A stretch of 64,000 nt of DNA, from contig JAKAPK010000002.1 of NCBI GenBank assembly GCA_021807125.1, forward strand, positions 140,253 through 204,252, in the 5' to 3' direction. The stretch's first letter is position 1, and each line of letters begins with the position of its first letter. The stretch comes from Nanobdellota archaeon (lineage in GTDB: Archaea; Nanobdellota; Nanobdellia; Parvarchaeales; Parvarchaeaceae). Positions 1-64,000 of the stretch are shown here, piece by piece. A model generated the notes under the pieces. It was not told the origin of the DNA and did no database searches. It worked only from the letters and a program-made list of their open reading frames with translations. The translations under genes were made by a program, and so were the position numbers.

Positions 1-412
1 CCTTCTTCAACTTACCTAGCATCGGTAGACTTGCGAGCTTCTGCAATTCCTTTTCGCTTAGCTCTCCACCCTTTGTCGCAGGCTCATTAAGTACGGAAGC
101 GAGTACTTTTGTCGGTTCTTCCTCTGTTTTTAATTTTTTACCCGTAGGGGCCATTTCAAGAACACGAATCTGTTTCTCTTCTTCATCTGGAGATTTAGAA
201 GCTGTGTGAGGAGTTCCTCCCAATATAGGCGTCAACGGCCCGGTAGTTGTCTTTCCTATGACTTTCTCTTTCACCTGTTCACCTGGTTCGGCGGTGCTCT
301 GTATAAGCGATGACAGCCTAGAAATCGCAGAATATATCTCTGAATTATCATTGTAAAGGTTATAAGACACGTTCAGTATATTTTGAACTGCGTCTTTTAT
401 GCCATCTGCCAT
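1..412 (-). CDS. Hypothetical protein, 5' part (runs off window start)
   Basis: Hand translation from ATG at 412: MADGIKDAVQNILNVSYNLYNDNSEIYSAISRLSSLIQSTAEPGEQ..., open to position 1; charged and low complexity. Confidence 0.7.
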   Translation of the reverse strand, partial: MADGIKDAVQNILNVSYNLYNDNSEIYSAISRLSSLIQSTAEPGEQVKEKVIGKTTTGPLTPILGGTPHTASKSPDEEEKQIRVLEMAPTGKKLKTEEEPTKVLASVLNEPATKGGELSEKELQKLASLPMLGKLKK

Positions 413-472
413 ATAAACCTATGTAGGTCGGCGTTTAAATCGTTTATTAGAAGTTCATGCCAATATCGTAAT

Positions 473-1768
473 TTAATACGTTGAATTCGATAACTTGGTT
501 TCTAGAGCAGATATGTATGACAGGCTGCACACTGGCGCAGAATTATTTATAAGAGAGCATATCTGGGCTGTTAATATGTTAGTGGCGCCGAGAACGCTCT
601 CGCCCCATGAACCCTGTGCTGGGTTCTGCATTGAAGCGAGCATTTGCTGCTGTGTTGCAGAAGAAGTATCGTATATACTGAATGCCTGGTTCGGATTTAC
701 TGTAGCCCCGTCGAATACGTACTGGTTGTTTATGTCCATGAACGGCACACCGCCGAATTGGAAATTGTTTATACCGAATCCATCATATTTGCCTGCTAGC
801 GATTTCGTAGCAAAACTTAATACTTCACTTTGTATAACCAAGGGCAAGCCTGTAGAATTCATGAAAAATGAGGAACCTGCCTCGTCAAAAGGTTCAAAGT
901 TAATATAATTAGAAGTATAATACGCACCTGTAAAGAGCCCTGTGGCTACTTGATCACCGCCTGGTGCTACGGCCTGCCCATTTTGGTACACTGGAGAAAT
1001 GCTAACTGACTTTGAGTAAACGCTATCTGAGAAATTAAAAGTAAACGTCGGTATATTATAGTCGTTGGTCGCCGATCTATCATAGAAAAGTTGGCTGAAG
1101 TTACCAAACCTACTAAGCGTAGCTATAAACACATAACGTTGCTGCGCACAAAACGGACAACCCTGTGCACCTATATAAACAAGGCCGACTTTTCCGTTCG
1201 ATTCCAAATGCGGTACACTCGCGTTAGACGGCACTCTGAGAGGGATGACATCATAGTTATTGTCCGGCATTACGAGCACACAGTATCCTGGAAGAGGGCC
1301 CTGCTGCGTAGTTTGGGACGCAAAGCACTGCACATTTCCACTAAGTTGCTGTTCGCCAACAGACTGAAGCTGCGCGGACAGATTTGAAAACACGTCTATC
1401 GAACTCGAGGCACTCTGCCCTATCGGGCCCTGAAAGAAATCTGCTGAGGTAACCGGTGTTATCGGTTTTGAAAGGTTAAGTATATTATAAGGGCCGAAAA
1501 CCAGCCAAAGCACGACTCCGGAGATTATTACTATCCCTATTATGGATGCAAGTATGCGGTTTTCTACCTTGAATAAGCTGTTCTGTTTTTTCAGGACTGA
1601 TTCTTCTTTTACAAGTTCTTTTGGTGCGGATACTTCTTTATGAAGCAATGCCTTTTCCGCTATTATTTCTTTGCCCTCTTCCTCTGCTATTTTTTCAAGA
1701 GCGTGCAGTCTTTTTTCATTTTCTTCAAGCTTGTTTAATATCTTGTCGAGCTTGTTTTCGATATCCAT
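473..1768 (-). CDS. DUF929-family membrane-anchored thioredoxin-like protein with N-terminal coiled coil
   Basis: GAQGCPFCAQQRY...LSRFGNFS...IPTFTF resembles the DUF929 signature; one TM (ILASIIGIVIISGVVLWLVFG). Start moved to MDIENK (1768) because the longer ORF overlaps the RNase P RNA. Confidence 0.75.
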   Translation of the reverse strand: MDIENKLDKILNKLEENEKRLHALEKIAEEEGKEIIAEKALLHKEVSAPKELVKEESVLKKQNSLFKVENRILASIIGIVIISGVVLWLVFGPYNILNLSKPITPVTSADFFQGPIGQSASSSIDVFSNLSAQLQSVGEQQLSGNVQCFASQTTQQGPLPGYCVLVMPDNNYDVIPLRVPSNASVPHLESNGKVGLVYIGAQGCPFCAQQRYVFIATLSRFGNFSQLFYDRSATNDYNIPTFTFNFSDSVYSKSVSISPVYQNGQAVAPGGDQVATGLFTGAYYTSNYINFEPFDEAGSSFFMNSTGLPLVIQSEVLSFATKSLAGKYDGFGINNFQFGGVPFMDINNQYVFDGATVNPNQAFSIYDTSSATQQQMLASMQNPAQGSWGESVLGATNILTAQICSLINNSAPVCSLSYISALETKLSNSTY

Positions 1769-1810
1769 CCATAGTCTATATTTCTTTAGTTTATAAATGT
1801 TATTAGAATA

Positions 1811-2091
1811 TGTGGTGCTGAATAGCCCGTTTTCTGTCGCATTTCGACCAGATTTTACTGGCGTCATTATAATGTGCTACAGCATTCGACTAAGCGCCGG
1901 AAAACCGGTTTGCACCGCGTGCTCCGCCGTTTCATCCTTTACGTCTGCACTCTGCTTTCGCTTCATGGTTGTATGCAGATAAAAGGTTCGTTTCTGTGCG
2001 GTTCGCTACACTTTTGTGTACCACATTGCTATGGACGCTTTTTACGTGAACGGACTTCCTCCTTTAATGGTCTGCTGTATACAGCACCACA
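1811..2091 (-). ncRNA. rnpB: RNase P RNA
   Basis: Minus strand has P1 (UGUGGUGCUG/CAGCACCACA), P2 (UACAGCA/UGCUGUA), P4 (GAGGAAGUCCGUU/AACGGGC), and the conserved ACAGAAA, GGAUGAAACG, GGUGCAA, CGCUUAGUCGAAUG and ACAGAAAACGGGCUAUU segments in the correct order. Confidence 0.93.
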
Positions 2092-2152
2092 TTAATATTG
2101 CAGAAAAGTCTGATATTTATGCTTACAAATTCAAAAAACGCTTACAAGGATT

Positions 2153-2437
2153 ATGGCTATAGATATTATTCCATTAGAAAGATTAAGGAAAAACAACAAA
2201 TTCGATAGAGGGGTCAGCCTAGTAAACAAAGTTAAATCAGACTATCAAACGTCAAAACACATATCTTTTATTGTTGAAAGCGAAAATGGAACGCACAATG
2301 TCATGTATTTCAATGAGAAGGAAGGTGAATTAAAGTGGCAGTGTGACTGCAAGTGGTATACCCTTCAGAATAAATTATGCTCGCACATAATCGCCGTTAA
2401 TCTGTTTCTTATGAAAGGAAAGCATGGTCATGCATAA
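2153..2437 (+). CDS. SWIM zinc-finger protein
   Basis: WQCDCKWY...LCSHIIAV fits the CxC-x(n)-CxH SWIM motif. Confidence 0.8.
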   Translation: MAIDIIPLERLRKNNKFDRGVSLVNKVKSDYQTSKHISFIVESENGTHNVMYFNEKEGELKWQCDCKWYTLQNKLCSHIIAVNLFLMKGKHGHA

Positions 2438-3156
2438 CCATCATAACCGCTCTGCGGCGGAAGTCTACTCGATCTCTTAACATCTACAGAGCAGTCCTTC
2501 TCATAAAGCCTTAGTTCGTGCCACTTCATAAGTTCCGACAGATACCCGATCGCTTTTTTGTTCTCTTCTACGGATAGTTGTAATCTCTTTCCGTCTCTTA
2601 TAAGCCACAATCTTTCGGCAGCCAGCTCTCCGTCATTAAACGTTGTTCTGTAAAGAAGTGATTCATTATCACTTAATTTAGCGAGAAGTATCTTCTGATT
2701 AAACCTAAAGACATATTGACCTGTGCATTCAGAGGCATAGTAAGAAGAAATTATACGGTCAAAGCTTCTTCTTTCACCACCTACGTAAAAGTCCATTTTT
2801 GCATGGGGAGAATCTGACTTAAAGAACAGATTTCTACCCTTTTCATGAAATTCTTTCTGTTTTCCAAGTTCAAGTTTTCCATGTAGTTTGTATATATCGT
2901 AAACTTTCCTTACTTCTTCTTGCGGAAGAAAGCTGAAATCCAGTTTTTGCGAGAATCGTAATGATACGCGCGGGTCTCCTTTAACGCCCAGATGTGACAT
3001 CAGATAATAATAATTCCCGCTGTTCTTATTCCAGTCAAAAAAAGAAACTGCTTCGAGAACACCCGTGTTTTCGTCCCTATTTTTAATCATCACTATTGCT
3101 TTCTCTGCATCGTTCAATCGATTCCCGGACAATATCCTATCGAGTTCTCCTACCAT
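2428..3156 (-). CDS. Hypothetical protein (242 aa)
   Basis: Long ORF with normal composition; no motif recognised. Confidence 0.7.
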   Translation of the reverse strand: MVGELDRILSGNRLNDAEKAIVMIKNRDENTGVLEAVSFFDWNKNSGNYYYLMSHLGVKGDPRVSLRFSQKLDFSFLPQEEVRKVYDIYKLHGKLELGKQKEFHEKGRNLFFKSDSPHAKMDFYVGGERRSFDRIISSYYASECTGQYVFRFNQKILLAKLSDNESLLYRTTFNDGELAAERLWLIRDGKRLQLSVEENKKAIGYLSELMKWHELRLYEKDCSVDVKRSSRLPPQSGYDGYA

Positions 3157-3214
3157 ATTATTATTTTGATATTTACTTATATTAATAACTACTTATTTGT
3201 AATAAATATAAAGT

Positions 3215-3574
3215 TTAAATATAAGAGGGTCTGGTTGCGAAGTCGCTTAAGCCGATCCATGTCTCGTCTTTACCTATCTTTCCCGTTACCCCTCTGTCTA
3301 TAAGACTTTTCAAAGCAGACATCTGCTCTTCGCTTCCATTCCAATTTAGACTTTCATTGTTTGCAAGTGTTATTTTAACATCTACGTGTCTGAAAGCAAT
3401 CATGCTTCTAAAAGAGGATACGAGTTTTGGGTCCGACAGAAATTGCGTGAACAGTTTAAATCCTGAGATATAAACAAATATCTCTTTTATGCCTCCGTTT
3501 TTGAATTTTGGGCTGTCTATCAGCGCAAAATCACTTTGCTTATTTATGAACATATACTCGCTGCCAGATGCCAT
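3215..3574 (-). CDS. Hypothetical protein (119 aa)
   Basis: ORF track; no motif recognised. Confidence 0.6.
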   Translation of the reverse strand: MASGSEYMFINKQSDFALIDSPKFKNGGIKEIFVYISGFKLFTQFLSDPKLVSSFRSMIAFRHVDVKITLANNESLNWNGSEEQMSALKSLIDRGVTGKIGKDETWIGLSDFATRPSYI

Positions 3575-3744
3575 AAGAGGTATAAGATTGACACATTTTA
3601 ATGTTTATTTGCATCAGAAGATAACTTTAAGATAAAGGCGGATTTTGTTTTAAAATCAAAAAATTTGTAGAAATAGCTGCTGTGGGGTTAGATTTATAGA
3701 ATATCGGACAGGTATTATTGTAGATTTAGCTCTACGGGGGCGTT

Positions 3745-4146
3745 ATGTCGAAACTTGAAAAAATAATAGGTCGTGAGCAATCTATTCTCCGCAGAATAGA
3801 AAGCTTCATTTACAACAAATCGTTAAAAAACGGGAAATTTGAATGTTTAGACGGGGAAGGTTACCTTCAGAAACACTCGTTTGAAATCGGAAAATTCTAC
3901 TTTGAGTCAATTGACGAAGACGGCCCTAACGCAAATGGAAGCGAATATCGTATTTCCTATAAAGGGGACATTGTACTTGACTTTTATTCTCCATATTCAC
4001 TTGGACAGTTTCCAGCTCCTAGACCTCATATAGGGACCTATAAAAAGGGGGAGTGGGAATGGGAGCTAGTTAATATGCTACTAGAAGAGCTTCATCCTAT
4101 AACTATATCTTCCCAAGTTTTTGGTGAAGTCACGATAAGACCATAA
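3745..4146 (+). CDS. Hypothetical protein (133 aa)
   Basis: ORF track; no motif recognised. Confidence 0.6.
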   Translation: MSKLEKIIGREQSILRRIESFIYNKSLKNGKFECLDGEGYLQKHSFEIGKFYFESIDEDGPNANGSEYRISYKGDIVLDFYSPYSLGQFPAPRPHIGTYKKGEWEWELVNMLLEELHPITISSQVFGEVTIRP

Positions 4147-4412
4147 CTCTTGTTTTTGAAAGAATCGCAGGAACCCGTACACAAGCCAATCATTAATCAC
4201 AAGAGTGGAAAGATTAGGTCTGGCATAGAATACTGGAAAAGACCAGTGATATCTTACTATATTGCGTCATATATCACAAGGAATCAAAGTTAGAAGGCGG
4301 TACTGACAAGCTTGAACGTAAGCATCTCACATAAGTGACTTCACATCCATGGGCGAAGAAACAAGTAACCTATATGCGTTCATAAATTTCGTGGATTAAT
4401 TTCTGATTGTTA

Positions 4413-5522
4413 CTAAAAAAAGATAGTTATAGGTATCATAGTGACAAACACAGCCGAGATCCCATATAGGATTATTATAGGCAACAAGATGATAAGCACC
4501 AGCATTTTAAAGAATGTCTCTAAAACTGTATAAATCACGCTAAAATACGACGCATGGTATTTTTTCCCAAGCAGTAAGATTTTTTTATACATTGACAGCC
4601 AGAAGGCTTCCAGCAACACGCCGAAACTGAATGATAGGACAAACAAGACGTAATAAGTGTGCGTAAATGCTAGAGTAGCCCAAACAAATAATATTGATAT
4701 TGTACTTAGCACCATAAGTTTATTGTGATCTAAGTCAGCGAACTCGCCAATAATGAGGGGCGTAATAATACCTGCAAATGCAAGAATCGCACCAACTATG
4801 CCTATACTTATGACATTTATGCCAGAAACAAACAAAAAAATCGGCCAAATCGTATAAATGACCTGTGTTTGCATGTTTCGATTCATAATCTGGAATAAGG
4901 TTTTCTTCTTCAGTTTATACCGTCTGAGATATACGCCTAAGCTTCGAATGTCAAACCTCATCTTAAACCGGACCTTTTTAAGGACTAGTAAAGGTAGAAC
5001 CGACAGCGCCACAATCAGAGCTGCCGTGGAAGATAAATAAACAATACCATAAAGCGTTAAGATCACTGCACCAATCACCGGCGGAGCAATAGAAACTGCA
5101 GCTTCGATGGAATCAATTATCCCTGCCTGCAGTCCCTCGTGGTCTTTTTTGGAAATCGTTGTAAAAACGGTGATGTCGTTTATCCAATAAAAGGAATTGC
5201 TAAGACCTGCTAGGAGTGCGATAAAAATGAATATAAAGACACTACGATTTACAAACGGGAGGAGAATAAGAAAAGCTGCCTCTAGCATTAAGCCCATAAA
5301 TAATGCTTTTTTAATTCCGAACTTGTTGCCGAATGCGATTGTGCTAAGTCCAAAAGTGATTGAAAAGAGCATTGTAAGTATAAACCAGGAGATAACCGAT
5401 GCAATACTAAATCCAATCAATAGGAAATACACCGGCAACAGGATGTTTATTAGAGCTTCGCCAAAGAAATAAACGGTTTTATGATGATAGTAGTTAAGTA
5501 AATTAGACTTCTGGTATCCCAT
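4413..5522 (-). CDS. MFS transporter
   Basis: About 12 hydrophobic segments in two halves; FGNKFGIKK loop after TM2 and GEFAD in the second half. Confidence 0.8.
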   Translation of the reverse strand: MGYQKSNLLNYYHHKTVYFFGEALINILLPVYFLLIGFSIASVISWFILTMLFSITFGLSTIAFGNKFGIKKALFMGLMLEAAFLILLPFVNRSVFIFIFIALLAGLSNSFYWINDITVFTTISKKDHEGLQAGIIDSIEAAVSIAPPVIGAVILTLYGIVYLSSTAALIVALSVLPLLVLKKVRFKMRFDIRSLGVYLRRYKLKKKTLFQIMNRNMQTQVIYTIWPIFLFVSGINVISIGIVGAILAFAGIITPLIIGEFADLDHNKLMVLSTISILFVWATLAFTHTYYVLFVLSFSFGVLLEAFWLSMYKKILLLGKKYHASYFSVIYTVLETFFKMLVLIILLPIIILYGISAVFVTMIPITIFF

Positions 5523-5531
5523 AACAATCTT

Positions 5532-6026
5532 CTAAGAGTTTTTACTTACCTTGTTCACACTTTTTTCCAGTCGTCTAATATCCTCAATATCAACTTTTCG
5601 CATAAGCAGTTTCTTGTACTCTATCAGTTTCTTTTTGGATATTATCGGTACATTAATGCCGTAAACGTTTTTCACTGTCCCTTTCTTAAGATTTAACCGA
5701 TAGGGCACCCATTTCCTATTTTTTAGATCATATAGCTTCGTATTATCATTGCCGTAGATGTCTATCATTTGATCTCTATATCTAAGAGTCATCAGCAATA
5801 GATCGTCGTTTCTGTCTATGTAGTGTTTCGGTCCATATACAATGTACTTTTTCACCTTTGGAAATATTCTACCTACATCGTTATCTGGAACACCTATATC
5901 AATATCGGCTAGTCTGCGATGCGAGCCGTAGATCCTAGCAGCGAAACCACCAGCTATCTGAAAAGGTACACTCAGCTCTTTGAGGATGTTTATTATCCAA
6001 ATGAACGCATCCTTTGTCCTTCGCAT
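5532..6026 (-). CDS. Nucleotidyltransferase-fold protein
   Basis: IAGGFAARIYGSHRRLADIDIGV matches the pol-beta superfamily GG...DxD motif. Confidence 0.7.
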   Translation of the reverse strand: MRRTKDAFIWIINILKELSVPFQIAGGFAARIYGSHRRLADIDIGVPDNDVGRIFPKVKKYIVYGPKHYIDRNDDLLLMTLRYRDQMIDIYGNDNTKLYDLKNRKWVPYRLNLKKGTVKNVYGINVPIISKKKLIEYKKLLMRKVDIEDIRRLEKSVNKVSKNS

Positions 6027-6034
6027 AGTTTGAA

Positions 6035-6178
6035 CTAAGGCGACCCGGATTTTTTATTTAATTCTTCTTTTAATAGTCTTTGATATTCTTTGTCTATCCT
6101 CAATGCGTTACGCAGTCGGTTACCAGTATACCGTGCATCGACATAAAAATCTTCAATTTCTACCAACAACTTCTTCAT
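6035..6178 (-). CDS. Small ORF, 47 aa (below ORF-track cutoff)
   Basis: MKKLLVEIEDFYVDARYTGNRLRNALRIDKEYQRLLKEELNKKSGSP*; ends 8 nt before the nucleotidyltransferase ATG. Confidence 0.45.
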   Translation of the reverse strand: MKKLLVEIEDFYVDARYTGNRLRNALRIDKEYQRLLKEELNKKSGSP

Positions 6179-6290
6179 CTTTTATGAAGAGCAGTTCTCA
6201 ATTAAATAACCAACAAAAATAAAAATATACATTTTTAGCCTTATTTCTACAGGAGTAACTTACCGTACACTTCTCTTAAATTAACTACGG

Positions 6291-6599
6291 TTACCTTTTA
6301 GTTTTTGCTTCTTCGAAACGCCCCTTAAAATACGCGTCAAAAATGTTATCTCCAAAAATTGAACGATAATAGCTTTCAGTTATTTCATATGCGCGTTTAC
6401 GGAAATCTGGATCCGATTCTAGCAGCTCTAACAGCTCTTGCTTCACCATCGATTTACTTGCAAATGGGCTCATATAAATCAAGTGCGGTTTTATTTCCGA
6501 TCCGTTGCCTGGTGTTATAAATTGTGTGAGGCAATCTCTTTCGTGAGGCGATAGTCTTAATACATCACATAAGTTAAGTATCCCATTTTTTTCTGTCAT
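6291..6599 (-). CDS. Hypothetical protein (102 aa)
   Basis: Preceded on the minus strand by SD AAAGGAGGT and BRE/TATA GGAAAACTTTATAT. Confidence 0.7.
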   Translation of the reverse strand: MTEKNGILNLCDVLRLSPHERDCLTQFITPGNGSEIKPHLIYMSPFASKSMVKQELLELLESDPDFRKRAYEITESYYRSIFGDNIFDAYFKGRFEEAKTKR

Positions 6600-6733
6600 A
6601 TATTTTTACCTCCTTTTACTTATTATTATCGTTTATAGAAAGGAATTAGTATATAAAGTTTTCCGTACTTTAAAATGGTGAAATTTTAAATAACGTACAC
6701 TTTTTAGCAAATACCACTATCCCCTATAATAAC

Positions 6734-6808
6734 TGCCCCCGGCAGGATTTGAACCTGCGATATTTGGTTTAGGAAACCAACGTTCTGTCCAAGCTAAACT
6801 ACGGGAGC
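6734..6808 (-). tRNA. tRNA-Arg(CCT)
   Basis: Acceptor GCTCCCG/CGGGGGC, anticodon arm TTGGT-TTCCTAA-ACCAA, T arm GCAGG-TTCAAAT-CCTGC; no encoded CCA. Confidence 0.95.
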
Positions 6809-6948
6809 TGTACATAATTGAATAGCACCAAATATTTAAAACGCATGTGTTTATGTAAACTCATTTTAAATGTTTAATATGCATTTTAATTAAATGACTG
6901 GTTTTTATTTTACTTTTATTTTATTGCCTATTTAGATAAATATCAGAT

Positions 6949-7575
6949 ATGGTATCTTTTGTATATTTCGATTTGGGCGGCGTGGTTATTCTTGATTTTA
7001 GTGGAACGGATAAATGGGCTCAACTAAAAAAAGAGTTGGGAATAGCCGCTGATAGGTACGCTGAATTTGATTCATTTTTTAATGAGCGTGAACCGGAAAT
7101 ATGCTCTGGTGTAGATGTAGAAACTCTCCTGCCGGATATAAAAGAAAGATTTGATGTGAGACTGCCGGCAGGTTATTCTCTTTTAGAGGGATTTGTAAAA
7201 CGCTTTGAAGCAAATAAATCGATTTGGCCGATAATCTACAACGCGCACAAAAAATACCGAGTTGGATTACTTACAAACATGTATCCGAATATGTTCAATT
7301 CGATAAATAAACACGGCATTATGCCTGATTTAAAATGGGATGTCATTATCGACTCCAGCATAGAAAGAATACAGAAGCCAGACAAAAAGATTTTTGAGCT
7401 AGGCGAAACGCGTGCAAATATCAAAGGGAACGAGATATTTTTTGTAGACAACAACAAAAAAAACGTAGTTGCTGCGGACAATATAGGGTGGAAAACTTTT
7501 TTGTATGATCCTGCTGACTGCGTCAAGTCTAATAATAACATATCTAAAATATTATTTAGAAACGAAATGTCGTAA
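6949..7575 (+). CDS. HAD-superfamily hydrolase (subfamily IA, YihX-like)
   Basis: YFDLGGV (motif I), LLTN (II), KPDKKIF (III), FFVDNNKKNV (IV). Confidence 0.88.
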   Translation: MVSFVYFDLGGVVILDFSGTDKWAQLKKELGIAADRYAEFDSFFNEREPEICSGVDVETLLPDIKERFDVRLPAGYSLLEGFVKRFEANKSIWPIIYNAHKKYRVGLLTNMYPNMFNSINKHGIMPDLKWDVIIDSSIERIQKPDKKIFELGETRANIKGNEIFFVDNNKKNVVAADNIGWKTFLYDPADCVKSNNNISKILFRNEMS

Positions 7576-7630
7576 AAACACAAAATTTCTGTAATTCATC
7601 GTATTTAATCTAAAAACCGATAAATGAATT

Positions 7631-8572
7631 ATGAAAACCGAAAACTTTATCGAAATGCGGAACGTTTGGTTCTCATACCGCCGAAACGGAGAAGCAGTAA
7701 ACGGCATATCCTTTAACGTAAAAAAAGGTGAAATATTCGGTTTTTTAGGCCCAAATGGCGCTGGAAAAACAACGACAATCCGGTTGATATCGACGATATT
7801 TAAGCCTGATAAAGGGGATTTGAACGTTTTTGGTTTAGACTCAACTAGAAATGGTCTTGAAATACGAAAAAACATCGGTGTAGTTTTACAAAGAGAAAGC
7901 TACGAATATAACATGTCTGTTTTCAGCAATATGTGGGTATATGGAGTTATGCGTGGAATAAAAGCAGAGGAACTCAAGAAAAGAATAAAATATCTACTTA
8001 GAAAATTAAACTTATGGAACAAAAAGTCGCATAAAATGTCAGATCTTTCTCAAGGCCAGAGAAGGCGCGTACAGATAGCGAGAGAATTGTTGCACATACC
8101 AAAGTTACTTATCCTTGATGAGCCGACTATCGGGCTGGACCCGATAGGTAAACGCTGGCTGTTGGATTATTTCAAGAAGCTCGCAAAGAGCGGCACTACA
8201 ATATTTTATACCACCCACATACTAAACGAAGCAGAATATTTGTGCGACCGAATTGCAATAATAAATCACGGAAAGATAGTTAAGATTGGCCGGTCTGAAG
8301 ATCTAAAAAGAAGCATAGAAAAGAAGAAATTCTTTGAGGTGGAAGTCAACTCAAACCAAGACAAGCTCGTTGAAATCTTAAAATCTTATAATATCCGTAT
8401 AGAATCCAGAAATGGAAAAGCCATAGCTATAAGCTCGAATAACATCGACGATGTTATAAGCGCCCTAAACAAATTCAAAAGCTCTGCTCATAATTCCATC
8501 GAACGCATAAGCAGCAGACACGTATCTCTGGAAGATATGTTTATAGAATTATTAGGTGATGAACATGAATAG
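7631..8572 (+). CDS. ABC-2 type transporter ATP-binding protein (DrrA-like)
   Basis: Walker A GPNGAGKT, signature LSQGQ, Walker B LILDEPT, H-loop YTTH. Confidence 0.93.
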   Translation: MKTENFIEMRNVWFSYRRNGEAVNGISFNVKKGEIFGFLGPNGAGKTTTIRLISTIFKPDKGDLNVFGLDSTRNGLEIRKNIGVVLQRESYEYNMSVFSNMWVYGVMRGIKAEELKKRIKYLLRKLNLWNKKSHKMSDLSQGQRRRVQIARELLHIPKLLILDEPTIGLDPIGKRWLLDYFKKLAKSGTTIFYTTHILNEAEYLCDRIAIINHGKIVKIGRSEDLKRSIEKKKFFEVEVNSNQDKLVEILKSYNIRIESRNGKAIAISSNNIDDVISALNKFKSSAHNSIERISSRHVSLEDMFIELLGDEHE

Positions 8573-9338
8573 GCTTAACAGACTGCTGAACCTTATTTAT
8601 AGGGATCTGCGAATCCAATTCACAATATCCACCGTCGCGTGGACTTTGTTATCACCAATAGCGTTCATATTCTTTACAGGAATGATGATGGGCGCACTCG
8701 TACAAAGTGTTAGCATAAATGGACAATCTGTAACATATCTTGCTTTTCTTATACCTGGCATAATAGCTGAGCAGGTTCTATCTGGGGGACTTATGGCAGG
8801 TTGGACTGTGGTTGCAGACAGAAGGGAAGGTGACTTAGAACAGATTCTTTCAATGCCATTTACAAGGTTAGATTATATAGCTGCAATGCTGATATCTATG
8901 ATATTGTTTACGCTAATGTATGTTAGCGTTGTCGTTGTGCTTGCATCTGCAATATCTGCGATAAACATAAGTTTAATGGCCGTATTGATGATGCTTGTTT
9001 ATTTGGTTGCTGGCACACTTATATTCGGTTCTATAATGTTGATGATAGTGACGATATCGCGTTCGTACACTGCTATAAACATAGCTGGGGCATTTATCGC
9101 GTCTATTCTTATATTTGCGAGTTCGGTATACTACCCGATAAATGCAAATACTCCCGTCGTACTGTCATACATTGCGTACTCAAATCCATTGACTTACATA
9201 GTTAACGGGATAAGACAGGCGTTTTTCGGAGGGCTAGATCCGACTTCCCTGTTTGTAATGGGCCTACTTGTACTACTATCATTTGCAATAATGACGGTAG
9301 TTACTCTTTTCTATGAAAGGTCAAAAACCCTGCTTTAA
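8556..9338 (+). CDS. ABC-2 type transporter permease
   Basis: Six TM segments, YLAFLIPG and NPLTYIVNGIR motifs; overlaps the ATPase gene. Confidence 0.88.
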   Translation: MMNMNRLNRLLNLIYRDLRIQFTISTVAWTLLSPIAFIFFTGMMMGALVQSVSINGQSVTYLAFLIPGIIAEQVLSGGLMAGWTVVADRREGDLEQILSMPFTRLDYIAAMLISMILFTLMYVSVVVVLASAISAINISLMAVLMMLVYLVAGTLIFGSIMLMIVTISRSYTAINIAGAFIASILIFASSVYYPINANTPVVLSYIAYSNPLTYIVNGIRQAFFGGLDPTSLFVMGLLVLLSFAIMTVVTLFYERSKTLL

Positions 9339-9382
9339 TAAGGGTTAAAAACTATAAAACGGGTAAATTTCTTATAGAATGT

Positions 9383-10045
9383 ATGCTCGCAAATAACCCT
9401 TTTATAGTGATAACCTCAACTGGAAAGGAGATAGTCGTAGACAGGATTAAAGAAAAGGTAGAATTACAGCTACATATAAACTCCGCGATAAATCAGGGGG
9501 GCTTGATAATCTTAAAGGGAGATCCTGGGGTGGGAAAAAGCACGCTGCTTAACTGGATACTTCTTGATTTAAAGAACAAAGGCGACCTTCAGGTAATCAA
9601 AGAGGATTTCACGCCGTCGATATACAATAAACTTCGTGCAGTAAGCCTGCCGCAAAATAAGAAAGTTCTTGTTATGCTTGACGATTTCAATAACATAGAA
9701 TTACTTGATAAATCCGGTCAAGACAAAATAATAAAACTTATCTCAGAGCTATCGCTAAGAATCGGCATTCTATTGATAGAAAACAGAAAGGAAGGGGTAG
9801 AAAAGGACTTCAAAGCGCTGGGTCATAAATTTGTAAAATTTGAACTTAAGGGACTATCTCATGACGACTTGGAGAAGCTTGTGATCAACAGGCTTAATCT
9901 TAGCAGGGACGTACCTACAGAGCAGCTGGACCCATTTACAGCTGAAGAATTTGAAAAAATTTATAAGAAGTCTTTAGGAAATGCACGCATAGCCCTGTTA
10001 ATCTGCGCGACTCTGTTCGATCAGAAGCAAACCTCATTAATATGA
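9383..10045 (+). CDS. Stand-alone P-loop ATPase (AAA/ExeA-like)
   Basis: Walker A GDPGVGKS, Walker B VMLDD, AAA-type lid IYKKSLGNAR. Confidence 0.7.
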   Translation: MLANNPFIVITSTGKEIVVDRIKEKVELQLHINSAINQGGLIILKGDPGVGKSTLLNWILLDLKNKGDLQVIKEDFTPSIYNKLRAVSLPQNKKVLVMLDDFNNIELLDKSGQDKIIKLISELSLRIGILLIENRKEGVEKDFKALGHKFVKFELKGLSHDDLEKLVINRLNLSRDVPTEQLDPFTAEEFEKIYKKSLGNARIALLICATLFDQKQTSLI

Positions 10046-10114
10046 GACTTTGGTCTCTTAATACAGTGGAGCTTTCTAAATATAATTTAGGGCTAATTAT
10101 ACTGTGATACAAAT

Positions 10115-10936
10115 ATGAAGACACGACCGACAACTAGTGCGATATTGTTAACTGTGTTTGCTATAACGATAATGGGGTCTGTCGCATTCACACAATACTC
10201 AATCTATGTTTTATCCTCACTCAATGTTAGCACATCTCAAATTTACACTGTCCCACCATACGAAGAGTTGCTGGTACTTCTTGTTGCATTATTCGGGATA
10301 ACTGCGTTATTCATTTATCTTATAAAACGAGGATTGCAAAAAATAATATTTTGGTCCTTCGTAGCCATAAGCTGGCTGATATTATTCGATTTTTTCCAGT
10401 TTATCCTGTCAGCAGTATTCGCATTAATCGTCTCCATATTACTAGTATTGTATTATTACAGATATTCCGGGCGCACTGGGAGAAACGTGATAAACGTGGT
10501 AATATTCCTTACAGTTGCGTCTACGTTGTCTCTTGCGTTGGGGCTTGTACCAAGCGTGATACTCACTGCGATAATAGCGATCTATGATTATATAGCGGTG
10601 TACAAGACTAAGCATATGATTAAACTTGCCAAAGGAATATCGGAATACGGTTCTCTCGCTGGATTCGTGTTTCAGGCTAAAAATTTAATCAAAAAACGCG
10701 CTATACTGCTTGGGGGCGGGGATGTAGTATTTCCTGCGGTGTTAATAAATTCCGTGTTTACGGCGTATGGTGCAATAGCTTCCACATTTACATTCGCGGG
10801 CGCATTGACTGGACTTTGGATCATAATTGCCTTTGGAAAGCGCAATAAAGCATACCCGGCTATGTCCTTTATAGGGCCTCTTGAGCTTTTGGCATTAGGC
10901 ATCTTTTTAATGTTGAGCATGTTAATCCGATTATGA
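10115..10936 (+). CDS. Presenilin/signal-peptide-peptidase family intramembrane aspartyl protease (A22)
   Basis: YDYIAV, LGGGD (GxGD) and YPAM (PAL-like) motifs in a multi-TM protein. Confidence 0.9.
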   Translation: MKTRPTTSAILLTVFAITIMGSVAFTQYSIYVLSSLNVSTSQIYTVPPYEELLVLLVALFGITALFIYLIKRGLQKIIFWSFVAISWLILFDFFQFILSAVFALIVSILLVLYYYRYSGRTGRNVINVVIFLTVASTLSLALGLVPSVILTAIIAIYDYIAVYKTKHMIKLAKGISEYGSLAGFVFQAKNLIKKRAILLGGGDVVFPAVLINSVFTAYGAIASTFTFAGALTGLWIIIAFGKRNKAYPAMSFIGPLELLALGIFLMLSMLIRL

Positions 10937-11238
10937 ACACAACACTAAATGACGAAAAGATAATCGAAGCACTAAAAAATTGCTACGATCCTGAAATACC
11001 GGTAAACATATACGACTTGGGTTTGGTATATAAAATTGATGTGAAAGGAAAAAGCGTGTTTATACTTATGTCATTAACTTCTCCGTTTTGTCCTGTAACT
11101 GATATGCTGGTTGAACAAGTAAAAAGCGCAGTCTCCACTTTTTCCGGAGCCGAAAACGTGGAAGTTGAAATAACGTTTGACCCTCCTTGGGACACCAGTA
11201 AGATGTCTGAATCTGCGAAAGCACAGCTCGGACTTTGA
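10933..11238 (+). CDS. DUF59/SufT-like Fe-S assembly protein
   Basis: DPEIPVNIYDLGLVY, LTSPFCP and FDPPW motifs. Confidence 0.9.
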   Translation: MNTTLNDEKIIEALKNCYDPEIPVNIYDLGLVYKIDVKGKSVFILMSLTSPFCPVTDMLVEQVKSAVSTFSGAENVEVEITFDPPWDTSKMSESAKAQLGL

Positions 11239-11241
11239 TAC

Positions 11242-11667
11242 TCAACCTAATTCTGCAACCAATTTTAGTACTAATTTTTTAATAAGATCTCTGTTTCTCC
11301 TGTGCTGTTCTAGAAAATCCTTTGACCTTGCATCGGAATCTGTTATACCGTAGTATACTGTTTTTGGAGAGTTAGTTACATATTTCGGCAGTATATGCAA
11401 TTGTTTCTCGTCCAAAAGTACGACGATTTTATCGGATCGCTCCACGTCTTTTCTTGTGACCGGCCTGCCAAGTTTATATTTCATCCTTATCCCGAGTTCT
11501 CCCATTACCTTCATTGTGCCTCTGACTCCCTTATCCGCTCCGGGAGAGCGTGGGTTTTTGCCTATGCCTGCACTTTTAGCGCTGTTCTTCTTTGAAAGTT
11601 TGTTGAAAAGAAGTTCGGCCATGCGGCTCCTTCCAGCATTATATTTACAGATGAAAAGCACTTCCAA
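11242..11667 (-). CDS. Low-molecular-weight phosphatase/ArsC-family protein
   Basis: N-terminal FICKYNAGRSRMAE (CX5R P-loop) and SAG. Confidence 0.85.
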   Translation of the reverse strand: MEVLFICKYNAGRSRMAELLFNKLSKKNSAKSAGIGKNPRSPGADKGVRGTMKVMGELGIRMKYKLGRPVTRKDVERSDKIVVLLDEKQLHILPKYVTNSPKTVYYGITDSDARSKDFLEQHRRNRDLIKKLVLKLVAELG

Positions 11668-11681
11668 AATACGCTTGATTG

Positions 11682-12782
11682 TTAGTCAAGAAACTTTGCT
11701 TCCTTTAATTTTTCTGGAAGATACGTGTTTGATATAAAAGAAAGGCCTTTAGAAGAAAGTGCATTCAGTTCCACCTTCGCACCGAGTTTTTCCATTTTGT
11801 CCAGTTCTTCGGTCCACTCCTTACTGTTTTTAAACCATTCGTAATTCTTCACCTGTTGCAAGCGGGCCACATCTACGTCTTTGAATTTTATAAGATGTTT
11901 CTTCAAACCGTATTTTTCTATATCATCAACCCTTATACCCAAAAACTTTGCTTCTGGCAATGCCAGTTTGTCGGAAGCGTGGGCTAAGGTTATAGAACCA
12001 AACTTCAATGTTGAATAAATGTATATACCCCATATATCGCCATCTGTAAGTACGTAAACTGGTAGTCCATGCTCGCTATTCAAACGCTGTAGAAGTCGCC
12101 TTATACCTCTGGTAGACTGACCTTGACTTGCAAGTATGACGCAGTTCAATTTCTTCCATACTTTGTCTTCGTTTAGACGTTCGAAAATGTCTGCCTTTTC
12201 AAGATAAATAACAAATTTAGCATCCACCTTCTTGAATGTTATATCTTCCGTGTTGCTTGGTATCGACCATCCGCCACTCCCCAGTTTAGACCAGTCTATA
12301 GTATCGCCTCTGTCTTCAATGATTACTTCTCCTGCTATGGACCCGTTCTTGTTAGCATTTATGTGTAATTCTTCCCTTGTCAAATCGGTTATAAGTTCTA
12401 AGTCTTCTATCGCTTTGTTTGTTTCTTCCTGAACCGAAACAAGTTCGATGTTTGTGCCCGGTATCGTGTGTTTTATCTGGTAAAAAATGTCCCTGAGCCC
12501 GGTGTGCAAGCCACTCCTTATCAATTCTCTACTCTTGGCTGCAACTCCTATCGTCTGCACGAACTTTCTTACGTGACCGACGTTTAAGAAGAAGCGCTTG
12601 GACATGTTACTGCCAAGTGTTATCATCCTCTTCTCCTTGTCGTATTTTACGTTAGAAAGGTTTCGTATTGGAACATCCAGGTAGGGGCTTTCGCCTTTTT
12701 CCACCTCTTTGTATATAGAAGTCCCGAGCTCTTCTATAAGTTTAAGGTTCCTCTTCCGGGGTTTTTCATCTGCCATATTCAA
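11682..12782 (-). CDS. top6A: DNA topoisomerase VI subunit A
   Basis: LRDIFY catalytic Tyr, Toprim LEKAD and LTDGD, VELNAL; Spo11/Top6A architecture. Confidence 0.95.
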   Translation of the reverse strand: MNMADEKPRKRNLKLIEELGTSIYKEVEKGESPYLDVPIRNLSNVKYDKEKRMITLGSNMSKRFFLNVGHVRKFVQTIGVAAKSRELIRSGLHTGLRDIFYQIKHTIPGTNIELVSVQEETNKAIEDLELITDLTREELHINANKNGSIAGEVIIEDRGDTIDWSKLGSGGWSIPSNTEDITFKKVDAKFVIYLEKADIFERLNEDKVWKKLNCVILASQGQSTRGIRRLLQRLNSEHGLPVYVLTDGDIWGIYIYSTLKFGSITLAHASDKLALPEAKFLGIRVDDIEKYGLKKHLIKFKDVDVARLQQVKNYEWFKNSKEWTEELDKMEKLGAKVELNALSSKGLSFISNTYLPEKLKEAKFLD

Positions 12783-14650
12783 TTATTACCACCTTCTGTA
12801 CTTGTCGCATCCGACGATATTTTTTCAGTAACTATCTCATTTGAGCTTAGAGATTCCTTTACGTGTTGCTCGACCTCGCTCTTTCTCTTCTCTATAAGAG
12901 ATTTTATCTTTGTCTTTAATTTCTTTTCGTCTATATCTGTAAGTTCAGAAAGAAATGCTGCAAGTTCTTCGCCGTATTTGTCAAAAAGCCCGAGCTTCTC
13001 TTCGAATAACCTATTCCTATGCTTACGGCTAAGGAAGAGCGCCATGTTTCTTACTAATTCTTGTAAGGCGAGTTTTATTTCTTTGGTTATTATAGGGTAA
13101 CTTGCCACGGCCGTCTTTCCTTCGTTGGTGTAAGGTACCCATACGGACGCTATATGCAGTAAAAACACTAAAGGTCCTATCGGTTGTTTGTTTTCGACTT
13201 TAACGCCGTATCTGGGAAAGTCAACGCCTATGAAACTCTGCGTCAACGCACACGAAGCTGAATCAAATAATAGCGGTATTTTATTCGCGTACCTTAAGAG
13301 TGTCGCCTTATCGTTGGTTATCCCACCGCCATATGCGACTGCTGCTTCTATCTGGAAAGGCATGCCACGGTATACTTCTGGCTTTCTACTAACTGCTTTG
13401 ACATATTCTGGTTTGAACTCGAGTTTAAGTCGTTTCTCTAGTTCTTCAACCCCTATAGGGGACAAACAATCCGTTTGCGGTCTCATCAAATCAAGAGCTT
13501 GTAGGGCTTTCAATATGGAATTAGCCTGCATTCTATCAACGTCTTCAGGTTTCATTCGAGGATCTAACCCGACACTCTTTATCGTCGAAGCTGCTACAGC
13601 ACCGCTTACCCTAGAAAGCTCTTCTTCTAACACTCCTTTTAATGTCCTCTCTGTAGAATTCTTTAGTATGCGCATGAATATGCCTATCTCAAGGCCCTGT
13701 GGGTGCGGCTTTATTGAAGTGGCTTCCTTTGGTAGACTTTCTGTAACCCGTTTATAATTGAATTTGTCTCCATTCGGGTTGGTATAATGTATTATCACGG
13801 AAGGATTCACAAGCGAAGTGCGTCGCATATATTCATCTATACCTTTGCTGCCTGTAAGGTACAGCCCTTCTATTTCCAATTCTATTTGCGTGCCATGTTC
13901 ATATGGAAAATCCGCTTCGCTTTTTTCTAGTACTTCGGGTTCATTCTTAAGTATGTTTATCTGAACCTTCATCATCGTAGCTTTTTTCTGACTTTTTATC
14001 TTGGATATTACTGTAGCCGGTTTTCCTGTCGTAAGCTGGGAATAAAGCACGGCAGAGTGGATTCCTATTCCTTGCTGACCTCGTCCCTGCTTCATTGATT
14101 GAAACTTACTTCCGTATAACATCCTTCCAAATATGTCTGGTATTTTTGAAGGCAGTATGCCAGGACCGTTATCGATGATTTTTATGTTGAATATCGGGGC
14201 TGTTTTCTTTATCCGCAGCTGTGCACCGTTTAATGTCACTGCCAACTTATCGTTGTTCTCTGTTACTGTAAATTCACTTTCATCAAACTTAAACACGACC
14301 TTGCTACCTCTCATGGGCTTAGTGTCACTCTTGCCTTTGTACAGTAAGGTATAGTCTTTTTTCTGCACCATCATTTGTGCGACATTAACTTTTTCGTCGA
14401 GAAGCTGATAGTTGTCACTCATGGCCTTAACTTCCACCGTTATTTCCGGCAAAGAGACTTCTTCTTTGTTCTGCTCTTGTATGTGTCCCAATTCTTCACA
14501 TGCATCGAGGCTGTTGTCCACCGCTTCTTTAACACATGTCAATAAAGCTTTTTGTTTATTGTCAAAGCCGAGAAGGTGCCTGTTCTTTTCAAAGAATTCA
14601 GTAACGCTAATCGCCCGTTGTTTCTTCGCTAATTCCTCTGCTACTTCCAT
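12779..14650 (-). CDS. top6B: DNA topoisomerase VI subunit B
   Basis: EAVDNSLDA, DNGPG, GRGQQGIG (GHKL), H2TH, RYANKIPL, WVPY; carries an insert of about 70 aa. Confidence 0.95.
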   Translation of the reverse strand: MEVAEELAKKQRAISVTEFFEKNRHLLGFDNKQKALLTCVKEAVDNSLDACEELGHIQEQNKEEVSLPEITVEVKAMSDNYQLLDEKVNVAQMMVQKKDYTLLYKGKSDTKPMRGSKVVFKFDESEFTVTENNDKLAVTLNGAQLRIKKTAPIFNIKIIDNGPGILPSKIPDIFGRMLYGSKFQSMKQGRGQQGIGIHSAVLYSQLTTGKPATVISKIKSQKKATMMKVQINILKNEPEVLEKSEADFPYEHGTQIELEIEGLYLTGSKGIDEYMRRTSLVNPSVIIHYTNPNGDKFNYKRVTESLPKEATSIKPHPQGLEIGIFMRILKNSTERTLKGVLEEELSRVSGAVAASTIKSVGLDPRMKPEDVDRMQANSILKALQALDLMRPQTDCLSPIGVEELEKRLKLEFKPEYVKAVSRKPEVYRGMPFQIEAAVAYGGGITNDKATLLRYANKIPLLFDSASCALTQSFIGVDFPRYGVKVENKQPIGPLVFLLHIASVWVPYTNEGKTAVASYPIITKEIKLALQELVRNMALFLSRKHRNRLFEEKLGLFDKYGEELAAFLSELTDIDEKKLKTKIKSLIEKRKSEVEQHVKESLSSNEIVTEKISSDATSTEGGNN

Positions 14651-15152
14651 TTATGTACAACTCACCTAATCTTTTGTTTATTATTACGAACGCGGTCTCG
14701 TGTTTCGCACCATTCAAAATCGCGTCGACTGCTTCAAACGCAATGGCTAACCTTTGATAGGTTCCAATTATACTTATAGTTTTTCCTTTTACCTTTATAA
14801 AGCATGAGGTCGCACGGCTCAAGCGGTCCTTTATTGCGCCCCTGCTACCTATAACGCGGGCTTTTAGCTCATACTGTCTTTTCTTTGACGTCGTGTAATC
14901 GTTCAAATTTATCACTTGTATATCATATTCGTCATTAAGAAGCATAGCTGCTACGGCCGTACCGAAACCTCTATTAAAAGCAACCAAGCAATTCTTTACT
15001 GCAAGAAGGTTTGAAGCACTTTCTGCTTCTAGTATTACTACATTTTCTTTTATCGATAATTTAACGGATGTATCTCTTAGTTTTTTCAAGAACTTCGGCT
15101 TTTCCGCAAGAAGCTCTGCGGATTTTCTTGTCAAAAGTATTTGGTCCTCCAT
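14607..15152 (-). CDS. KH-domain rRNA-processing protein Pno1/Dim2
   Basis: LKARVIGSRG KH motif, GAKHETAF; conserved position upstream of top6B. Confidence 0.85.
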   Translation of the reverse strand: MEDQILLTRKSAELLAEKPKFLKKLRDTSVKLSIKENVVILEAESASNLLAVKNCLVAFNRGFGTAVAAMLLNDEYDIQVINLNDYTTSKKRQYELKARVIGSRGAIKDRLSRATSCFIKVKGKTISIIGTYQRLAIAFEAVDAILNGAKHETAFVIINKRLGELYINGSSRGISEETTGD

Positions 15153-15153
15153 T

Positions 15154-16746
15154 TTACAGATCTTTCACCATATAACTATTCTCAAGATGATAGCCATTCT
15201 TTTTATAGTATTCCCTTACACCCACACCAGATATTATTTTTATCTTTTTTAGATTATATTCGTGTCTTGCTATCGATTCGGCCTCTTCCAAAAGAGACTT
15301 TCCATAGCCTTTGTGCTGAAAGCTTTCTTTTTCTTCGTAAGATATCGGCGCTTGTATGCCGTACACGTGTAGTTCCCTGATTAGCCCTACGTCGGAACAG
15401 TCAGTTATTCTAAACCTAAGGAAACCTATAATGCCTAAATTCGCCTCGTCTTCTATACTTAAGAACACTTCGTCTCCGCCGGCCGCCCTATAAGTCTCGC
15501 GTTTTAGAGAGATTATAGGGGATTTTGTAATTTTTATGTGGCCGATCTCCCTGCTTCGTATATCATTAGGGGATTTTCCAAGGCTTTTTATCCTATCAAA
15601 AACTAGTTGTCTAAAGTTTGTGATCCTTATTCCTCCTTGTATCATTGTAGATGGGATGTCACGCTCCACACGCATTATTCTGAGCCATTTTGGTGCGTTT
15701 ATTTCCGCCTCGGCAACGATGTCTATGGTGTCCTCGAGTGGATAAGTCGAATAAAGTCCTTTTTCCCACATGTTATATAGCGCGGTCCCCTTTATCACAA
15801 GAGTCGGATATATCTTTATGGCATCGGGTCTAAGACTTTCGTCGTTGTACGCCTGTCGTATAGTCTCCCTATCTTTATCGATGTCCGAGAACGGTAAGTT
15901 TATCATTATATGATGGTCCACTTTATACGCATTATTTCTTAAACGCGCTGTCGAATCTCTTACATCTTGTATTGTGTGGCCCCGATTATTTTTAAATAAG
16001 ACGTCATCAAAGACGCTCTGCATTCCCATTTCAACGCGTGTAGCTCCATATCTCAAAAGTTGTCTTATATCATTATCGTCGCAGCGCTCCGGTTTTGTCT
16101 CTATTGCAAGAGCTACGCAGCGTATGCCGGCGGTTTCGTTCTTCTTCTCTTCAGCCATTAGATCTGATTCCGTATTTTTAACGTTTGGAAAATCGTTAAG
16201 TGCCTTGTATGTCCTTGTAATAAAATCATCGCGGTATTCTTTTGGTAGTGTCGTGAATGTCCCTCCTATTATTATTGTTTCTATTTTTTCCGGTGCGTAG
16301 CCTAAGAACTTGTAGTGCTTGAGTCTCGCTTGTATTTGTGCGTAAGGATCATAATTGTTAAATTTAGCCCTTCTTGCTGCAGGTTCCTCGCCGGTATAAC
16401 TCTGAGGAGTATTGAAGCGCGTCCCCCCTGGGCAGAATATACACACGCCATGCGGACAATCGAACGGCTTGGTCATAAGCGCAACGACTGACACCCCTGA
16501 AGCAGTCCTTACCGGTTTTGATTTTAATACGGATTTAAAACGATTAATGTACTCTTCTGATAGTAGCGACAGGACTTCTCCATTCTTAGGTATTCGGTCT
16601 ATGCCAAGCTCGGAGCAGATGTCTCTTTTTGACTTCAAAAGTTCAGCTCTTGTTTTTATTTTTCCAGAGGTAAGCCTGTCTAAAAACATAGGCACGAACT
16701 TTTCTTTTAATACAGACTCCTTATCCATCAAAGTAATACTATCCAA
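15154..16746 (-). CDS. elp3: tRNA uridine(34) acetyltransferase Elp3 (radical SAM plus KAT)
   Basis: CPHGVCIFCPGG, QSYTGEEPA, IRELHVYG, QHKGYG, ISGVGVREYY. Confidence 0.95.
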   Translation of the reverse strand: MDSITLMDKESVLKEKFVPMFLDRLTSGKIKTRAELLKSKRDICSELGIDRIPKNGEVLSLLSEEYINRFKSVLKSKPVRTASGVSVVALMTKPFDCPHGVCIFCPGGTRFNTPQSYTGEEPAARRAKFNNYDPYAQIQARLKHYKFLGYAPEKIETIIIGGTFTTLPKEYRDDFITRTYKALNDFPNVKNTESDLMAEEKKNETAGIRCVALAIETKPERCDDNDIRQLLRYGATRVEMGMQSVFDDVLFKNNRGHTIQDVRDSTARLRNNAYKVDHHIMINLPFSDIDKDRETIRQAYNDESLRPDAIKIYPTLVIKGTALYNMWEKGLYSTYPLEDTIDIVAEAEINAPKWLRIMRVERDIPSTMIQGGIRITNFRQLVFDRIKSLGKSPNDIRSREIGHIKITKSPIISLKRETYRAAGGDEVFLSIEDEANLGIIGFLRFRITDCSDVGLIRELHVYGIQAPISYEEKESFQHKGYGKSLLEEAESIARHEYNLKKIKIISGVGVREYYKKNGYHLENSYMVKDL

Positions 16747-16781
16747 ATTAGGATTAAATATCTATTAGTGCTTCATATTTT

Positions 16782-18689
16782 ATGCACAAGAAGGCACAGT
16801 TCCTTACCTTAGTCTTTACCGTATTATCTATAATAATAGTCGTAGGCGCGCTCGAACTAGAGTACAGTAATGTATCAGCAAATCAATCTTTAAGTCTTTT
16901 TGCTTCTTCTTCAAGCGTTTCAAAGGCATTAACTTACAATGCACTGTATGAGTCTAATCTAATAAACGCCATTAACCCAACACAAGGAGCATACAACGCA
17001 TATGTCAGTTTTCTAAGCTATTTTAATACTAATTTCATACCATCGTATAACATAAGTGGGGGCGGTAACAACGTCGGAAATTCATATGGCTACACGTCTT
17101 TTTATTATACGTTACCAATAACTATAAACAGCGGTAACGACATAAGCAGCGTCTATCAACAGCGTATAGTGTTAAACTCGTCTATATACTCAAAATATGA
17201 GAACGCATCGCTTAACAACGTGCAATTCACTTACACTAACGGCTCCGTGATACCTTCATGGTTGGAATCGGGGAATCTTGCAGAATTCAACGGCAACGAT
17301 TCGTGGATAAATGGTACTGGCAAGAGCGGACTGGCCGGCATGAAAAGTTTAACTGTATCGGGTTGGCTCTACACGATGAATCTAAGCCATGTAAACGTTC
17401 TTGTGCATAAGGAATCCTCATATGTCTTATACATAACTAAAAGTCAGATAGATTTCGTGGTTTCTAATGGGACTTATTCGTGGTTGTATACCGATGCTCA
17501 GAGCTTTAACTTTAAACCGTATACTTGGTATTTTCTAACCGGAACGTGGAACGGCACGCAAATAAATATTTATATAAACGGCCAAAAAATTGGTTCGCCA
17601 CTAACAACCCCTGTGTTTACGATATCGCCAGATAGTAATGAAGTCGATATAGGTGTATGGGGTACTTGGAACCTTAAAGTTGGTGGTTCAATAGAACAAG
17701 GGTATATGGCAAACGTGCAGATTTATAACAGTTCATTAGATGAGGGACAGGTGTCGGGCCTTTACGCTGATGGTATGGCGGCTAGTCCTATTGGAGGACA
17801 AGACCTTCTGGCTTGGTGGCCTCTAGCAGGTAATTCATTGGACTCGAGCGGGAACGGATTTAACGGGGTGGAAAATAATATAAACTTCGATGCTCCAGGA
17901 TCTGCTAGCACGGCAACTACTTATTATATCAAACTACCTGGTATTTTGGCTAATATATCTGAAACTATAGACGCTAGAATTTACAGGTATTCTTCAACAT
18001 TAAACTCATTCAACACGGGCGAGGCACCCGAATTTTCTCAGGTGTACGGACAATACGATGATGGAGCCGAGGTGTTCAATTTTTATGAGAATTTTGAAGG
18101 AAATTCCCTTCCATCGGGGCTGTCTGCAACCGATGCGGCGGGAGCGTCCGTGAATAATGGACTTGAGTTGAGCGCAGGGTCAGTTTATACTAATACGGCG
18201 GTATTTTCTTCCTTAAACAACGTGGAAGAAATGTACGCCGAATACACGACTTTGAACTCTGCTAACTACACTGGCATAATGCAGTCTAATTCGCAGGCCC
18301 CTCAGGGCGGCAACGCAGGATCGAACGCAGAGATACTCTGGATGACAAACAACCTTGTAAATAGTTATTACGCATGGTCAGGTAACGGGGGTGCTGCGTC
18401 TTATAACTTACAAAATGGACTAAGTTCCCCTTTCACGCCGTCCTTAAATAAATTTTATATAATCGGATCATTTGTAAACGGTAGCAAGATCGGAGAGCAG
18501 GTTAATTATGTAAACGAACTTACTGCGGTAGGGACTTACAATACAAACCAATACGTAATATTAGGTTACTTTATCGGAAAAAATTCCGGCACGGAGAAAT
18601 TAAATCCTATAAAGATAAACTGGATCCGTGTACGTGCTTATCCGCCAAATGGTATCATGCCTTCAGTAAGTTTTGGTACTCTTATTTAG
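16782..18689 (+). CDS. Surface protein with pilin-like N-terminus, DUF2341-like region and LamG domain
   Basis: MHKKAQF plus hydrophobic helix; LamG motifs (FNGNDSWI, WYFLTGTWNGTQINIYING, MANVQIYNSSL, LAWWPL); DUF2341-like halves and C-terminal IRVRAYPPNGIMPSVSF. Confidence 0.75.
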   Translation: MHKKAQFLTLVFTVLSIIIVVGALELEYSNVSANQSLSLFASSSSVSKALTYNALYESNLINAINPTQGAYNAYVSFLSYFNTNFIPSYNISGGGNNVGNSYGYTSFYYTLPITINSGNDISSVYQQRIVLNSSIYSKYENASLNNVQFTYTNGSVIPSWLESGNLAEFNGNDSWINGTGKSGLAGMKSLTVSGWLYTMNLSHVNVLVHKESSYVLYITKSQIDFVVSNGTYSWLYTDAQSFNFKPYTWYFLTGTWNGTQINIYINGQKIGSPLTTPVFTISPDSNEVDIGVWGTWNLKVGGSIEQGYMANVQIYNSSLDEGQVSGLYADGMAASPIGGQDLLAWWPLAGNSLDSSGNGFNGVENNINFDAPGSASTATTYYIKLPGILANISETIDARIYRYSSTLNSFNTGEAPEFSQVYGQYDDGAEVFNFYENFEGNSLPSGLSATDAAGASVNNGLELSAGSVYTNTAVFSSLNNVEEMYAEYTTLNSANYTGIMQSNSQAPQGGNAGSNAEILWMTNNLVNSYYAWSGNGGAASYNLQNGLSSPFTPSLNKFYIIGSFVNGSKIGEQVNYVNELTAVGTYNTNQYVILGYFIGKNSGTEKLNPIKINWIRVRAYPPNGIMPSVSFGTLI

Positions 18690-18691
18690 GG

Positions 18692-19741
18692 TTAGCCCAT
18701 TATAAACTTGGCGGTCTTTTCGATGTCAAAATTAATTAAATCATCGTATCCCTGTCCGGTACCGAGAAACAAAACTGGTTTTTTTGTTGTGTGCGCTATG
18801 GAAAGAACTGCGCCGCCCTTTTTATCGACGTCGGCCTTAGACAGGATACTTGCATCTATCCCAATTTCGCTGTCAAATATTCTCGCTTGATTGACTGCAT
18901 CATTACCGGCCAATGCGTCTCCAATAAATATTGTCTTATCGGGTTTGCTTACGCGTTTAACTTTCTTTAGTTCTTCTATAAGATTCTTGTTTATGTCGCT
19001 CCTGCCTGCTGTATCTATGAGTACAACGTCTGAGTTGACGTTCTTGGCGTGTTTTATCGCATCGAAAGCAACTGCCGCTGGGTCTGCACCGTAATTATGC
19101 TTTACTAAATCTATTCCTAAATTTTTGCAGTGTATAGCCAACTGCTCTATAGAAGCCGCCCTAAACGTATCGCTTGCGGAAACTGTAATGTTCATGCCGT
19201 TTTTCTTAAGAAGATTCGCAAGTTTGGCAAGAGTTGTAGTCTTTCCAGAACCGTTCACACCGACTAAAAGCAACACATAAGGTTTTTTACTCCGAACTTC
19301 TGAGAGAAATTTTTCCTCGGGATAGCTCAGGAGCACAGACTCTATGCTTTTCTTAATAGCGTATTCTATCTCCGATCTGGTGTTTAAAACAGATATCTCT
19401 TTGCCCATTAATTCTGTCTTTAGATCTTTGTGAATGTCGTCTAGAACTGACAGCGCGACGTTGTTTTCTGCTAATGCGGATTTTATACCAAGGTATATCT
19501 CGTCTATATCCGACTCTGTAATTTTATGTGATATTATGTGCCGCTTTTCCTTCTTTTTCTCGACCACGACGGCTTTTTGTGCTACGTTATGGTGTTCTGT
19601 CGCCTTGTGCGTTTCTACAGATTTTTGGGGTTTGTTTGTTTCTTTCTCTTTAACGGCTTCTTCGGCTTTCTCTTCTCCTACGATTTTCTTCTGTATTACG
19701 TTTATAGAATCCTTGATTTTTTTCTTTATAAAATCAAACAT
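18692..19741 (-). CDS. ftsY: SRP receptor FtsY
   Basis: GVNGSGKTT, DTFRAAS, DTAGR, SKAD and GTGQ GTPase motifs. Confidence 0.96.
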   Translation of the reverse strand: MFDFIKKKIKDSINVIQKKIVGEEKAEEAVKEKETNKPQKSVETHKATEHHNVAQKAVVVEKKKEKRHIISHKITESDIDEIYLGIKSALAENNVALSVLDDIHKDLKTELMGKEISVLNTRSEIEYAIKKSIESVLLSYPEEKFLSEVRSKKPYVLLLVGVNGSGKTTTLAKLANLLKKNGMNITVSASDTFRAASIEQLAIHCKNLGIDLVKHNYGADPAAVAFDAIKHAKNVNSDVVLIDTAGRSDINKNLIEELKKVKRVSKPDKTIFIGDALAGNDAVNQARIFDSEIGIDASILSKADVDKKGGAVLSIAHTTKKPVLFLGTGQGYDDLINFDIEKTAKFIMG

Positions 19742-19746
19742 ATTAT

Positions 19747-20178
19747 CTATTTATTCAGGCTATTCTGGTACTCTTCGTATAGTTTTGACGTCTCTTGTTC
19801 TATTTTTGCACCGCGTTCCTGTAATTGTTGTATTATGGTTGCCATCTGTTCTATGTTCTTTGATACTTCGTTCATGTCGCCCTGTAGCTTCTCTTCAAGA
19901 CGTTTTAGGTCGTATTTCTTGAATATGTTGCTGCCTATGTTTACTATGGCAGTAGACGTATCTGATACGGTACCTTTAAAAAATATTTCTGGACTGTAAG
20001 ATATCATAATCTCCTTGCTGTTCTTTCCAAGCCTGCTAAGTCCATCCAAAGATTTTTGTATTGTCTCCTGAGTTAGTTGTAATGTATTTATACCGCTTAT
20101 GTAACTTTCTAATTCCCGTCTTATGTATTCTATTTCAAGTAGTCTGTTGCTTAGTTCACTCTCGTCGACTTCCATCAC
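19747..20178 (-). CDS. pfdA: Prefoldin alpha subunit
   Basis: Coiled coil, beta hairpins (IVNIGSNIF), coiled coil; conserved position before ftsY. Confidence 0.88.
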   Translation of the reverse strand: MMEVDESELSNRLLEIEYIRRELESYISGINTLQLTQETIQKSLDGLSRLGKNSKEIMISYSPEIFFKGTVSDTSTAIVNIGSNIFKKYDLKRLEEKLQGDMNEVSKNIEQMATIIQQLQERGAKIEQETSKLYEEYQNSLNK

Positions 20179-20450
20179 TTGCTTTCGCTGGCTGCAGTGC
20201 CTATTAATTTAACGGATACTTTTCCACTGTCATCCTTGCTACACATGACTCTCAGTCTTACAGGTGGGTTCTTGCCGCCTTTTTTGAATATTTCGTTATT
20301 GACTTCGTTATCTATAGAAACTTCTTTAGCTTTCATGTGCCTGGAAACGTAAGTTCTTACGAATTTTGCTGCGGAGCCGCTACTTTTGTATGGAGCTACA
20401 CGTTCCTTCGCTCGTCTAAGATTTATATTTAATATTCTTTGCTCTGCCAT
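20175..20450 (-). CDS. rpl31e: 50S ribosomal protein L31e
   Basis: ILNINLRR, VRTYVSRHMK, IDNEVNNEIFKKG, PPVRLRV. Confidence 0.92.
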   Translation of the reverse strand: MAEQRILNINLRRAKERVAPYKSSGSAAKFVRTYVSRHMKAKEVSIDNEVNNEIFKKGGKNPPVRLRVMCSKDDSGKVSVKLIGTAASESK

Positions 20451-20453
20451 TGT

Positions 20454-20600
20454 TTATCTACCAACGTTTCGGTTAAGGCGCGACCTGTCGGTATGCCTCT
20501 TTCCAAATTTTCTTAGCACCGCAAACACTGGCGGTCTGCTAGTCTTTCTTGCGTGCTTTATAAGTGCTCTCTTATTTCGTGCTGACTTGTTTCGTGTCAT
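20454..20600 (-). CDS. rpl39e: 50S ribosomal protein L39e (48 aa, missed by ORF track)
   Basis: MTRNKSARNKRALIKHARKTSRPPVFAVLRKFGKRHTDRSRLNRNVGR*; canonical position before rpl31e. Confidence 0.85.
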   Translation of the reverse strand: MTRNKSARNKRALIKHARKTSRPPVFAVLRKFGKRHTDRSRLNRNVGR

Positions 20601-20601
20601 A

Positions 20602-20883
20602 TTATTTAAAGTTTATTTTTGAATCTTTCTTTTCTCCTGACATAGCCATAAGAAGCTCCTTGAGCTTTTTATCGTCTATAATTTCCTTCAATTGGTTTGA
20701 AAGGGCAGCCTGCAAAAGCATGTTTTCCACTGCATCGGCTAGATCCTGATGTGCATATCTTAAATTTGAAAGTCTCTCTCTCGCTTCCTTTGTCAAGTAT
20801 TGAGAGAACACCTGTCTTTTTACGTCCTCAAGCTTTTTCTTTCGCTCGAGCGCTTGATCTTCGGCTGGATTCAAAAATTGCAT
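20602..20883 (-). CDS. PDCD5-like DNA-binding protein
   Basis: QYLTKEARERLSNLR...AVENMLLQ...IDDKKLKELL; canonical position after rps19e. Confidence 0.88.
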   Translation of the reverse strand: MQFLNPAEDQALERKKKLEDVKRQVFSQYLTKEARERLSNLRYAHQDLADAVENMLLQAALSNQLKEIIDDKKLKELLMAMSGEKKDSKINFK

Positions 20884-20884
20884 A

Positions 20885-21310
20885 TTACCTCTGATTCTTT
20901 GCGACCTTGTCCACGAAAGCTATGCCTTTCGGTGTTATTAGGCGGCCATAATGGTTACCTACCTTTGCTTTCTTTATAAATTGTGCCGCTTCCAACTGTT
21001 GAAGTATCTTTCTTATTATGGCGCCGCCTGCTAGCTTAAAATGTTTGCCTGCGTAAGTATTTTTTGTTTTGTTACCATAAGTTGTCCTTAGCCTGTTGAC
21101 TCCAAGCGGTTTATGATCCACATAAAATCTTCTAAGTATGCCCGCGCCTCTCAAAAACCACCAATCCCTTTGGGAAGGTATTCTATCATTAGCTGGTCCT
21201 GTTTTTACAAATTGCGACCACACTGGTGCGGAAAGAATCTTGTCTTTCTTTAACTCTTCGGCCATAGCCAAAGTAAGTTTTCCCTGTTCTACGTCAAATC
21301 CTCTTATCAT
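20885..21310 (-). CDS. rps19e: 30S ribosomal protein S19e
   Basis: PVWSQFVKTG, DWWFLRGA, GGAIIRKILQQLE, GRLITPKG. Confidence 0.96.
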   Translation of the reverse strand: MIRGFDVEQGKLTLAMAEELKKDKILSAPVWSQFVKTGPANDRIPSQRDWWFLRGAGILRRFYVDHKPLGVNRLRTTYGNKTKNTYAGKHFKLAGGAIIRKILQQLEAAQFIKKAKVGNHYGRLITPKGIAFVDKVAKNQR

Positions 21311-21596
21311 AACCTAATTTTTTTGTTTTCCCGCAATTTAGGCACTTGTAATCGAGCATGCCCGATTTAAGCCTAACAACCGCGGTCTTGCCGGGTATAA
21401 GTAATGTATTGCATTTTTTACATATTAAAAGCTTTTCATTCTTTTCAAGCCTCAATTTCTTTGACAATATAAGCCTCCTTGCTATGTAAGAATACCTAAG
21501 AGAAAGGGCCCTGTGACTGTCGTAAGTCTCTCTGGCCATTCCAACGAGCTTGTGCAAGTCTTCCTTGAAAATCTTCGAATTTTTTGTGTATATCAT
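21294..21596 (-). CDS. rnp4: RNase P protein Rpp21
   Basis: ICKKCNTLLIPG...YKCLNCG zinc ribbon; canonical position before rps19e. Confidence 0.88.
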   Translation of the reverse strand: MIYTKNSKIFKEDLHKLVGMARETYDSHRALSLRYSYIARRLILSKKLRLEKNEKLLICKKCNTLLIPGKTAVVRLKSGMLDYKCLNCGKTKKLGYDKRI

Positions 21597-21730
21597 ATCT
21601 GGTATAACCTTGAGTGTTTACAATATTTAAATTATAATACTACGGAAAGCTTTATAAAGAAGATTAATCAATTACTAAGTAAGAATTTTGTAGCGTATTT
21701 GGTCTACAAAAGCAATTATTCGGAGGTAAT

Positions 21731-21883
21731 ATGGCCAAGAAAATGGAAAAGAAGAGTAAGAATAAAGAAGAGGAAAAAGAAGAGGAAGAGTTTGAGGAGC
21801 AAGAGTCTGACTTAGATGAAGATGAAGATCTAGAAGAAGAGCTAGAGGACGAAGAAGAGGATGACGAAGGCTCGGACGAGTAA
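21731..21883 (+). CDS. Small basic-head/acidic-tail protein, 50 aa (missed by ORF track)
   Basis: MAKKMEKKSKNKEEEKEEEEFEEQESDLDEDEDLEEELEDEEEDDEGSDE*; SD GGAGGT at 21722-21727; T-run terminator after the stop. Confidence 0.75.
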   Translation: MAKKMEKKSKNKEEEKEEEEFEEQESDLDEDEDLEEELEDEEEDDEGSDE

Positions 21884-21910
21884 ATTTTGCTTTTTTATTT
21901 TTTTAACTTT
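21884..21910 (+). terminator. Archaeal oligo-T terminator
   Basis: ATTTTGCTTTTTTATTTTTTTAACTTT immediately after the TAA of the acidic microprotein. Confidence 0.55.
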
Positions 21911-21912
21911 AT

Positions 21913-22410
21913 TTAGTTTTTCTTTAATTCAACTGTAAGCACGCCATCGGACAATTCATAAGAAGATAATCTGTATCGTTTGTCCACCGGTATTATTTTC
22001 ATATATAATTTTTTGCCTGCGAATGCCCTTATTTCGAGGGAGTTTTCCATCCTGGTTATAGTTACATCGGATCTTTTAGTAACGTCTGGTAACATTATCC
22101 TGTGGATGGATGAGTTACCGCTCTTAACCGCATCGTCCATTGGTTCTACAACTTGATCAACTTTTTGAGCAGGCCGTGTAAGGTCAGCTTTACTTTGTCT
22201 TGTAGGGGGCCTTTTGACGTTTGTTGGCTGCGAATTCGCGCCAGAAATCGATATCAGATTATTGAACATAGGGGATAACTTATTTACCATGTCTTGCACC
22301 ATATTCATAAGCTTATTGCTTTGCATTGGCGATAGCATATTGCCGCAGTAAGGACAAAAATCCCAGTTTCTCTCCATCTCCTTCCCGCACATTGAACATT
22401 GTCTCTGCAT
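21913..22410 (-). CDS. Zinc-ribbon plus Hsp20-like domain protein
   Basis: N-terminal CSMCG...FCPYCG; C-terminal IMLPDV...LEIRAFAGKKLYMKII...DGVLTVEL resembles an alpha-crystallin domain. Start set at MQRQC. Confidence 0.72.
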   Translation of the reverse strand: MQRQCSMCGKEMERNWDFCPYCGNMLSPMQSNKLMNMVQDMVNKLSPMFNNLISISGANSQPTNVKRPPTRQSKADLTRPAQKVDQVVEPMDDAVKSGNSSIHRIMLPDVTKRSDVTITRMENSLEIRAFAGKKLYMKIIPVDKRYRLSSYELSDGVLTVELKKN

Positions 22411-22524
22411 AAACCAATTTAAAACATAGAACATATTAAACGTTTTACATGTAATGCCGATAATTGAATTTATCGCGAAAACGGGTTAAGAAAAGGTTAA
22501 ATTTCTTAATTGAGAAGGTATTCT

Positions 22525-22773
22525 ATGGTAAGCGGAGATTCAATAGGTTATCTTAAATTATTATCGGTAATAGTCGGTTTGATATTTGTAAGTGCCGCGG
22601 TATCGCAGCTTTTAATATCTGTGCCGTACCTCACTCATTATTCCGGAAAGGCATTGAGTTATATTCCTTTTAATCTGCAAACGGTTTCTTGGGTCGTGCT
22701 TGTTGTTGGAATAATCCTTATAATAGTCGGTGTATTTGCATCAGAGATGGGCAAGTATTTCTCATATTATTGA
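22525..22773 (+). CDS. Small two-TM membrane protein
   Basis: Two hydrophobic helices; ATG at 22525 after GAAGGT. Confidence 0.6.
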   Translation: MVSGDSIGYLKLLSVIVGLIFVSAAVSQLLISVPYLTHYSGKALSYIPFNLQTVSWVVLVVGIILIIVGVFASEMGKYFSYY

Positions 22774-22774
22774 T

Positions 22775-22990
22775 ATGGGCTTTGTAGGCACTAGTATAAC
22801 GGACGAGGATGCTGAAGTTATATTGACTTCCTTAGTCAGAGCCTATTCGGTTATACCTTCTGAAGCAAGACAGTTTATTCCTCCCCTAGAAATAATGTTA
22901 GAGGCGATACCGCAGGAAGCAAGAAAGTATCCTCTTGAAGACGTAATAAAATTGCTTGCGTGGGCTGGTAAGAACCAGATAGTCATATAA
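22775..22990 (+). CDS. Hypothetical protein (71 aa)
   Basis: ATG 1 nt after the upstream TGA (coupled); MGFVGTSITDEDAEVIL... Confidence 0.6.
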   Translation: MGFVGTSITDEDAEVILTSLVRAYSVIPSEARQFIPPLEIMLEAIPQEARKYPLEDVIKLLAWAGKNQIVI

Positions 22991-23017
22991 ACTCTAGTAA
23001 TTTATCGTTGTTATAAT

Positions 23018-23650
23018 TTATGCCTGAGGACCGCTATTTGTTTTGCGCAAAACTGCTCTTAAATAAGACCACGAAATTGACCTGGCCCAATTTGTAAATG
23101 GCGGGCACTTTAACATTCTGCTCTTTTCCTTCCGACTCCCGGAGGAGGTATCGGTGGCTTCTGACAGTACTCTGACCTTGTAACCGCGCCACCTTAGTTC
23201 CTGTGCAGTGGATAAGACGCAACAGTCTAAAGTTAAACCTATCAACACTACAATGTCGAGGTCTTTCGGCTTGCCGACCAAGGAAGACAACCACTTTGTA
23301 AAGGCTTTCGGGTCCTGATACGGAAGACCGGGCTCGCGACCGGGATCGCCTATATTGTTTCTGGTCCATATTGGTGAGTTCATACATTTTATCCAAACCG
23401 GTTTAAGCTTTACGTCATCGGGTATTTGAGATCCGTAACCGAAAGTGCCTGGATTACAGCAATCGCCTAGGTCTCCCGGTCTCGGCTGTCTGTAGTCCGA
23501 TATTATTTCCGTTATTTTTATACTGTGTTCACGCAGAAATGGCATGAGAGTATCTGCTATGAAGCTTACTGAAGGCCGCAAAGCGTAGTGTTTTCCTCTT
23601 GGCGAAGCAAAATCGTTTTGAAGGTCTACGCAGACTATTTTTATCTTCAT
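23018..23650 (-). CDS. Isochorismatase-like cysteine hydrolase
   Basis: VCVDLQNDF, IKC, GLTLDCCVLSTA and VLSEAT family motifs. Confidence 0.85.
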   Translation of the reverse strand: MKIKIVCVDLQNDFASPRGKHYALRPSVSFIADTLMPFLREHSIKITEIISDYRQPRPGDLGDCCNPGTFGYGSQIPDDVKLKPVWIKCMNSPIWTRNNIGDPGREPGLPYQDPKAFTKWLSSLVGKPKDLDIVVLIGLTLDCCVLSTAQELRWRGYKVRVLSEATDTSSGSRKEKSRMLKCPPFTNWARSISWSYLRAVLRKTNSGPQA

Positions 23651-23693
23651 AACTTTTAGAATCGTCACCTGTGTAAGATACAAAGAACATTGT

Positions 23694-24089
23694 CTACCTG
23701 TAAGAAGTCTGTTTCAACGCTCTGGCTGCGCTACGGTAAGGTTTTTGTGGCTCCGTCATTCTTTTATCATCGACCAGAAGCGTTCTGTCATATTCTAAGA
23801 ATCTCTTTTTAAGTGACTTCTCGCGCCTGGCCAGACTCTTTGCTATTACTGCTCTTATGGCCTGCGCACGTGCCATCGCCCCACCGCCAAATACTCGTAT
23901 ATTAACGTCATATTTATTCGCTAGTTCTCCAGCTATGGATAACGGCTCTGAAACCATTAACTGCAATACTCTGTCACCATAAGCTGAAAGGCTCTTGTTG
24001 TTTATGGTTATCCTGCCGCTGCCGTCACTTATGATTCCGGACGCTACAGCAGATTTTCTTTTCGCTATAAGGCTCACGTTCTTTTTCAT
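23694..24089 (-). CDS. rps9: 30S ribosomal protein S9
   Basis: KRKSAVA, VFGGGAMARAQAIR, YDRTLLVDDKR, QTSYR. Confidence 0.96.
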   Translation of the reverse strand: MKKNVSLIAKRKSAVASGIISDGSGRITINNKSLSAYGDRVLQLMVSEPLSIAGELANKYDVNIRVFGGGAMARAQAIRAVIAKSLARREKSLKKRFLEYDRTLLVDDKRMTEPQKPYRSAARALKQTSYR

Positions 24090-24499
24090 ATCTGTTTAGT
24101 CTTAAGTATGTTTGAAAGTTCTCCTATTTTTACTTTGTGCACCGGTCTGTCCGATCTTACTTTCGCAATTTCCTCTTTTGGTTTGTCCTTTAAATCGTCC
24201 GGCGTACCTTCATAAACTGTTATGTGCCTCATGGCTTCCATTCCGCGCACGCTCTTTCTTTTAACCATCCCGCGTATGGTGCGTTTTACGAGCCCTATAA
24301 CTGTCCTTGAATGGAACGGCCCTTTCGAAGTTGAACCGACGTGTATACGTTGAAAATATCTGTCGACTATGTCGTTCTTGCTGCCTATTATAACGGCATC
24401 GCTTGCGTTCACTATAATGACTTGTTCTCCGCTAAGAGCAGCTTTCGCCGCTTGTGTTGCCATTCTTCCCAATACAGAGTCCTTTGCATCTATTATCAT
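24086..24499 (-). CDS. rpl13: 50S ribosomal protein L13
   Basis: IIDAKDSVLGRMAT, GPFHSR, KRTIRGM, ITVYEGTP. Confidence 0.96.
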   Translation of the reverse strand: MIIDAKDSVLGRMATQAAKAALSGEQVIIVNASDAVIIGSKNDIVDRYFQRIHVGSTSKGPFHSRTVIGLVKRTIRGMVKRKSVRGMEAMRHITVYEGTPDDLKDKPKEEIAKVRSDRPVHKVKIGELSNILKTKQI

Positions 24500-24539
24500 A
24501 TTGAATATCTATTTTATCATAATTTACTGTAATTTAAAG

Positions 24540-24980
24540 TTATCTGTGACGTTTCGCTGACATGTATATCCTTAAGGTGCTTAATATGAGCATGAATAGT
24601 ATTACGGCCATGATTATAGCTTCTGCTATGGCGTTCTGTATGCTGTTATATTGATTTAATGTGTACACCTGTCCGGCGGTTATAAGAAAACTGGTCTCAT
24701 CTGTTATAAAGCCAACGCCAAGGCCAAATAGCCACGCAAGAAAATATTTTAGCCTTGGCATTCGGAATTTTTCCTCATAATAAAAAAAAGATGCTAATCC
24801 AGAAAATATAACTAATACTATTCCATAAAAAAAATGATGTAACGTTACTCCGCTCAAGGTTAGATTGAGATCGCCGCCAAAGTATATGTATGCGCGCGCG
24901 ATTATAACGGCCGAGAAAAACCCTATCACGACGTAAAAAAACGTGTTCTTGAGTATTGATTGTCTAAGACCTATTCTCAT
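24540..24980 (-). CDS. Hypothetical membrane protein (HHxxYG motif)
   Basis: Four TM helices; LHHFFYG and GFITDE motifs. Confidence 0.65.
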   Translation of the reverse strand: MRIGLRQSILKNTFFYVVIGFFSAVIIARAYIYFGGDLNLTLSGVTLHHFFYGIVLVIFSGLASFFYYEEKFRMPRLKYFLAWLFGLGVGFITDETSFLITAGQVYTLNQYNSIQNAIAEAIIMAVILFMLILSTLRIYMSAKRHR

Positions 24981-25016
24981 ATGGTTTTAAACTACGGTAA
25001 CTTTAAATAATTTGGT

Positions 25017-25100
25017 GGGCCGGTAGTCCAACGGCAAGACGCCACGTTCGCATTAATACGAAAATCGTGGAGACTTCGGGTTCAAATCCCGACCGGTCCA
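25017..25100 (+). tRNA. tRNA-Ala(CGC) with 12-nt intron at 37/38 (25053-25064)
   Basis: Acceptor GGGCCGG/CCGGTCC carries the G3:U70 Ala determinant; anticodon stem CCACG/CGTGG; TTCG pairs with intron CGAA in a BHB-type motif; T arm TCGGG-TTCAAAT-CCCGA. Confidence 0.92.
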
Positions 25101-25158
25101 TTATTTACGCAAGTACTCTGCAAAAAGGCTCAATTTCTAGCGAACGCCTTTATTAGAT

Positions 25159-25385
25159 TTATAAGCAATGGATAAATATTTCATACGGATTTATTACAGT
25201 CTTTTCTAGTCCATTATCCCTGTAAATTTTCAGAGTGTTCGCCATCATGATAAGCTTCTTTGAATAAATGAAAACTGCTTTCTTTGGCAATTTTGCCGGT
25301 TTGCCATTGGTACCGAAACCTTCGCCGGGATTAAATATCGCGTCGAGCGAGTGTTTTTCTCCAATTTTGGGAAGATTGCTCCCAT
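25159..25385 (-). pseudogene. Frameshifted, truncated gene fragment (possibly nucleoside-phosphorylase N-terminus)
   Basis: ATG frame MGAIFPKLEK joins a second frame HSLDAIFNPGEGFG...LPKKAVFIYSKKL if one A is added in an A5 run; ends at TAA 25159-25161. Family call is weak recall. Confidence 0.3.
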
Positions 25386-25439
25386 AATTTTATTTAAAAG
25401 TTTTTCATAAATTAATGCATAGTTTGTTTGTAATGGGTT

Positions 25440-25913
25440 TCAATTTAAAAGCAAACGCATTACGTAACCGTCGCTGCTCTGGTGGTCTATCTTAAAAGAG
25501 AATCTGTTATAGAAGGGGACTAATTCTGGTTTGCACTCCAGATATACTTTGCTACAGCCTTCATTTTGTGCTGTTTGTAGCAGATTCTTAATCAACCTCG
25601 AAGCGACTCCTTTGCGTCGGTAATCGGCGTCAGTTATAAGTCTCCGCATCCATGCGTGCTTTTCTGGCCCATTCCCTGATATATACAATGTAGCGGTGCC
25701 AACCGGAAAACCACCGTATTCACATAAATTTATGTAAGCGGACCTGTCTACGAGTAATGTTTCTAGTTTTTTATGCACTTTTTTGTCGCTTACAGAAAAT
25801 TGCAATTCTTTAATTAGAGCACTCCAGAATCGGCTTACGGTGGCTATATCGTCTTGAACTGCATATCTTACAGTTAAATCAGTACTCGTTTCTTTATACT
25901 CCATATTGCACAA
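25440..25913 (-). CDS. GNAT-family acetyltransferase
   Basis: LITDADYRRKGVASRLI acetyl-CoA motif A; VPFYNRFSF. Confidence 0.9.
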   Translation of the reverse strand: MCNMEYKETSTDLTVRYAVQDDIATVSRFWSALIKELQFSVSDKKVHKKLETLLVDRSAYINLCEYGGFPVGTATLYISGNGPEKHAWMRRLITDADYRRKGVASRLIKNLLQTAQNEGCSKVYLECKPELVPFYNRFSFKIDHQSSDGYVMRLLLN

Positions 25914-25923
25914 TTATAATTTT

Positions 25924-26394
25924 TCACCCGTTTGCTGAATCGCTCGAAGTGACTTCTCTAAGAGAATCTTCGGATTGGATTATCCTTGCCCACCCTTCAG
26001 AAGCATCTGGATTTGTCTCTCCTATCTTTTTTAATATCAAATCCCTTGCAAAGTTGTAAACTTCTTCTGGTTTTAGCCTATACATCACAATACTGCCTAA
26101 CCCAAGATTTGGCTGCATGTCTTCTGTTATGAGTGGATTTGCGGCTTTTAAGTATTCACAGTACCCTGTATAAAATCTTGACATGTCATAGGGGTCCGTC
26201 AATCGTCTAACTGCCTCACCTACCGGGTCCTTCGGATTAATCCTCTGGACTAGATCGAAAAGCGTGTTTCTTGCTATATTTTACCTGCCACTCTGATTGT
26301 ATGATAACGTGACATTCATATGCAGCAAATTGGAAAGTGCCGATCCTAGATTAAACCTGTTAAGACACTGGTGTAGTCTGCCGAATAGTTTCAT
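25924..26394 (-). pseudogene. Hypothetical gene interrupted by an in-frame TAA (26281-26283)
   Basis: ATG at 26394, 1 nt after the upstream TGA; same frame open for 37 codons, one TAA, then open through the ORF-track 92-aa piece. Confidence 0.6.
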
Positions 26395-26395
26395 A

Positions 26396-27022
26396 TCACT
26401 TTTTGGACGGTGCACCGCAGTGTTCGCATGTGGCATTGTTCGGCGTTCCTAATCCGCAGTATTCACATGTTCTTGTTGGGTCGGATATTTTTGTTTCAAA
26501 GCCGTTTTTAACGCGTTTTCTCCATGTCTCCAGTGTGTCCAGCATCACATTGTTACCGAGTTTATTATGGATATGTGTGCCTAGTTTTTTCAATTCTGAA
26601 AAAGTTTCAAGAGGCTTATTACTTTCATCGCGTATGTCATCGCCGCCGAAAAAAGTATTATATATATAATAACTTGAAGGTTCTTGAGTAGTAAGATAAA
26701 GGGGACATTTGTCGCCTTTACCCTCGTGTCCGCCTAGAGGGTTCAATCCAACGTACATCATGCCGATTATTTGATTGTGAGTTATCTTTGTTTGTACAGT
26801 TCTTTTCTTGAATAGCCCTAATTCCTTTGATTCGACTTTTTCAGTTGTACGATAAATTAGATAAGAAGTCGCATCATCCTTTCTTTCATATCTTTTTATA
26901 TCGAGGCCAAGTTTCTGTGCCACATCTGATATGGCGAGTTCCAGATTGCTTAGTTTTTCCTCTGCAGCCTCTGTTTTCGATGCAGGTATTGTTATTCCGT
27001 TTTCCTCAGCGTAGTTTACCAT
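26396..27022 (-). CDS. Hypothetical protein with C-terminal zinc ribbon
   Basis: CEYCG...CEHCG at the C-terminus; SD GGAGG and BRE/TATA GAAAAGCTTTATATAT upstream. Confidence 0.75.
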   Translation of the reverse strand: MVNYAEENGITIPASKTEAAEEKLSNLELAISDVAQKLGLDIKRYERKDDATSYLIYRTTEKVESKELGLFKKRTVQTKITHNQIIGMMYVGLNPLGGHEGKGDKCPLYLTTQEPSSYYIYNTFFGGDDIRDESNKPLETFSELKKLGTHIHNKLGNNVMLDTLETWRKRVKNGFETKISDPTRTCEYCGLGTPNNATCEHCGAPSKK

Positions 27023-27168
27023 ATGTTAATCCTCCGTTTTCATTTTATAGAACTCAGGTAATATATAAAGCTTTTCATTATATAGTAGTTAATTATTTTT
27101 TATTCAAACGTTAGATTTTCAAGACAAAATTAATGCTTAAAGCTGTGTTGAACGCTGTTAATCCGAAA

Positions 27169-27417
27169 TCATCTTTTAGATGTTTTTGACTCTAAACGTG
27201 ACTTCCAGATTATGAAAGCCACCAAGGAAACTATAAAAGCGGCTATGACCAGGATATTTTCCTTTATTGGTATGTAAACTGAAAGGTTTTGACTGTAAAC
27301 TATATCCGGTGATATCAGATTCTGTATGGATATGTAGCCCCATACAAGCATGCCATATACCCATATACCCTCCAACAGGGCATCTACAGCAAATATTTTG
27401 GATAGTTTTAATTTCAT
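27169..27417 (-). CDS. Small membrane protein (82 aa)
   Basis: Two TM helices; 4-nt overlap with the upstream gene. Confidence 0.65.
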   Translation of the reverse strand: MKLKLSKIFAVDALLEGIWVYGMLVWGYISIQNLISPDIVYSQNLSVYIPIKENILVIAAFIVSLVAFIIWKSRLESKTSKR

Positions 27418-28442
27418 ATTTCTATTCTTATATTATTCTTTTTATTCCAAATAAGCTTGTTCATAAAGAATACGGACATTGCGGACATTGCAACGAGTAT
27501 CGCTATAGAGAATACTTTATCGTAGAACCTCCCGATAGGCAGGAACATGGAGATTAGTCCTATCATTATAATGTCTGCTGCAAGCACCAACGTCCCTATT
27601 ATGCTAAAAGCTCCAAGTCGCCTAAACGTTGGCATATTTATGTTGTTATTTAAACTTATTTTCTCATTCATTAAGAAATTTGAAAGCAGACTTACTTCTC
27701 CTCCGATAAATACTGCTGTTGGGTAGAAGAAACCTATACTCAGACTAAAATATACGAATAAGATATTCACTACATAAGCGAGGAAGCTGAAAACGCTGTA
27801 AAGCAGTGAGGACTTGTTGAAGCTCTTTATTATCGATGAAATGACATCTCTGATACCAACAATTTTCTTGGATGCGGATTCCTGAGATTTGTTTATTATT
27901 TCCTTAGTTTTAAGGCCTTTGTTATTGAGTATATTCAACGCTTCAGAAAGAAATGCCCTACCGGTGAGTTTTGAGTCTTTTATACAGTTAACGGCCTCTT
28001 TTGTGTAGATACGATTCATCGAAAAGACGTTGTACACGTTATGAAAAGAGAACACGTTTACTATCTCCGTGGCTATAGTTTCTTTAATCGAGCGCCTGTG
28101 CGATTCTATTATGTTTCCTGTGCCTAAGTAAGGTATAAACCAAGGAGCGTTTTTAACGGAATAACTCTCAAACGTTACAACGTTCTCGGCACCAAACTCT
28201 ATCGCAGCGGAAAGCCCGCTTCTTAGCGCGTCTCCAAACGAGCTTCCATGTGTAAACCTTATTACCTTAATATTCCTGAATAATTGATCGTTATACGGCA
28301 TCGTGTTACCGACGAGCGCAATCGTTCCCTTTTCCGACTTTGAATCCAGTTCTGCAAGAAAACTAATTGCATTCTCTTTGCTTATGTTATTAAAAAATGG
28401 GAGAAACAATACCGTCTTACTCGGATCCATGTAATCTAACAA
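27414..28442 (-). CDS. Degenerate GT2 glycosyltransferase fused to a GtrA-like membrane domain
   Basis: PFFNN, LVGN, FGDALRSG and VVTFES align with GT2 PAYNE, VVDD, KGxAxxxG and xxxxDAD; C-terminal EVSLLSNFLMN is GtrA-like. Confidence 0.6.
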   Translation of the reverse strand: MLDYMDPSKTVLFLPFFNNISKENAISFLAELDSKSEKGTIALVGNTMPYNDQLFRNIKVIRFTHGSSFGDALRSGLSAAIEFGAENVVTFESYSVKNAPWFIPYLGTGNIIESHRRSIKETIATEIVNVFSFHNVYNVFSMNRIYTKEAVNCIKDSKLTGRAFLSEALNILNNKGLKTKEIINKSQESASKKIVGIRDVISSIIKSFNKSSLLYSVFSFLAYVVNILFVYFSLSIGFFYPTAVFIGGEVSLLSNFLMNEKISLNNNINMPTFRRLGAFSIIGTLVLAADIIMIGLISMFLPIGRFYDKVFSIAILVAMSAMSVFFMNKLIWNKKNNIRIEI

Positions 28443-28661
28443 AGCAAGCGGTAATATTTAAGCCTATAGTTACTTATAAAGAGTAACCATAATTATATGA
28501 TATCATAATTAGTGATATTTAATTTAGTGACCGGCACGAAAATATTTATATGTGCTTACTGCTAGCAGAATTACTTCTAAGACTGAAACATATCTGCCGT
28601 TTTCGTTAAATGGTTAAATATGCGCTCTCTTCTTGGAAATAATAAAGGACGTTAAAATTCT

Positions 28662-29360
28662 ATGGTATCGGATTTTAGTATAAAAGAGATAACGGCATTC
28701 AAAGAAGGTATGTCATATACCAGTGGAATGACGTTCATGGATCGGAAAATATTTGACAGATACTTGCTTGAAAGTGCCCTTTGTGATTTGCGAAAAGATC
28801 TTGAAAGTCGACCCTCCGCAAAAAAATATCTTTCGCTAACGCAACTTTACATACCGAAATTCTCCAGCGCCGACTTCAAAGGTGCCGTGCATGGCTGTTT
28901 TTATGAGGACGACGGCATATGTTATGTAGATCAAGAATATATAGAGACCTCTACTTTAGGAGGGCTCAAGAAAACCTGTCTTCATGAAGAAGCCCACAGA
29001 CTAGCACACATTCTGAAAGCGGATTCCGGGGACATTGTACACTCTGAAAAATGGGCAAAGACAATGCTAGACATTGGCGGGGAGCTACCATATTACTACA
29101 CAAGGTGCAGTGCATGTGGAATAGAGAGAATGGTTGATACACCCTTATTCTATGGTGGCAGATGCAACTGTGGAAAAGACATATCTGGGGATAGCATATT
29201 TATGATAAACTCTGGCAGGTTGATAGGTGCCGGGCAAAGAAACTCTGCGGTTCAAGTAATAAAACGCTCGATAACAGGAGCAAAAAGACTAATCATAATA
29301 GGCAATCAAAAGGTGTACGTGAACCGCGAGAAAGGTTCAAAATTTGATGAATACATTTAA
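28662..29360 (+). CDS. SprT-like zinc metalloprotease
   Basis: LHEEAH (HExxH), HSEKW third-ligand segment, YYYTRCSACG...CNCG zinc knuckle. Confidence 0.75.
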   Translation: MVSDFSIKEITAFKEGMSYTSGMTFMDRKIFDRYLLESALCDLRKDLESRPSAKKYLSLTQLYIPKFSSADFKGAVHGCFYEDDGICYVDQEYIETSTLGGLKKTCLHEEAHRLAHILKADSGDIVHSEKWAKTMLDIGGELPYYYTRCSACGIERMVDTPLFYGGRCNCGKDISGDSIFMINSGRLIGAGQRNSAVQVIKRSITGAKRLIIIGNQKVYVNREKGSKFDEYI

Positions 29361-29431
29361 GTTAGCTGTTAATTTAACGTCACCTAACTGCATTTTAAAA
29401 TTTTAAATAGTAATAACAAATTTAAATTTTT

Positions 29432-30184
29432 ATGGTATACGCATCTAAAGTTTTTGGTGGAATTTTGGGATTATTTTTGGGTGAAGCGATTAGTATACTT
29501 ATTGGACTAGGAGGAGTATTAGCAGTTTTGTTATTAGCAGCAGGGGTGGTTTTTGGAGTGTTCTTATCCGACGTAGTAACGGGCCGCGCGTTGCACTCAA
29601 GGGTCTTGCGCTCCAAAATCAAAAAACTGTTCTCGAATAGACTGTTTTCATTCTCTTTCTCTCTTGCCTCGGCCGTATGTGCTACTGCAATCGTAGTTCT
29701 GATACTTATCGAAGGGTGGAGTATACTGACCTTCAATCCGAATAGCCTTGCTAATGAATATGCGGTATACGCTTCTCAGACGGGCAATTCGACAGCGCAG
29801 AATATAGCACTATATATACTCACTGCCGTACAAGGGGCTACAGCGCTTAAGAGTGGATTTATGGTGTTCCTGCCGTTAATGGCTGTATGCGCTTCTATGC
29901 TGTTTTTAGCTTCATTTTATCTTATATCAAAAAGGAGAGAAAACGTGATGCTTGGTGCCATACTTTGCGTTATATTCGGACTATCTGGGATAATCGGCTT
30001 GATTGTTGCGTTGCCAATTGTACCAATATACATCGTTACGCTGTTTAATTTCTTGGGAACAACGGGACAGAACATACCTTTGTATGCTACAGTTAGCTAT
30101 CTGCTGTTTGTGTCCTATTTGATACTCGCCGTGTGCGGTTCGTTGTTTGGATTTTATAGGGCCAACTATATGTCTGTTGAGTAA
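29432..30184 (+). CDS. Hypothetical multi-pass membrane protein
   Basis: About six hydrophobic helices. Confidence 0.7.
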   Translation: MVYASKVFGGILGLFLGEAISILIGLGGVLAVLLLAAGVVFGVFLSDVVTGRALHSRVLRSKIKKLFSNRLFSFSFSLASAVCATAIVVLILIEGWSILTFNPNSLANEYAVYASQTGNSTAQNIALYILTAVQGATALKSGFMVFLPLMAVCASMLFLASFYLISKRRENVMLGAILCVIFGLSGIIGLIVALPIVPIYIVTLFNFLGTTGQNIPLYATVSYLLFVSYLILAVCGSLFGFYRANYMSVE

Positions 30185-30225
30185 TTTATAAATATTTAGC
30201 GTGAAATAAGTTATCTGGTGAGATT

Positions 30226-31302
30226 ATGAGTGTATCAAAGATAATGACTAAAAAGGTAGTTTCTATCGATGGAAACGAGAACATAAGCAAAGCCCTTGAT
30301 ATTATGGACTCAAAGGGCATAAAGGAGCTGCCAGTAGTGTCAAAAAACAAATACATCGGGCTTCTTCTGTATTATGACCTTATATCAAAAGACGTAATGG
30401 ATCAAAAAGCTAAGGTTTTAAGATTCATAAGAAAAACTCATGTGTTGGGTCCTAAAGATCCGATAGAACGGGCCCTATCAATAATACAGGGTAGCGGTGT
30501 TGGCGCGATACCTATACTCGATGAAAAACGTATCATAGGGATAGTATCAGATTATGATTTGTTTAAGATATTGATAAACAACCGTGTGTTCGATAACCTT
30601 AAGGTAGAAGATGTTATACTGCGCAGATTCCCCATATTAAGACCGGAAGATAGCATAGCAAAAGCGAACGACCTCGCCGCTGCTAACAGAATAGACCGCG
30701 TCCCTATAGTGGATAACTTCAACCACGTAGTCGGAGAAGTGCTCGTTTCTGATATATTAAAGTACATATTCAAGACGACCGTAAAGGACAGAACAGGTAA
30801 AAAGGACAAATTTTACCAGGAAGTTTTGCCACAGAACCGAAGCGTTATGGAAATCGCAGTCAGAGAATTACCTCCAATATCGTTGACAATGAATTTAAGA
30901 AGGGCGTTGGAAATAATGCTGGTTATGAAGATAAAAGGAACGGTCGTCACGGATAACGACAACGTACCTGTCGGAGTGCTTAGCAGACTTAAAATACTAG
31001 ACATGTTAGGTGGAAAGAACCTGGGCGATGAAATAAGTATAGAAATATCCGGCGATCAGGACTGGGAATTCACGCTTTTCGTTCGCGGTGAAATAAACCG
31101 CAGAGAGAAATACCTAAGTAAACTCGGAAACATAACTAAGATAAAGGTCCACGTTAAAAAAGTGCATGATGTCATAGGAAAGTATCAGATAAACATGCTT
31201 GTTTTCGGCAACAAGAAGCTCAATGTAAAGGTTGACGGACTTCGAAAAGAACTATTAATGAGAGAAGCCTTGGACAAGCTAGAGAACATGCTTGGAGAAT
31301 GA
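30226..31302 (+). CDS. Four-CBS-domain protein with C-terminal HPF/RaiA-like domain
   Basis: CBS repeats (VSKIMTKKVVSI, LPVV, VPIVD, GVLSRLKIL); last 90 aa follow a beta-alpha-beta-beta-beta-alpha pattern ending EALDKLENML. Confidence 0.75.
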   Translation: MSVSKIMTKKVVSIDGNENISKALDIMDSKGIKELPVVSKNKYIGLLLYYDLISKDVMDQKAKVLRFIRKTHVLGPKDPIERALSIIQGSGVGAIPILDEKRIIGIVSDYDLFKILINNRVFDNLKVEDVILRRFPILRPEDSIAKANDLAAANRIDRVPIVDNFNHVVGEVLVSDILKYIFKTTVKDRTGKKDKFYQEVLPQNRSVMEIAVRELPPISLTMNLRRALEIMLVMKIKGTVVTDNDNVPVGVLSRLKILDMLGGKNLGDEISIEISGDQDWEFTLFVRGEINRREKYLSKLGNITKIKVHVKKVHDVIGKYQINMLVFGNKKLNVKVDGLRKELLMREALDKLENMLGE

Positions 31303-31333
31303 ACTCTCAATAAATTAGCGGTATTTTGGTCCT

Positions 31334-34300
31334 TTATAATCTTGGAGATGCCGTTGCTATTGCATCTGGGTTTGTTCCAACGCTTACCGTACCTATGACT
31401 GCAGTGCCATTGATTACAGATATCGTGTTTGAATTGTAATTTGCAACGTATACAAAGTGTCCAATCTCGCCGTAAGCTATAGCTACCGGATCTGTTCCTA
31501 CCGCTATCGTTGATATAACTGCATCCGTACTGGTATTTATAATATCAACATTGTTGGAGCCGGAATCGGCAACGTACAAAAGTTTATTCACGGAATCATA
31601 TGCTAGTGCAGATGGATTTGTACCAACAGATAAATTGGCTATATTTTTATACGAAGTCGCATTCAATACCGAAACGGTATTTGAGCCGGAATTCGTCACA
31701 TACAAAAGATTATTCAATGAATCAAAAAACATGGAAGAAGGCTGCGTCTGCACGGGCGCGCTTGTAATTAGTTGAGGAACTGGATTCGTGTATAATCCAG
31801 TAGTTATGTTTATGAAGTCTACTCTTTCATTAGTGCTGTCCAGAGCGTATGCGGTTCCTGGGTAGATATTCGAATTATCTGGCCCTGCTTTTAATTTTAC
31901 TGCCCCGTGCGAGGTTACGACTTGCGAAACGTTGCCGAATTGCAAGTCACGATAATTATTAAGAAGCATTATCCTGCTAAGTGATATAAATTCCGCACTT
32001 CCTTCATAAGAAGGGTTGCTTTTGAAATAATTCAAGGCCAGCATTTTGCTTTTTAAAGCTTGACCTGTCACCGTCGTCACATTAACAGAGTAAAGCAATC
32101 CTGTCGAATTGTAGATTAATACTTCCGGAGTCGCCCCGTTAAGACTAAGCAATGTACCGTTTGGATCATCGAAAGTTCCTATGTTTTGTGTTCCATTTAT
32201 AACGATTGTGTACTCGGTGCTCCCATGTGTAAATTGCCCGTACAATAGCTTGTTAACGCTGTCATAAAAGTCAGACGTTATGTTTCCATCGGTAGACACG
32301 TTAGCCAGCCTGCTTGTGCCGCTTATTACCGAATCGTACGACGGTAAACCAACAATATTAGTAACTGTATATTCTCCGTCATAAATGTAACCATTTTTAC
32401 CCTGTATAAGGTAAATACCACCAGAACCAGATGCTGGAGAACCTGATACTGTTGGTTCAGTTATATTGGCTACATTAGATGCACCATTGAACACGAAGGT
32501 TTCGTTTGAACCTCCGATATATGCATAATTATTGACTGAATCGAAAACCATGGGGTAAGTGCAGCCGCTCATGTCCTGTGAATGCCCTCCGTTTAGGGTT
32601 ATATTATTTACGTTTGCAGTACCGCTTATTACTGAAACGTTGTACAGGTTATAACATGACCCAAATGCGCCATTCTTTACAGATACTCCTACATATAAGT
32701 ATCCGTTGCCTACGGTTTCTGTCTGACCTGCAACTACTCCACCACCCTCCCAACGGTCAGTAGTATTGCCGACGAGAGCCGTGCCTTGTATCACAAGTAC
32801 ACGCGCTGGATTCGAAGAGGGTCCAGTATAGGATCCACTCCCTACTACATTATTCCAACTTTGGACCACATAAACATATCCATTCGTATACATTAAAGAC
32901 GGATTTGACAATATTGTACCTAAGGAAATATTACCTACCATAGAAACGCCATTAAACACGTACACTCTGTCTGGTATGCCGAAATTATTGGATATCATCA
33001 GATAATACATATAACCATTTGCAGAATCATATACGTAATTTGAAACGCCGCCGTTAGGGAAAATGTTTGAGTAATTAGCTATTATTTTGGTGCCATTTAT
33101 CACGTATATCCCTGCTCCATAACATGGCGTAAGGCATACCGTACTTGTCCTGTACGTTTCATAGATAAATTTGTTATTTGGATCGTAAGTTACGTTTTGT
33201 ATGACGACAGGTGTATAGATTGAACCGGTCATGTTATCAGAAGAGGAATTCACAATCAACGTCAATTGTGCACCTAGTGCATTGTAGTCTTGTGCAAAAT
33301 ACATATAACCGTTTGCAGAATCATACGCTTCCTGTTCCGGTTTTATTGATTGGTATGTATCCTTTATTGAAACTGAAGACCGCGCAGAATTGGTGTAGTT
33401 TAAAAATTCTATAAGGTCAGATTTAGAGTCACCAACATATACTCCACTTTCATTTCCAAATTCACCGTTGTTGTTGAGTAGCACTGGCGACCAACCAACG
33501 CTCAAATTATCAATATTTGTAGTTCCATTTATTATTGAAGTCGTATTCGATTCTGGGTTTGCTACAAATACTAATCCCATTTTTGGATTATATTCGACGA
33601 CTGAAGGATGCAATCCGACAGAAAGCGTTGCACTGTGCAACGTGCCGTTAATAACTGATAGAGAATCAGATCCGTTGTTTGCAACGAACGCCTCTATGCA
33701 CGTTGGTGTTGTATTAACAAAAGATAGTGTGTAAGATCCTCCTGCAGAGAAGCTAGTGGAAGACGGGGACGGGTAGTGATCACAGTAATTGTAAAATATC
33801 GGTATTCCTGAAAACTTGAAGGAGCCAGATTTGTTTGTTGTAATGTTTATTGTTGCTTTATTCGAGCCTGCGGATACGTTCGCATAGGTGATATTCCATA
33901 AAGTAGACAGTGGCAAACCTAACTCGCCGAAGGTCGTTACGCATGACGTCGCAGAATAAGTGAGAGACTTTGTTGTACCCGCGACTGCATATCCGCCGCT
34001 TTTTGATGGTTTAAATACGCATCCTCCACTCGAGACATTGTACGCTGTGAAGGAAAAGTTGCCGGATGCGGTAGTAAATTTAACTGAAGTTGACGTCGAG
34101 GTATTATATAGTGTGTCGTATGTAATATTCCAATTGGTACCGGAAGGAAGACCTGATTCGGTGAAAGTTGTGATGCAGGCCGTGGATACGACGGAGAAGG
34201 TTATAGTGTACAAGCTGCCAGTAACTTTGTATCCTGAAGCTGAAGATGGTGCATACTTTGTTGTACAGCCGCTGACGGTATAATTCGCCGTTGAAACCAA

Positions 34301-35698
34301 GAATGAATAGTTTCCTGCTGGTATCCTGAAGTACTTAGTAGCTGCGCTGTTGGCTATGGTCTGGCCATCGTATTCCATCTTCCAGTATGCTGACGAAGGA
34401 AGTCCGGATTCAGTGAAGTTGGTATAAACGCACGGTTGCGACGAGAATGTTATAAGCTCGGTTGAGCCGGCGACAATATATCCCGAAGAAGGAGAAGCGA
34501 CATAAATCGTGCTTGTACAGCTGCCGACGTTAGGTATCATATACGAGAAATTGCCGTTTGATGTAGCGAATTCTATAGTCGACGAAGAAGTGGATTCCGT
34601 TATATTATGATACTTTGCGCTCCACAGCGTAGCAGCTGGAAGACCTGTCTCTGTAAAGGATGTAACCGCTGCAGTAGAAGCATTAAATCCTATCAAAGAC
34701 ACTGCATTTCCCGGGGCCCTCGTATAGCCGTTGCATATATCCGTGGACTGATGACCTATCTCGGAGTCGGTCGCGTTGACGTCTGCAGTGGTGTAATTAA
34801 GATATTCGTTGCCGTTTCCTGACGCCCCATCGCATAAGAACAGGGTCGATGAAGCCGACAAAGACACTGCAACGTTATGTACCGTCGAGCTGGACGAGCC
34901 ATTAACTGTATAATCGCATGCTGAACCGCCGAAAACGTAAGCTGTGAGTGACACGTAGTTGGAATTTTGGGTATCGTTTACGTAGTACGTCCCTGCTGAT
35001 TGCGAAGGACATACCGCGAGCGTGGCGTTCTCTAAAGCGTCGGAGGAAGACTGCCGCTCTACGAAATAGCAACTAGATGGCATCTTGAACGTGCTGAACG
35101 GGTCAAAGCCGCTAGCAGCGGCTAAGACAACGAACGTACTCGGGCTTGAAACGGAATATTGTAGGCTATCAGTACCGCCACTTGAATTATCACTGAAAGT
35201 GTATTTTGAATATGAAAGAGAACAGCTTATTACACTGCTAGGGTATACTGCAGAATTAAGGTTCTGCACTCTTATCGTACCAGTAGTCGACGTGTTTGCA
35301 TTGCTACTAACCAAGGTATAAAATATTGTTCCGATAACTGATATTGTGCTACCGGAAAACACGCCTTTTATGTAGCAGCTCACGTATTGTCCCGGTGTAA
35401 GCACAACGTTCGTGCAGTTATTTTGCGCAAATGTAGTGCTTCCGAAAAGCACTGTAACATTGTTTATCCTTATTGTCTGTCCGTACTGGTTAGTAATTGC
35501 AATCTTGAAAAAACTGTTATTGGCGACTGCCGTTGTCACTGGGACATCGGAGAAACCGGTTATTAACGGAGTGCTAGTGACGTTTGTAGTCGGGTTAAAT
35601 ATACCGAATGAGAACAACACAGCTGCTACTAATACTATGATTAGTATCGCCCAGCCATAGGTCATCATGTACTCTAGAGCCGACTGTGACTTAGACAT
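31334..35698 (-). CDS. 1454-aa pilin-tipped surface protein with FTExGLP repeats and YVTN beta-propellers
   Basis: MSKSQSALEYMMTYGWAILII class III signal; four FxExGLP...W repeats; VANxGSNTVSVI YVTN blades; rich in N-x-S/T sequons. Confidence 0.85.
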   Translation of the reverse strand: MSKSQSALEYMMTYGWAILIIVLVAAVLFSFGIFNPTTNVTSTPLITGFSDVPVTTAVANNSFFKIAITNQYGQTIRINNVTVLFGSTTFAQNNCTNVVLTPGQYVSCYIKGVFSGSTISVIGTIFYTLVSSNANTSTTGTIRVQNLNSAVYPSSVISCSLSYSKYTFSDNSSGGTDSLQYSVSSPSTFVVLAAASGFDPFSTFKMPSSCYFVERQSSSDALENATLAVCPSQSAGTYYVNDTQNSNYVSLTAYVFGGSACDYTVNGSSSSTVHNVAVSLSASSTLFLCDGASGNGNEYLNYTTADVNATDSEIGHQSTDICNGYTRAPGNAVSLIGFNASTAAVTSFTETGLPAATLWSAKYHNITESTSSSTIEFATSNGNFSYMIPNVGSCTSTIYVASPSSGYIVAGSTELITFSSQPCVYTNFTESGLPSSAYWKMEYDGQTIANSAATKYFRIPAGNYSFLVSTANYTVSGCTTKYAPSSASGYKVTGSLYTITFSVVSTACITTFTESGLPSGTNWNITYDTLYNTSTSTSVKFTTASGNFSFTAYNVSSGGCVFKPSKSGGYAVAGTTKSLTYSATSCVTTFGELGLPLSTLWNITYANVSAGSNKATINITTNKSGSFKFSGIPIFYNYCDHYPSPSSTSFSAGGSYTLSFVNTTPTCIEAFVANNGSDSLSVINGTLHSATLSVGLHPSVVEYNPKMGLVFVANPESNTTSIINGTTNIDNLSVGWSPVLLNNNGEFGNESGVYVGDSKSDLIEFLNYTNSARSSVSIKDTYQSIKPEQEAYDSANGYMYFAQDYNALGAQLTLIVNSSSDNMTGSIYTPVVIQNVTYDPNNKFIYETYRTSTVCLTPCYGAGIYVINGTKIIANYSNIFPNGGVSNYVYDSANGYMYYLMISNNFGIPDRVYVFNGVSMVGNISLGTILSNPSLMYTNGYVYVVQSWNNVVGSGSYTGPSSNPARVLVIQGTALVGNTTDRWEGGGVVAGQTETVGNGYLYVGVSVKNGAFGSCYNLYNVSVISGTANVNNITLNGGHSQDMSGCTYPMVFDSVNNYAYIGGSNETFVFNGASNVANITEPTVSGSPASGSGGIYLIQGKNGYIYDGEYTVTNIVGLPSYDSVISGTSRLANVSTDGNITSDFYDSVNKLLYGQFTHGSTEYTIVINGTQNIGTFDDPNGTLLSLNGATPEVLIYNSTGLLYSVNVTTVTGQALKSKMLALNYFKSNPSYEGSAEFISLSRIMLLNNYRDLQFGNVSQVVTSHGAVKLKAGPDNSNIYPGTAYALDSTNERVDFINITTGLYTNPVPQLITSAPVQTQPSSMFFDSLNNLLYVTNSGSNTVSVLNATSYKNIANLSVGTNPSALAYDSVNKLLYVADSGSNNVDIINTSTDAVISTIAVGTDPVAIAYGEIGHFVYVANYNSNTISVINGTAVIGTVSVGTNPDAIATASPRL

Positions 35699-35776
35699 AT
35701 AAACGTGTATAATAAAGCGAAGCCACTCAAGTTTATAAACTTTAAATGAATAAAAACTGTTCCGGTAACAAAACGC

Positions 35777-38700
35777 CTAAAATGCTAAAAGAGATTGCTG
35801 TTTTTTTATTTCTTCACCAAAAATAGCGTCAAGATTTGTCTTAAGCAGGTTAAGTTCATCGCGCAGATACTTGGTTATATTATACTTATTAGCTATATCT
35901 ATTGATAATGCTAAATACTTCTTTATATTTCCTTCACTTGACGTAAGTACAAGATTACCGCTGCACCTGCCACATCTTCCTGCGAGAGGCGGTCTCTGAT
36001 AACGCTGATTGCACTTTACACACCTGAATTCCTGAGTCCCAAAACGTCTAAGATTTCCTTTTATGTCCTTTATGAAGTGTTTTTCTATTATTATCCTAGC
36101 CATATCTGCTATGTCGACGGCACGCAATTTCTCTTCTAGAGACATCTCTGCAGATACTTTTTCCTGCATCGTTTCCAGCGTCTTGTATGAAGATACATTT
36201 ACGCCATCGTTTATGTCGGAGGTATCGTGCGTGAAGAACATTGTTTGAATTGGTTCTTTCATTATGTCCTTCACCTGTTTTATCTTAATATCTGATGGCT
36301 TTGGATAGTCCTTTGTGGCCTCATAAAATTCTAGAGGGTATTTGTCAACTATATCCAGATTGTAAGCCTCTGCATCGATGCCGTTGACGTCCAAATTAAG
36401 AGATAAAACCAATGGGGAATCCATGTATCTAGCACCCCTAGAATCCGGAAGCAACTGCCTGTCGAAATTTAGAAGCATATCTGAAAGAAGAAGAAGACTC
36501 GCTTCGTCACCATCGCAATTTCTTCTCATTGCTGCATGGAAGAATGGGTGGGCGAAAAGCCCCTGTGTTTTAGAGAAGCCTATTATCCGCCCTATTATAC
36601 CTGCGGAAGTGTGGGGCGCTAGTCCAACAACGAATTTTCCCACTAAATCCTCCTTTTTCTCTATATTATTTAATTTGTTTACACCGTATACTTTCTCCAA
36701 AAGATCATCAACAAATTTTGATACTCTCAATAAGACATCGGCACCGTTGTCGTCCTTTTCCCCATGCGTGGGCAGAATTATATCCTGTGGCATTAATTGC
36801 AGTATCTGGCTTTCAGAAATAAGATCACCCCCGTAAATGTCTTTTGTGTAACCTAGTTTTCTTATCATCTCTAATCCGATGCCCAATTCCTTTGGTTTGA
36901 AGTGAGTTATGGGCACCTCTATTGCATCCAATCTTATAGTGCCATCTTTGTTCACATTAAGATCGTAATATGCGCGCAGTATGCCTTTTTCTAGCCGCTC
37001 TATTCTTCCTGAAGAGTTAAAAACCCCCTTTACTCCCTTTATGTTATCTGGTCTTACTGGAAGCTTAAGTTTTGAATAGGCGCGATCCAGATAATCCTTT
37101 ATGTTTATCTTCATTTTTATCTTGTTGGATACATCTTTGCCGTGATGAATCTTTTCCTTTGTGTACGCACCGCATACTCTGCAAACAGACTGTTGGTTTG
37201 TTTCCGAACCACAGTTTTCACAGATATTATAAATTGTATCTCGCATACATTTGTTGCAGTAGAATTTTCCATACTCAGCGTATGCCGTACCTGTTGCGGA
37301 TCCAGCTACTGAGATTATATTTCTTGAGTTGCCCCCGCTGTCTCCTATTGGAAAGATAACGTTGGGATTTGTTTCCATCTCGCGCATTTTAGCCTTTTCA
37401 GGCCTGCCTAGCCTACCTCCTACAAAAGTACCGGCTTTGTCCATTATCTTTACGCTGCACACTTCACTAAGTATTTCGATATTGCTTTTTGTCTTATCAA
37501 ATATTGAACTAGTACGATCAAATGATGAATAGCCCATTCCCAAAGCGAAAAGGAGTGCATCTGCGTTTTCTATAATAATGTCTCCTGGCTTGGTGTGCTC
37601 GATGCCCAATAACTCAAGTGTCCTTTTTATTTCCTGGTTTTCTGGTAACTCGAGTATCTTAGTTGGAAAACCCTTCAATTTCTCTTGTATGTCTACTTTA
37701 CCTTTGGTATATACATTCTCAAATAATGCGTAAAGCTGGTCGTAGCTTATTTGTGTCCAGAAATAAAGAAATTTAGGATGCAAAGGCAGTTGATATTTCT
37801 TTGAGAATTCTACATGTCCGCTTAAAGATTCAAGAGTTCTTGACTCAGTCAATGCTGCTTCTCCTTTTTTCTCTACTATCCGGTCCCACCATTCCGGCAC
37901 AAAAGGTGATGGCATAAGAAGGTGTCCTTGCTCTGAAAAGTCGCCGTAGTTAAAGAGTATGTCGCCTACGTAAAGTATTTCATTTATTTCGCTTAATAAA
38001 TTTTTTGCTTCATTAATCGTTTTTGGTTTTACTACGCTTCCGTTCTTTAACTTAACTATCGGACCCTCAATAGAATCACATGGAGTCACTGCGCATGCCT
38101 TTCCAGGAAGTTCTACGCGCATCTGAGATCCAGTGGCAATGAAGTCAGACAATATTATGTTTGTTATAGGGTTTATTGCGGCTGCTGCCAGACCTGAAGT
38201 CCTTGCTCGTCCGTACCTTAGTCTAAACCCTCCGCTCCTTAACGGATATGAAAAGACGGGTCTACCCGCAGCTATCTCTTCCAAGTATCTAAAGTTAGGA
38301 AGAACCTTTGCACCATCCTGCTTCTTTGTCGACGAAGCGGCGTGTTCTAACTCTTTTATCTCAAGGTATTTAGGTATAAAGGCAAAATCTTCTTCTATTC
38401 CATAAACAGATGCAAAGGATTTTATAGTTTTGTATACCTTTGCAGCTTTTTGAGCAAACCCTTCACAAAGTACTAGAGACATCCCGCCACGTATTCGATT
38501 AGTCGCTATTCTTGGTAGATTCTTATATGCAGAAACTTCCCTCTCTGTCGTAGGGTCGCCATCTATCTCTATCGGGAGGTTCCTAAGAAGAAAATCTATT
38601 TCTGCGGGGTGTGGCATATACTGTAGTCTAGCTTCATAATCATTATAATCTGTGACCTCGACTTTTATCCGTCCTATTTCTGACTCATCGGGATCATATT

Positions 38701-39202
38701 TTCCAAGCTTAAATTCTGCTCTCAGTACGTCAGCCAGCACAACAACTGTAGCGGCGGCAGTGCCTCCTGCGCCCCTTATCGGACCTCCAAAAAAGCAAGA
38801 TATATATTGCTGACCATCGCGGCGATTCTTAAATTCCAGTTTCACGAACCCTTCAAGCGGAGCTGATACAGCCCCTAAAGTCAAATATGCGAGACCAGTG
38901 CGTATGCCCATTTCTATAGCATCCTGCTGTTTATCGAACTTTATGAATTTCCCGTGTGAGACTTCTAATGCAGTATCCAAGGCGACGCGCCAGTCATTTG
39001 CACCATATTTTTTTTCAGCTTCACGTATAAAATCCATAAGTCCACTTTCAATCAAATCCTGTCTCAAAACCGAAAGAAGACCTTCTACCCGCGAAGCAAC
39101 GTCTTTTGCCATAGGTATCTTTACTTCCTTTATTTTCCTGAAGAAGTCATATTCTTTTATCACAGAATCTGCTATCAGTTTTGAATATTCGTTAGGATCC
39201 AT
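35777..39202 (-). CDS. polC: DNA polymerase D large subunit DP2
   Basis: GPIRGAGGTA, FRLRYGRAR, GRLGRPEKA, HAAMRRNCDGDE, C-terminal Zn ribbons; no intein. Confidence 0.97.
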   Translation of the reverse strand: MDPNEYSKLIADSVIKEYDFFRKIKEVKIPMAKDVASRVEGLLSVLRQDLIESGLMDFIREAEKKYGANDWRVALDTALEVSHGKFIKFDKQQDAIEMGIRTGLAYLTLGAVSAPLEGFVKLEFKNRRDGQQYISCFFGGPIRGAGGTAAATVVVLADVLRAEFKLGKYDPDESEIGRIKVEVTDYNDYEARLQYMPHPAEIDFLLRNLPIEIDGDPTTEREVSAYKNLPRIATNRIRGGMSLVLCEGFAQKAAKVYKTIKSFASVYGIEEDFAFIPKYLEIKELEHAASSTKKQDGAKVLPNFRYLEEIAAGRPVFSYPLRSGGFRLRYGRARTSGLAAAAINPITNIILSDFIATGSQMRVELPGKACAVTPCDSIEGPIVKLKNGSVVKPKTINEAKNLLSEINEILYVGDILFNYGDFSEQGHLLMPSPFVPEWWDRIVEKKGEAALTESRTLESLSGHVEFSKKYQLPLHPKFLYFWTQISYDQLYALFENVYTKGKVDIQEKLKGFPTKILELPENQEIKRTLELLGIEHTKPGDIIIENADALLFALGMGYSSFDRTSSIFDKTKSNIEILSEVCSVKIMDKAGTFVGGRLGRPEKAKMREMETNPNVIFPIGDSGGNSRNIISVAGSATGTAYAEYGKFYCNKCMRDTIYNICENCGSETNQQSVCRVCGAYTKEKIHHGKDVSNKIKMKINIKDYLDRAYSKLKLPVRPDNIKGVKGVFNSSGRIERLEKGILRAYYDLNVNKDGTIRLDAIEVPITHFKPKELGIGLEMIRKLGYTKDIYGGDLISESQILQLMPQDIILPTHGEKDDNGADVLLRVSKFVDDLLEKVYGVNKLNNIEKKEDLVGKFVVGLAPHTSAGIIGRIIGFSKTQGLFAHPFFHAAMRRNCDGDEASLLLLSDMLLNFDRQLLPDSRGARYMDSPLVLSLNLDVNGIDAEAYNLDIVDKYPLEFYEATKDYPKPSDIKIKQVKDIMKEPIQTMFFTHDTSDINDGVNVSSYKTLETMQEKVSAEMSLEEKLRAVDIADMARIIIEKHFIKDIKGNLRRFGTQEFRCVKCNQRYQRPPLAGRCGRCSGNLVLTSSEGNIKKYLALSIDIANKYNITKYLRDELNLLKTNLDAIFGEEIKKQQSLLAF

Positions 39203-39311
39203 TTTTAAAAATTGAAGTTCATTTTATTAAAACTTTTTTAGTTTACGGTCATATTGTGAATACTTGCTTCTTTAAATACATAAATTGCACAAATTCAAAT
39301 AAAATTAATAC

Positions 39312-41909
39312 ATGGAAAAACCACAGGTTGAAAAACTGATAAAAACCAGCATAGAAAAACAGCCAAAAAAATTCATACCGTTCAAGCAACTTGAGCAGCG
39401 GGGCTTCTCAAGACGCAAATGCAACGTCTGCGGTAAAAATTTCTGGTCTACTTCGGAGCGCGACGTATGTGGTGATGTATCCTGTGTTGGACATTACTCC
39501 TTCCTTGATAGCAGAATAACCAACATAAAGCTAAGTCAAGAAAATATATGGAAACGCTTTTCAAAGATGTTCCGCGGAACCGGTCATAAAGAAATAGAAA
39601 GGTACCCTGTAGTCGCAAGATGGAGAGACGACATATTTTTTGTTGAAGCGGCTATAGACGACTTTGCACCATACGTTATAAACGGAGTTGCAGAACCTCC
39701 AGCTAACCCCTTAATCGTACCACAGATATGCCTTAGATTTAACGATATAAATAATGTGGGTCTTACCGGCAGACACCTTACAAGTTTCATAATGGCAGAA
39801 CAGGCTGCGTTTAATACAAAAACAAAAAGGACGTACTTTGATTCCGAAGCTATAGTCTATATATATGATTGGTTAACTCGTGGGCTCGGCATCGATAAAA
39901 ACGAATTAGTATTCAACGAAGACGCATGGGTCGGCGCCGGATATGCTGGAAATTCTCTGGAATTTTTTGCGGGTGGACTAGAACTTGGAAACCAAGTATA
40001 TATGAGATACTCCGTTGATTATAACGGCTTGAAGGATCTGAAAACAAAGACCATTGATATGGGGGCCGGACTTAACAGGTGGGCTTGGATAAGTCAAGGC
40101 ACACCCACAGTGTACGAAGCGGTTTTCCCAAAAGTCATAGACTTCATAAAAAATAAGGTATCTATAGACTATCCAGAAGCCAGATTAAAAAAAGTGTATA
40201 AGGTACTAGGCCAGAGCGATTTTGAGGTCACTGATTTAAAAAGCGTAATAAAGGGCATTTCTAAGGAAATTGGAGATATGGCAGGAATCATCAAAATGAT
40301 AAAGGACATGCGCGCAGTGTATGCTATTGCAGACCATACAAGAACCTTGTTGGTGGCTATGCATGACGGTGCTCTGCCAAGTAATGTAGGGGGCGGGTAC
40401 AACTTAAGAAACATATTCCGCAGATCCTTAGATTTAATAAACGAGAGTGGTTGGAAACTTGATCTTAATGATGTAATAGAAGAACACAAAAAGGAATTCG
40501 GATCTTGGTTTAAGGAACTCAAAGAATATGATGCTTCTGATATAATAAAAAAAGAGATTGAAAGGTATAAAGACTTCAAAGTCAGAACAAACAAGACAGT
40601 ATCTTCAATCATAAAGGGCGGTTCTGTATCAGAAGAGGAAATGCTGAAACTTTATTCGTCTAACGGAATAACAATAGACGATATAAGACACGAGGCCGAA
40701 CTTTCTGGTATAGATATAGCGCTGCCGAACGCGTTTTACACGAAAATAAACAAACATGAATTTGGCGGTCCTAAAAAACTAAAACTGGATACGTCAAAAT
40801 TAGCGGCGACAAAAAAACTCTTTTATGATGAAAACTTACACAGCACGGAAGCAAAAATAATAAAAAAATTCGGTGACGATGCCGTTGTACTTGACCGTAC
40901 CATATTTTACCCTGAAATGGGCGGACAGAAACCAGATCATGGATACATCGACGATGCGAAGGTGGTAGACGTTCAAAAGCAAGAAGATGTAATAATTCAT
41001 TCGCTAGAGACCGCTATAAAAAAAGGTGAAGGGAAATTGGTAAAATTAAGACTTGATGTTGACAGGCGTGAACTTCTTAGGAGACACCATACGGCTACAC
41101 ACATAATAAATCAAGCCTGCAGAAGAGTACTCGGCGATTTTGTGTATCAAAATGGGGCGGAAAAGGACGTCGATAAGGCACATCTCGATATAACTTACTA
41201 CGATAATCTTACGGACGCACAGATTAAAGCCATAGAACACATGGCGAATGATATAGTTGCAAAAAACTTAGAAATGACGGTCAGTATGGTTGACAGAACC
41301 GAAGCTGAAAAGAGATATGGAATGAGCATATATCAAGGCGGTGCAGTACCAAGCGCTAAACTTAGAATAGTCCAGATAAAAGACTATGACGTGGAAGCGT
41401 GTGGGGGCTTACATTGCCATAGAACTGGTGACGTTGGAGTAATAAAGATAGTTAAGACCGAAAGGATACAAGATGGCGTAGTTAGGCTAGTATTCATGGC
41501 GTACAAACCTGCGATAAATTTCATAGAAGACCAAGAAAAGATAATAAGAGAACTATCGAACGTTTGGGGCGTCGGTCAAAATGACGTTGTTGAGACTGCG
41601 CAGAGATTCTTTTCCGGTTGGAAGAGATATAAGGACCTATATGAAAAATCAGAAGAGGAGCGCTTGTATCTTAGCATAGAATCAAAACTTAACGAACAAA
41701 ACATAGAGGTAACGACTACTTTCGAAAAAAGCAACGATCTTATAAGGATACTATCAAAGGTTAAGCCAAAACTACAAAACAGGTCACTATCGATATTATC
41801 CGCCAATGTTGCAATAGGATATCCAAACTCAGAATATGTAAAAAGCCGACTAGCAAAAAAATACAAGAATATCATAGAAAAGCCTGATTTCATCATAGCT
41901 TCGATTTAG
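39312..41909 (+). CDS. alaS: Alanyl-tRNA synthetase, archaeal type
   Basis: N-terminal CxxC..CxxxxC, YPVVARWRDD, GRHLTSF, IDMGAGL, ADHTRT, HHTATH and EACGGLH editing domain. Confidence 0.97.
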   Translation: MEKPQVEKLIKTSIEKQPKKFIPFKQLEQRGFSRRKCNVCGKNFWSTSERDVCGDVSCVGHYSFLDSRITNIKLSQENIWKRFSKMFRGTGHKEIERYPVVARWRDDIFFVEAAIDDFAPYVINGVAEPPANPLIVPQICLRFNDINNVGLTGRHLTSFIMAEQAAFNTKTKRTYFDSEAIVYIYDWLTRGLGIDKNELVFNEDAWVGAGYAGNSLEFFAGGLELGNQVYMRYSVDYNGLKDLKTKTIDMGAGLNRWAWISQGTPTVYEAVFPKVIDFIKNKVSIDYPEARLKKVYKVLGQSDFEVTDLKSVIKGISKEIGDMAGIIKMIKDMRAVYAIADHTRTLLVAMHDGALPSNVGGGYNLRNIFRRSLDLINESGWKLDLNDVIEEHKKEFGSWFKELKEYDASDIIKKEIERYKDFKVRTNKTVSSIIKGGSVSEEEMLKLYSSNGITIDDIRHEAELSGIDIALPNAFYTKINKHEFGGPKKLKLDTSKLAATKKLFYDENLHSTEAKIIKKFGDDAVVLDRTIFYPEMGGQKPDHGYIDDAKVVDVQKQEDVIIHSLETAIKKGEGKLVKLRLDVDRRELLRRHHTATHIINQACRRVLGDFVYQNGAEKDVDKAHLDITYYDNLTDAQIKAIEHMANDIVAKNLEMTVSMVDRTEAEKRYGMSIYQGGAVPSAKLRIVQIKDYDVEACGGLHCHRTGDVGVIKIVKTERIQDGVVRLVFMAYKPAINFIEDQEKIIRELSNVWGVGQNDVVETAQRFFSGWKRYKDLYEKSEEERLYLSIESKLNEQNIEVTTTFEKSNDLIRILSKVKPKLQNRSLSILSANVAIGYPNSEYVKSRLAKKYKNIIEKPDFIIASI

Positions 41910-41912
41910 ATT

Positions 41913-43454
41913 ATGGACTCACAAAAATACGACGCAGTAAAAATTGATAAGGCGGCTGCATCACTGATAAAAAGGAGAAAAACGTTAGAAAAACTGCAAA
42001 AATTGGCAAAAAAGAACGAAGTTGGTCTGGAAAATCTGCCGGAAAATGTAAAGCTTGCGATTAACGACGCTGGGCTACATGCAATTTTTTTAAAGGACGC
42101 CCTCATCAGATACAGAATATGTTCAAGTGAAATTTCGACGCAAAACTCTGGCAAGGCTGAGATTCAGTCGCTTGCATTTGATAGGGAAAAACTAGCGCGC
42201 GCTTATCCAGAAGCATCAAAAATATTTATGGATGGATACGGAATCGATGAACTACGCCTTAAGTGTCTTATTGAAGGGGCTGACGCCGAGACCGTGCACA
42301 GTCTTGAAGATATACGTTCAGCAATGAATTCATTTTGGGATTTAGTTCAGTGGGTAAAGAATAACAAAACTAACACAAAATCTTATAAGACAAACCAGCA
42401 TATATACGCAGAAAATCTTTGGATGGTTTCGAAATGGAACTCTATAAAATCTGACCTCATTAATGAGCTATTAGAATACAAATTTAATCATGCGGCTATA
42501 AGGCTAATAAAATTTATATCTGGTGATGTAGGCGCAGTGTATATTCGGTTTCTTAACGGCTTAAAACATGATTATGAAGACCAGACTACTTTCTTATCTG
42601 CAGAATACGTTATGAAACAGCTATGCGCGTATATGTCATATTTTGCACCATCTATTTCGATTTGTGCATATTATGAATTGAAAGACCGTTCCGATATACT
42701 GACCTTAATAAGGCCCTCAGTAGACAGGTCACTTATAAACAAGTATCTCGAGGACCGAATGGAAAAAACGATAAAATTAGCCTCAGAAATAAATTCCACA
42801 AGGCCATCTTTAGGAATACCTGGAAACGTGCCAATAAGTCAGGTAATATTACCAAACGTCACAAAAGACTCTATAGAAGAAAGTGCGTTGAAGAGGATGG
42901 CATCTGTAATAGAGATCGGCTACAACATAAACGAAGATGACTTTTCTATAGAACTGAACACTTTGCAATTAAATAGCACATATTCCCAAATGGAAGTTAC
43001 CAAGATAATAGGGAAGTTTCTTGAACTAACTAAAGGCACGATTCTGAGAAATTTGGTTAATGGGCTAGAAATAAGCGCAGACGGGAAAAAATATAACATA
43101 CCTATAAAAGACGTAAAACTGAAACCGCTGAAACAGAACATGCACGTAATTAACAGCGATTTATCAAAGATAATAATAAACACTGAAATGAACGAAAATT
43201 CGAAAAGGGAGTGGATAAAAAAAGAAGTGATAAGCTCTATAGAGAGAATACGCGAAGAAATGGGAATAAAATCAGGGTCTCTTATAAGATTCAACATAAG
43301 GTTTTCAGACCCGTACGAAAAGGAACTTGATGAAAATGCATTAAAAGAGGTCGGCCTCGCCGTAAACGGGGAACTTTCAGAAAGTGGCAGATTGCTTAGG
43401 ATTCAAAACTTAAATATAGATAGATACACAATTATTATATCAGTATTTAAATGA
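41913..43454 (+). CDS. Internally deleted, catalytically degenerate IleRS paralogue
   Basis: Segments align by eye with the IleRS N-terminus (YDAVKID..., KDALIRYR), the post-KMSKS YGIDELR, the helical anticodon-binding domain (YKFNHAA, VYIR, YFAP) and the C-terminal KEVISSIERIR; no HIGH or KMSKS. Confidence 0.7.
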   Translation: MDSQKYDAVKIDKAAASLIKRRKTLEKLQKLAKKNEVGLENLPENVKLAINDAGLHAIFLKDALIRYRICSSEISTQNSGKAEIQSLAFDREKLARAYPEASKIFMDGYGIDELRLKCLIEGADAETVHSLEDIRSAMNSFWDLVQWVKNNKTNTKSYKTNQHIYAENLWMVSKWNSIKSDLINELLEYKFNHAAIRLIKFISGDVGAVYIRFLNGLKHDYEDQTTFLSAEYVMKQLCAYMSYFAPSISICAYYELKDRSDILTLIRPSVDRSLINKYLEDRMEKTIKLASEINSTRPSLGIPGNVPISQVILPNVTKDSIEESALKRMASVIEIGYNINEDDFSIELNTLQLNSTYSQMEVTKIIGKFLELTKGTILRNLVNGLEISADGKKYNIPIKDVKLKPLKQNMHVINSDLSKIIINTEMNENSKREWIKKEVISSIERIREEMGIKSGSLIRFNIRFSDPYEKELDENALKEVGLAVNGELSESGRLLRIQNLNIDRYTIIISVFK

Positions 43455-43455
43455 T

Positions 43456-43986
43456 ATGGCTAAGATTTATAAAGTACAAAACATAGTCGCAAGCATATCC
43501 CTTAAAACACAGATACCTCTAAATAAACTGAAAAAATTACAAAATACGCAGTATAACCCAGACCAGTTTCCTGGTCTTGTATTAAGGTTACCAGATATAC
43601 ACGTTACTTTCCTGGTTTTCGGAAGTGGAAAACTTGTGTGCACTGGTGGTAGATCAAAGGAAGATATAATAAATGCAATGGGCAGACTACTGAAGGAGCT
43701 TAGAAAGATAAATGTAAATATAAGAACAAAATGGAAGATAGAAATACAAAACATTGTCGCTAGCGGCGATTTGAACCGCCCTCTTGATTTGAATAAGATA
43801 GCCTATGCCGTAGATGAGACAGAATATAACCCAGAGCAATTCCCTGGCTTAGTCTATAAACTTTCAAATTCAAAGATAACTTTCCTTCTTTTTGGCACCG
43901 GTAAAATTGTTTGTACGGGTGCAAAGAACATAGCAGAGATAGACGATGCAATAAAAATACTCGTATCAGCAATAAACAAAAAATGA
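43456..43986 (+). CDS. tbp: TATA-box binding protein
   Basis: Two repeats of QNIVAS, YNPxQFPGLV and FGxGKxVCTG. Confidence 0.97.
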   Translation: MAKIYKVQNIVASISLKTQIPLNKLKKLQNTQYNPDQFPGLVLRLPDIHVTFLVFGSGKLVCTGGRSKEDIINAMGRLLKELRKINVNIRTKWKIEIQNIVASGDLNRPLDLNKIAYAVDETEYNPEQFPGLVYKLSNSKITFLLFGTGKIVCTGAKNIAEIDDAIKILVSAINKK

Positions 43987-43999
43987 GGAATCTCAAAAG

Positions 44000-44479
44000 A
44001 TGAAAAGGATGTCTAAACGCATTGAGTTTAACCTTAATGTGTATGATTTCGCTATAATTATTCTCTCATTGATAGGTCTTTTGTCTATGTCGTATCTCTA
44101 CGCTTATTCTGCGCAGATATCAAGTGGACAGAACACTAGTTGCTCAATAAGCGGAACGCCGTTCAATTGCGGCAACGTTATAAACAGCAATTACTCTCAC
44201 TTATTTGGTATTCCCCTCTATTATTACGGGATCGTGCTTTTCTCGGTTTTTCTCGCACTCGGATTGACAGCAACCATATCTCGTGGTCGTAAAGAGCTAG
44301 CATTCGTAGATTCGATCATATTCGGACTAGCTGTGCTTTCAAGCGCTGCAGCAGTATATCTAATAGCTGTAGAAGTGTTTCTTATCGGAAAGATTTGTGA
44401 AATGTGCACAATAAGTCATGCATCTATTTTCTTAATCCTTTTTGTGTCTTTTATGTGGATAAAGAAGCGATTCAAATAA
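44000..44479 (+). CDS. Vitamin K epoxide reductase (VKOR) family protein
   Basis: Loop cysteines SCSISGTPFNCGNVINSNYS, FGIP, active-site CEMC; four TM helices. Confidence 0.9.
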   Translation: MKRMSKRIEFNLNVYDFAIIILSLIGLLSMSYLYAYSAQISSGQNTSCSISGTPFNCGNVINSNYSHLFGIPLYYYGIVLFSVFLALGLTATISRGRKELAFVDSIIFGLAVLSSAAAVYLIAVEVFLIGKICEMCTISHASIFLILFVSFMWIKKRFK

Positions 44480-44538
44480 GTTTTAAGCTAACTATATTAT
44501 CTAAGAAATAAACAATGTTATAAAAACTAGAAAAAAAA

Positions 44539-44886
44539 TTATTGGCTGTAGTCCCCTGTTCCGAAAAGCCAGTCGGTCATGTCCCTTGTCTGAAGCTCAT
44601 CGTACCTTCTAAGCTCTCTTGTCTTTTTGTTGTCGTACGCTACTTTAAAGGTGAAACCCTCGTTGTAGCTCTTGTAAGACTCCCACATCATTATTTTACC
44701 GCTCTTGACTAAATTTGCCAGGACACGGTTGCATTTTTCCATGTTGTATTCAAACCCGTGCTTTGGCAGGGATTCACTCATGTATTTGTGGATATCTACT
44801 ACATCGACGAATTTGTATGGCTCTTTTTTCGGGTCGCCAAGCACTTCCGTTATACTATATTCCAAAACTTCTTCGAGTTTTCCCAT
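44539..44886 (-). CDS. Hypothetical protein (115 aa)
   Basis: Strong SD AAGGAGG before the ATG; no motif recognised. Confidence 0.7.
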   Translation of the reverse strand: MGKLEEVLEYSITEVLGDPKKEPYKFVDVVDIHKYMSESLPKHGFEYNMEKCNRVLANLVKSGKIMMWESYKSYNEGFTFKVAYDNKKTRELRRYDELQTRDMTDWLFGTGDYSQ

Positions 44887-45037
44887 GCTTTCCTCCTTAA
44901 GTCAAATGCTCTTTTGGCATCTGTCTTAAGACAACAGTTTGCAAATTCTATTATAAAAACGTTATAGAAAACTCTTAAATATTTGGGAAATGAACATAAT
45001 ATGTTAATTTCGCACTCTTTCTTTGCAAATTAATTTT

Positions 45038-45439
45038 TTAGCCTATCTCTTTTACAAGCAATTCAACGTTATGCTTTATCTTATCTCTAAGAACGCGATA
45101 TGCTTCGAGGTCTGAGGCGAAGTCTTTTACATCCCAAATCCTAACTTTCTTTGAATTAGAAAGAAAGTCTGGAAGCATGTTGTCTGACATTACTATAATT
45201 AGATCAGCTTTTGCGATTGCTTCTTTATCGAGCTGTTTAATGATGCAAGAAGACAAATCAAAATCCAGTTCTTTCATGAAAACTACAACGCGTGGATTTG
45301 AATCTTTTAATTTCATTCCTGCCGAATGAGCGTTTATGCCTGCTGATGCACAAATGTTTTTCTTTGAAAATCTTTTAAAAAAAGCTTCGGCGATCTGGCT
45401 CCTGCCTTCATTGTGATCGCAAACAAATAATACTTCCAC
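45038..45439 (-). CDS. Second LMW-phosphatase/ArsC-family protein
   Basis: FVCDHNEGRSQIAE CX5R loop, SAG, WDVKD; GTG start. Confidence 0.82.
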   Translation of the reverse strand: MEVLFVCDHNEGRSQIAEAFFKRFSKKNICASAGINAHSAGMKLKDSNPRVVVFMKELDFDLSSCIIKQLDKEAIAKADLIIVMSDNMLPDFLSNSKKVRIWDVKDFASDLEAYRVLRDKIKHNVELLVKEIG

Positions 45440-45488
45440 ATAAAGACGAGTAGCTAATCATATAAAAAATAAAAATATCAAAACTCTT

Positions 45489-48388
45489 GGACTGTATGGT
45501 TGCTAAAAATTTTGACCTATTAGTAATCGTACGCTGAAAACCTCGGCTTTCGCCTTAGTTCTTACACGTCGATTCTATCAACGGGGTCTTCTTCCCCCGG
45601 CCTTAACGGTGCCTCTTTTTACGGAGGGTTTCAAGCTTAGATGCATTCAGCTCTTATCCCTTAACGCGTGGCAACGCGGCGTGCCCTGTCGGACAACCGC
45701 TAACTAGAGGCGTCGACTCGCTGTTCCTTTCGTACTAGTCGAATCTTCCATTCAAGCACCGAACACCTCCACTAGTTAAATACCGGCCTGCCTCGCGGCG
45801 GCCTGAACTCAGCTCACGGTCCCCTTTAACCAGTGAACACCTGTACCCTTGGCTGCTTATGCACAACCAGGATGGGAAGAGCCAAAGACTGTGGAGCAAG
45901 CTGCGAAGTCAATATGAACTATCATCCGCAACAACTCTCTTACGCCCAGGGTAGCTTTTCTGTCATACGAAGGAATCAAAAAGATACGCATTCGTGTTCG
46001 CTATGCCCGGCTTTCGCCTCTGTGCGCCTTGCTATGCAGCGCGCAGTCAAGCCATCTTTTGCCATTGCACTTAACAGCGGATTTCTATACCGCTTAAGAT
46101 GACCTTTGGGCTCCCATGATATCTTTTCGTGGGATTGCCACCCCAGCAAAACTGCCCATCTCCTGCTGTTCCCAGCGGGTAAGCGATATAAAACAGCGAA
46201 GGTAGTGTTACACTTTCGACTATCCCGCCCCCGAAAGAGCGGACATAACGTCTCCTACCTACTCTATGTTCGTTATTTTAGTACCGCAACAAGAGACTGC
46301 AGTAAAGTTCCTGGGGTCTTTTTGACCCAGTGGAGGTCCCTGGCCTTTGCACCAGGACGGTAGTTTCGCGGGTTTCCAAGTAGGGACAGTGGGAATCTCA
46401 TTACATCGTTCACAAGCCAACAATCAATTGGCAATGGATTATGCTTGCTTAAGAAGGTCACAGTTACCTCCGCCGCTAACAGGTCCTTATATCCGTTGGA
46501 ACGAACTTTCGGATACCTGTGCTGGGCAGATGTCGCCGGCTGTACTAAAGATTGCTCTCTCGCAGCCAGCTATGCCTTTGGTAAACAGTTAGACTCCCCT
46601 TGTCACTGCGCCCTGATTTAGCTTTTTAGACCAAACCAGGGATCCTTTCTCGCGAACTTACAGGACTAATTTGCCGATTTCCCTTACTCGGTTTAAAACC
46701 CACACCTTAGCCTTCTTAGCCAGCGCACCTGTGTCAGTTTTCGGTACGGTCACTGTGGCCCATAACTGATAATTTTTCATGGGGACAAAGAATCTACGGA
46801 CGTATTGCTACGTTATACAAACTTCCGCATCTTCTCGACATTACGTCTCTCGAATGCGTCGAAAGTATATGTGATCTGACAGGACCACTCCGCATATCTC
46901 TATCCGTATACCAGATAAGACCACCGTGGTTGTGGGATATTAACCACATTCCCATTTGTCGAGCACCTTTCGATGCAAAACTTAGGACCGACTAACCCTT
47001 GTTAGATAAGCTTAAACAAGGAACCCTTGCGCATGCGGTGGAAGGGATTCTCACCCTTCTATTTGCTACACCTCGCAGGCTTCTCAATACCTAAAGATCC
47101 AGTTCTCCTCACGAAGAACCTTCTAGTCCATAGGCACGCCCCTCTACCATCTCCTTTTGGGAGATCATGAGTTTCGGCAGTCTGCTTAGCCCCGTCCATT
47201 TTAGGGTCATCAAATCTAGGTTGGTAAGTTATAACACACTTTTTAAAGGATGGCCACTTCTGAGCCTACCTCCCAACTGTTTTAGAATTAATTTCCCTTC
47301 TACGCACTTAGTAGACATTTAAGGGCCTTAACTCATGGCCAGGTTTTTTCCTTTGAGGTATACAACTTTACGCCATATACCCAACTTATACACTATGCCG
47401 TATTGGTATTCTGAGTTTGACTGTGCAGTGGGACCTTTCGGTCCCCACCTGCATAATCAGTATCTTTACCCCCAACAAAGCAGCGTATAAGCTATCCTGT
47501 GGGATATTTCGAGGGGAACCAGCTATCGCCGCGTACGATTGGTTTTTCGCCCCTATACGCATATCAACGGAGGAGATAGTTCCCCACCCGGTCGGGCCTC
47601 CATGGGGAGTAATCCCCACTTCGCCCTGCACACGTATAGATCACGCGGCTTCGGGTATTATACACATGACTAGCGGCAGTTTCCTACCGACATCGTTAGA
47701 CGATGTTCGCTTTCGCTTCGACTTCCCTTTTCGGTTAGCCTTGCCATGTACATAAACTCCCTGCCCCTTTATGCTAAAAGGATGTTGCAACACTTGAGCG
47801 CACTTATTTATTCATGCGTTCACAACGCGCCGCAACAACTATGACTACCAGATTTCAGGATCTTTTTACCCTCTCGTCGAGAGTGCTTTTCAACATTCGC
47901 TCACGCTACTATACTCTATCGGTTTCGGGACGTATTTAGAGTTGGATGTTTTTGCCACCCATATTCGCAGAAGAGTCTCGACCTCTGCTACTCAACGCGA
48001 TGATTATGTAATTAAAACTTACGAGGCTGTCACTCTCTTTGGCATGACATTCCAGTCAACTTTGATTTTTCTTACACAATCATTTACCGCACCACATCTT
48101 CGCATTGCTGCGAATTCGGATCGCTCTCTTCCCTTTTCGCTCGCCGTTACTAAGGGAATCTTTATTAATTTCTTTTCCTGCAGGTACTAAAATGTTTTAA
48201 TTCCCTGCGTTCCTCTTCCCATCTTGCGACGGGAATCCGTGCATACGCACGGGCTTCACGCATTCAGAAACGACGTGATCGACAGCCGTGTGCGCCTACC
48301 ACGTCATTATCGCAACTTGCTGCGTCCTTCTTCAGCGCCCGAACCAAGTCATCCCTCTGGTAGCTTGGTGTAGACAACCATACAGTCC
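45489..48388 (-). rRNA. rrl: 23S rRNA (unlinked)
   Basis: Domain order recognisable, with P-loop CUGGGG, A-loop UGUUC, sarcin-ricin AGUACGAAAGGA and AAGACCCC; ends bracketed by a perfect 14-bp inverted repeat; about 2.9 kb. Confidence 0.97.
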
Positions 48389-48490
48389 TCATCAATATGC
48401 AAAATGCATACCTATGACACTTGCTCCTTTATAGTCTTGTATAAAGAAGTGCATTTGAAGTTTTGATAAGTAATATTAAAGTTGATAAGG

Positions 48491-48504
48491 TTTATAAGCT
48501 TTCC
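48491..48504 (-). promoter_or_regulatory. Probable BRE/TATA promoter of the 23S gene
   Basis: GGAAAGCTTATAAA on the minus strand about 100 nt upstream of the terminal helix. Confidence 0.55.
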
Positions 48505-48552
48505 TATTACAGCACTGAATAACAAAGTAGTTACTCGCGACATGTGAAAAAC

Positions 48553-49044
48553 TCAACCGCGCGGTTTTTTGAATCGTTTGATGTATTTTGAGAATGGTTC
48601 TAAACCTACTTCCTTCCTACGTTTGTCCAAGTTTTTAGGATCCACTAAGTTCCCATAAACAAATTTCTTGTTCTTCCAATCTGCCGGTCTCATCGAAACC
48701 TGAGTTCCATAAACCTGCGGTAGGTTTTTATTCGTTCTTACGCGATCCGTAAGATATGCAACGTTTCTTTTGTCAGCTTCACCCATTTTAGCCAGCTTTT
48801 CTAAAAGCTTAAGACAGTCGTCTTGAAATTTAACGTCGTCATCGGCGTGCTGCACTATCAGCCATGCATCTCCAGCGCCATCTTTGCCAACGAGGGTTTT
48901 TGTAGGAAAGTCATATTTGCGGATTATGCGCTTTAATTTTTTTCTATTTTCATTGTCGATTTCATACATTTTGTCCATCAGTTTTCTTACTTTCTGGTCC
49001 TTTTGCACCATCTTTTTAAGTTGAGCCGCAAGTATATGATTCAT
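48553..49044 (-). CDS. DUF6624-like protein
   Basis: MVKKDQKVR, AWLIVQHAD, AYLTDRV and PQVYGTQ pattern. Confidence 0.75.
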   Translation of the reverse strand: MNHILAAQLKKMVQKDQKVRKLMDKMYEIDNENRKKLKRIIRKYDFPTKTLVGKDGAGDAWLIVQHADDDVKFQDDCLKLLEKLAKMGEADKRNVAYLTDRVRTNKNLPQVYGTQVSMRPADWKNKKFVYGNLVDPKNLDKRRKEVGLEPFSKYIKRFKKPRG

Positions 49045-49077
49045 TATACATAGTGATTAGCATCGTTTAAATTGGTT

Positions 49078-49521
49078 TTAAGGATTATAATAATATCTCA
49101 TAGCTACGCTAAGTATACCATGCTCGGTCGAGACAAAATGCTGCTCTATTCCAAATCGTTTGCCAAGCGCTCGTCCGAACCTTTTAAGAGCTGGAATATC
49201 CTCTGGACAGGCGTCAGCGTCTGGGATTAAGTACAATGCTGTCTTGGGTTTGTTTGGATCCTCTACCGGTCTTAAGCCGAATAAGTACATTCTTCCTAAC
49301 TTCACCTTGCCGGCATATTCGTTTGTTCCTTCGTAATATATATCCTGTAATATTTCATACCTTGCCGAATTTTCCCGTCTACCGTCCTCTCTGAATGTGC
49401 GCATGTGCATTCTGCGGGCCATTGCGAATCTTCTTAACTCTAATTCGAGCGGACTAAACTCATAATTATGGCTTTGCTCATTTTTCTCTATCACTTTATT
49501 TCCATCGCAGTAATTTTCCAT
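49078..49521 (-). CDS. Hypothetical protein (147 aa)
   Basis: ORF track; BRE/TATA AGAAATCTTTATATAT upstream. Confidence 0.65.
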   Translation of the reverse strand: MENYCDGNKVIEKNEQSHNYEFSPLELELRRFAMARRMHMRTFREDGRRENSARYEILQDIYYEGTNEYAGKVKLGRMYLFGLRPVEDPNKPKTALYLIPDADACPEDIPALKRFGRALGKRFGIEQHFVSTEHGILSVAMRYYYNP

Positions 49522-49667
49522 ATTCTCTTAGTTATATAAGAAACCAACAAATATATAAAGATTTCTATTTTATAGTAGTAATTTAGATAAAATAATTGAG
49601 CTTATAATATTTAAATAGGAGCGCAATCATATATGATAATATAATTATAACGCTTAAATGGTAAATT

Positions 49668-49763
49668 ATGCGAAGAAAGAGTAAGATGCTTTTAGAGGAT
49701 AGAGAGACAGATAATCCAGATGAAGATTACGAAATAGAAAGAGACGAATCCTTATTTAACTAG
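49668..49763 (+). CDS. Small basic-head/acidic-tail ORF, 31 aa
   Basis: MRRKSKMLLEDRETDNPDEDYEIERDESLFN*; fills the gap up to the convergent peptidase stop. Confidence 0.4.
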   Translation: MRRKSKMLLEDRETDNPDEDYEIERDESLFN

Positions 49764-49765
49764 AC

Positions 49766-50614
49766 TCAAACCTGAGCTGAAAATGAAGATAATAACATAG
49801 ACAGTAGTGGATTGCCTAATATAACGGTTATAAGCGCGCCTAAAAATATACCCGGAACAAACGGCAACCCTGTTTTTACAAGAACTTCTTTAAGTCCTGC
49901 TTTTTTCAATTTTTGTATGTCTTCTTCCACTAATCCTATGTTTCTTCGACCGATTATTTTATCTCCTTTGCTATCTAAAACATCCGAAGCAAGCCAGTCT
50001 CCTTCTGTCAGTTTTGACACTGGCACGTTCATGAACATCAGATTTTCGGCTATTATGTATATATATCTCATCGAAAGAAATATCACGCCTGCGAATGCAG
50101 CAAGAAAATTTATGGGTTCGGGTAAATAAGTCAGTAGATAATACATTATTACTGCACCAGAAACCAAAATAGCTGCGTCGTACAAATGCAAAAATTTAAT
50201 TAGTTTCTTGAATCGTATCACGCCCAGTGCAATCGTACCAAACAAGCCGTACAAACCTCCGAAAATCAGCACATTTATAAACAGACTTATGAAGGACGAA
50301 TTGTTAGACCAGGATAGAGATGTGAATACTGTGCTTAACCCGAGCATAAGCTTAACGTCGCCACCGCCCCATTGTCCTGCCCTATACATTGCATATGAGA
50401 ATCCAAAAAGCACGCCAGTCGCAATCGGCATAAAAATTATCTGTGAGAAAGACGAGAAAAAAGCCGCGTTTATTGCCTGCAATATCAATCCGCCAATGAT
50501 AAGGATATAACTGAGTGTATCTGGAACTTCCCTTGATTTTATGTCAAAATATGAAGCCAAAAAAAGTATAACAAGAGAAAATACTAATATTAATTCTAGT
50601 GAATAATACGTCAT
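49766..50614 (-). CDS. Prepilin/preflagellin peptidase (A24 family)
   Basis: ASYFDIKSREVPD and WGGGDVK catalytic aspartates; C-terminal GLPFVPGI; multi-TM. Confidence 0.92.
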   Translation of the reverse strand: MTYYSLELILVFSLVILFLASYFDIKSREVPDTLSYILIIGGLILQAINAAFFSSFSQIIFMPIATGVLFGFSYAMYRAGQWGGGDVKLMLGLSTVFTSLSWSNNSSFISLFINVLIFGGLYGLFGTIALGVIRFKKLIKFLHLYDAAILVSGAVIMYYLLTYLPEPINFLAAFAGVIFLSMRYIYIIAENLMFMNVPVSKLTEGDWLASDVLDSKGDKIIGRRNIGLVEEDIQKLKKAGLKEVLVKTGLPFVPGIFLGALITVILGNPLLSMLLSSFSAQV

Positions 50615-51349
50615 ATGCTATACTTAATTGGTACCGGTATTTATTACTTAACGGATATACCGCTCAGAGCCGTGAATATTCTAAAAGAATGCGATGAAAT
50701 TTATTTTGAAAGATATACAAATCTTAACGATATATCGTACAAGCCGCGTTTGGAAGAAGAAATAAAAAAGAAGATAATAGCCCTTTCTAGAGAAGAAGTT
50801 GAAAGCGATTTTTTAATAAAACGGGCGAAGGAAAAAATTGTCGCTTTTTTAGTGCCTGGCGATCCTTTGGCTGCGACTACCGATATAACGCTTGTAAAGG
50901 AATGTATCGACGCTGGCATTAAGTATAAAGTGGTGCACGCGTCCAGCATCTTTTCCGCGATATCTGAAAGCGGATTATCCCTTTACAGATTCGGTGCGAC
51001 TGCTAGTATACCTATATATAGTGAAAACTTCAAGCCGGAAAGCTTTTTTGATATTATAGAGAAGAACATATCTGCAGGCCTGCATACTCTCGTGTTACTG
51101 GAGGCAAAAAGCGAAACTGAGTTCTTAGAATATGAAGGGGCGGTCAAGATACTAAAGAGCATCGAAGATAAAAGAGATAAGCATATAATTGCTTGGGATG
51201 ACGTTATAGTGCTGTCTAGAATCGGAAGCGAGGATCAAAGATTTATCAAACTATCAAACGAGCAAGTATCTCTGAAACCCCCTGTATCCCTTGTAATACC
51301 GGCGAATATCAGTAAAAACGAAAAAGAATTCATAGATAGTCTTTATTAA
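50615..51349 (+). CDS. dph5: Diphthine synthase
   Basis: MLYLIGTG, ERYT, PGDPLAATT, ASSIFSA, YRFGATASI, LHTLVLL. Confidence 0.92.
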   Translation: MLYLIGTGIYYLTDIPLRAVNILKECDEIYFERYTNLNDISYKPRLEEEIKKKIIALSREEVESDFLIKRAKEKIVAFLVPGDPLAATTDITLVKECIDAGIKYKVVHASSIFSAISESGLSLYRFGATASIPIYSENFKPESFFDIIEKNISAGLHTLVLLEAKSETEFLEYEGAVKILKSIEDKRDKHIIAWDDVIVLSRIGSEDQRFIKLSNEQVSLKPPVSLVIPANISKNEKEFIDSLY

Positions 51350-51352
51350 GAT

Positions 51353-52234
51353 TCACTGGATTGATACTGAGACTGGCAATGAAGTTACACAATATTCGTA
51401 TCCTGCAGTTATATTTAGGCTATTATCAGAATAGAAACCCCCTTGTGGCGTTGTGTTCGGTATACCAATATATAATGGGATATTTATTGAACCGAATTGT
51501 ATAAAGGCGGAATTCGCGCCTTGTTGCGTGATATTTATGTTAGTGTCATAATATGGCCCCCACAATCCTGATGGAGCGATAAGCTGAAGAGAAAGAGACG
51601 CGTGCCCGTTTATTGCAATGTCTAGCCATTTAAGAGTACCGTTTTTAACGTTGCCAACGGTAGATGCTGCGGCAACGCCGACATAGAGCGTTTGATTGCG
51701 TTTTGTTGGGTATGCCTGAAACACCGGATTAAAACCATTAAGAGATATGCTCAAAGGAGCTATGCCAAATGTCGGTGAACTAGTAGGCACTGACCCCGTA
51801 AACGTGGCATTCTTTATAGTGAAAGGATAATAAGCATGCGATGTCGCATTAAAACACGCAGTAACTTGTATCTGGCATGACGCCTGAGAAGGCGAAGAAA
51901 ACGACCATGATAACGTGCTCGAAGCATTAGGGAAAATAGAAACGTCTTTTGACGAAGCCGTTATGAACGGGCACCCATACGGTATGGCAGACACTGTGAC
52001 TGGAACGGTCCAACTGTTCGATATCTGTGCTATAAATGAGAAGTTCTGGTTTGTATACACTGACGGGGATGACAAGGAACCGCTTACTGAGATCGGTACG
52101 GGTGAACTGGGTGTTCCGCTCTGACTTGTTCCGATCGGAAATGATAGATAACCTTCAAAATACAAAAATCCTATGACTACCACTGCAAGTATTATTATAA
52201 GAAATACGCCAGCCGACTGACCACTATGATTCAT
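51353..52234 (-). CDS. Pilin-like N-anchored surface protein, paralogue 4 (293 aa)
   Basis: MNHSGQSAG plus hydrophobic helix; two beta-rich domains, APLSI linker, terminal GYEY strand. Confidence 0.7.
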   Translation of the reverse strand: MNHSGQSAGVFLIIILAVVVIGFLYFEGYLSFPIGTSQSGTPSSPVPISVSGSLSSPSVYTNQNFSFIAQISNSWTVPVTVSAIPYGCPFITASSKDVSIFPNASSTLSWSFSSPSQASCQIQVTACFNATSHAYYPFTIKNATFTGSVPTSSPTFGIAPLSISLNGFNPVFQAYPTKRNQTLYVGVAAASTVGNVKNGTLKWLDIAINGHASLSLQLIAPSGLWGPYYDTNINITQQGANSAFIQFGSINIPLYIGIPNTTPQGGFYSDNSLNITAGYEYCVTSLPVSVSIQ

Positions 52235-52269
52235 ATAATAAGATGCACTAGTATAGAATTAATAGTTTC

Positions 52270-53244
52270 TTATTGACAGCTTATCGAAGGGCCTAATTCC
52301 GAGAAGAAATAGTTATAAGTGGTTGTCACATTTACTATGTTCTCCGACGTTACACCGCCTATGTTCTTTGCGGTTACAACCAGTGCTAATCCTGAATTAG
52401 GCAATAATGATAGTTGCACGTTATTTAGAGTGTATTGTAACACGGACGGGTTCGAAGTTGAAGCTACAAGATTAATGTTCTGACCGTTATACTGCAGAAA
52501 CGCGCTGCTTATTTGTCCGCTGCTGTTGCTCAGAGACACTTCGAGTGAAGACAACTGGTTATTGGCTGCACTTGGAGAGAATCCGCTTGAGGTGGTTGGC
52601 TCTTTAGTCGTCGCGCCTACTGGTAAATTTGGCGAAACAAGGATATTGAGCGTATTTGGAGATGTTTGCTGTTGATTTTGGGACACACCAGTTACTATTT
52701 GTATAGGCGAAGCAGATAAGGACATCAGTTCCTGGTTTGAAAAGCCTGTAGCTGAGTTAGGGATAAGATCTGAAGCCGTGCCTGTCGGATACGTCACTAT
52801 GGAGCTAGTTATTGTCTGCGAAAACCCTGAAACGAGGAATGAAAACACTGAATTAGAATTTGCCGGAGCATTGAGACACGTTGTGTTAAACGCGACTGTC
52901 GCTACGCTCTGCATGTCTTTTGGAAGCGATAATGAAACTGTGCTAGGCGAGACCGATATCGAGTTCACCTGACTTACATTAACGACGGCGACCATGTTCA
53001 TCGCTTCGGAATATGGATTGAAGTAAGTAAGGACCATCTGTGTTGACCTTCCAGCTAACACTGAAGAGGACTGTATTGACGGTAAAACACTGAATTCCCC
53101 GGGATTACCGCTTCCGCCAGGACCTCCACTACCTGGAATCAAATTAGATAAGTTTGGTGATAAATAAAGGAAAGCTACAGCAACGATTAATACAAGGATC
53201 AGAACCAATACCATTCCGCTGTTTGCAGCTATTTTATTGGACAT
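52270..53244 (-). CDS. N-anchored surface protein, paralogue 3 (324 aa)
   Basis: N-terminal hydrophobic helix; Ser/Asn/Thr-rich beta domains; terminal TYNY strand. Confidence 0.7.
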   Translation of the reverse strand: MSNKIAANSGMVLVLILVLIVAVAFLYLSPNLSNLIPGSGGPGGSGNPGEFSVLPSIQSSSVLAGRSTQMVLTYFNPYSEAMNMVAVVNVSQVNSISVSPSTVSLSLPKDMQSVATVAFNTTCLNAPANSNSVFSFLVSGFSQTITSSIVTYPTGTASDLIPNSATGFSNQELMSLSASPIQIVTGVSQNQQQTSPNTLNILVSPNLPVGATTKEPTTSSGFSPSAANNQLSSLEVSLSNSSGQISSAFLQYNGQNINLVASTSNPSVLQYTLNNVQLSLLPNSGLALVVTAKNIGGVTSENIVNVTTTYNYFFSELGPSISCQ

Positions 53245-53283
53245 AATTAATTATTGGGAATACGACTATTTAAAGTTGACAAT

Positions 53284-54216
53284 TCAAGGTTGAGTATCGA
53301 ACGATACTGGGTAAAATCCATCCTCTTCATATGTATAACTCACTGACATTTGTATCTGAGAGCTAACATATGGTATGCTGTTTGAAGTTAGATAATTGTA
53401 TTCCGTGTTATTGAGCGTAAAGGTTAAAGCTGGTAATTGTGCTGTATTTGCGCCTACGGTCTGGTTTATGGAATAAGTATCCGTGAGCGACGTTGAGTTT
53501 ACGAGTTTAAATTCCGTAGGAACGTTTACAAAGTTTACTATCGCTTTTTCTATTGTTATATAAACCGTTGCGTTTCCTAATATTATTCCATTTCCTATGT
53601 CATTCAGGCTCACTATGAATTGGCCATCGGCAAGCTGTCCGCCGCTCCCATATAATACTGGTTGGGATTGTGTAGTACTGCTTATCTCCAAAGGACCTGC
53701 TGTTTGACCCGATGAAGACAGGGATGGTGCGGGATAACTAGTCGAAGAAGAAGATGCAAATTCAACAGATTGCTGTGCACCTGTCGAATAGGAGAACGTA
53801 AGGTAATAACCTATATACTGAGCATACGGTATGTTTCCATACTGGCTGGCTGAAGGCGCCTTTAAGAAGAATTTTTCTGGTAACGTGGACCCTGACGCTA
53901 AACTAAGTATGCTTAGGCATGTATTTGAAGTATTGGCGACGAGCCCCAAATCGTCCAGGCAAAAAAGAACGTTGTTTGCATTATTGCCGTTAAGATTGTT
54001 TGATATACTGAATGTCGCTACAAATGTGGAGCCTGCTGATACTTGCGAAGGTATATCTACGGCCGACACTATTACTCCCTGTGAAAGAGGACCATTGTAT
54101 CTGCTAGATCCTGCGTTCAAAAACGATGGAAGCACGAAGAATATCACGACTATAAAGACTCCTATCACTATAAGTACCAAAAGTGCATTCTGTCCTTTTT
54201 TATTAAGTTTTTCCAT
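53284..54216 (-). CDS. Pilin-like surface protein, paralogue 2 (310 aa)
   Basis: KKGQ class III cleavage motif plus hydrophobic helix; GPLEI linker; terminal SYTY strand. Confidence 0.75.
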   Translation of the reverse strand: MEKLNKKGQNALLVLIVIGVFIVVIFFVLPSFLNAGSSRYNGPLSQGVIVSAVDIPSQVSAGSTFVATFSISNNLNGNNANNVLFCLDDLGLVANTSNTCLSILSLASGSTLPEKFFLKAPSASQYGNIPYAQYIGYYLTFSYSTGAQQSVEFASSSSTSYPAPSLSSSGQTAGPLEISSTTQSQPVLYGSGGQLADGQFIVSLNDIGNGIILGNATVYITIEKAIVNFVNVPTEFKLVNSTSLTDTYSINQTVGANTAQLPALTFTLNNTEYNYLTSNSIPYVSSQIQMSVSYTYEEDGFYPVSFDTQP

Positions 54217-54217
54217 A

Positions 54218-55786
54218 TCAACTCGTACAACCCTGCGTATAATTAGCTATATTGAGCGTATCCGCCTGTGACTGTGAGTAGTTATAGTTTGTATAGAGTA
54301 TTATTGGCAGCGTATCGAAATGGAAGTTTGAATTGAAATTGACCATATTGAGGTTAAGGTTGATCACAGTGTTTATACCTGCCTTGAAGTAGCTTGAAGG
54401 CACTTTACAGTCCATGTATCCTGTTCCTGGCAGGTCGAAACTTAAAATAGTACTGGCGGTCGCTGGTTTGCAGTCGCCGGCTGTATTTATAGTGTAACCT
54501 CCGACAATGAGCGAAGAGGCTGAAAAGTCTGTACTATTGAAGAAAACATCGAACGAATTTATCGCCGCGTTACCCTGACCCGAATTTGTCATTTGTATGG
54601 TTATTGGTATAAGCTTTGTCGAATTCAGTATCGGCATTTGTCCCTGATAGTTAGCTACTATTTCTACAGGACCCGGGCTCACGAAGTCCTCTGACGGCTG
54701 CTGCGCGTAGAATGACTGCTGTGAGGAAACTAGTGTCTTAACGTACTGTTTGTTCACAAAGACTATAGGAAATACCGTAGCGGAAGGATAATTCGTTACT
54801 GTCGAAACTATGTTAACCTGAATCGGCGCTGGAGGTCTCATACTCTTTACAGATGGACAATATACTGCTAGATTTGTAGAATTAGTAAACTGCTGTCCTG
54901 GAAATAAAGTCTGGAATGGTTGTGGAGTGAAAAGCGGGGAATTCTGAGAGGAAGATGGTTCTGTATAGTTACTGCAAACGCTCGGTTGCGTCGTTCCTGA
55001 GCACGACAAACTTACAAGAAGTTTATTTGGAGAGTTCGGCCCAAGTTCTGTGTTGCCTACGTTCCTTATTGTATAATACACATACTGCGGATCACTTTGG
55101 GGCGTAATGCCCGAAATCGTGTTTAATATAAGCTGTTGTGTCTGTGCCGGTGTCGATATGCTTACAAAGGACGTGAACGTCGCGTTATTGTGGACTACCG
55201 GTTTTGTGGAAGTATAAAAGCAGTTGTAAAAATTCGATCCTCCGCTAAAACCCCCTAAAACGCACGATGCCTCCGATGTCAGCGAAGTTATGGGTGTCAG
55301 GAAACTTCCTATGGCCGATAAATATGGGCTATAATAAAACTCTGCCTGATAAGAGAATATACCGGAGTGACTCGACGACAGGGAATAGAAGAACGCTCCT
55401 ATAAGTCCTATAAATATCAGAATCATTATTATGACAAGCCAATGACGTTTGCCTATTTTTTCTTTCGCTTTTTTACCGCCTGACAAAGCTTTGAAGAATT
55501 CGGTCATCGCATTTGCTTCCTGTTTTTCCGCTTTCAGCTCCACTTTTTGCGTGTTTGAAGGAGATGGTCCGGGAGTCGCAGCAGGCGGGGGGGGCGGAGG
55601 CGGGGGCGGTGGTGTTGGGGTCTGAACCTGCGCTTGTTTGTTATACAAATCCTTTATAGTCAAATATCCTCCTTGTGAGAATGCCATGTTAAGTCTTGGA
55701 TTTATCCATGCATTAAGAGCATTATTCCATTTCCAGCCAGGTCCTTGTGGTGGCGGATTTGCCTTTGGACCGTTAATGATAGCCAT
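54218..55786 (-). CDS. Membrane-anchored surface protein, paralogue 1, with Pro-rich cytoplasmic N-terminus
   Basis: Poly-Pro tract, basic patch then TM near residue 120; GPVEI linker; terminal NYNY strand; paired Cys. Start set at MAIING. Confidence 0.75.
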   Translation of the reverse strand: MAIINGPKANPPPQGPGWKWNNALNAWINPRLNMAFSQGGYLTIKDLYNKQAQVQTPTPPPPPPPPPPAATPGPSPSNTQKVELKAEKQEANAMTEFFKALSGGKKAKEKIGKRHWLVIIMILIFIGLIGAFFYSLSSSHSGIFSYQAEFYYSPYLSAIGSFLTPITSLTSEASCVLGGFSGGSNFYNCFYTSTKPVVHNNATFTSFVSISTPAQTQQLILNTISGITPQSDPQYVYYTIRNVGNTELGPNSPNKLLVSLSCSGTTQPSVCSNYTEPSSSQNSPLFTPQPFQTLFPGQQFTNSTNLAVYCPSVKSMRPPAPIQVNIVSTVTNYPSATVFPIVFVNKQYVKTLVSSQQSFYAQQPSEDFVSPGPVEIVANYQGQMPILNSTKLIPITIQMTNSGQGNAAINSFDVFFNSTDFSASSLIVGGYTINTAGDCKPATASTILSFDLPGTGYMDCKVPSSYFKAGINTVINLNLNMVNFNSNFHFDTLPIILYTNYNYSQSQADTLNIANYTQGCTS

Positions 55787-55849
55787 AATATCAAAACACA
55801 ATGCCCGTTTAAAACTCTATCGCTGAAAATATTGGCCTTTAATTGGAAA

Positions 55850-57052
55850 TTAAGGTGTCGATCTTAATGAGACATATTCTGGTATTACAAGGCCGTCGGA
55901 AGTCATAGTTATAGTACCTGTGTAGCTGTTCCCTGATTGGGAACCTGCGAAATCGCTGTAGGGAAGCACAAGGACATTCTCTCCGGTGGTTAATTTGCTG
56001 GAGGACATGTTAAATGTAGCGCCAGACGGATAAACCGTAAAGTCTATGTTACCTGATTTTATTATACTGTTAACGTACAGCGTAAGAACATAGTCTGAGT
56101 TGGAGACTTGAACGGTGTAAGGGATCGTTAAATTGTTCTGTGCAAGATATGGCGTCTGATATACCATTGCAGCATTTGCTATTTCATATCTGCTATTCGG
56201 AGATACGATGAATCCTAACTCAAAATTCATAGGGAGTATAGGTGAACTGCCGGTAGGTATCATCTGGTCTATCACAGATGGCGGGACGCGTATTGTCATT
56301 GGAGTGCCGTTGCTCTGACCAGCAGCAGACAAAGTATAGCCGTTAAGGCCAACATTCAGGTTTCCCGTTCCTATCGGGGTGTATTGTACATAAAAGTTGC
56401 CTAATCCATCAAAAGTCGGTATTACAACCTGATTCACACTCGACACATTGTTAGGCGATTCCTGTATTACAGATATGCTGTTAAAGTCTATCGACTGACT
56501 AAAAGCAAAGCCGTTTAAATCGTTATAGATTGATATCGTGTTCTTCCCACTGTTAGCTTGCGGCATCTTAAGCACGACTACGCCTGACGAAGGAGCTTCC
56601 TGGTAGAAATAATTACCATTGAGAGCGACCTTTAGAATAGGCGGACCTGATACAGAGCTTATGTTCATTACAAGAAAATACGTATCCTGCGTATTGGTAT
56701 TTACACCTACGTTGTAAGATGCAGAGCCTATCAAAGATGATGTCAGGCTAAAAGAGCCCTGCGTCGATAAAGTTGAGTTAGCTTCGTTATAAAACACGCC
56801 GAATGTGCCGACCGGATACGTAAGATTCTCGCTTATTGGATTACCTCCCACGTAAGAAGTAAGATTATAGAAAAACCCTGGTTGTTGAACCGGTGGAGGA
56901 GTATGTGATCCGCTGGAACTACTCGAAGAGAAATTACCAAACACCAAGCTGTAGCTTGTCGGAGGCGGTATTATTATAAGATAAGCGATTATAGCTCCTA
57001 TAAGAAAGATTATAAGCACGACTGCAGCTGATACACGTTCTCTTTGTTCCAT
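55850..57052 (-). CDS. N-anchored beta-rich surface protein (400 aa)
   Basis: SAAVVLIIFLIGAIIAYLIIIPPP anchor; all-beta, Ser/Asn/Thr-rich; heads the paralogue cluster. Confidence 0.7.
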   Translation of the reverse strand: MEQRERVSAAVVLIIFLIGAIIAYLIIIPPPTSYSLVFGNFSSSSSSGSHTPPPVQQPGFFYNLTSYVGGNPISENLTYPVGTFGVFYNEANSTLSTQGSFSLTSSLIGSASYNVGVNTNTQDTYFLVMNISSVSGPPILKVALNGNYFYQEAPSSGVVVLKMPQANSGKNTISIYNDLNGFAFSQSIDFNSISVIQESPNNVSSVNQVVIPTFDGLGNFYVQYTPIGTGNLNVGLNGYTLSAAGQSNGTPMTIRVPPSVIDQMIPTGSSPILPMNFELGFIVSPNSRYEIANAAMVYQTPYLAQNNLTIPYTVQVSNSDYVLTLYVNSIIKSGNIDFTVYPSGATFNMSSSKLTTGENVLVLPYSDFAGSQSGNSYTGTITMTSDGLVIPEYVSLRSTP

Positions 57053-57093
57053 CGTACACTATTCTTTAGCAGTGTTATAGTATATAAATATTA

Positions 57094-57372
57094 CTATTCT
57101 GTAGTAAAGTAGTTTTTTAACTCTTCTGGGACGGTAAAAAAACCAGCTTTTATACCGGCATCGACGTAAGCCCAGCTGATAACAATCGCTTCAAAAGCAA
57201 GTATGAAGTTGTTAGCAGATTCAAAGTAAGCCGCATCGTTGAAATAATTGTTTGCCATACTAAGGAAATCGTTTGATTCGTTCGAATTGCTAAGCACTTG
57301 GAGTTCCGAGATTACTCTGGACATCTTATCCTTCTGTTTTAAGTATCTTTCGCGCAAGTCGTCGGTTTCCAT
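57094..57372 (-). CDS. DUF357-family protein
   Basis: MANNYFNDAAYF...AFEAIVISWAYVDAG pattern. Confidence 0.8.
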   Translation of the reverse strand: METDDLRERYLKQKDKMSRVISELQVLSNSNESNDFLSMANNYFNDAAYFESANNFILAFEAIVISWAYVDAGIKAGFFTVPEELKNYFTTE

Positions 57373-57374
57373 AG

Positions 57375-58370
57375 CTAATAGTCCGTTAAAAGATTGTCTG
57401 GTTTATTAATTTTTTCTAAATACGACAGTATCCTATCGCTGCCGAACGAGTGATCATCGCACATAAATCCTATTAGTTTATCCTTTGAGACAGACTTAAT
57501 AACCGGCTTTTCGCTAACTTTATCGACAACAGGGTTCATGAAATACTCGAATATTTCGCTTATCGGATATTCTGCATCGAAATCGTAACTCTTAAGTATT
57601 TTTTCTACTGGGTCTTTTTTTACCAAAGCGAGCCCTTTTTTGGGTCCTATTCCCTTAACTCCAGAATTATAGTCCGTTCCTATGAGAAGAGCCAATGTTA
57701 TCAGCTGCTCGCGATTGATGTTTAAAGACGAGAATATGTTTCTAGACTCTATCATCTCTGGACTTACAGTTACGGTTACGCCTTTTCCTGCCAGTTTCTT
57801 TTTATTGGTTATACTAAGATTCCTTACTATTCTTTCTCCGCCGAAAAGTATCGTATCATAATCTTGTGAAGCGACGGCATAAGCTATGTTATCCTTGTTT
57901 AATCCGGCAGCCTGTGCCTCACCTTCCGCAGGAGCTTGATATATGGGGATCCCTAATAGTGATAGGAGTTCTTTAGACGAGGATATTATGTAATCATCTA
58001 CTTTTACTGTACGTTTAAGGTACATCGCACGCTCTTCTTCTGTCTCCGCTTCCTCTGCAAGTTTTGCGGCGTGCTCTTTTGCTTTTTGTCTTTCCAGATT
58101 AGTATTTTGTTTGAATTTTGGATAACTTCCATCGAATATGAACCATGGTACTACATTGGCACTCAAAAGGTTCATTGACCTATAAAATATACCATTCAAG
58201 TGACTGGTCACTTTTCCGTTCTTGTCGGACAAAGGAGACCCGTCGGCCAACCTTATTGTAGTGAGAAACTGATATATCCAATTGAAAGCGTCTATCGCTA
58301 TTACTCTGCCAGATAAATCATTAACGTTTATTTTCCTAGGCGAAGCGAGTCCCTGAAGCTTTACACCCAT
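57375..58370 (-). CDS. fen: Flap endonuclease 1
   Basis: MGV, IDAFNWIYQFL, FDG, APAEGEAQAA, SQDYD, GTDYN, GIGPKK; ends in a degenerate PIP-like NLLTDY. Confidence 0.96.
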   Translation of the reverse strand: MGVKLQGLASPRKINVNDLSGRVIAIDAFNWIYQFLTTIRLADGSPLSDKNGKVTSHLNGIFYRSMNLLSANVVPWFIFDGSYPKFKQNTNLERQKAKEHAAKLAEEAETEEERAMYLKRTVKVDDYIISSSKELLSLLGIPIYQAPAEGEAQAAGLNKDNIAYAVASQDYDTILFGGERIVRNLSITNKKKLAGKGVTVTVSPEMIESRNIFSSLNINREQLITLALLIGTDYNSGVKGIGPKKGLALVKKDPVEKILKSYDFDAEYPISEIFEYFMNPVVDKVSEKPVIKSVSKDKLIGFMCDDHSFGSDRILSYLEKINKPDNLLTDY

Positions 58371-58371
58371 A

Positions 58372-59262
58372 CTATTCTGTTGTTACTGTCACCTCATTAC
58401 CATCAATGAGCAGTGTGTGTTCAAACTGTGCGACGTTACCATTCTGCTGTTCTTTTAACACGTTAAATTCATAAAGAGCGCCGGAACTTACCAGTGGTTT
58501 TAGTTCTAGTTCTGCCATAATACCAAACTTTTCGAGTATCCATCTTTTCGCAAACGGAAGCGTGTTATATTCTGAAGCTATAAAGTCAAGTATCTGTCTT
58601 CCAAGTTGGCTTCTAACCGGCTTAGTTTCTACTAACATAAGTATTTGTACCTCTGGGCTATCGACAACGTAACCTCCTCCATCGGTTGCGAACGGTTCTA
58701 TGGCAAATGCCCCTTCTTTTTTTATCATATGACTGCTATTTCCCCTGATATTCGGTATGAAATCGGCCTCATGTATGGAATATCTTTCAATCCCGTGTCC
58801 TCCTAGATTCACTATCGGATTGCAGCCTTTGCCTCTTATGGCCTCTTCTATCGTTTTGCTTATTTCGTCTATCCTGATACCTGGCTTAACTTTCTTTATA
58901 GCATTACTGAGCGCTTCCTTGGCCGCGTCTAATACCTTGTTCTCTCCGCCTCCGACTAACACGGTCGCGGCGGTATCTGAAAGATAACCGTCAACACTCG
59001 CACCTACGTCTATCTTGAGAAGGTCTCCTTTTTTAAGTTCGGTGGCGTCCTTGAATTTTGGAGTGTAATGTGCTGCAAAATAATTTAGGGACAAATTGGG
59101 CGGAAAGGCAGGCTTTGCACCAGCATCGGATATTTTTTTCTCTATTGCTAGCGCTATATCAAGAAGTTTTGCACCTGGTTCGGCTAAAGATATGCCAAAA
59201 TCCCGAGCCTCTTTGCCTATTTTGCCAGCCAGTATCCATTTTTCCTTTTCGCTTTTTTCCAT
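58372..59262 (-). CDS. map: Methionine aminopeptidase, type II
   Basis: AAHYTP, KIDVG, DGYLSDTA, GGHGI, AIEPFAT, AQFEHT. Confidence 0.96.
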   Translation of the reverse strand: MEKSEKEKWILAGKIGKEARDFGISLAEPGAKLLDIALAIEKKISDAGAKPAFPPNLSLNYFAAHYTPKFKDATELKKGDLLKIDVGASVDGYLSDTAATVLVGGGENKVLDAAKEALSNAIKKVKPGIRIDEISKTIEEAIRGKGCNPIVNLGGHGIERYSIHEADFIPNIRGNSSHMIKKEGAFAIEPFATDGGGYVVDSPEVQILMLVETKPVRSQLGRQILDFIASEYNTLPFAKRWILEKFGIMAELELKPLVSSGALYEFNVLKEQQNGNVAQFEHTLLIDGNEVTVTTE

Positions 59263-59272
59263 GATTATAGTG

Positions 59273-61594
59273 CTAGACAAAGAAGTTATTTAAAGAATTT
59301 TGTCCTTCTCCTACTATGTCCTCATCTATGAAACCAAGCACTGAAAATATCTGAGATACAGAAGGTAAAACCTGCTGTTTTATGTAATATTCAGAGTCAT
59401 ATTTTGTGCCGCTCTCTACGGCTATATCATAAAGCAGCGCTCTTTCAGATACAGGTTCCTTTCCTTTGCCCTTTGCTATTATATATTTTATTGTGTCACC
59501 GCTTGAGAACTTTACACCGCTGCGCGATGCTGCCGAAACGTGTCTGCCTTTCTGCTGGTAACTGGAAAGTTCCTTGTGCAATCGTGTGAGTATTACTAAC
59601 TTGTCTAAAGGCACTTTACCCGATTTTAAATTTGATATTATTTCTCTTACGTAATTAAGTGCTGCGTTTACGTCGTCGTCTATTAATATTTTTCGCAACA
59701 CCGTCGTCTGTGTCTCCTTTGCAATCACCGACCAATCTCTTCGTACTGATTGAAATCCTTTTACGATTAAGTTTCCATTTGAATCGACCATGGCATACTT
59801 TTTCTTTGCACCATGGCCGCTACCTTTTACGCTAACGAAAATTGCCCTAAGGTAAATACCCTGCAGTTCTAACTCCATTGGATACGGTAACTTCGAATTT
59901 ATGCTCTTTAAGAAAGCATCAACCTTTAAAGAGTCGCTTTCTCCCGCAAGAAAGCTGCTGTCGGTGTCTGCGTATATAACGTTGAACTTGTGGCTTTCAG
60001 CCTCATCTATAACTTTGTGTACATATTCTCGCCCGAAACGCGTTATTGCTCCGGCACATTCGAAACAGTACCATCTCGCATTATAATACCCGAGATACCC
60101 ATAAAACCCGTTCGCTATAAGCTTCAGTACCATAACTCTTGCTTTTAGCGCCGGGCTATCGTCCACCTTCATCCTTTTTTTAGCATCAGCCCTAAGTACT
60201 AGTATATTATCCAGTATAGACGGTATAAGGCCCTGTCGTTTTTCTTTACCTAAAAAGGATATGTTACCTTCTGTGCGTACCATGGTGGATGGACAAATAT
60301 TATAAGAAACTATTATACTTGGATAAAGGCTGCGAAAATCGAACACTGAAACATCCTTATATAAGCCCGGTTTTGGCTGATACACGAATGCGCCCTCATT
60401 TACGTGCCTTAATCTGTCGCCCACCTCAAATTCTGACGGCCTATTCGGGATTAACTCACCGATTTCCACTGCCTTTTTCATTATAAGGTGTTCCACGGCA
60501 GCGCCAGTAGTCATTCTGGAAACGTCTGAAAGAGATTGTCCGATAAGCCTGTTTAACTCTGAAAGCAAAGGAAACAGCTTTTCATATATCTTATAAGTAA
60601 TATAAGAATCGTGCGCACAATATTCGCACAAGTTCGTAGCTAGTTCAGCGTTCGAAAAGATTTCGCTTATCTTGTTCCAATCAAAGGACTTCTTCTTTTC
60701 ACCCAACATTTCCTGAGCTACAGCATCCAGAGTAAGCATTTCTGTTTTCAGATTGTATACTGCATAAATGTTGCGTATAAAATCTAGAACATCTATGTGA
60801 ATCAGCCCGTTTATCTCTGATGTTTTTCGCTTTCCTTCCTTGACTTTTATACCGAAACCCTGAAAAAGCAGCTTGATTCCGAGAACGCTTGCTCGGGTAT
60901 TTATGTAAGGCAGATCAAAGCTGTCTGAATTGTAGCCTATTATAACCTGTGCATGACTTTCAGATACATATTCCGAAAACCGTTTCAGAAGAGCCCTCTC
61001 ATCTGCTACTCTTTCTATAGAGTCCCCTTTAGCATCAAGCCAAGTTATGCACTTTTTCACGCCGTAATTTGCTATCGATATTGCAAGTATGGGGTCTTCA
61101 CGTGGATCTGGAAAATTTTTCTTGGAGAACGTCTCTATGTCTATTGCTATCGCCTTAAGCGGCGGGTTGCCGTTCGAAACATCCGTTATCTCTTTTACAT
61201 AATCGCCATCCATGTCTAGTTTCAATTCGGTGAATGTACCGATGTTGTGGTCCAAGAAATATCTCTTGTAGAATGGAATGTCTGCATCGTACGTGTTCAT
61301 GCCAAGCGTCTTAAGTTTTGGTACGTCCTCTGGTAGTGCGGTAAAAACCCTGCTTACTGTGATGTCTTTGCCCAGTCTTTTCTTTGAAATTTCGTCTATC
61401 TGCTTAACGAATGGAAACTGCTTTACAGCTGACTCTATCCTGTCCTTTGTCGCAGATATGTAGCAGTAAGGTCTAAAGGAATCGTCGTACACGATCTTTT
61501 TTTCGCCTTTGTCAGTTAAACCGAATATCCGGATAACCGGCCTCTCCTCAATAACGACATAATCTATGTCTATAGGGAATAACCTTAGTTCCAT
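59273..61594 (-). CDS. polB: Family B DNA polymerase
   Basis: Exo DIET, GYNSDSFD; pol DFRSLYPSI, KLIANGFYGY, YADTDS, KKKY; single uninterrupted ORF. Confidence 0.97.
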   Translation of the reverse strand: MELRLFPIDIDYVVIEERPVIRIFGLTDKGEKKIVYDDSFRPYCYISATKDRIESAVKQFPFVKQIDEISKKRLGKDITVSRVFTALPEDVPKLKTLGMNTYDADIPFYKRYFLDHNIGTFTELKLDMDGDYVKEITDVSNGNPPLKAIAIDIETFSKKNFPDPREDPILAISIANYGVKKCITWLDAKGDSIERVADERALLKRFSEYVSESHAQVIIGYNSDSFDLPYINTRASVLGIKLLFQGFGIKVKEGKRKTSEINGLIHIDVLDFIRNIYAVYNLKTEMLTLDAVAQEMLGEKKKSFDWNKISEIFSNAELATNLCEYCAHDSYITYKIYEKLFPLLSELNRLIGQSLSDVSRMTTGAAVEHLIMKKAVEIGELIPNRPSEFEVGDRLRHVNEGAFVYQPKPGLYKDVSVFDFRSLYPSIIVSYNICPSTMVRTEGNISFLGKEKRQGLIPSILDNILVLRADAKKRMKVDDSPALKARVMVLKLIANGFYGYLGYYNARWYCFECAGAITRFGREYVHKVIDEAESHKFNVIYADTDSSFLAGESDSLKVDAFLKSINSKLPYPMELELQGIYLRAIFVSVKGSGHGAKKKYAMVDSNGNLIVKGFQSVRRDWSVIAKETQTTVLRKILIDDDVNAALNYVREIISNLKSGKVPLDKLVILTRLHKELSSYQQKGRHVSAASRSGVKFSSGDTIKYIIAKGKGKEPVSERALLYDIAVESGTKYDSEYYIKQQVLPSVSQIFSVLGFIDEDIVGEGQNSLNNFFV

Positions 61595-61602
61595 CAAAAG
61601 AG

Positions 61603-61674
61603 GGCCGCGACTGGGATTCGGACCCAGGTCAAAAGGGCCACAGCCTCTTATTCTACCACTAAACTATCGCGGCC
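61603..61674 (-). tRNA. tRNA-His(GTG) with encoded G-1
   Basis: G-1 then GCCGCGA/TCGCGGC then C73; anticodon arm AGAGG-CTGTGGC-CCTTT; T arm CTGGG-TCCGAAT-CCCAG. Confidence 0.93.
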
Positions 61675-61794
61675 ATACGATAATTAACGAAACTTGCGTA
61701 TTTATTTCTGTTATGGTTCCAGGCTATAAGTATGCAAATTATAGGTCCTTATTATTCTGAATATTAGTCTAAGATAGTCTTAAAGCGGTAATGT

Positions 61795-63552
61795 TTATTT
61801 TACGGTAACTGCCTTTGCTAGGTTTCTTGGATGATCACAGTCTATTCCCTTAAGCAGAGAAGTTTTGTATGCGAGGAGCTGCAAAGCCATAGCCTGAAAC
61901 ACGAAAGTAAACATTCCCGCATCCGGTATCCTTATGAACATGTCAAAGGTATTTGACGGTTTGTCTGATATTCCTATTATCTTGCCCTTTCTAGCCTTGA
62001 CTTCCTCTAAATTGTGTGTTGTGGCATCCCTAAACCTATTGGAAACCAACGCTATCGAATATTTGTCGCTTGAAATCAATGCCAATGGCCCGTGTTTAAA
62101 TGTCGCAGCGTCTATAGCTTCTGCATGGACATAGGCTATCTCTTTGAGTTTTAGTGCGCCTTCCATACACAGTACATAGTCGTGATCTCTACCAAGATAA
62201 AAGACATCGTCCATTTCCTTTAGTTTTTCTGCCGCTGTATCTATGGCTCTGTTCACAGACGGTACTAGCAGATTATACATGTTAAGATTAAGAAGTCTTA
62301 AGTCTTTGAACGCCTCGTTTATCCTGCCAGATGCCGCCATTGCTATAAAGGCCGTGTAGAGAGAGGATAACGTGAACGCTTTTGTTGATGCAACGGCCTT
62401 TTCGGGGCCTGCGCCTATGTCTATGAATATATCGACTTCCCGTGCAATCGTGGAGCTCTCATTGTTTATGAGTCCTATCTTTTTGTTGTTTTTTATCAGA
62501 GGCAGCGCACTTATTATATCTGCCGTTTCTCCACTCTGTGATATTATTATGAAAACGTCCCTTGGGGAAATAACTTTCAAATAAGTAAGTATCTCCTGTC
62601 CTTGTATTGGCACAGCCTGTATACCATTCTCCAGGAAAAACTTTGCGCCTAGCATTCCTGCGTAATGGGATGTCCCGGCACCCAATATATACACGGTTCT
62701 CGCGGATTTAACTAGATCTGCAGCTGCATAAACTTTGGAAAAATCCGTCGATTCGAACTTTCTTATAAGATTAGGCTGCTCAAGTATTTCCTTTATCATA
62801 AAATGCTTGTGCCGGCCCTTTTCTATGTCTTTTATTGAAAAATTTACTGTAGACACCTGGTGTTTCATTTTGTTGTCTAGAAGATTATCTATAGCATATC
62901 CGCTCTTTGATATACGTACCATATCTCCATCCATAAGATAAATCACTTTATTTGTGTATTTTAAGAAAGATGGCACATCGCTGGAAACGAACGTTCCGTT
63001 TTTAGATATTCCTAACACTAGAGGAGAACCATTCTTCACGGCTATCAAGTCGTCGGAATCCTTATCCATTATGACGAAGGACGAAAGTCCTTTTATTTTT
63101 GAAAATAGTAGTTTCACCGCATCTTCTATTGGCAAACCCTCTTTAAGTTTTTCCTCAAGAAAATGAACCAACACTTCAGTATCGGTGTCCGACTTGAATT
63201 TATGCGCCATAAGTCCGGCTTTTAGCTCCTCCCAGTTTTCGATTATACCATTGTGCGCGACTGCTATTTTCTCCATGCAGTCTGCGAATGGGTGGGCATT
63301 TTCCTTGGTTATGTCGCCTATGGTGCCCCATCTTGTGTGAAAGATGCCTCTTGTAGAAGAGTATTTACCGATATCATACTTCTTTATTACTTCGTCTATC
63401 CTGCCTGTGTCTTTCTTGATTATAAGTTTATTATTATTTCCATCAAGAACGCACCCGCAGCTATCGTAGCCTCTATATTCAAGGTTACGTATGCCGTCCA
63501 TAAGGTATGGAACGGCGTTGTCTTGCCCGTTGTAAGCTATTATTCCGCACAT
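61795..63552 (-). CDS. glmS: Glutamine-fructose-6-phosphate aminotransferase
   Basis: MCGI, EYRGYDS, HTRW, HNGIIEN, SQSGETAD, ASTKAF, FKHGP, PRNLAKAVTV. Confidence 0.97.
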   Translation of the reverse strand: MCGIIAYNGQDNAVPYLMDGIRNLEYRGYDSCGCVLDGNNNKLIIKKDTGRIDEVIKKYDIGKYSSTRGIFHTRWGTIGDITKENAHPFADCMEKIAVAHNGIIENWEELKAGLMAHKFKSDTDTEVLVHFLEEKLKEGLPIEDAVKLLFSKIKGLSSFVIMDKDSDDLIAVKNGSPLVLGISKNGTFVSSDVPSFLKYTNKVIYLMDGDMVRISKSGYAIDNLLDNKMKHQVSTVNFSIKDIEKGRHKHFMIKEILEQPNLIRKFESTDFSKVYAAADLVKSARTVYILGAGTSHYAGMLGAKFFLENGIQAVPIQGQEILTYLKVISPRDVFIIISQSGETADIISALPLIKNNKKIGLINNESSTIAREVDIFIDIGAGPEKAVASTKAFTLSSLYTAFIAMAASGRINEAFKDLRLLNLNMYNLLVPSVNRAIDTAAEKLKEMDDVFYLGRDHDYVLCMEGALKLKEIAYVHAEAIDAATFKHGPLALISSDKYSIALVSNRFRDATTHNLEEVKARKGKIIGISDKPSNTFDMFIRIPDAGMFTFVFQAMALQLLAYKTSLLKGIDCDHPRNLAKAVTVK

Positions 63553-63803
63553 ATTTCGAATCTGAAAATATTACAAGGTTAGTTAGAATACAACTAGTAT
63601 TTAAACGTATCTTCGTCTAATTTTGATTTTTTGGGGTCTGAGGGTAACTACGGCCATTTCTTCGTGAACAGCCAAATAATGCGTATTGGCGCCATTTTAT
63701 ATAAAAAAGGTTTCAGACTAGACTATTATAGTTCATGGATATGCATTTTAGCTTCCAAAAAGATATTAATAAATAGGATTCATTGCTCTATAATAAAAGT
63801 GAT

Positions 63804-64000
63804 ATGAAGACTTACATTATAAAGACGGATGGCAAGGATTTTCTGGCGAGTGATGTAAAAGTGTTAGAGAATCTGGATCAGCTTAAAAGCGTAGCAAATG
63901 AATATGCGGTATTGGTCCTTAAGAGCCTGATTGAAAAGCCTTCCACGCAGGAAGAGATAGCAAAGAAGCTTAAACTCGACAAAAAGAAGGTATACTCCGC
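63804..64000 (+). CDS. Winged-HTH transcription regulator, 5' part (runs off window end)
   Basis: MKTYIIK...VLVLKSLIEKPSTQEEIAKKLKLDKKKVYS is an HTH pattern. Confidence 0.65.
   Translation, partial: MKTYIIKTDGKDFLASDVKVLENLDQLKSVANEYAVLVLKSLIEKPSTQEEIAKKLKLDKKKVYS

Follow-up and report, generated by a model that had tools for sequence, protein, structure and literature searches.

The question raised by this locus, positions 1812 to 2090 of the window (the whole stretch of 64,000 nucleotides analysed here), is whether it encodes a working RNase P RNA and, if so, to which of the known structural types that RNA belongs. A sequence-only reading had placed such an RNA here beneath spurious open reading frames (ORFs), and had described it as a mosaic that keeps P8 and has lost P6, P16 and P17.

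The gene and its surroundings

When the whole window is searched with Rfam cmscan, an Infernal check that had been proposed beforehand, the archaeal family RNaseP_arch (RF00373) is matched on the minus strand with 108.9 bits and an E-value of 1.6e-29, above the gathering score of 84 and over the full model (positions 1-288). The two plus-strand ORFs that lie over the RNA (1797..1982 and 1874..2095, of 61 and 73 aa) have no Pfam match, so that the view of an RNase P RNA beneath spurious ORFs is borne out. The locus is confirmed as a genuine archaeal RNase P RNA gene, and it is the sole copy in the genome (653 kb in 7 contigs, ~79% complete). The gene and the element upstream of it are located as follows:

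1812..2090, minus strand: RNase P RNA gene, 279 nt long (a window position equals 2091 minus the number of the RNA nucleotide)
2113..2120, minus strand: TATA-like box ATAAATAT, located 23-30 nt upstream of the first RNA nucleotide

The conserved regions CR-I to CR-V (GGAAGUCC, ACAGAAACG, GAUGAAACGG, GCUUAGUCGAAUG and ACAGAAAACGGGCUA) follow each other in order and are invariant in all 22 RNAs compared from the genus. A comparable A/T box (TTATTAAAT or TATTAATA) is found at an equal distance upstream in all congeners and may serve as the promoter. The gene is flanked by those of a 94-aa SWIM zinc-finger protein (2153-2437, plus strand) and of a DUF929 membrane-anchored protein (473-1768, minus strand). 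The 464-aa ORF of the latter meets the RNA gene only when begun at its first ATG (1867); a start at Met34 (1768) leaves a gap of 43 nt and is the likelier one, since the first ATG falls inside the RNA gene.

Architecture of the RNA

Besides the shortage of positions at P15 described below, two oddities are apparent in the Rfam alignment: P3 is nearly nil, and an insertion of 36 nt separates CR-V from the 3' strand of P2. A secondary structure was drawn on the sequence and tested on a MAFFT alignment of 22 RNAs of the same genus, with the following elements:

2082..2090, minus strand: 5' strand of P1, pairing with 1812-1820 (both-side changes in 4 of 9 pairs, 99.5% paired)
2073..2079, minus strand: 5' strand of P2, pairing with 1878-1884 (both-side changes in 4 of 7 pairs, 92.5% paired)
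2061..2070, minus strand: minimal P3, CC-AUUAAA-GG, 2 bp
2049..2056, minus strand: CR-I and 5' strand of P4, AGUCCGUU, RNA nucleotides 35-42, with the "universal" U at nucleotide 37 (window 2054)
2021..2034, minus strand: P8, CCAUA-GCAA-UGUGG, with a GNRA-type loop (compensatory in 5 of 5 pairs, 99% paired)
2007..2020, minus strand: P9, UACAC-AAAA-GUGUA (compensatory in 5 of 5 pairs, 87% paired)
1936..1986, minus strand: P12, carrying a box C/D-like kink-turn and lying between CR-II (1987-1997) and CR-III (1928-1935)
1896..1909, minus strand: P15, a closed hairpin, ACCGG-UUUU-CCGGC, 5 bp
1838..1876, minus strand: helix in the P19 position, 39 nt, with outer stem CACAUU/AAUGCG and inner stem GCCAG/CUGGU
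1824..1831, minus strand: 3' strand of P4, AACGGGCU, RNA nucleotides 260-267, overlapping the end of CR-V, ACAGAAAA (1830-1837)

When the structure is considered as a whole, standard pairs occupy 85% of the cells in the 22 RNAs, against 31-51% once the 3' partners have been shifted by 1-3 columns. Changes on both sides are seen in 45 of the 77 pairs, compared with 28.1 in shuffles, and none of 500 shuffles reaches the observed number. The specificity domain (S-domain) is complete, with P7-P12, both T-loop regions, and P8 and P9; in P10, both pairs show changes on both sides and 98% of cells are paired. The counts for P7 and P12 understate their pairing because MAFFT offsets both regions; in the window RNA itself, P7 (GCGU/ACGC) and P12 are well paired. 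The helices drawn in the sequence-only reading are thus present in the sequence, and a covariation alignment, made here within the genus, speaks for them, P8 and P9 in all five pairs each. Its description of P3 as minimal holds for 18 of the 22 genus members, which share CC-AUNAAA-GG, and fails for the other four, in which P3 is a hairpin of ~8 bp that is 15 nt longer.

As P2 is firmly supported, the inserted helix, lying 3' of P2 and 5' of CR-V, is in the position of P19. It is built of two stems, the outer one compensatory in 6 of 6 pairs (89% paired) and the inner one changed on both sides in 3 of 5 pairs (98% paired), again in the 22 genus RNAs.

The catalytic domain is also reduced around P15. 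Between J5/15 (GUGCAA) and J15/2 (GCUUAGUCGAAU), the window RNA has just 14 nt, all of them in the closed 5-bp hairpin, and the same interval measures 14-15 nt in 22 of 22 genus RNAs, with the form ACCGG-NNNN-CCGG(C/U). Rfam likewise aligns 5 nt to the 36 model positions that lie beyond the P15 stem. With such an interval, P16, P17 and the P6 pseudoknot are impossible; the earlier statement that only a closed CCGG-UUUU-CCGG hairpin follows GGUGCAA is therefore correct, and no alignment in which P16, P17 or P6 could form was obtained. The hairpin itself shows changes on both sides in 2 of 5 pairs (85% paired), including a compensatory change of CCGG to CUGG/CCAG in two congeners.

A further departure from the canonical form, which the sequence-only reading had overlooked, concerns P4, a continuous 8-bp helix (2049-2056 with 1824-1831). 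In this register of the sequence, U37, the equivalent of E. coli U69 and T. maritima U52, faces a G instead of being bulged, and past the U the bulged register would allow just 2 bp. The P4 sequence does not vary among the genus RNAs, and the pairing of the U therefore rests on comparison between families. In the family sample, described below, 29 families have canonical P4 (GAAAG-U-CCNCC / GGNGG-CUU), while 12 of the 42 families sampled for P4 have the continuous form, CR-I being one A shorter and CUUA being replaced by CUAU, with a few of these calls weak. The U position is paired as U·G in f1, f10 and f13, as U-A in f2, f19 and f28, and as C-G both in f16 and in one MAG of Woesearchaeota; inner P4 pairs covary across families too (G-C to A-U). 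The pairing is the most unexpected feature of the RNA. In the literature, the P4 uridine is described as universal and strictly conserved, as not stacked in P4, and as a ligand of the catalytic metal M1 (PMC3488217). The same work calls it "not irreplaceable", with U52C or deletion costing ~13-fold in model enzymes (PMC3488217). Set against this strict conservation, a paired uridine could mean weak catalysis. A U·G wobble might still present a metal site in the major groove or, alternatively, the U might flip out upon substrate binding.

Candidate binding sites for L7Ae are found in two helices. In P12, the kink-turn reads AUGAAGC-GAAA-GCAGAG in the window (AUGA-A-GC ... GC-A-GA) and AUGAUGC-GAAA-GCUGAU in congeners, and A125, U126, G127, A128, G139 and A140 are invariant in 22 of 22 RNAs. 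In P19, G226 and A227 (1864-1865) together with G246 and A247 (1844-1845) are invariant in the 22 RNAs and flank the inner stem. The resulting GA/GA motif, likewise overlooked in the sequence-only reading, is kink-turn-like, with 5 nt in the bulge on the 5' strand against the 3 nt of a standard kink-turn. Among 143 unique P19 segments, 14, which come from several families, share this geometry, and in each of them the bulge is 5 nt long; shuffled controls yield 0.85 on average and never more than 5. L7Ae binds P12 plus the P16-17 kink-turn in type A RNAs, and P12 alone in type M (PMC5499556). Here it would bind the P12 kink-turn, and probably also the kink-turn-like site in P19. Since the C-domain L7Ae site of type A lies in P16-17, which is lost here, the P19 motif could replace it; given the unusual length of the bulge, this replacement is put forward as a hypothesis.

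Protein subunits and tRNA substrates

The five protein subunits of archaeal RNase P (Pop5, Rpp30, Rpp29, Rpp21 and L7Ae) are all encoded in the genome:

Window 21294..21596, minus strand: Rpp21, 100 aa, with a CxxC...CxxC zinc ribbon (PF04032, 47.7 bits; cut-off 29.3)
Contig C7, in a Pop5-proteasome alpha-SBDS operon: Pop5, 109 aa (PF01900, 25 bits; cut-off 23)
Contig C3, amid ribosomal protein genes: Rpp29, 70 aa (PF01868, 39.2 bits)
Contig C1: L7Ae, 119 aa (PF01248, 88.8 bits)
Contig C7, 244230-244727, minus strand, outside the window: Rpp30, 165 aa, assigned by profile and fold comparison

The presence of Rpp21 in the window, which the sequence-only reading had taken as a sign of a working ribonucleoprotein, is upheld by the PF04032 match. 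Its gene overlaps the start of a gene for a ribosomal protein S19e-like protein (20885..21310) by 17 nt, and the two are therefore probably co-transcribed.

Rpp30 was harder to find. No Pfam match was obtained in the organism's own genome, and in the 26 genus genomes searched none exceeded the cut-off. The 571-aa ORFs that came up in this search had sub-threshold matches, are probably PHP-type proteins and were set aside. A protein of 165-167 aa is conserved in the genus, and its copies in two congeners match PF01876 over the C-terminal half of the profile (E 9e-5 and 0.004). The best PDB match of the profile built for the 165-aa protein is M. jannaschii Rpp30 (6k0a_C), and its AlphaFold2 model (pLDDT 87) has archaeal Rpp30 structures as all of its top seven Foldseek matches, with a TMq of 0.77 to 6k0b_C. 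By its predicted fold, the protein is a shortened Rpp30. Its gene lies apart from that of Pop5, unlike the usual archaeal operon. Samanta et al. 2016 do not name Parvarchaeota among the phyla with a full set of the five proteins, an omission that an undetectable Rpp30 would explain. A gene for HARP (PF08745) was not found in the genome.

As to the substrates, the 3'-CCA is encoded in none of the 25 tRNA genes found. Four tRNAs were reported by ARAGORN with "CCA", and in these the acceptor stem ends in CC followed by a discriminator A, with no encoded tail. Loss of L15 has been linked with the absence of encoded CCA in type M and in eukaryotes (PMC4919922), an association that the combination seen here fits. 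Within the window, an 84-nt tRNA at 25017-25100 on the plus strand (Rfam, 51.8 bits) was missed by ARAGORN; by eye, it is a tRNA-Ala(CGC) whose anticodon loop contains an intron of ~12 nt. The window also contains a 23S rRNA gene at 45504-48380 on the minus strand, whose 2877 nt compare with 2987 positions in the archaeal model and from which several internal segments are deleted; in the 64 kb, neither a 16S nor a 5S rRNA was reported.

Distribution, classification and significance

Reduction of P15 is not confined to this genus. A pattern composed of CR-III, J5/15, a P15 of 6-22 nt and J15/2 is found at no fewer than 120 loci in named genomes, at least, nearly all of them DPANN MAGs among the matches listed, and these matches bear the labels Woesearchaeota, Pacearchaeota, Nanoarchaeota, Micrarchaeota, Parvarchaeota and Iainarchaeota. 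One record, from a "Candidatus Parvarchaeum sp.", has P15, P19 and P4 motifs identical to those of the window RNA. The short-P15 RNAs form two groups. In the Micrarchaeota type, which resembles type M, CR-I and CR-II are 50-57 nt apart and P19 is absent; in the Nanoarchaeia type, which includes the window RNA, the distance of ~63-70 nt leaves room for P8 and P9, and P19 measures 20-40 nt.

Within the class Nanoarchaeia, 107 of 121 sampled genomes match RF00373 at E ≤ 1e-5, 77 of them above the Rfam cut-off. No match at this threshold was obtained in the other 14 (for instance G034, G051 and G090), which include near-complete genomes in a single contig or few contigs; there, the RNA has either been lost, as in Nanoarchaeum equitans, or become too divergent to detect. 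When one RNA was taken per family (45 families, with P15 anchors corrected manually), P15 was found to be 14 nt or shorter in ~41 of the 45. One family has a 28-nt P15 hairpin, and only f2 and f14 keep a P15-17 of ~56 nt. P19 is absent from f2 and f14, as well as from f8 and f16, whose P15 is short, and is present in ~38 of 40 short-P15 families, so that P15-17 and P19 are inversely associated (raw Fisher p ~0.007, uncorrected for phylogeny), which is suggestive. Two adjacent hairpins, P8 and P9, occur in most families, with a single one in a few (f10, f36), and a very short 5' region is common, implying a minimal P3. In an RNA of 235 nt from family f22 (L174) and its relatives, ~10 nt precede CR-I, too few to accommodate P2 and P3. 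The mosaic form proposed earlier, which keeps P8 and is without P6, P16 and P17, is thereby upheld as an architecture, though not as a peculiarity of the window, being the standard design of the genus as well as of most families within the class.

How does this architecture relate to the known types? Type A is defined by the presence of P8 and of P15-17/P6, and type M by the lack of P8, P16, P6 and the L15 loop (PMC4919922). The window RNA has P8, as in type A, and is without the L15 loop, P16, P17 and the P6 pseudoknot, as in type M; therefore, neither definition fits. Type T does not apply either, given that the S-domain is complete, Rpp21 is encoded and P15-17 is missing. With type A (Pyrococcus, Methanothermobacter and most of RF00373), it shares the full S-domain (P7, P8, P9, P10/11, P12, CR-II/III), the helix order, CR-I to CR-V and RF00373 as the top-scoring Rfam family. 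It differs in having no L15, P16, P17, P6 pseudoknot or P16-17 kink-turn (KT1), and in the addition of P19. With type M (Methanococcales and Archaeoglobus, with M. jannaschii 6k0a/6k0b), it shares a closed P15 with no CCA-binding L15 loop, P16, P17 or P6, as well as one or more L7Ae kink-turns in P12, dependence on five proteins and tRNA genes without CCA. The differences from type M are a P8 with a GNRA loop, P19, a 2-bp P3 and a paired P4 uridine, together with proteins shorter than those of M. jannaschii (Rpp30 of 165 against 232 aa, Rpp29 of 70 against 95 aa). Type T (Pyrobaculum) likewise has miniaturised proteins, its Rpp30 being a partial TIM barrel of 180 aa, and the 165 and 70 aa of Rpp30 and Rpp29 here are below the 180 and 84 aa of Pyrobaculum. 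However, in type T it is Rpp21 and the bulk of the S-domain that are gone, and P15-17/P6 is kept, the reverse of the window RNA.

Outside the archaea, P16, P17 and P6 are independently absent from bacterial type B and eukaryal RNase P RNAs, in which P19 precedes J19/4 (CR-V), and the eukaryal RNAs keep P8 and P9 and have no CCA-binding loop. The window RNA is without P5.1, P10.1 and P15.1 of type B and without the enlarged P3 of the eukaryal RNAs. The likeness is best regarded as one of analogy, not membership, and Rfam scores the window RNA as archaeal. PMC13022451 refers to J19/4 in the human H1 RNA.

A paper of August 2026 recognises types A, M and T alone (PMC13462272), and no description of RNase P RNA structure in DPANN was found in the searchable literature; within that literature and up to that date, the structure had not already been classified for this lineage. 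An assignment to ordinary type M, by which it would be classified after all, can appeal to the closed P15, the absence of P16, P17 and P6, the P12 kink-turn and the lack of encoded CCA. It is nevertheless unlikely, as type M is by definition without P8 (PMC4919922), a helix that is compensatory here in 5 of 5 pairs; moreover, neither a P19 helix nor a paired P4 uridine is described for type M, and the Micrarchaeota RNAs that do resemble it form a separate group. One might also suppose that the type A architecture is compressed instead of lost, with a vestigial P6 surviving as a pairing of the P15 loop UUUU with J5/7 (GUAAAAA). Four A-U pairs can be drawn in this way in the window RNA and in one congener (L014), but only 2-3 contiguous pairs in the other nine distinct variants of the genus; the loop varies (UAUU, AAUU) without matching changes in J5/7, P15 loops of 3-7 nt across the class have no common sequence, and a 4-nt loop wholly within the helix would make the contact sterically implausible. 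As the pairing is not conserved across the genus variants, this very improbable possibility was rejected.

A more radical alternative is that the gene is a decaying relic, tRNA 5' ends being made without RNase P as in Nanoarchaeum equitans. The 14 of 121 genomes of the same class without a detectable RNase P RNA and the loss of the bulge at the catalytic P4 uridine are compatible with such decay, yet compensatory substitutions are abundant across the genus, CR-I to CR-V are invariant, the five protein subunits are all retained and the promoter-like box is conserved, leaving this explanation with hardly any probability. Instead, the locus very probably supplies the catalytic RNA for an RNase P of ribonucleoprotein type, which takes 5' leaders off pre-tRNAs in a Parvarchaeales-like DPANN archaeon. 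The RNA would be a functional housekeeping ribozyme in a structural variant that is lineage-wide and undescribed. A bolder proposal is that Parvarchaeales-type DPANN possess a fourth archaeal class of RNase P, and the chances that all of its features hold jointly may be put slightly short of even. Its RNA would combine a type A-like S-domain (P8/P9) with the absence of L15, P16, P17 and P6 and with a paired P4 U; in addition, a kink-turn-like motif in P19 would relocate the C-domain L7Ae site, and Rpp30 and Rpp29 would be miniaturised.

In the window RNA, the catalytic domain is pared down, with a 2-bp P3 and a closed 5-bp P15, and the covarying two-part helix in the P19 position is added to it. 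The enzyme would not base-pair with the 3'-CCA of the tRNA; the S-domain with Rpp21-Rpp29 would read the tRNA elbow, and Pop5 with the miniaturised Rpp30 would hold the C-domain together.

Few ribozymes are universal. RNase P RNA is among them, and its structural classes (bacterial A/B, archaeal A/M/T and eukaryal) ground ideas on how RNA has been traded for protein. In the class Nanoarchaeia, which makes up a large share of archaeal diversity, the CCA-binding P15-17 module has been lost, P8 kept and P19 gained, and this loss is separate from those known in type M archaeal, Gram-positive bacterial and eukaryotic RNAs. There are also consequences for annotation, given that 30 of the 107 matched RNAs of the class score below the Rfam cut-off and that an Rpp30 escaping Pfam can make RNase P seem incomplete. 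If the fourth class is real, a P4 uridine position paired as U·G, U-A or C-G would imply a different positioning of the catalytic metal. Finally, the Parvarchaeales-like subset with a paired P4 uridine provides natural variants with which to test the need for an unstacked U.

Follow-up and report, generated by a model that had tools for sequence, protein, structure and literature searches.

A hollowed ileS orthologue, reduced to its tRNA-binding half, between alaS and tbp in a Nanobdellota archaeon

The question raised by this locus is what an isoleucyl-tRNA synthetase (IleRS) gene still does for the cell after its catalytic core has been lost. The window, which is the whole stretch of 64,000 nucleotides analysed from a draft genome of a Nanobdellota archaeon, contains an ORF at 41913..43454 (+, stop codon included) that starts with ATG, encodes 513 aa and has zero stops or frameshifts, and that was assigned to ileS from the reading frame, the order of genes at the locus and a profile match in two pieces. 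It is preceded by alaS (39312..41909, +), which encodes an alanyl-tRNA synthetase of 865 aa (Pfam tRNA-synt_2c, E 3e-75, plus tRNA_SAD) with 57-62% identity to the AlaRS of the relatives, and it is followed by tbp (43456..43986, +), which encodes a TATA-binding protein of 176 aa (Pfam TBP, E 2e-57), 79-86% identical to those of the relatives. The gap between alaS and the hollow ileS is 3 nt (ATT), and only 1 nt lies between the ileS stop and the tbp start, so that the tight packing and the intact frame reported in the first-pass annotation were both confirmed. Ahead of this compact trio of genes, non-coding sequence of any size is found only in an AT-rich spacer upstream of alaS (39203..39311, +), which presumably holds the promoter of an alaS, hollow ileS and tbp unit.

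The origin of the gene was examined with a profile HMM of 14 full-length IleRS sequences from the same genus, and the HMM alignment was used for the N-terminus, as MAFFT scattered the first 60 residues. The hollow protein was matched in two collinear pieces, with profile positions 3-70 aligned to residues 4-70 (16 bits, E 7e-8) and positions 602-1024 to residues 95-513 (278 bits), which bears out the derivation from IleRS proposed earlier. The gene order alaS, full-length ileS (~1025 aa), tbp was observed in 11 same-genus relatives in which all three genes were captured. Of 33 genomes searched within the genus, 29 had exactly one full-length ileS and none had two. Since it occupies the ancestral place between alaS and tbp, the 513-aa gene is the native positional orthologue of the genus ileS, and the first-pass description of it as a paralogue is not supported. 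Conserved synteny among the relatives was thus found for the gene order, while the hollow form itself is restricted to one species. The spacing between alaS and ileS ranges from 57 to 1713 nt in the relatives versus 3 nt here, and judged from this spacing the junction is apparently a derived operon fusion.

Profile positions 71-601 have no counterpart in the hollow protein, and from the two collinear pieces it follows that ~510-530 residues are missing, comprising most of the Rossmann fold together with CP1, CP2 and CP3; the loss was an in-frame internal deletion in the native ileS. The remnant of the IleRS N-terminus at residues 4-70 (41922..42122, +; HMM, E 7e-8) is helical with low confidence in the AF2 model, and carries a Lys-rich helix, a degenerate HIGH region and the helix IFLKDALIRYR. 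In the HIGH region, VHEGT of the relatives (H-[EPQ]-G-T) aligns to INDAG, leaving NDAG without the HIGH signature, and the helix that follows is clearly homologous (IFLKDSIIRYK in the relatives). The deletion junction at residues 71-94 (42123..42194, +) fills the gap between the HMM domains and replaces ~530 profile positions, namely the rest of the Rossmann fold, the CP core, CP1 editing, CP2 and CP3. The KMSKS loop at residues 93-97 (42189..42203, +), which reads K[LF]SKSEGNY in all 14 relatives, is reduced to KLARA followed by a 3-residue deletion, and does not carry the signature. The loss of HIGH, CP1, CP2 and most of the Rossmann fold noted at first pass was therefore reproduced with the genus HMM, whereas the statement that KMSKS is gone holds for the functional motif but not for the loop as such, which persists in degenerate form (KLSKSEGNY to KLARA---Y). 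No match to PF00133 (tRNA-synt_1) was obtained in the hollow protein, and TIGR00392 scored 36.3 bits over profile positions 625-834 only, against a cut-off of 621.4 and 705-750 bits for the relatives. The best partial NCBIfam matches, to valS and ileS models, covered only the C-terminal part with 36-57 bits, where the cut-offs are >600. Judged from these motifs, the product can neither activate isoleucine nor charge tRNA.

The part that was kept is the tRNA-binding half. The class Ia anticodon-binding helical bundle is located at residues 169-309 (42417..42839, +), with a PF08264 (Anticodon_1) match of 43.7 bits against a cut-off of 25.1 (E 3.3e-11) and a pLDDT of 74-94 in the AF2 model, though its motif DFSRTYIKLAKSRIF in the relatives has decayed to DVGAVYIRFLNGLKH here. 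[quoted passage not shown] The genus profile aligns through the final residue, and the archaeal/eukaryal C-ter A, B and C domains are all present; a Pfam match to DUF5915 at residues 384-473 stayed below threshold (15.3 vs 27 bits). The AF2 model reaches a pLDDT of 79-94 across most of residues 131-513, with seven 10-residue blocks at 58-77, and consists of a helical bundle with alpha/beta C-terminal domains that matches IleRS only. In Foldseek, 437-467 columns were aligned to the type-2 IleRS 8c8v/8c9d and to the yeast IleRS-tRNA structure 8wnd (E 1e-14 to 3e-17), while a PDB search by sequence alone gave no matches with the hollow protein. The comparison of an AlphaFold model with IleRS that had been proposed at first pass thus matched the tRNA-binding half of the type-2/eukaryotic enzyme, and PF08264, Foldseek and the genus profile agree on the retention of the anticodon bundle and the C-terminal extension.

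How well this half could still hold a tRNA was assessed against the contacts described for yeast IleRS, in which C-ter B grips the tRNA elbow, R999 reads N34, and R739A alone abolishes charging (PMC11685878). Among the anticodon contacts, R736 is kept as R212, while R739 and R741 are replaced by N215 and L217, respectively; an equivalent of R838 is probably retained. In C-ter C, the N34-reading arginine is kept as R447, while S, E and E stand in place of the neighbouring R, Q and K. A conserved S-R pair reads G-A, and C-ter A and C-ter C have both lost the charge of their basic patches. The proposal of a tRNA-binding scaffold made at first pass is accordingly plausible only for one part, the conserved elbow-binding C-ter B. 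Specific sequestration of tRNAIle is doubtful, because the anticodon-loop contacts have eroded, with changes in the basic patches, in the S-R pair and at the positions of R739 and R741.

The 513-codon gene was recovered in the same context in five independent assemblies from different pipelines and samples, with 100% identical copies in GCA_027320125.1 and Logan SRR13206618 and 99% identical copies in GCA_027370795.1 and ERZ27233560; two of the assemblies carry 8 SNPs within the gene. No second lineage with a hollow IleRS was detected among 1.84 billion representative proteins in an exhaustive phmmer search, which returned 60 weak matches. The matches of ~500 aa proved to be contig-edge fragments of normal IleRS, all of which retain KMSKS as well as the second half of the Rossmann fold. 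Nothing but the hollow protein itself emerged from a word-indexed search of 5.8 billion clusters, and no such protein from Parvarchaeota or elsewhere was found in a literature search. A somewhat closer lineage (P0004/L043, a 1.3-kb hairpin-artefact contig) has an IleRS C-terminus with all canonical motifs, and the decay is therefore specific to this species.

The hollow gene has diverged strongly and has stayed open. At equal AlaRS divergence, the C-terminal half is 45-56% identical among the relatives and 27-31% identical between the hollow protein and the relatives; neutral drift yielding that excess would be expected to produce ~12 stops, and the frame remained intact in 0 of 400 simulations. 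Stops, frameshifts and a lost coding signature, the signs of a pseudogene, are all absent. The retention of genus-conserved sites is uneven, with 15/18 (83%) kept in C-ter B, 27/61 in the anticodon-binding domain and 15/57 (26%) in the catalytic remnant (chi-square p = 8e-4; C-ter B vs the catalytic remnant, p = 4e-5). The identity ratio reaches 1.14-1.17 in the two 30-residue windows over residues 361-420 and falls to 0.68 in residues 331-360. At genus-invariant sites, the hollow protein is 48% conserved, no better than the IleRS of other orders (39-51%). The uneven retention of sites indicates that C-ter B has stayed under ancestral constraint while the catalytic and anticodon-reading sites have drifted, and it argues against uniform neutrality of the gene.

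We lean towards the explanation that the gene is a dead synthetase whose product survives as an accessory protein, binding tRNA without catalysis, with isoleucylation performed by another ileS in an unassembled part of the genome. The 513-residue protein would still be produced by co-transcription with alaS and tbp, as suggested by the loss of its own upstream spacer and promoter. It may hold tRNA mainly via the elbow, through C-ter B, and via the surface of the anticodon stem, with weakened anticodon specificity. The ileS that serves isoleucylation in the cell would be a relocated copy or a foreign gene, located in sequence absent from the assembly. Against this explanation speak the lost anticodon-loop contacts, the level of conservation at genus-invariant sites, which does not exceed that of IleRS from other orders, the restriction of the hollow form to one species, the small number of SNPs and the failure of a replacement ileS to turn up in the 653 kb and the 73.6 kb walked.

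A less probable reading, which we nevertheless take seriously, is that the protein does nothing: once its task had passed to another ileS, the native gene would have been gutted, and its frame would be open either owing to a recent deletion or through translational coupling to the essential tbp, whose start lies 1 nt on and on which stops would have polar effects. Such coupling pressure is plausible, since in 7 of 14 relatives examined the stop of ileS and the start of tbp overlap (TAATG), but pressure for an open frame alone predicts uniform decay, in contrast to the 83% retention in C-ter B vs 26-44% elsewhere (p = 4e-5 and 0.006). The decay of the catalytic and anticodon-binding motifs and the restriction of the hollow form to one lineage fit a relic as well; however, the decay of HIGH and KMSKS implies a long time since catalysis was lost, yet no stop or frameshift has arisen, and dead genes are normally purged from small genomes with a deletion bias. 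The strain SNPs within the gene are 4 synonymous and 4 non-synonymous, a dN/dS of ~0.3 at which neutrality is not rejected (p ~0.11, n=8), and this dN/dS is above that of the neighbours (alaS 2N/7S, tbp 0N/5S), as a relic would have it. The N-terminal 130 residues, with their low-confidence model and weaker coding score, point in the same direction, against which stands an overall codon usage typical of the genome's genes (score 0.232 vs a genome mean of 0.238, at the 40th percentile).

Both of these readings call for another ileS. None was found in the 653-kb assembly, from which at least 74 kb of the genome is missing, and HMM scans there gave only LeuRS, ValRS and MetRS. The assembly is a metagenome-assembled draft, 78.6% complete, with contigs joining by 127-bp overlaps, and neither TyrRS nor TrpRS is present in its 653 kb. 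A sister assembly continues past the right end of contig C3 with 73.6 kb that this assembly lacks. These 73.6 kb, walked along the 541-kb sister contig, encode MCM, eIF2-beta, an AspRS-type protein, HisRS and a Tyr/TrpRS, and no IleRS was found in them. Since the sequence missing from the assembly, at least 74 kb, includes MCM, HisRS and further essential genes, a second ileS is possible. An intact ileS, whose lack the first-pass annotation listed among its refuting observations, is formally missing from this assembly, from which other synthetase genes of the organism are missing too. Among the 120 IleRS matches listed for the genus query, including all of the genus type (≥47% identical), none could be assigned to the assemblies of this species, and no second ileS, as a sign of replacement, was observed in the 33 genus genomes searched.

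An improbable alternative is that the hollow protein is one half of a two-piece IleRS, supplying the C-terminal tRNA-binding domains in trans to a catalytic body encoded by a second gene, and that the pair arose by duplication and complementary loss, like the split synthetases of other DPANN archaea, which are known from Nanoarchaeota and Micrarchaeota (PMC6349945). When C-ter B is removed, yeast IleRS still activates Ile but does not charge tRNA (PMC11685878), and the conservation of C-ter B and of the R999 equivalent, as well as the incompleteness of the assembly, would agree with such a division of labour. However, neither the 653 kb nor the 73.6 kb walked yielded a catalytic fragment, the arginine reading A35/U36 and the basic cavity expected in a trans-acting tRNAIle module are lost, and the leftover N-terminal 70 residues and degenerate KMSKS are unexpected after a clean split of the gene.

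It is less probable still that the species lacks its own isoleucyl-tRNA synthetase and obtains Ile-tRNAIle from its host or through another enzyme, the remnant capturing or presenting tRNAIle by the elbow. The absence of ileS from every sequence seen for the species, the presence of tRNA-Ile(GAU) on contig C7 (20930-21001) of the genome and the absence of a second ileS type from the 33 genus genomes searched are in line with it, but in an assembly that is 78.6% complete, with at least 74 kb carrying essential genes missing, at least one of TyrRS and TrpRS is likewise unseen, and the core translation machinery is generally kept by DPANN archaea. To our knowledge, there is also no archaeal precedent for importing charged tRNA or a synthetase into the cell; if true, the reading would mean a free-living-style translation system minus one of the twenty synthetases, which would be unprecedented in archaea. 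An assembly or binning artefact, in which a collapsed or chimeric contig mimics an internal deletion, has a practically negligible chance and was ruled out, since the gene is common to the five independent assemblies, SNPs included, and misassembly cannot account for how deeply the retained parts have diverged, even though the genome is a metagenome-assembled draft with 127-bp contig overlaps.

Whereas the known non-catalytic synthetase derivatives are old paralogue families, here an orthologous essential class Ia synthetase has been reduced to its tRNA-binding half. The ancestral constraint on C-ter B suggests that the archaeal/eukaryal C-terminal domains have a role of their own. The locus also bears on how tRNAIle is charged in a very small symbiotic archaeon of acid mines, whether through an ileS that is relocated or foreign, through a two-piece enzyme or in neither way, and it indicates that calls of "ileS present" made from the anticodon-binding domain alone can mislead.

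Compared with the type 2 IleRS (the ~1025-aa enzyme of the genus, P. megaterium IleRS2 in 8c8v and the yeast enzyme in 8wnd), the hollow protein shares direct descent and the same locus, and is homologous in the N-terminal 70 residues, the stem-contact/anticodon-binding bundle and C-ter A, B and C, with the equivalents of yeast R736, R999 and probably R838 present. It differs from them in being without ~510-530 residues, in its degenerate HIGH and KMSKS, and in the loss of the R739/R741 equivalents and several basic tRNA contacts. The split synthetases, such as the AlaRS halves of Nanoarchaeum equitans and the alpha and beta parts of Aquifex aeolicus LeuRS, resemble it in that the tRNA-binding C-terminal part of a class I or II synthetase is a polypeptide with its own gene in a reduced genome. 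However, the known pairs are complementary and keep the functional residues in both genes, whereas the hollow ileS carries an N-terminal stub and decayed motifs, has no catalytic partner in the 653-kb assembly and the 73.6 kb, and has lost residues required for its own share of the reaction, namely the basic patches, the S-R pair and the R739/R741 equivalents. HisZ, the cofactors Arc1p, Trbp111 and EMAPII, and the free-standing AlaX and YbaK are likewise synthetase-related proteins that perform no aminoacylation and are kept for another role, and Trbp111 and Arc1p bind tRNA by its shape. Trbp111 and Arc1p are built on an OB-fold and HisZ on a class II core, whereas the hollow ileS consists of a class Ia helical bundle with C-ter A, B and C; no Pfam match to an OB-fold tRNA-binding domain was found in the hollow protein, so the likeness to Trbp111 and Arc1p is a functional analogy only. 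Proteins of the HisZ, Arc1p, Trbp111 and AlaX type are also ancient and widespread paralogue families beside an intact enzyme, in contrast to this single-species derivative of the orthologue. A further comparison is offered by the engineered yeast IleRS variants and C-terminal truncations, which showed the modularity of IleRS and the ability of its C-terminal domains to bind the elbow of the tRNA and N34 separately from amino-acid activation (PMC11685878). The laboratory constructs remove C-terminal parts (PMC11685878), whereas the hollow ileS has naturally lost the complementary catalytic part and thus represents a natural dissection of IleRS that complements them.

The ORF at 41913–43454 (+), here called hollow ileS, encodes 513 aa in an uninterrupted frame between alaS (39312–41909, +; Pfam tRNA-synt_2c, E 3e-75) and tbp (43456–43986, +; Pfam TBP, E 2e-57), leaving 3 nt free after alaS and 1 nt before tbp, as the first-pass annotation had claimed. 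A Pfam scan detected a class Ia anticodon-binding domain at residues 169–309 (E 3e-11), a DUF5915 match below threshold and no further domain, and the NCBIfam valS and ileS models, with cut-offs >600 bits, matched through their C-terminal thirds alone (36–57 bits). The best match in 22 genomes of the genus, which by protein source names belongs to Parvarchaeota (Parvarchaeum or Acidifodinimicrobium) and stems from acid-mine metagenomes, was the C-terminal ~420 residues of a ~1025–1059-aa frame. An IleRS profile derived from 14 full-length sequences of the genus aligned with hollow ileS in two collinear pieces, profile 3–70 with residues 4–70 (E 7e-8) and 602–1024 with residues 95–513 (278 bits); therefore, ~510–530 residues are missing, comprising most of the Rossmann fold, the CP core, the CP1 editing domain, CP2 and CP3, which bears out the deletion of CP1, CP2 and most of the Rossmann fold that had been proposed. 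The gene had also been taken for a paralogue, a view overturned by the order alaS, full-length ileS and tbp in the 11 relatives with all three genes captured; judged by this ancestral position, it is an ileS orthologue.

Where relatives have V-H-E-G-T in the HIGH region, hollow ileS has I-N-D-A-G, beside a plainly homologous helix (IFLKDALIRYR vs IFLKDSIIRYK), and the KMSKS loop, K[LF]SKSEGNY in 14/14 relatives, reads KLARA with a 3-residue gap. The loss of HIGH was thus read correctly at first, while KMSKS, described as gone, persists in degenerate form. On sequence grounds the product cannot be a synthetase; every catalytic feature of an IleRS fails in it, and the descent and the tRNA-binding half are retained. 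In the genus, each of the 14 full-length IleRS (L025–L038) carries H-[EPQ]-G-T at the canonical HIGH site (NEVHEGT, NEVHPGT or NEVHQGT), with the second His replaced by Thr in otherwise intact enzymes. An AlphaFold2 model, with relatives used as the alignment, had pLDDT of 79–94 across most of residues 131–513, and residues 1–130 were helical and of low confidence. The best Foldseek PDB matches were Priestia megaterium IleRS2 structures with a resolved C-terminal tRNA-binding domain (8c8v, 8c9d; E ~1e-16 to 3e-17), followed by yeast IleRS–tRNA complexes (8wnd, 8z1p; E 1e-14 to 4e-15), with alignments spanning 437–467 columns. The retained half is predicted to have the IleRS fold, in line with the anticipated class Ia match, and the anticodon-binding bundle and C-terminal extension remain as described, the genus profile running to residue 513.

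The alaS–ileS gap is 57–1713 nt in relatives versus 3 nt here, with AT-rich promoter-like sequence in some relatives' spacers and extra ORFs in some, and the ileS stop overlaps the tbp start (TAATG) in 7 of the 14 relatives examined. By this comparison the operon context is derived, the remnant lying without its own upstream region inside a compact alaS–X–tbp unit, in which it would be co-expressed with AlaRS and TBP. At the relatives' loci L026–L029, L032 and L034 the spacer is variable, with small extra ORFs in several species, marking this junction as an insertion/deletion hot spot in the genus.

AlaRS and TBP of this species are 57–62% and 79–86% identical to those of relatives, the same as between deep clades of the genus; at equal distance, C-terminal halves of IleRS share 45–56% between relatives, versus 27–31% between hollow ileS and relatives. 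When hollow ileS was randomly mutated to an equal excess divergence in a neutral simulation, ~12 stop codons arose on average and 0/400 runs stayed open; at 10% divergence, 1.75% were still open. The codon-usage score is 0.232 in frame (genome mean 0.238; 40th percentile), with −0.67 and −1.10 in the other two frames. The open frame is under selection. Between two strain alleles, hollow ileS has four synonymous and four non-synonymous SNPs, alaS seven and two, and tbp five and none, indicating weaker constraint than on alaS and tbp, on too few sites to decide. Genus-invariant sites are kept at 48%, no better than in IleRS from other orders (39–51%). The most telling selection result is the uneven constraint at sites ≥85% conserved among relatives: C-ter B (residues 341–420) keeps 15/18, the catalytic remnant with the stem-contact part 15/57, the anticodon-binding bundle 27/61 and C-ter C 10/28 (chi-square p = 8e-4; C-ter B vs catalytic remnant p = 4e-5). 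A functionless relic, its frame open through recency or coupling to tbp, is rather unlikely, since mere frame-open pressure for tbp would not favour C-ter B over the catalytic remnant. We lean towards the view that this catalytically dead ileS orthologue, with its internal deletion, has been retained to serve as an accessory that would bind tRNA without catalysis; isoleucylation would then come from an ileS outside the assembly.

In yeast IleRS, a co-crystal study found that charging needs C-ter B, the domain that binds the tRNA elbow, that C32, A35 and U36 are held in place by two residues of the anticodon-binding domain, R736 and R739, with R739A abolishing charging, that R999 of C-ter C reads N34 and that R838 supports C-ter A (PMC11685878). 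With yeast numbering carried over through PDB alignments, R736 (R212 in hollow ileS), R999 (R447) and, by a probable mapping, R838 (R297) are kept, R739 (N215), R741 (L217) and a conserved S-R pair (G-A) are lost, and Q996 is changed to E444. The basic runs REKxKLxxKRP and KRE..R..Q..RK have become RPSLGIPGNVP and KKE..S..E..RE. All canonical motifs are present in L043, a contig from a somewhat closer lineage, so the erosion is specific to our species. The accessory would bind tRNA through the elbow-binding C-ter B, with weakened anticodon specificity. L043 itself (ena:ERZ27233573:k141_957178, 1311 bp) is a hairpin (palindromic) assembly artefact, with the same ileS 3′ end on both strands about the turn point and then the tbp start, and the 224-aa "protein" called on it has no real gene end.

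The window's own assembly (653 kb, seven contigs, 78.6% complete) contains LeuRS, ValRS, MetRS and tRNA-Ile(GAU), and 127-bp overlaps link its contigs into two chains, which leaves four ends free. It ends within a 1151-aa beta-propeller gene, and a 541-kb contig in the sister assembly GCA_027320125.1 continues past the right end of the window's contig (window-equivalent ~65489). We walked 73.6 kb of this contig (record 262157–335776), absent from the own assembly bar one 76-bp tRNA-like match and encoding MCM, eIF2-beta, an AspRS-type gene, HisRS, Tyr/TrpRS, SecDF, SufBD and NAD and sulfate-assimilation genes. With at least 73.6 kb lacking a counterpart, the low completeness reflects missing sequence and no gene loss; neither TyrRS nor TrpRS is in the own assembly and one Tyr/TrpRS is in the walk, therefore at least one more synthetase is still unseen. 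The separate full-length ileS expected at first reading was found in neither the 653 kb, which hold no other IleRS-like sequence, nor the 73.6 kb; the assembly being incomplete, this is no evidence of absence from the organism. None of the 120 IleRS matches listed for the genus query lies on a contig of any size known for this species' assemblies, and no genus member searched has two ileS genes. A replacement ileS, if present, is probably foreign or on another contig, and tRNAIle would be charged by it from outside this assembly. It is improbable that hollow ileS, retaining the tRNA-binding half, is one half of a two-piece IleRS, and an organism without any IleRS is more doubtful still; a closed genome without another ileS, if true, would make hollow ileS of much greater interest.

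At window 25016–25101 (G000 C3:165268–165353 of the own assembly), ARAGORN, run to permit introns, calls a "tRNA-Phe(AAA)" whose 12-nt intron sits in an unusual position; only ~29 distinct tRNAs occur genome-wide, so several are in missing sequence or atypical in structure. The near-identical strains in contig pieces L053 (5462–5964) and L054 (4188–5571) differ at one spot, a ParE-toxin/DUF2683 pair versus a phage-type integrase with small ORFs, which looks like a strain-variable mobile insertion. Within one species, L045 (1–4800; GCA_021836125.1) has ThiF, Rpb7, Spt4 and ribosomal S24e/S27 upstream of the beta-propeller gene where L044 (1–4870) has MCM, eIF2-beta and DUF424; this difference is due to rearrangement or else to a misjoin at this repeat-rich gene.

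Identical DNA of hollow ileS was found in the sister assembly's 541-kb contig and the Logan assembly of SRR13206618, and an allele at 99% identity, flanked by the same genes, in GCA_027370795.1 and ENA ERZ27233560; hollow ileS is genuine and fixed in this species, and an assembly artefact is close to inconceivable. A search of 1.84 billion representative proteins gave no similar protein elsewhere, none is described in the literature searched, and the hollow form is confined to one species. In principle it resembles split synthetases and the non-catalytic synthetase relatives HisZ, Arc1p and Trbp111; however, it differs from them in fold, origin and one-species range, having arisen from the orthologue itself and not from an old paralogue.

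Follow-up and report, generated by a model that had tools for sequence, protein, structure and literature searches.

Evidence for a rebuilt second shell around a conserved peptidyl transferase inner shell in the ribosome of Parvarchaeum

[quoted passage not shown] A 64,000-nt stretch of archaeal DNA, here called the window, raises the question of whether a cellular ribosome can work with a PTC altered at about 16 positions. The host is Parvarchaeum, a tiny acid-mine archaeon of the DPANN order Parvarchaeales (ARMAN-4/5 group). An initial annotation of the window had read the altered bases as an independent natural redesign of the ribozyme core, and we found no published report of a rewritten PTC in Parvarchaeales. 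We consider it probable that the gene encodes the working, single-copy large-subunit (LSU) rRNA of Parvarchaeum, with the inner shell of the PTC conserved and the outer shell rebuilt.

Results

The LSU rRNA gene and its flanks

The altered bases lie in a gene bracketed by an inverted repeat:

45504-48380, minus strand: LSU (23S-type) rRNA gene, 2877 nt, matching RF02540 at 2285.6 bits over model positions 1-2987
45489-45502, no strand assigned: 3'-flank arm of the processing stem, a perfect 14-nt inverted repeat that pairs with 48375-48388
48375-48388, no strand assigned: 5'-flank arm of the processing stem, pairing with 45489-45502
45831-45846, minus strand: A loop, positions 2545-2560, with U2552, G2553, U2554 and U2555 unchanged

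The score stands against a cut-off of 50, with few non-canonical pair marks and the consensus helices intact, and by this model the gene is a full-length archaeal LSU rRNA, probably a functional one. None of the marks of a pseudogene or degenerate copy (a canonical copy elsewhere, helix decay or truncation) was found. In a repeat search, the arms of the bracketing inverted repeat were 100% complementary and 2872 nt apart. A C/D sRNA encoded elsewhere in the genome carries a 12-nt guide that matches the gene's own A-loop sequence, lineage-specific stem bases included, with U2552 as the N+5 position. Judging from the flanking stem and the matched guide RNA, the LSU gene looks processed and in use. 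Two scans for C/D guide RNAs against the rewritten strands gave none; only an A-loop/2435-2443 guide pair turned up. Separately, the sarcin-ricin loop carries G2661A, at 45729.

A genome-wide search of this 653-kb genome returned one LSU match. Since the genome is only ~79% complete, the absence of a second copy leans partly on relatives that are 91-100% complete (e.g., G019 and G014), which likewise hold a single LSU. A second, canonical 23S, which the initial annotation had named as a possible refutation, was found neither in this genome nor in those relatives.

Substitutions in the PTC ring

Positions are given in E. coli numbering, taken from Infernal, which aligned the 3' 617 nt with the archaeal LSU model at posterior '*' throughout the PTC; a second alignment, by MAFFT to E. 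coli rrlH, gave identical numbering, and a blastn search of E. coli genomes with the PTC region found nothing. Another alignment register for 2497-2507 was ruled out: the flanking helices are of canonical length, the helix 89 segment is 37 nt in 133 of 133 sequences, and the register is fixed because C2498, G2502, U2506 and G2508 match. The Infernal alignment sets GGCGUAAGAG against the consensus GGGAUAACaG, CCACAGUCUUUG against ACcUCGAUGUCg, CUGAGUUCAG against CuGGGUUUAG and CGGUAUUUAAC against CGGuugCUAcC. The segments concerned are as follows:

45937-45944, minus strand: PTC ring strand 2447-2454, CGUAAGAG where the canonical sequence is GAUAACAG
45884-45894, minus strand: PTC ring strand 2497-2507, CCACAGUCUUU where the canonical sequence is ACCUCGAUGUC
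45805-45811, minus strand: positions 2580-2586, UGAGUUC, with G2582A at 45809 and G2583, U2584 and U2585 kept
45819, minus strand: position 2572, C here, A in E. coli, and U in most archaea and in the deep genus of the order
45779-45782, minus strand: positions 2609-2612, UAUU, with A2610 at 45781 complementary to U2505, and U2611 pairing with A2057
46316-46324, minus strand: positions 2055-2063, CAAAAAGAC, with G2061, A2062 and C2063 kept
46141-46143, minus strand: P-loop G2251-G2253, unchanged

All 13 substitutions listed by the initial annotation were recovered, at exactly the coordinates it had given (2447-2453 at 45944-45938, 2497-2507 at 45894-45884, A2582 at 45809 and A2610 at 45781). 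Strand 2447-2454 carries G2447C, A2448G and C2452G and keeps U2449, A2450, A2451, A2453 and G2454, while strand 2497-2507 carries A2497C, C2499A, U2500C, C2501A, A2503U, U2504C, G2505U and C2507U and keeps C2498, G2502 and U2506. The closing pair of helix 90 is restored as U2507-A2582 by G2582A; 2507-2582 is a pair in the Rfam consensus structure, with no non-canonical mark there in this LSU. Position 2055, at 46324, is C, in contrast to the A of most archaea and eukaryotes, and together with C2572, which forms a second layer behind 2504, it backs position 2504. Position 2058 is A, the bacterial-type base, U2586C at 45805 was seen in this genome only, and most Parvarchaeum LSUs have a mismatched A2057.G2611.

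The replaced positions thus number about 16 (2055, 2447, 2448, 2452, 2497, 2499, 2500, 2501, 2503, 2504, 2505, 2507, 2572, 2582 and 2610, plus 2057/2611). The substrate-contacting shell (G2251-2253, G2553, G2061-C2063, A2450, A2451, U2506, G2583-U2585 and A2602) is unchanged, and its bases were also unchanged in four other Parvarchaeales LSUs. Each base that the initial annotation had listed as kept (A2451, U2506, U2585, A2602, G2553 and G2251-2253) is indeed kept. Its phrase "ribozyme core" fits the second shell, which is rewritten, but not the nucleotides that contact the substrates, which are untouched.

Distribution and conservation within Parvarchaeales

The exact rewritten 20-mer was found in 18 of the 40 genomes of the order, including ARMAN-4 (GG730077) and ARMAN-5 (GG745606), and in seven metagenome contigs. 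Carriers bear the names Parvarchaeum, Acidifodinimicrobium, Parvarchaeota or Nanoarchaeota, and none is from Thermoprotei or Methanomethylicia. Because the same 20-mer recurs in 17 other Parvarchaeales species genomes and in the seven contigs, its presence is far beyond chance or error. Six non-rRNA matches of the 20/21-mer were rejected, since they fall in coding DNA by chance.

Every LSU found in the order has the rewritten PTC core, bar one canonical LSU in bin G024, and two differ inside the 20-mer, with G2508A in G047 and with A2503 and U2504 in the deep-branching genus g19. The canonical LSU of G024 sits on a 3.4-kb contig in a 1.7-Mb bin of 210 contigs and was placed outside the whole class in the tree; this LSU and the second LSU in G319 are probably mis-binned contigs. 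Although LSUs of the order share only 68-84% identity overall, 37-42 of the 43 PTC-ring positions are identical among them. The ring has been kept across an overall LSU divergence of 16-31%, and on this comparison it is under purifying selection.

Rarity and order of the changes

Base states were counted at 19 positions in a further 115 class members. G2505 and C2507 were each invariant (115/115), 2452 was never G, 2497 was never C and C2501 was retained in 113/115. Over the 19 positions, Parvarchaeales differ at 11 (the deep genus at 9), and the next most divergent class member at 7. Not every change is specific to Parvarchaeales: C2499A is the majority state of the class (82/115), A2448G appears in 16/115, and G2447C and A2448G are common to the sister families. 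Just 2 of the 115 are fully canonical over 2447-2454/2497-2507, and positions 2448, 2452, 2453, 2499, 2500, 2503 and 2504 vary widely in the class. Changes at otherwise invariant positions affect 3 of 18 in the ring and 16 of 525 outside it (p = 0.02).

We read the order of changes from a tree built with the trait columns masked, in which the Parvarchaeales stem has a branch length of 0.36. G2447C and A2448G date from the ancestor shared with the sister families. The Parvarchaeales stem alone has C2452G, A2497C, C2501A, G2505U and C2507U/G2582A; U2500C, though present in some relatives, was fixed on it too. The ancestor of Parvarchaeum and Acidifodinimicrobium gained A2503U, U2504C, U2572C and U2610A, and the deep-branching genus still has A2503, U2504, U2572 and U2610. 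Taken in tree order, the 2452-2504 pair passed from C.U through G.U to G-C, and the 2505-2610 pair from G.U through U.U to U-A.

The initial annotation had described these pairs as compensatory. They are complementary, with stepwise support from the deep genus, but each represents essentially one event on one stem branch, so that replicated covariation is not part of the case; the pairs are consistent with compensation. Mutual information between ring positions (131 class genomes) is unusable as pairing evidence because clade structure dominates it, the top pair, 2445-2503, marking one family.

uL3, inhibitor sites and other translation components

In yeast, W255 of uL3 holds A2397 (=2055), which is stacked on U2873 (=2504), and so braces 2503-2506, while W255 also flanks A2941 (=2572) (PMC5331904). 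The corresponding uL3 motif is GAESM in all Parvarchaeales, against the canonical GPWHP, and the PTC-proximal Trp is thereby lost (W to E); in Pyrobaculum calidifontis uL3 (9E6Q) the motif is GPQAPA (W to Q). Loss of the Trp finger in these two independent, extreme divergent-PTC lineages, to which the suggestion is confined, suggests a rule of protein-RNA co-evolution. Among 18 other genomes of the class, a hand count gave a weak trend between Trp loss and the number of PTC changes (~3.9 vs 2.3 differences).

Anisomycin contacts the yeast equivalents of G2061, G2447, C2452, U2500, C2501 and A2503 (PMC5331904). Five of these six are substituted in the Parvarchaeum LSU, and the uL3 Trp is lost as well; the ribosome is predicted to be intrinsically insensitive to A-site PTC inhibitors.

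Two other possibilities were considered and rejected. Loss of guided rRNA modification as the cause was set aside for this order, fibrillarin and L7Ae-family genes being present in 13 of 13 Parvarchaeales tested. The marker TIGR03677 is presumably L7Ae/eL8. A published remark gives this CheckM marker as missing in the order Parvarchaeales; the 13/13 count for the L7Ae family is by Pfam. An altered genetic code or termination was likewise rejected: aRF1 keeps its GGQ motif, and TAA, TGA and TAG all end long ORFs (183, 129 and 78, respectively).

Discussion

By the comparative evidence, the second shell of the Parvarchaeales PTC is probably functional, selected and partly re-paired. The proposal of an independent natural redesign gains support because the lineage is unrelated to Thermoprotei/Methanomethylicia, no second LSU copy accompanies the gene, and the order as a whole has fixed and conserved the new sequence.

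We propose that the scaffold positioning the unchanged catalytic bases would be kept with different pairs, its partner bases having been swapped as sets. C2507-G2582 would become U-A; the C2452.U2504 contact would pass by way of G.U to a Watson-Crick G-C pair, and G2505-C/U2610 by way of U.U to U-A; the G2454.A2497 juxtaposition would become G-C. A2501 probably takes the place of C2501 in the C2063-A2450-2501 triple, in the syn Hoogsteen arrangement solved for P. calidifontis, and C2447 would abolish the G2447-A2451 hydrogen bond together with its K+ site. The A-site-pocket brace of eukaryotes and archaea, running from the uL3 Trp through A2055 to U2504 (the Trp also flanking 2572), would be replaced as a whole, with insensitivity to A-site PTC inhibitors as a predicted by-product. 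We infer all of this re-pairing from sequence and from contacts solved in other species, namely the C2063-A2450-C2501 triple, G2447-A2451 with its K+ ion, the 2452-2504 and 2453-2500 pairs, and the syn-A2501 of P. calidifontis (bioRxiv 10.1101/2024.11.12.623245), as well as the G2505-C2610 Watson-Crick pair of E. coli and T. thermophilus 70S, which is conditional and absent from some structures (PMC6685948). The sequence prerequisites for the rearranged triples, A2501 and a non-G at 2447, are present, and U2505 is as complementary to A2451 as it is to A2610.

That the gene is a pseudogene or unexpressed copy with a canonical LSU elsewhere, or an assembly or sequencing artefact, is scarcely credible. 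The incompleteness of the genome and the canonical LSU in G024, a bin assigned to the genus, would allow it, but the 2285-bit match is full length with intact helices and flanking processing stems, relatives as much as 100% complete have no other LSU, purifying selection acts on the ring, a guide RNA has co-adapted with this very LSU, and the G024 copy is probably mis-binned; against an artefact stands the same sequence in more than 25 independent assemblies of varied site and technology, the 2010 ARMAN scaffolds among them. Relaxed constraint, with a tolerant DPANN second shell, coincidentally complementary pairs and a gene that still functions, is unlikely, even though it would account for the scarcity of fully canonical relatives, the seven widely varying ring positions, the long Parvarchaeales stem, the 16 otherwise invariant positions outside the ring at which this LSU differs, and mutual information that follows clades and not pairs. 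A2497, A2448, A2503, U2504 and G2505 are moreover flexible in E. coli iSAT assays (PMC7049736), so that 2448, 2497, 2503, 2504 and 2505 may need no compensation. What drift explains poorly is that G2505 and C2507, invariant in all 115 relatives, changed here nonetheless, C2507U arriving with the exactly complementary G2582A; that 2452-2504 and 2505-2610 reached Watson-Crick pairing stepwise in tree order; that C2452G alone is dead in E. coli (PMC7049736); and that changes at invariant positions are enriched in a ring which, once changed, has been conserved far better than the remaining rRNA.

A different architecture can also be drawn from the same bases, as a Watson-Crick helix that extends helix 89 through G2454-C2497, A2453-U2503, G2452-C2504, A2451-U2505 and possibly A2450-U2506; we rate it as improbable. 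Little weight likewise goes to the arrangement that this implies, in which A2451 is held by U2505 and not by G2447, and U2505 does not pair with A2610, whether this fold is the active one or a resting, inactive one. These four or five pairs fall in the register of the known 2452-2504 contact, all of them are Watson-Crick only in Parvarchaeum and Acidifodinimicrobium, and the usual partner of A2451 is gone through G2447C. Folding of naked domain V RNA gave the extension a probability of ~0.5 here and 0 in the deep genus, a sister family, a canonical archaeon and E. coli, but such thermodynamic folding cannot be relied on for an rRNA domain of 570 nt and scored the certain 2507-2582 pair at 0. 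Pairing A2450 or U2506 would break A2450-C2063 and U2506-G2583, whose partners all remain; the deep genus has G2505U without A2503U or U2504C; and in the rest of the class 2453 and 2503 do not covary. An A-site half built differently in this way, with A2451 placed by U2505 and not by G2447 and K+, and with uL3 Glu, C2055 and C2572 replacing the Trp-A2055-U2504 brace, is thus a long shot; if true, it would be a second natural way of holding the catalytic adenosine of the ribosome.

On the preferred reading, a conserved inner shell within a rebuilt outer shell, a cellular ribosome can work with ~16 changes around the same inner shell, including G2505U, C2452G and C2501A. The order would offer a ready-made evolutionary series, from the sister families through the deep genus to Parvarchaeum, that indicates which changes arrived together, and, for ribosome engineers, a natural epistatic rule set for multi-site PTC redesign. 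It is also a target for structural biology that may reveal an alternative scaffold, and the predicted insensitivity to A-site inhibitors would be intrinsic to a host-dependent nano-archaeon.

Comparison with known systems

In the E. coli map of PTC single mutants, C2452G is essentially inactive (0.004 vs 1.03 uM/h) and C2501 ranks with the positions that tolerate change least (d'Aquino et al. 2020, PMC7049736). That C2452G and C2501A are nevertheless fixed in Parvarchaeales implies that the changes alongside them rescue them epistatically. Laboratory resistance mutants (halophilic-archaeal and bacterial 23S at 2447, 2452, 2453, 2500, 2503 and 2504; yeast uL3 W255C, PMC5331904) concern these very nucleotides and this uL3 residue, and every member of the W255/A2055/U2504 brace seen in the yeast structure is changed in Parvarchaeum. 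However, the laboratory mutants carry one to three changes, usually at a fitness cost, whereas in Parvarchaeales ~16 rRNA changes and the uL3 change are fixed together.

The closest known system is the divergent PTC of Thermoprotei/Methanomethylicia (P. calidifontis, PDB 9E6Q/9E71/9E7F; Nissley et al., bioRxiv 10.1101/2024.11.12.623245), a preprint that makes no mention of DPANN or Parvarchaeota. Both cases are natural, clade-wide replacements of near-invariant second-shell bases in archaea with the catalytic bases kept; U2500C, C2501A and U2504C are identical in P. calidifontis, 2447 is changed in both, the uL3 tip Trp is lost in both (Q there, E in Parvarchaeales), and in both the substitutions overlap anisomycin, linezolid and chloramphenicol resistance sites. 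Within the 2447-2453/2500-2504 windows by which that divergence was defined, Parvarchaeales carry clade-wide G2447C, A2448G, C2452G, U2500C, C2501A, A2503U and U2504C, with g19 keeping A2503 and U2504. The P. calidifontis set itself (G2447A, A2453C, U2500C, C2501A and U2504C) is shared at only three of five positions, 2447 being C in Parvarchaeales and A in P. calidifontis and 2453 being A and C, respectively, and at least nine further positions are changed. The Parvarchaeales are mesophilic, acidophilic DPANN archaea, in contrast to the hyperthermophilic Thermoproteota; their changes number ~16 as against at most six, and reach past those windows to 2452G, 2497, 2505, 2507/2582, 2610, 2055 and 2572. 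Judged from these alignments, the Parvarchaeales PTC is independent of the published case and larger in extent.

The rewritten peptidyl-transferase centre and its surroundings

The LSU rRNA gene lies on the minus strand, and neither a 16S nor a 5S gene was found within the 64-kb window. Its 3' 617 nt were realigned with Infernal, and the posterior probability was maximal across the whole peptidyl-transferase centre (PTC), with unambiguous differences from the consensus in all four segments (E. coli numbering).

LSU rRNA gene and PTC segments, window versus consensus (Infernal alignment)
45504-48380, minus strand: LSU rRNA gene (RF02540, 2285.6 bits, full model covered)
2445-2454, minus strand: GGCGUAAGAG versus GGGAUAACaG
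2497-2508, minus strand: CCACAGUCUUUG versus ACcUCGAUGUCg
2579-2588, minus strand: CUGAGUUCAG versus CuGGGUUUAG
2606-2616, minus strand: CGGUAUUUAAC versus CGGuugCUAcC

The substitutions and window coordinates listed in the initial annotation proved exact on direct reading, and a separate MAFFT alignment to E. coli rrlH gave the same numbering while adding two unlisted second-layer changes, 2055 = C and 2572 = C. The bases that had been described as kept (G2251-2253, A2451, U2506, G2553, U2585 and A2602) are indeed unchanged in the window, as are the other substrate contacts (G2061, A2062, C2063, U2449, A2450, G2583 and U2584).

Elsewhere in the gene, the SRL (45723-45736) has the tetraloop GAAA (G2661A, at 45729) versus the near-universal GAGA; G2661A also occurs in about half of the aligned class LSUs, and one family, f19, has GCGA. 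Position 2058 (46321) is A, the bacterial, macrolide-sensitive state, and is G in a canonical archaeal LSU (L002) and about half of the class relatives. The 2057-2611 pair is A-U in the window genome and A.G in most other Parvarchaeum LSUs.

Distribution in the Parvarchaeales

A second, canonical 23S copy, the possibility raised in the initial annotation, was found neither in the host genome (653 kb, 7 contigs, ~79% complete), which has exactly one LSU match, nor in relatives that are 91-100% complete, which likewise have a single LSU each. The exact 20-mer GCUCCACAGUCUUUGGCUCU, searched in one genome per prokaryotic species, was present in 17 genomes, including Candidatus Parvarchaeum acidiphilum ARMAN-4, Ca. 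Parvarchaeum acidophilus ARMAN-5 and Ca. Acidifodinimicrobium mancum, the remainder being acid-mine genomes titled 'Parvarchaeota archaeon' or 'Nanoarchaeota archaeon'. An extra, bacterial match lies inside a coding region and was set aside as chance. Throughout the host's order (40 genomes, one family, three genera), every LSU present has the rewritten PTC with one exception, L002 (G024:C162:454-3357), a canonical LSU whose 3.4-kb contig belongs to an oversized bin of 210 contigs. Since L002 falls outside the whole class in the LSU tree, we treat it as probably mis-binned. A second canonical, non-DPANN-type LSU was seen on a short contig of another DPANN-assigned bin (G319:C1:2457-2609), and both probably represent rRNA of a partner (host) organism or of the surrounding community that was mis-binned.

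The same PTC occurs on seven metagenome contigs, and the LSU gene is flanked on both sides by a perfect 14-nt inverted repeat, as expected of a putative archaeal processing stem. Given the single LSU, the order-wide PTC, the metagenome contigs and the flanking repeat, sequencing error, chimera and pseudogene appear to be excluded for practical purposes. One metagenome contig with the rewritten PTC (L059, Ga0326728_10000022; 637,574 bp) has about the extent of a whole Parvarchaeum genome and could act as a near-closed reference for the single LSU copy.

Stepwise change of the contact pairs

In an LSU tree computed with all trait columns removed, the stem leading to the Parvarchaeales is long (0.36), and families f13 and f16 are their sister (SH-aLRT 96). 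From their tree position, these are probably the Jingweiarchaeales/CSSed11-243R1 group, which has been described as the Parvarchaeales sister (PMC10134863). They have G2447C and A2448G in common with the Parvarchaeales, and 2497-2507 is otherwise near-canonical. In the deep-branching genus g19, presumably Rehaiarchaeum, C2452G, A2497C, U2500C, C2501A, G2505U and C2507U/G2582A are already in place, and A2503, U2504, U2572 and U2610 are retained; A2503U, U2504C, U2572C and U2610A are common to Parvarchaeum and Acidifodinimicrobium. The contact pairs therefore changed in steps, 2452-2504 from C.U through G.U to G-C and 2505-2610 from G.U through U.U to U-A. The next pair of helix 90, 2508-2580, is G.U, A.C (twice) or A-U among Parvarchaeum (L049 from bin G047, L053 and L060), pair-preserving variation that looks like covariation of the isosteric-wobble style.

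Rarity in the class and conservation after the change

Positions 2433-2512 were taken from 131 genomes of the same class by one degenerate pattern, 115 of them non-Parvarchaeales. When states were counted across this set, as the initial annotation had proposed for all archaeal LSU sequences, U2505, U2507, G2452 and C2497 were absent from all 115.

States at PTC positions, 115 non-Parvarchaeales genomes versus Parvarchaeales
2505: G in 115/115; U in Parvarchaeales
2507: C in 115/115; U in Parvarchaeales
2452: C 89, U 26, G 0; G in Parvarchaeales
2497: A 107, U 6, G 2, C 0; C in Parvarchaeales
2501: C in 113/115; A in Parvarchaeales
2447: G in 112/115; C in Parvarchaeales

Other positions are loose in these 115 genomes, with A2499 in 82, C2504 in 19, G2448 in 16 and three different bases at 2503 (59 A, 45 C, 11 U). 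The 2447-2454/2497-2507 strands are fully canonical in 2/115. The whole DPANN class has a loose PTC second shell, and most of its members carry C2499A. One large family, f17, is distinguished by A2503C and has A2445 as well; fibrillarin was missing in 3/3 f17 genomes tested.

Of the 19 positions in 2447-2454 plus 2497-2507, 11 are non-canonical in the Parvarchaeales haplotype, and the next most divergent genome has 7 such differences. Among 543 positions identical in E. coli and 16 other archaeal LSUs, the window is changed at 19, comprising 3/18 in the PTC ring versus 16/525 outside (odds ratio 6.4, p = 0.02). Within the order, LSU identity is 68-84% overall, yet 37-42 of 43 ring nucleotides are identical; the rewritten site has been strongly conserved since the change. 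The changes outside the ring appear to include E. coli positions 1787, 1935, 1942 and 2395; A1787G, G1935A and C2395A are order-wide, and C2395 adjoins E-site C2394.

Contacts around the changed positions

A base triple is formed by C2063-A2450-C2501, and G2447 bonds A2451 and, with G2061 and C2501, holds K+; in E. coli, 2504 pairs with C2452 and A2453 with U2500. In the P. calidifontis ribosome A2501 is turned syn in a Hoogsteen pair with A2450 (cryo-EM study of P. calidifontis, bioRxiv 10.1101/2024.11.12.623245). The 2507-2582 pair closes helix 90 in the Rfam structure. G2505-C2610 is a real but conditional contact, a Watson-Crick pair in 70S complexes of both E. coli and T. thermophilus that also forms in S. 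aureus upon erythromycin binding (PMC6685948). The compensatory states of the initial annotation, G-C at 2452-2504 and U-A at both 2507-2582 and 2505-2610, are seen in the window. Alone, C2452G abolishes synthesis in E. coli (0.004 vs 1.03 uM/h), where C2501 ranks with the PTC positions that least tolerate substitution (PMC7049736); these data support a need for epistasis among the PTC changes.

From these states, whose fixation, conservation and order of appearance are established, we infer a pairing geometry in which the inner shell would perform chemistry as in every ribosome and the surrounding scaffold would have been exchanged for a contact set with more Watson-Crick pairs (U2507-A2582, G2452-C2504, U2505-A2610 and G2454-C2497). 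The C2063-A2450-C2501 triple would give way to an A2450-A2501 pair like that of Pyrobaculum, the K+ site at 2447 would be lost, and the brace formed by uL3, 2055 and 2572 would be rebuilt. Alternatively, A2451-U2505, G2452-C2504, A2453-U2503 and G2454-C2497 might form a helix, all Watson-Crick and in register with the known 2452-2504 contact, to which naked-RNA folding assigns a probability of ~0.5 in the window only. That calculation, however, misses certain pairs, and genus g19 is without two of the four; we consider such a helix improbable and favour the exchanged scaffold.

The uL3 tryptophan finger

The uL3 gene lies on the same contig:

G000:C3:89541-90443, minus strand: uL3, ~50 kb upstream of the window

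In yeast, structures of uL3 W255C show that W255 holds A2397 in syn and flanks A2941, and that A2397 stacks on U2873, so bracing A2872-U2875, the A-site amino-acid pocket (PMC5331904). By our own mapping with constant numbering offsets, A2397 is 2055, U2873 is 2504, A2872-U2875 are 2503-2506 and A2941 is 2572 in E. coli. Every member of this brace differs in the window (2055 = C, 2572 = C, 2503-2505 = U, C, U), and the uL3 'tryptophan finger' of the host reads GNLGAESMAKV versus the canonical GNLGPWHPARV of Thermococcus. Tryptophan is replaced by E in 12/12 Parvarchaeales sequences examined, and also in f16 and f19, and by other residues in families f3, f4 (one genome), f10 and f11. Since P. 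calidifontis uL3 (PDB 9E6Q) has GPQAPA at the same place, with Q for W, the tryptophan has been lost in two independent divergent-PTC lineages. Across the other class families, its loss correlates weakly with PTC divergence.

Parvarchaeales uL3 scores 150-183 bits against Pfam PF00297, well under most class relatives (216-291 bits). As to termination, the host aRF1 (G000:C7, ~22283-23386, plus strand) keeps GGQ and has NIKD for NIKS, the usual stop-codon-recognition motif; all three stops terminate long ORFs in this genome (TAA 183, TGA 129, TAG 78).

Possible causes

Loss of guide-RNA modification was rejected as a cause, fibrillarin and L7Ae-family genes being present throughout the order (13/13 genomes tested). 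The host also has a box C/D sRNA:

G000:C7:15118-15184, minus strand: box C/D sRNA, ~67 nt; terminal stem ACGGGC/GCCCGU; box D AUGA

Its D' guide, AGUGAACACCUG, shows full complementarity to the A loop (2548-2559) of the host LSU, lineage-specific bases included, and puts U2552 at N+5, the predicted methylation position. For the D guide, CAAGGGUAGCUC, the match is to 2435-2443, immediately 5' of the rewritten strand, and N+5 falls on U2438.

Fast evolution on the long stem together with compensatory fixation is sufficient to account for the pattern. Inhibitors that bind the PTC may also have acted as a selective force: 5/6 anisomycin-contacting nucleotides, as defined in yeast, are changed, and W255-type changes in yeast uL3 confer resistance (PMC5331904).

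Relation to the published divergent PTC

The haplotype might already have been documented for the lineage, as the initial annotation allowed, but full-text searches on Parvarchaeota, ARMAN or DPANN with PTC or 23S rRNA yielded no description; the ARMAN-4/5 scaffolds became publicly available around 2010. Nissley et al. 2024 described a natural divergent PTC in Thermoprotei and Methanomethylicia, with <=6 positions within 2447-2453 and 2500-2504 and without mention of DPANN (bioRxiv 10.1101/2024.11.12.623245); other published natural cases were not found. Because Parvarchaeales and P. calidifontis both have U2500C, C2501A and U2504C, part of the solved P. calidifontis solution probably applies in Parvarchaeales. 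The 'independent natural redesign' of the initial annotation is the phenomenon described by Nissley et al., found here in another, independent lineage; the substitution set is much larger and partly different, and a ribosomal protein has changed along with it.
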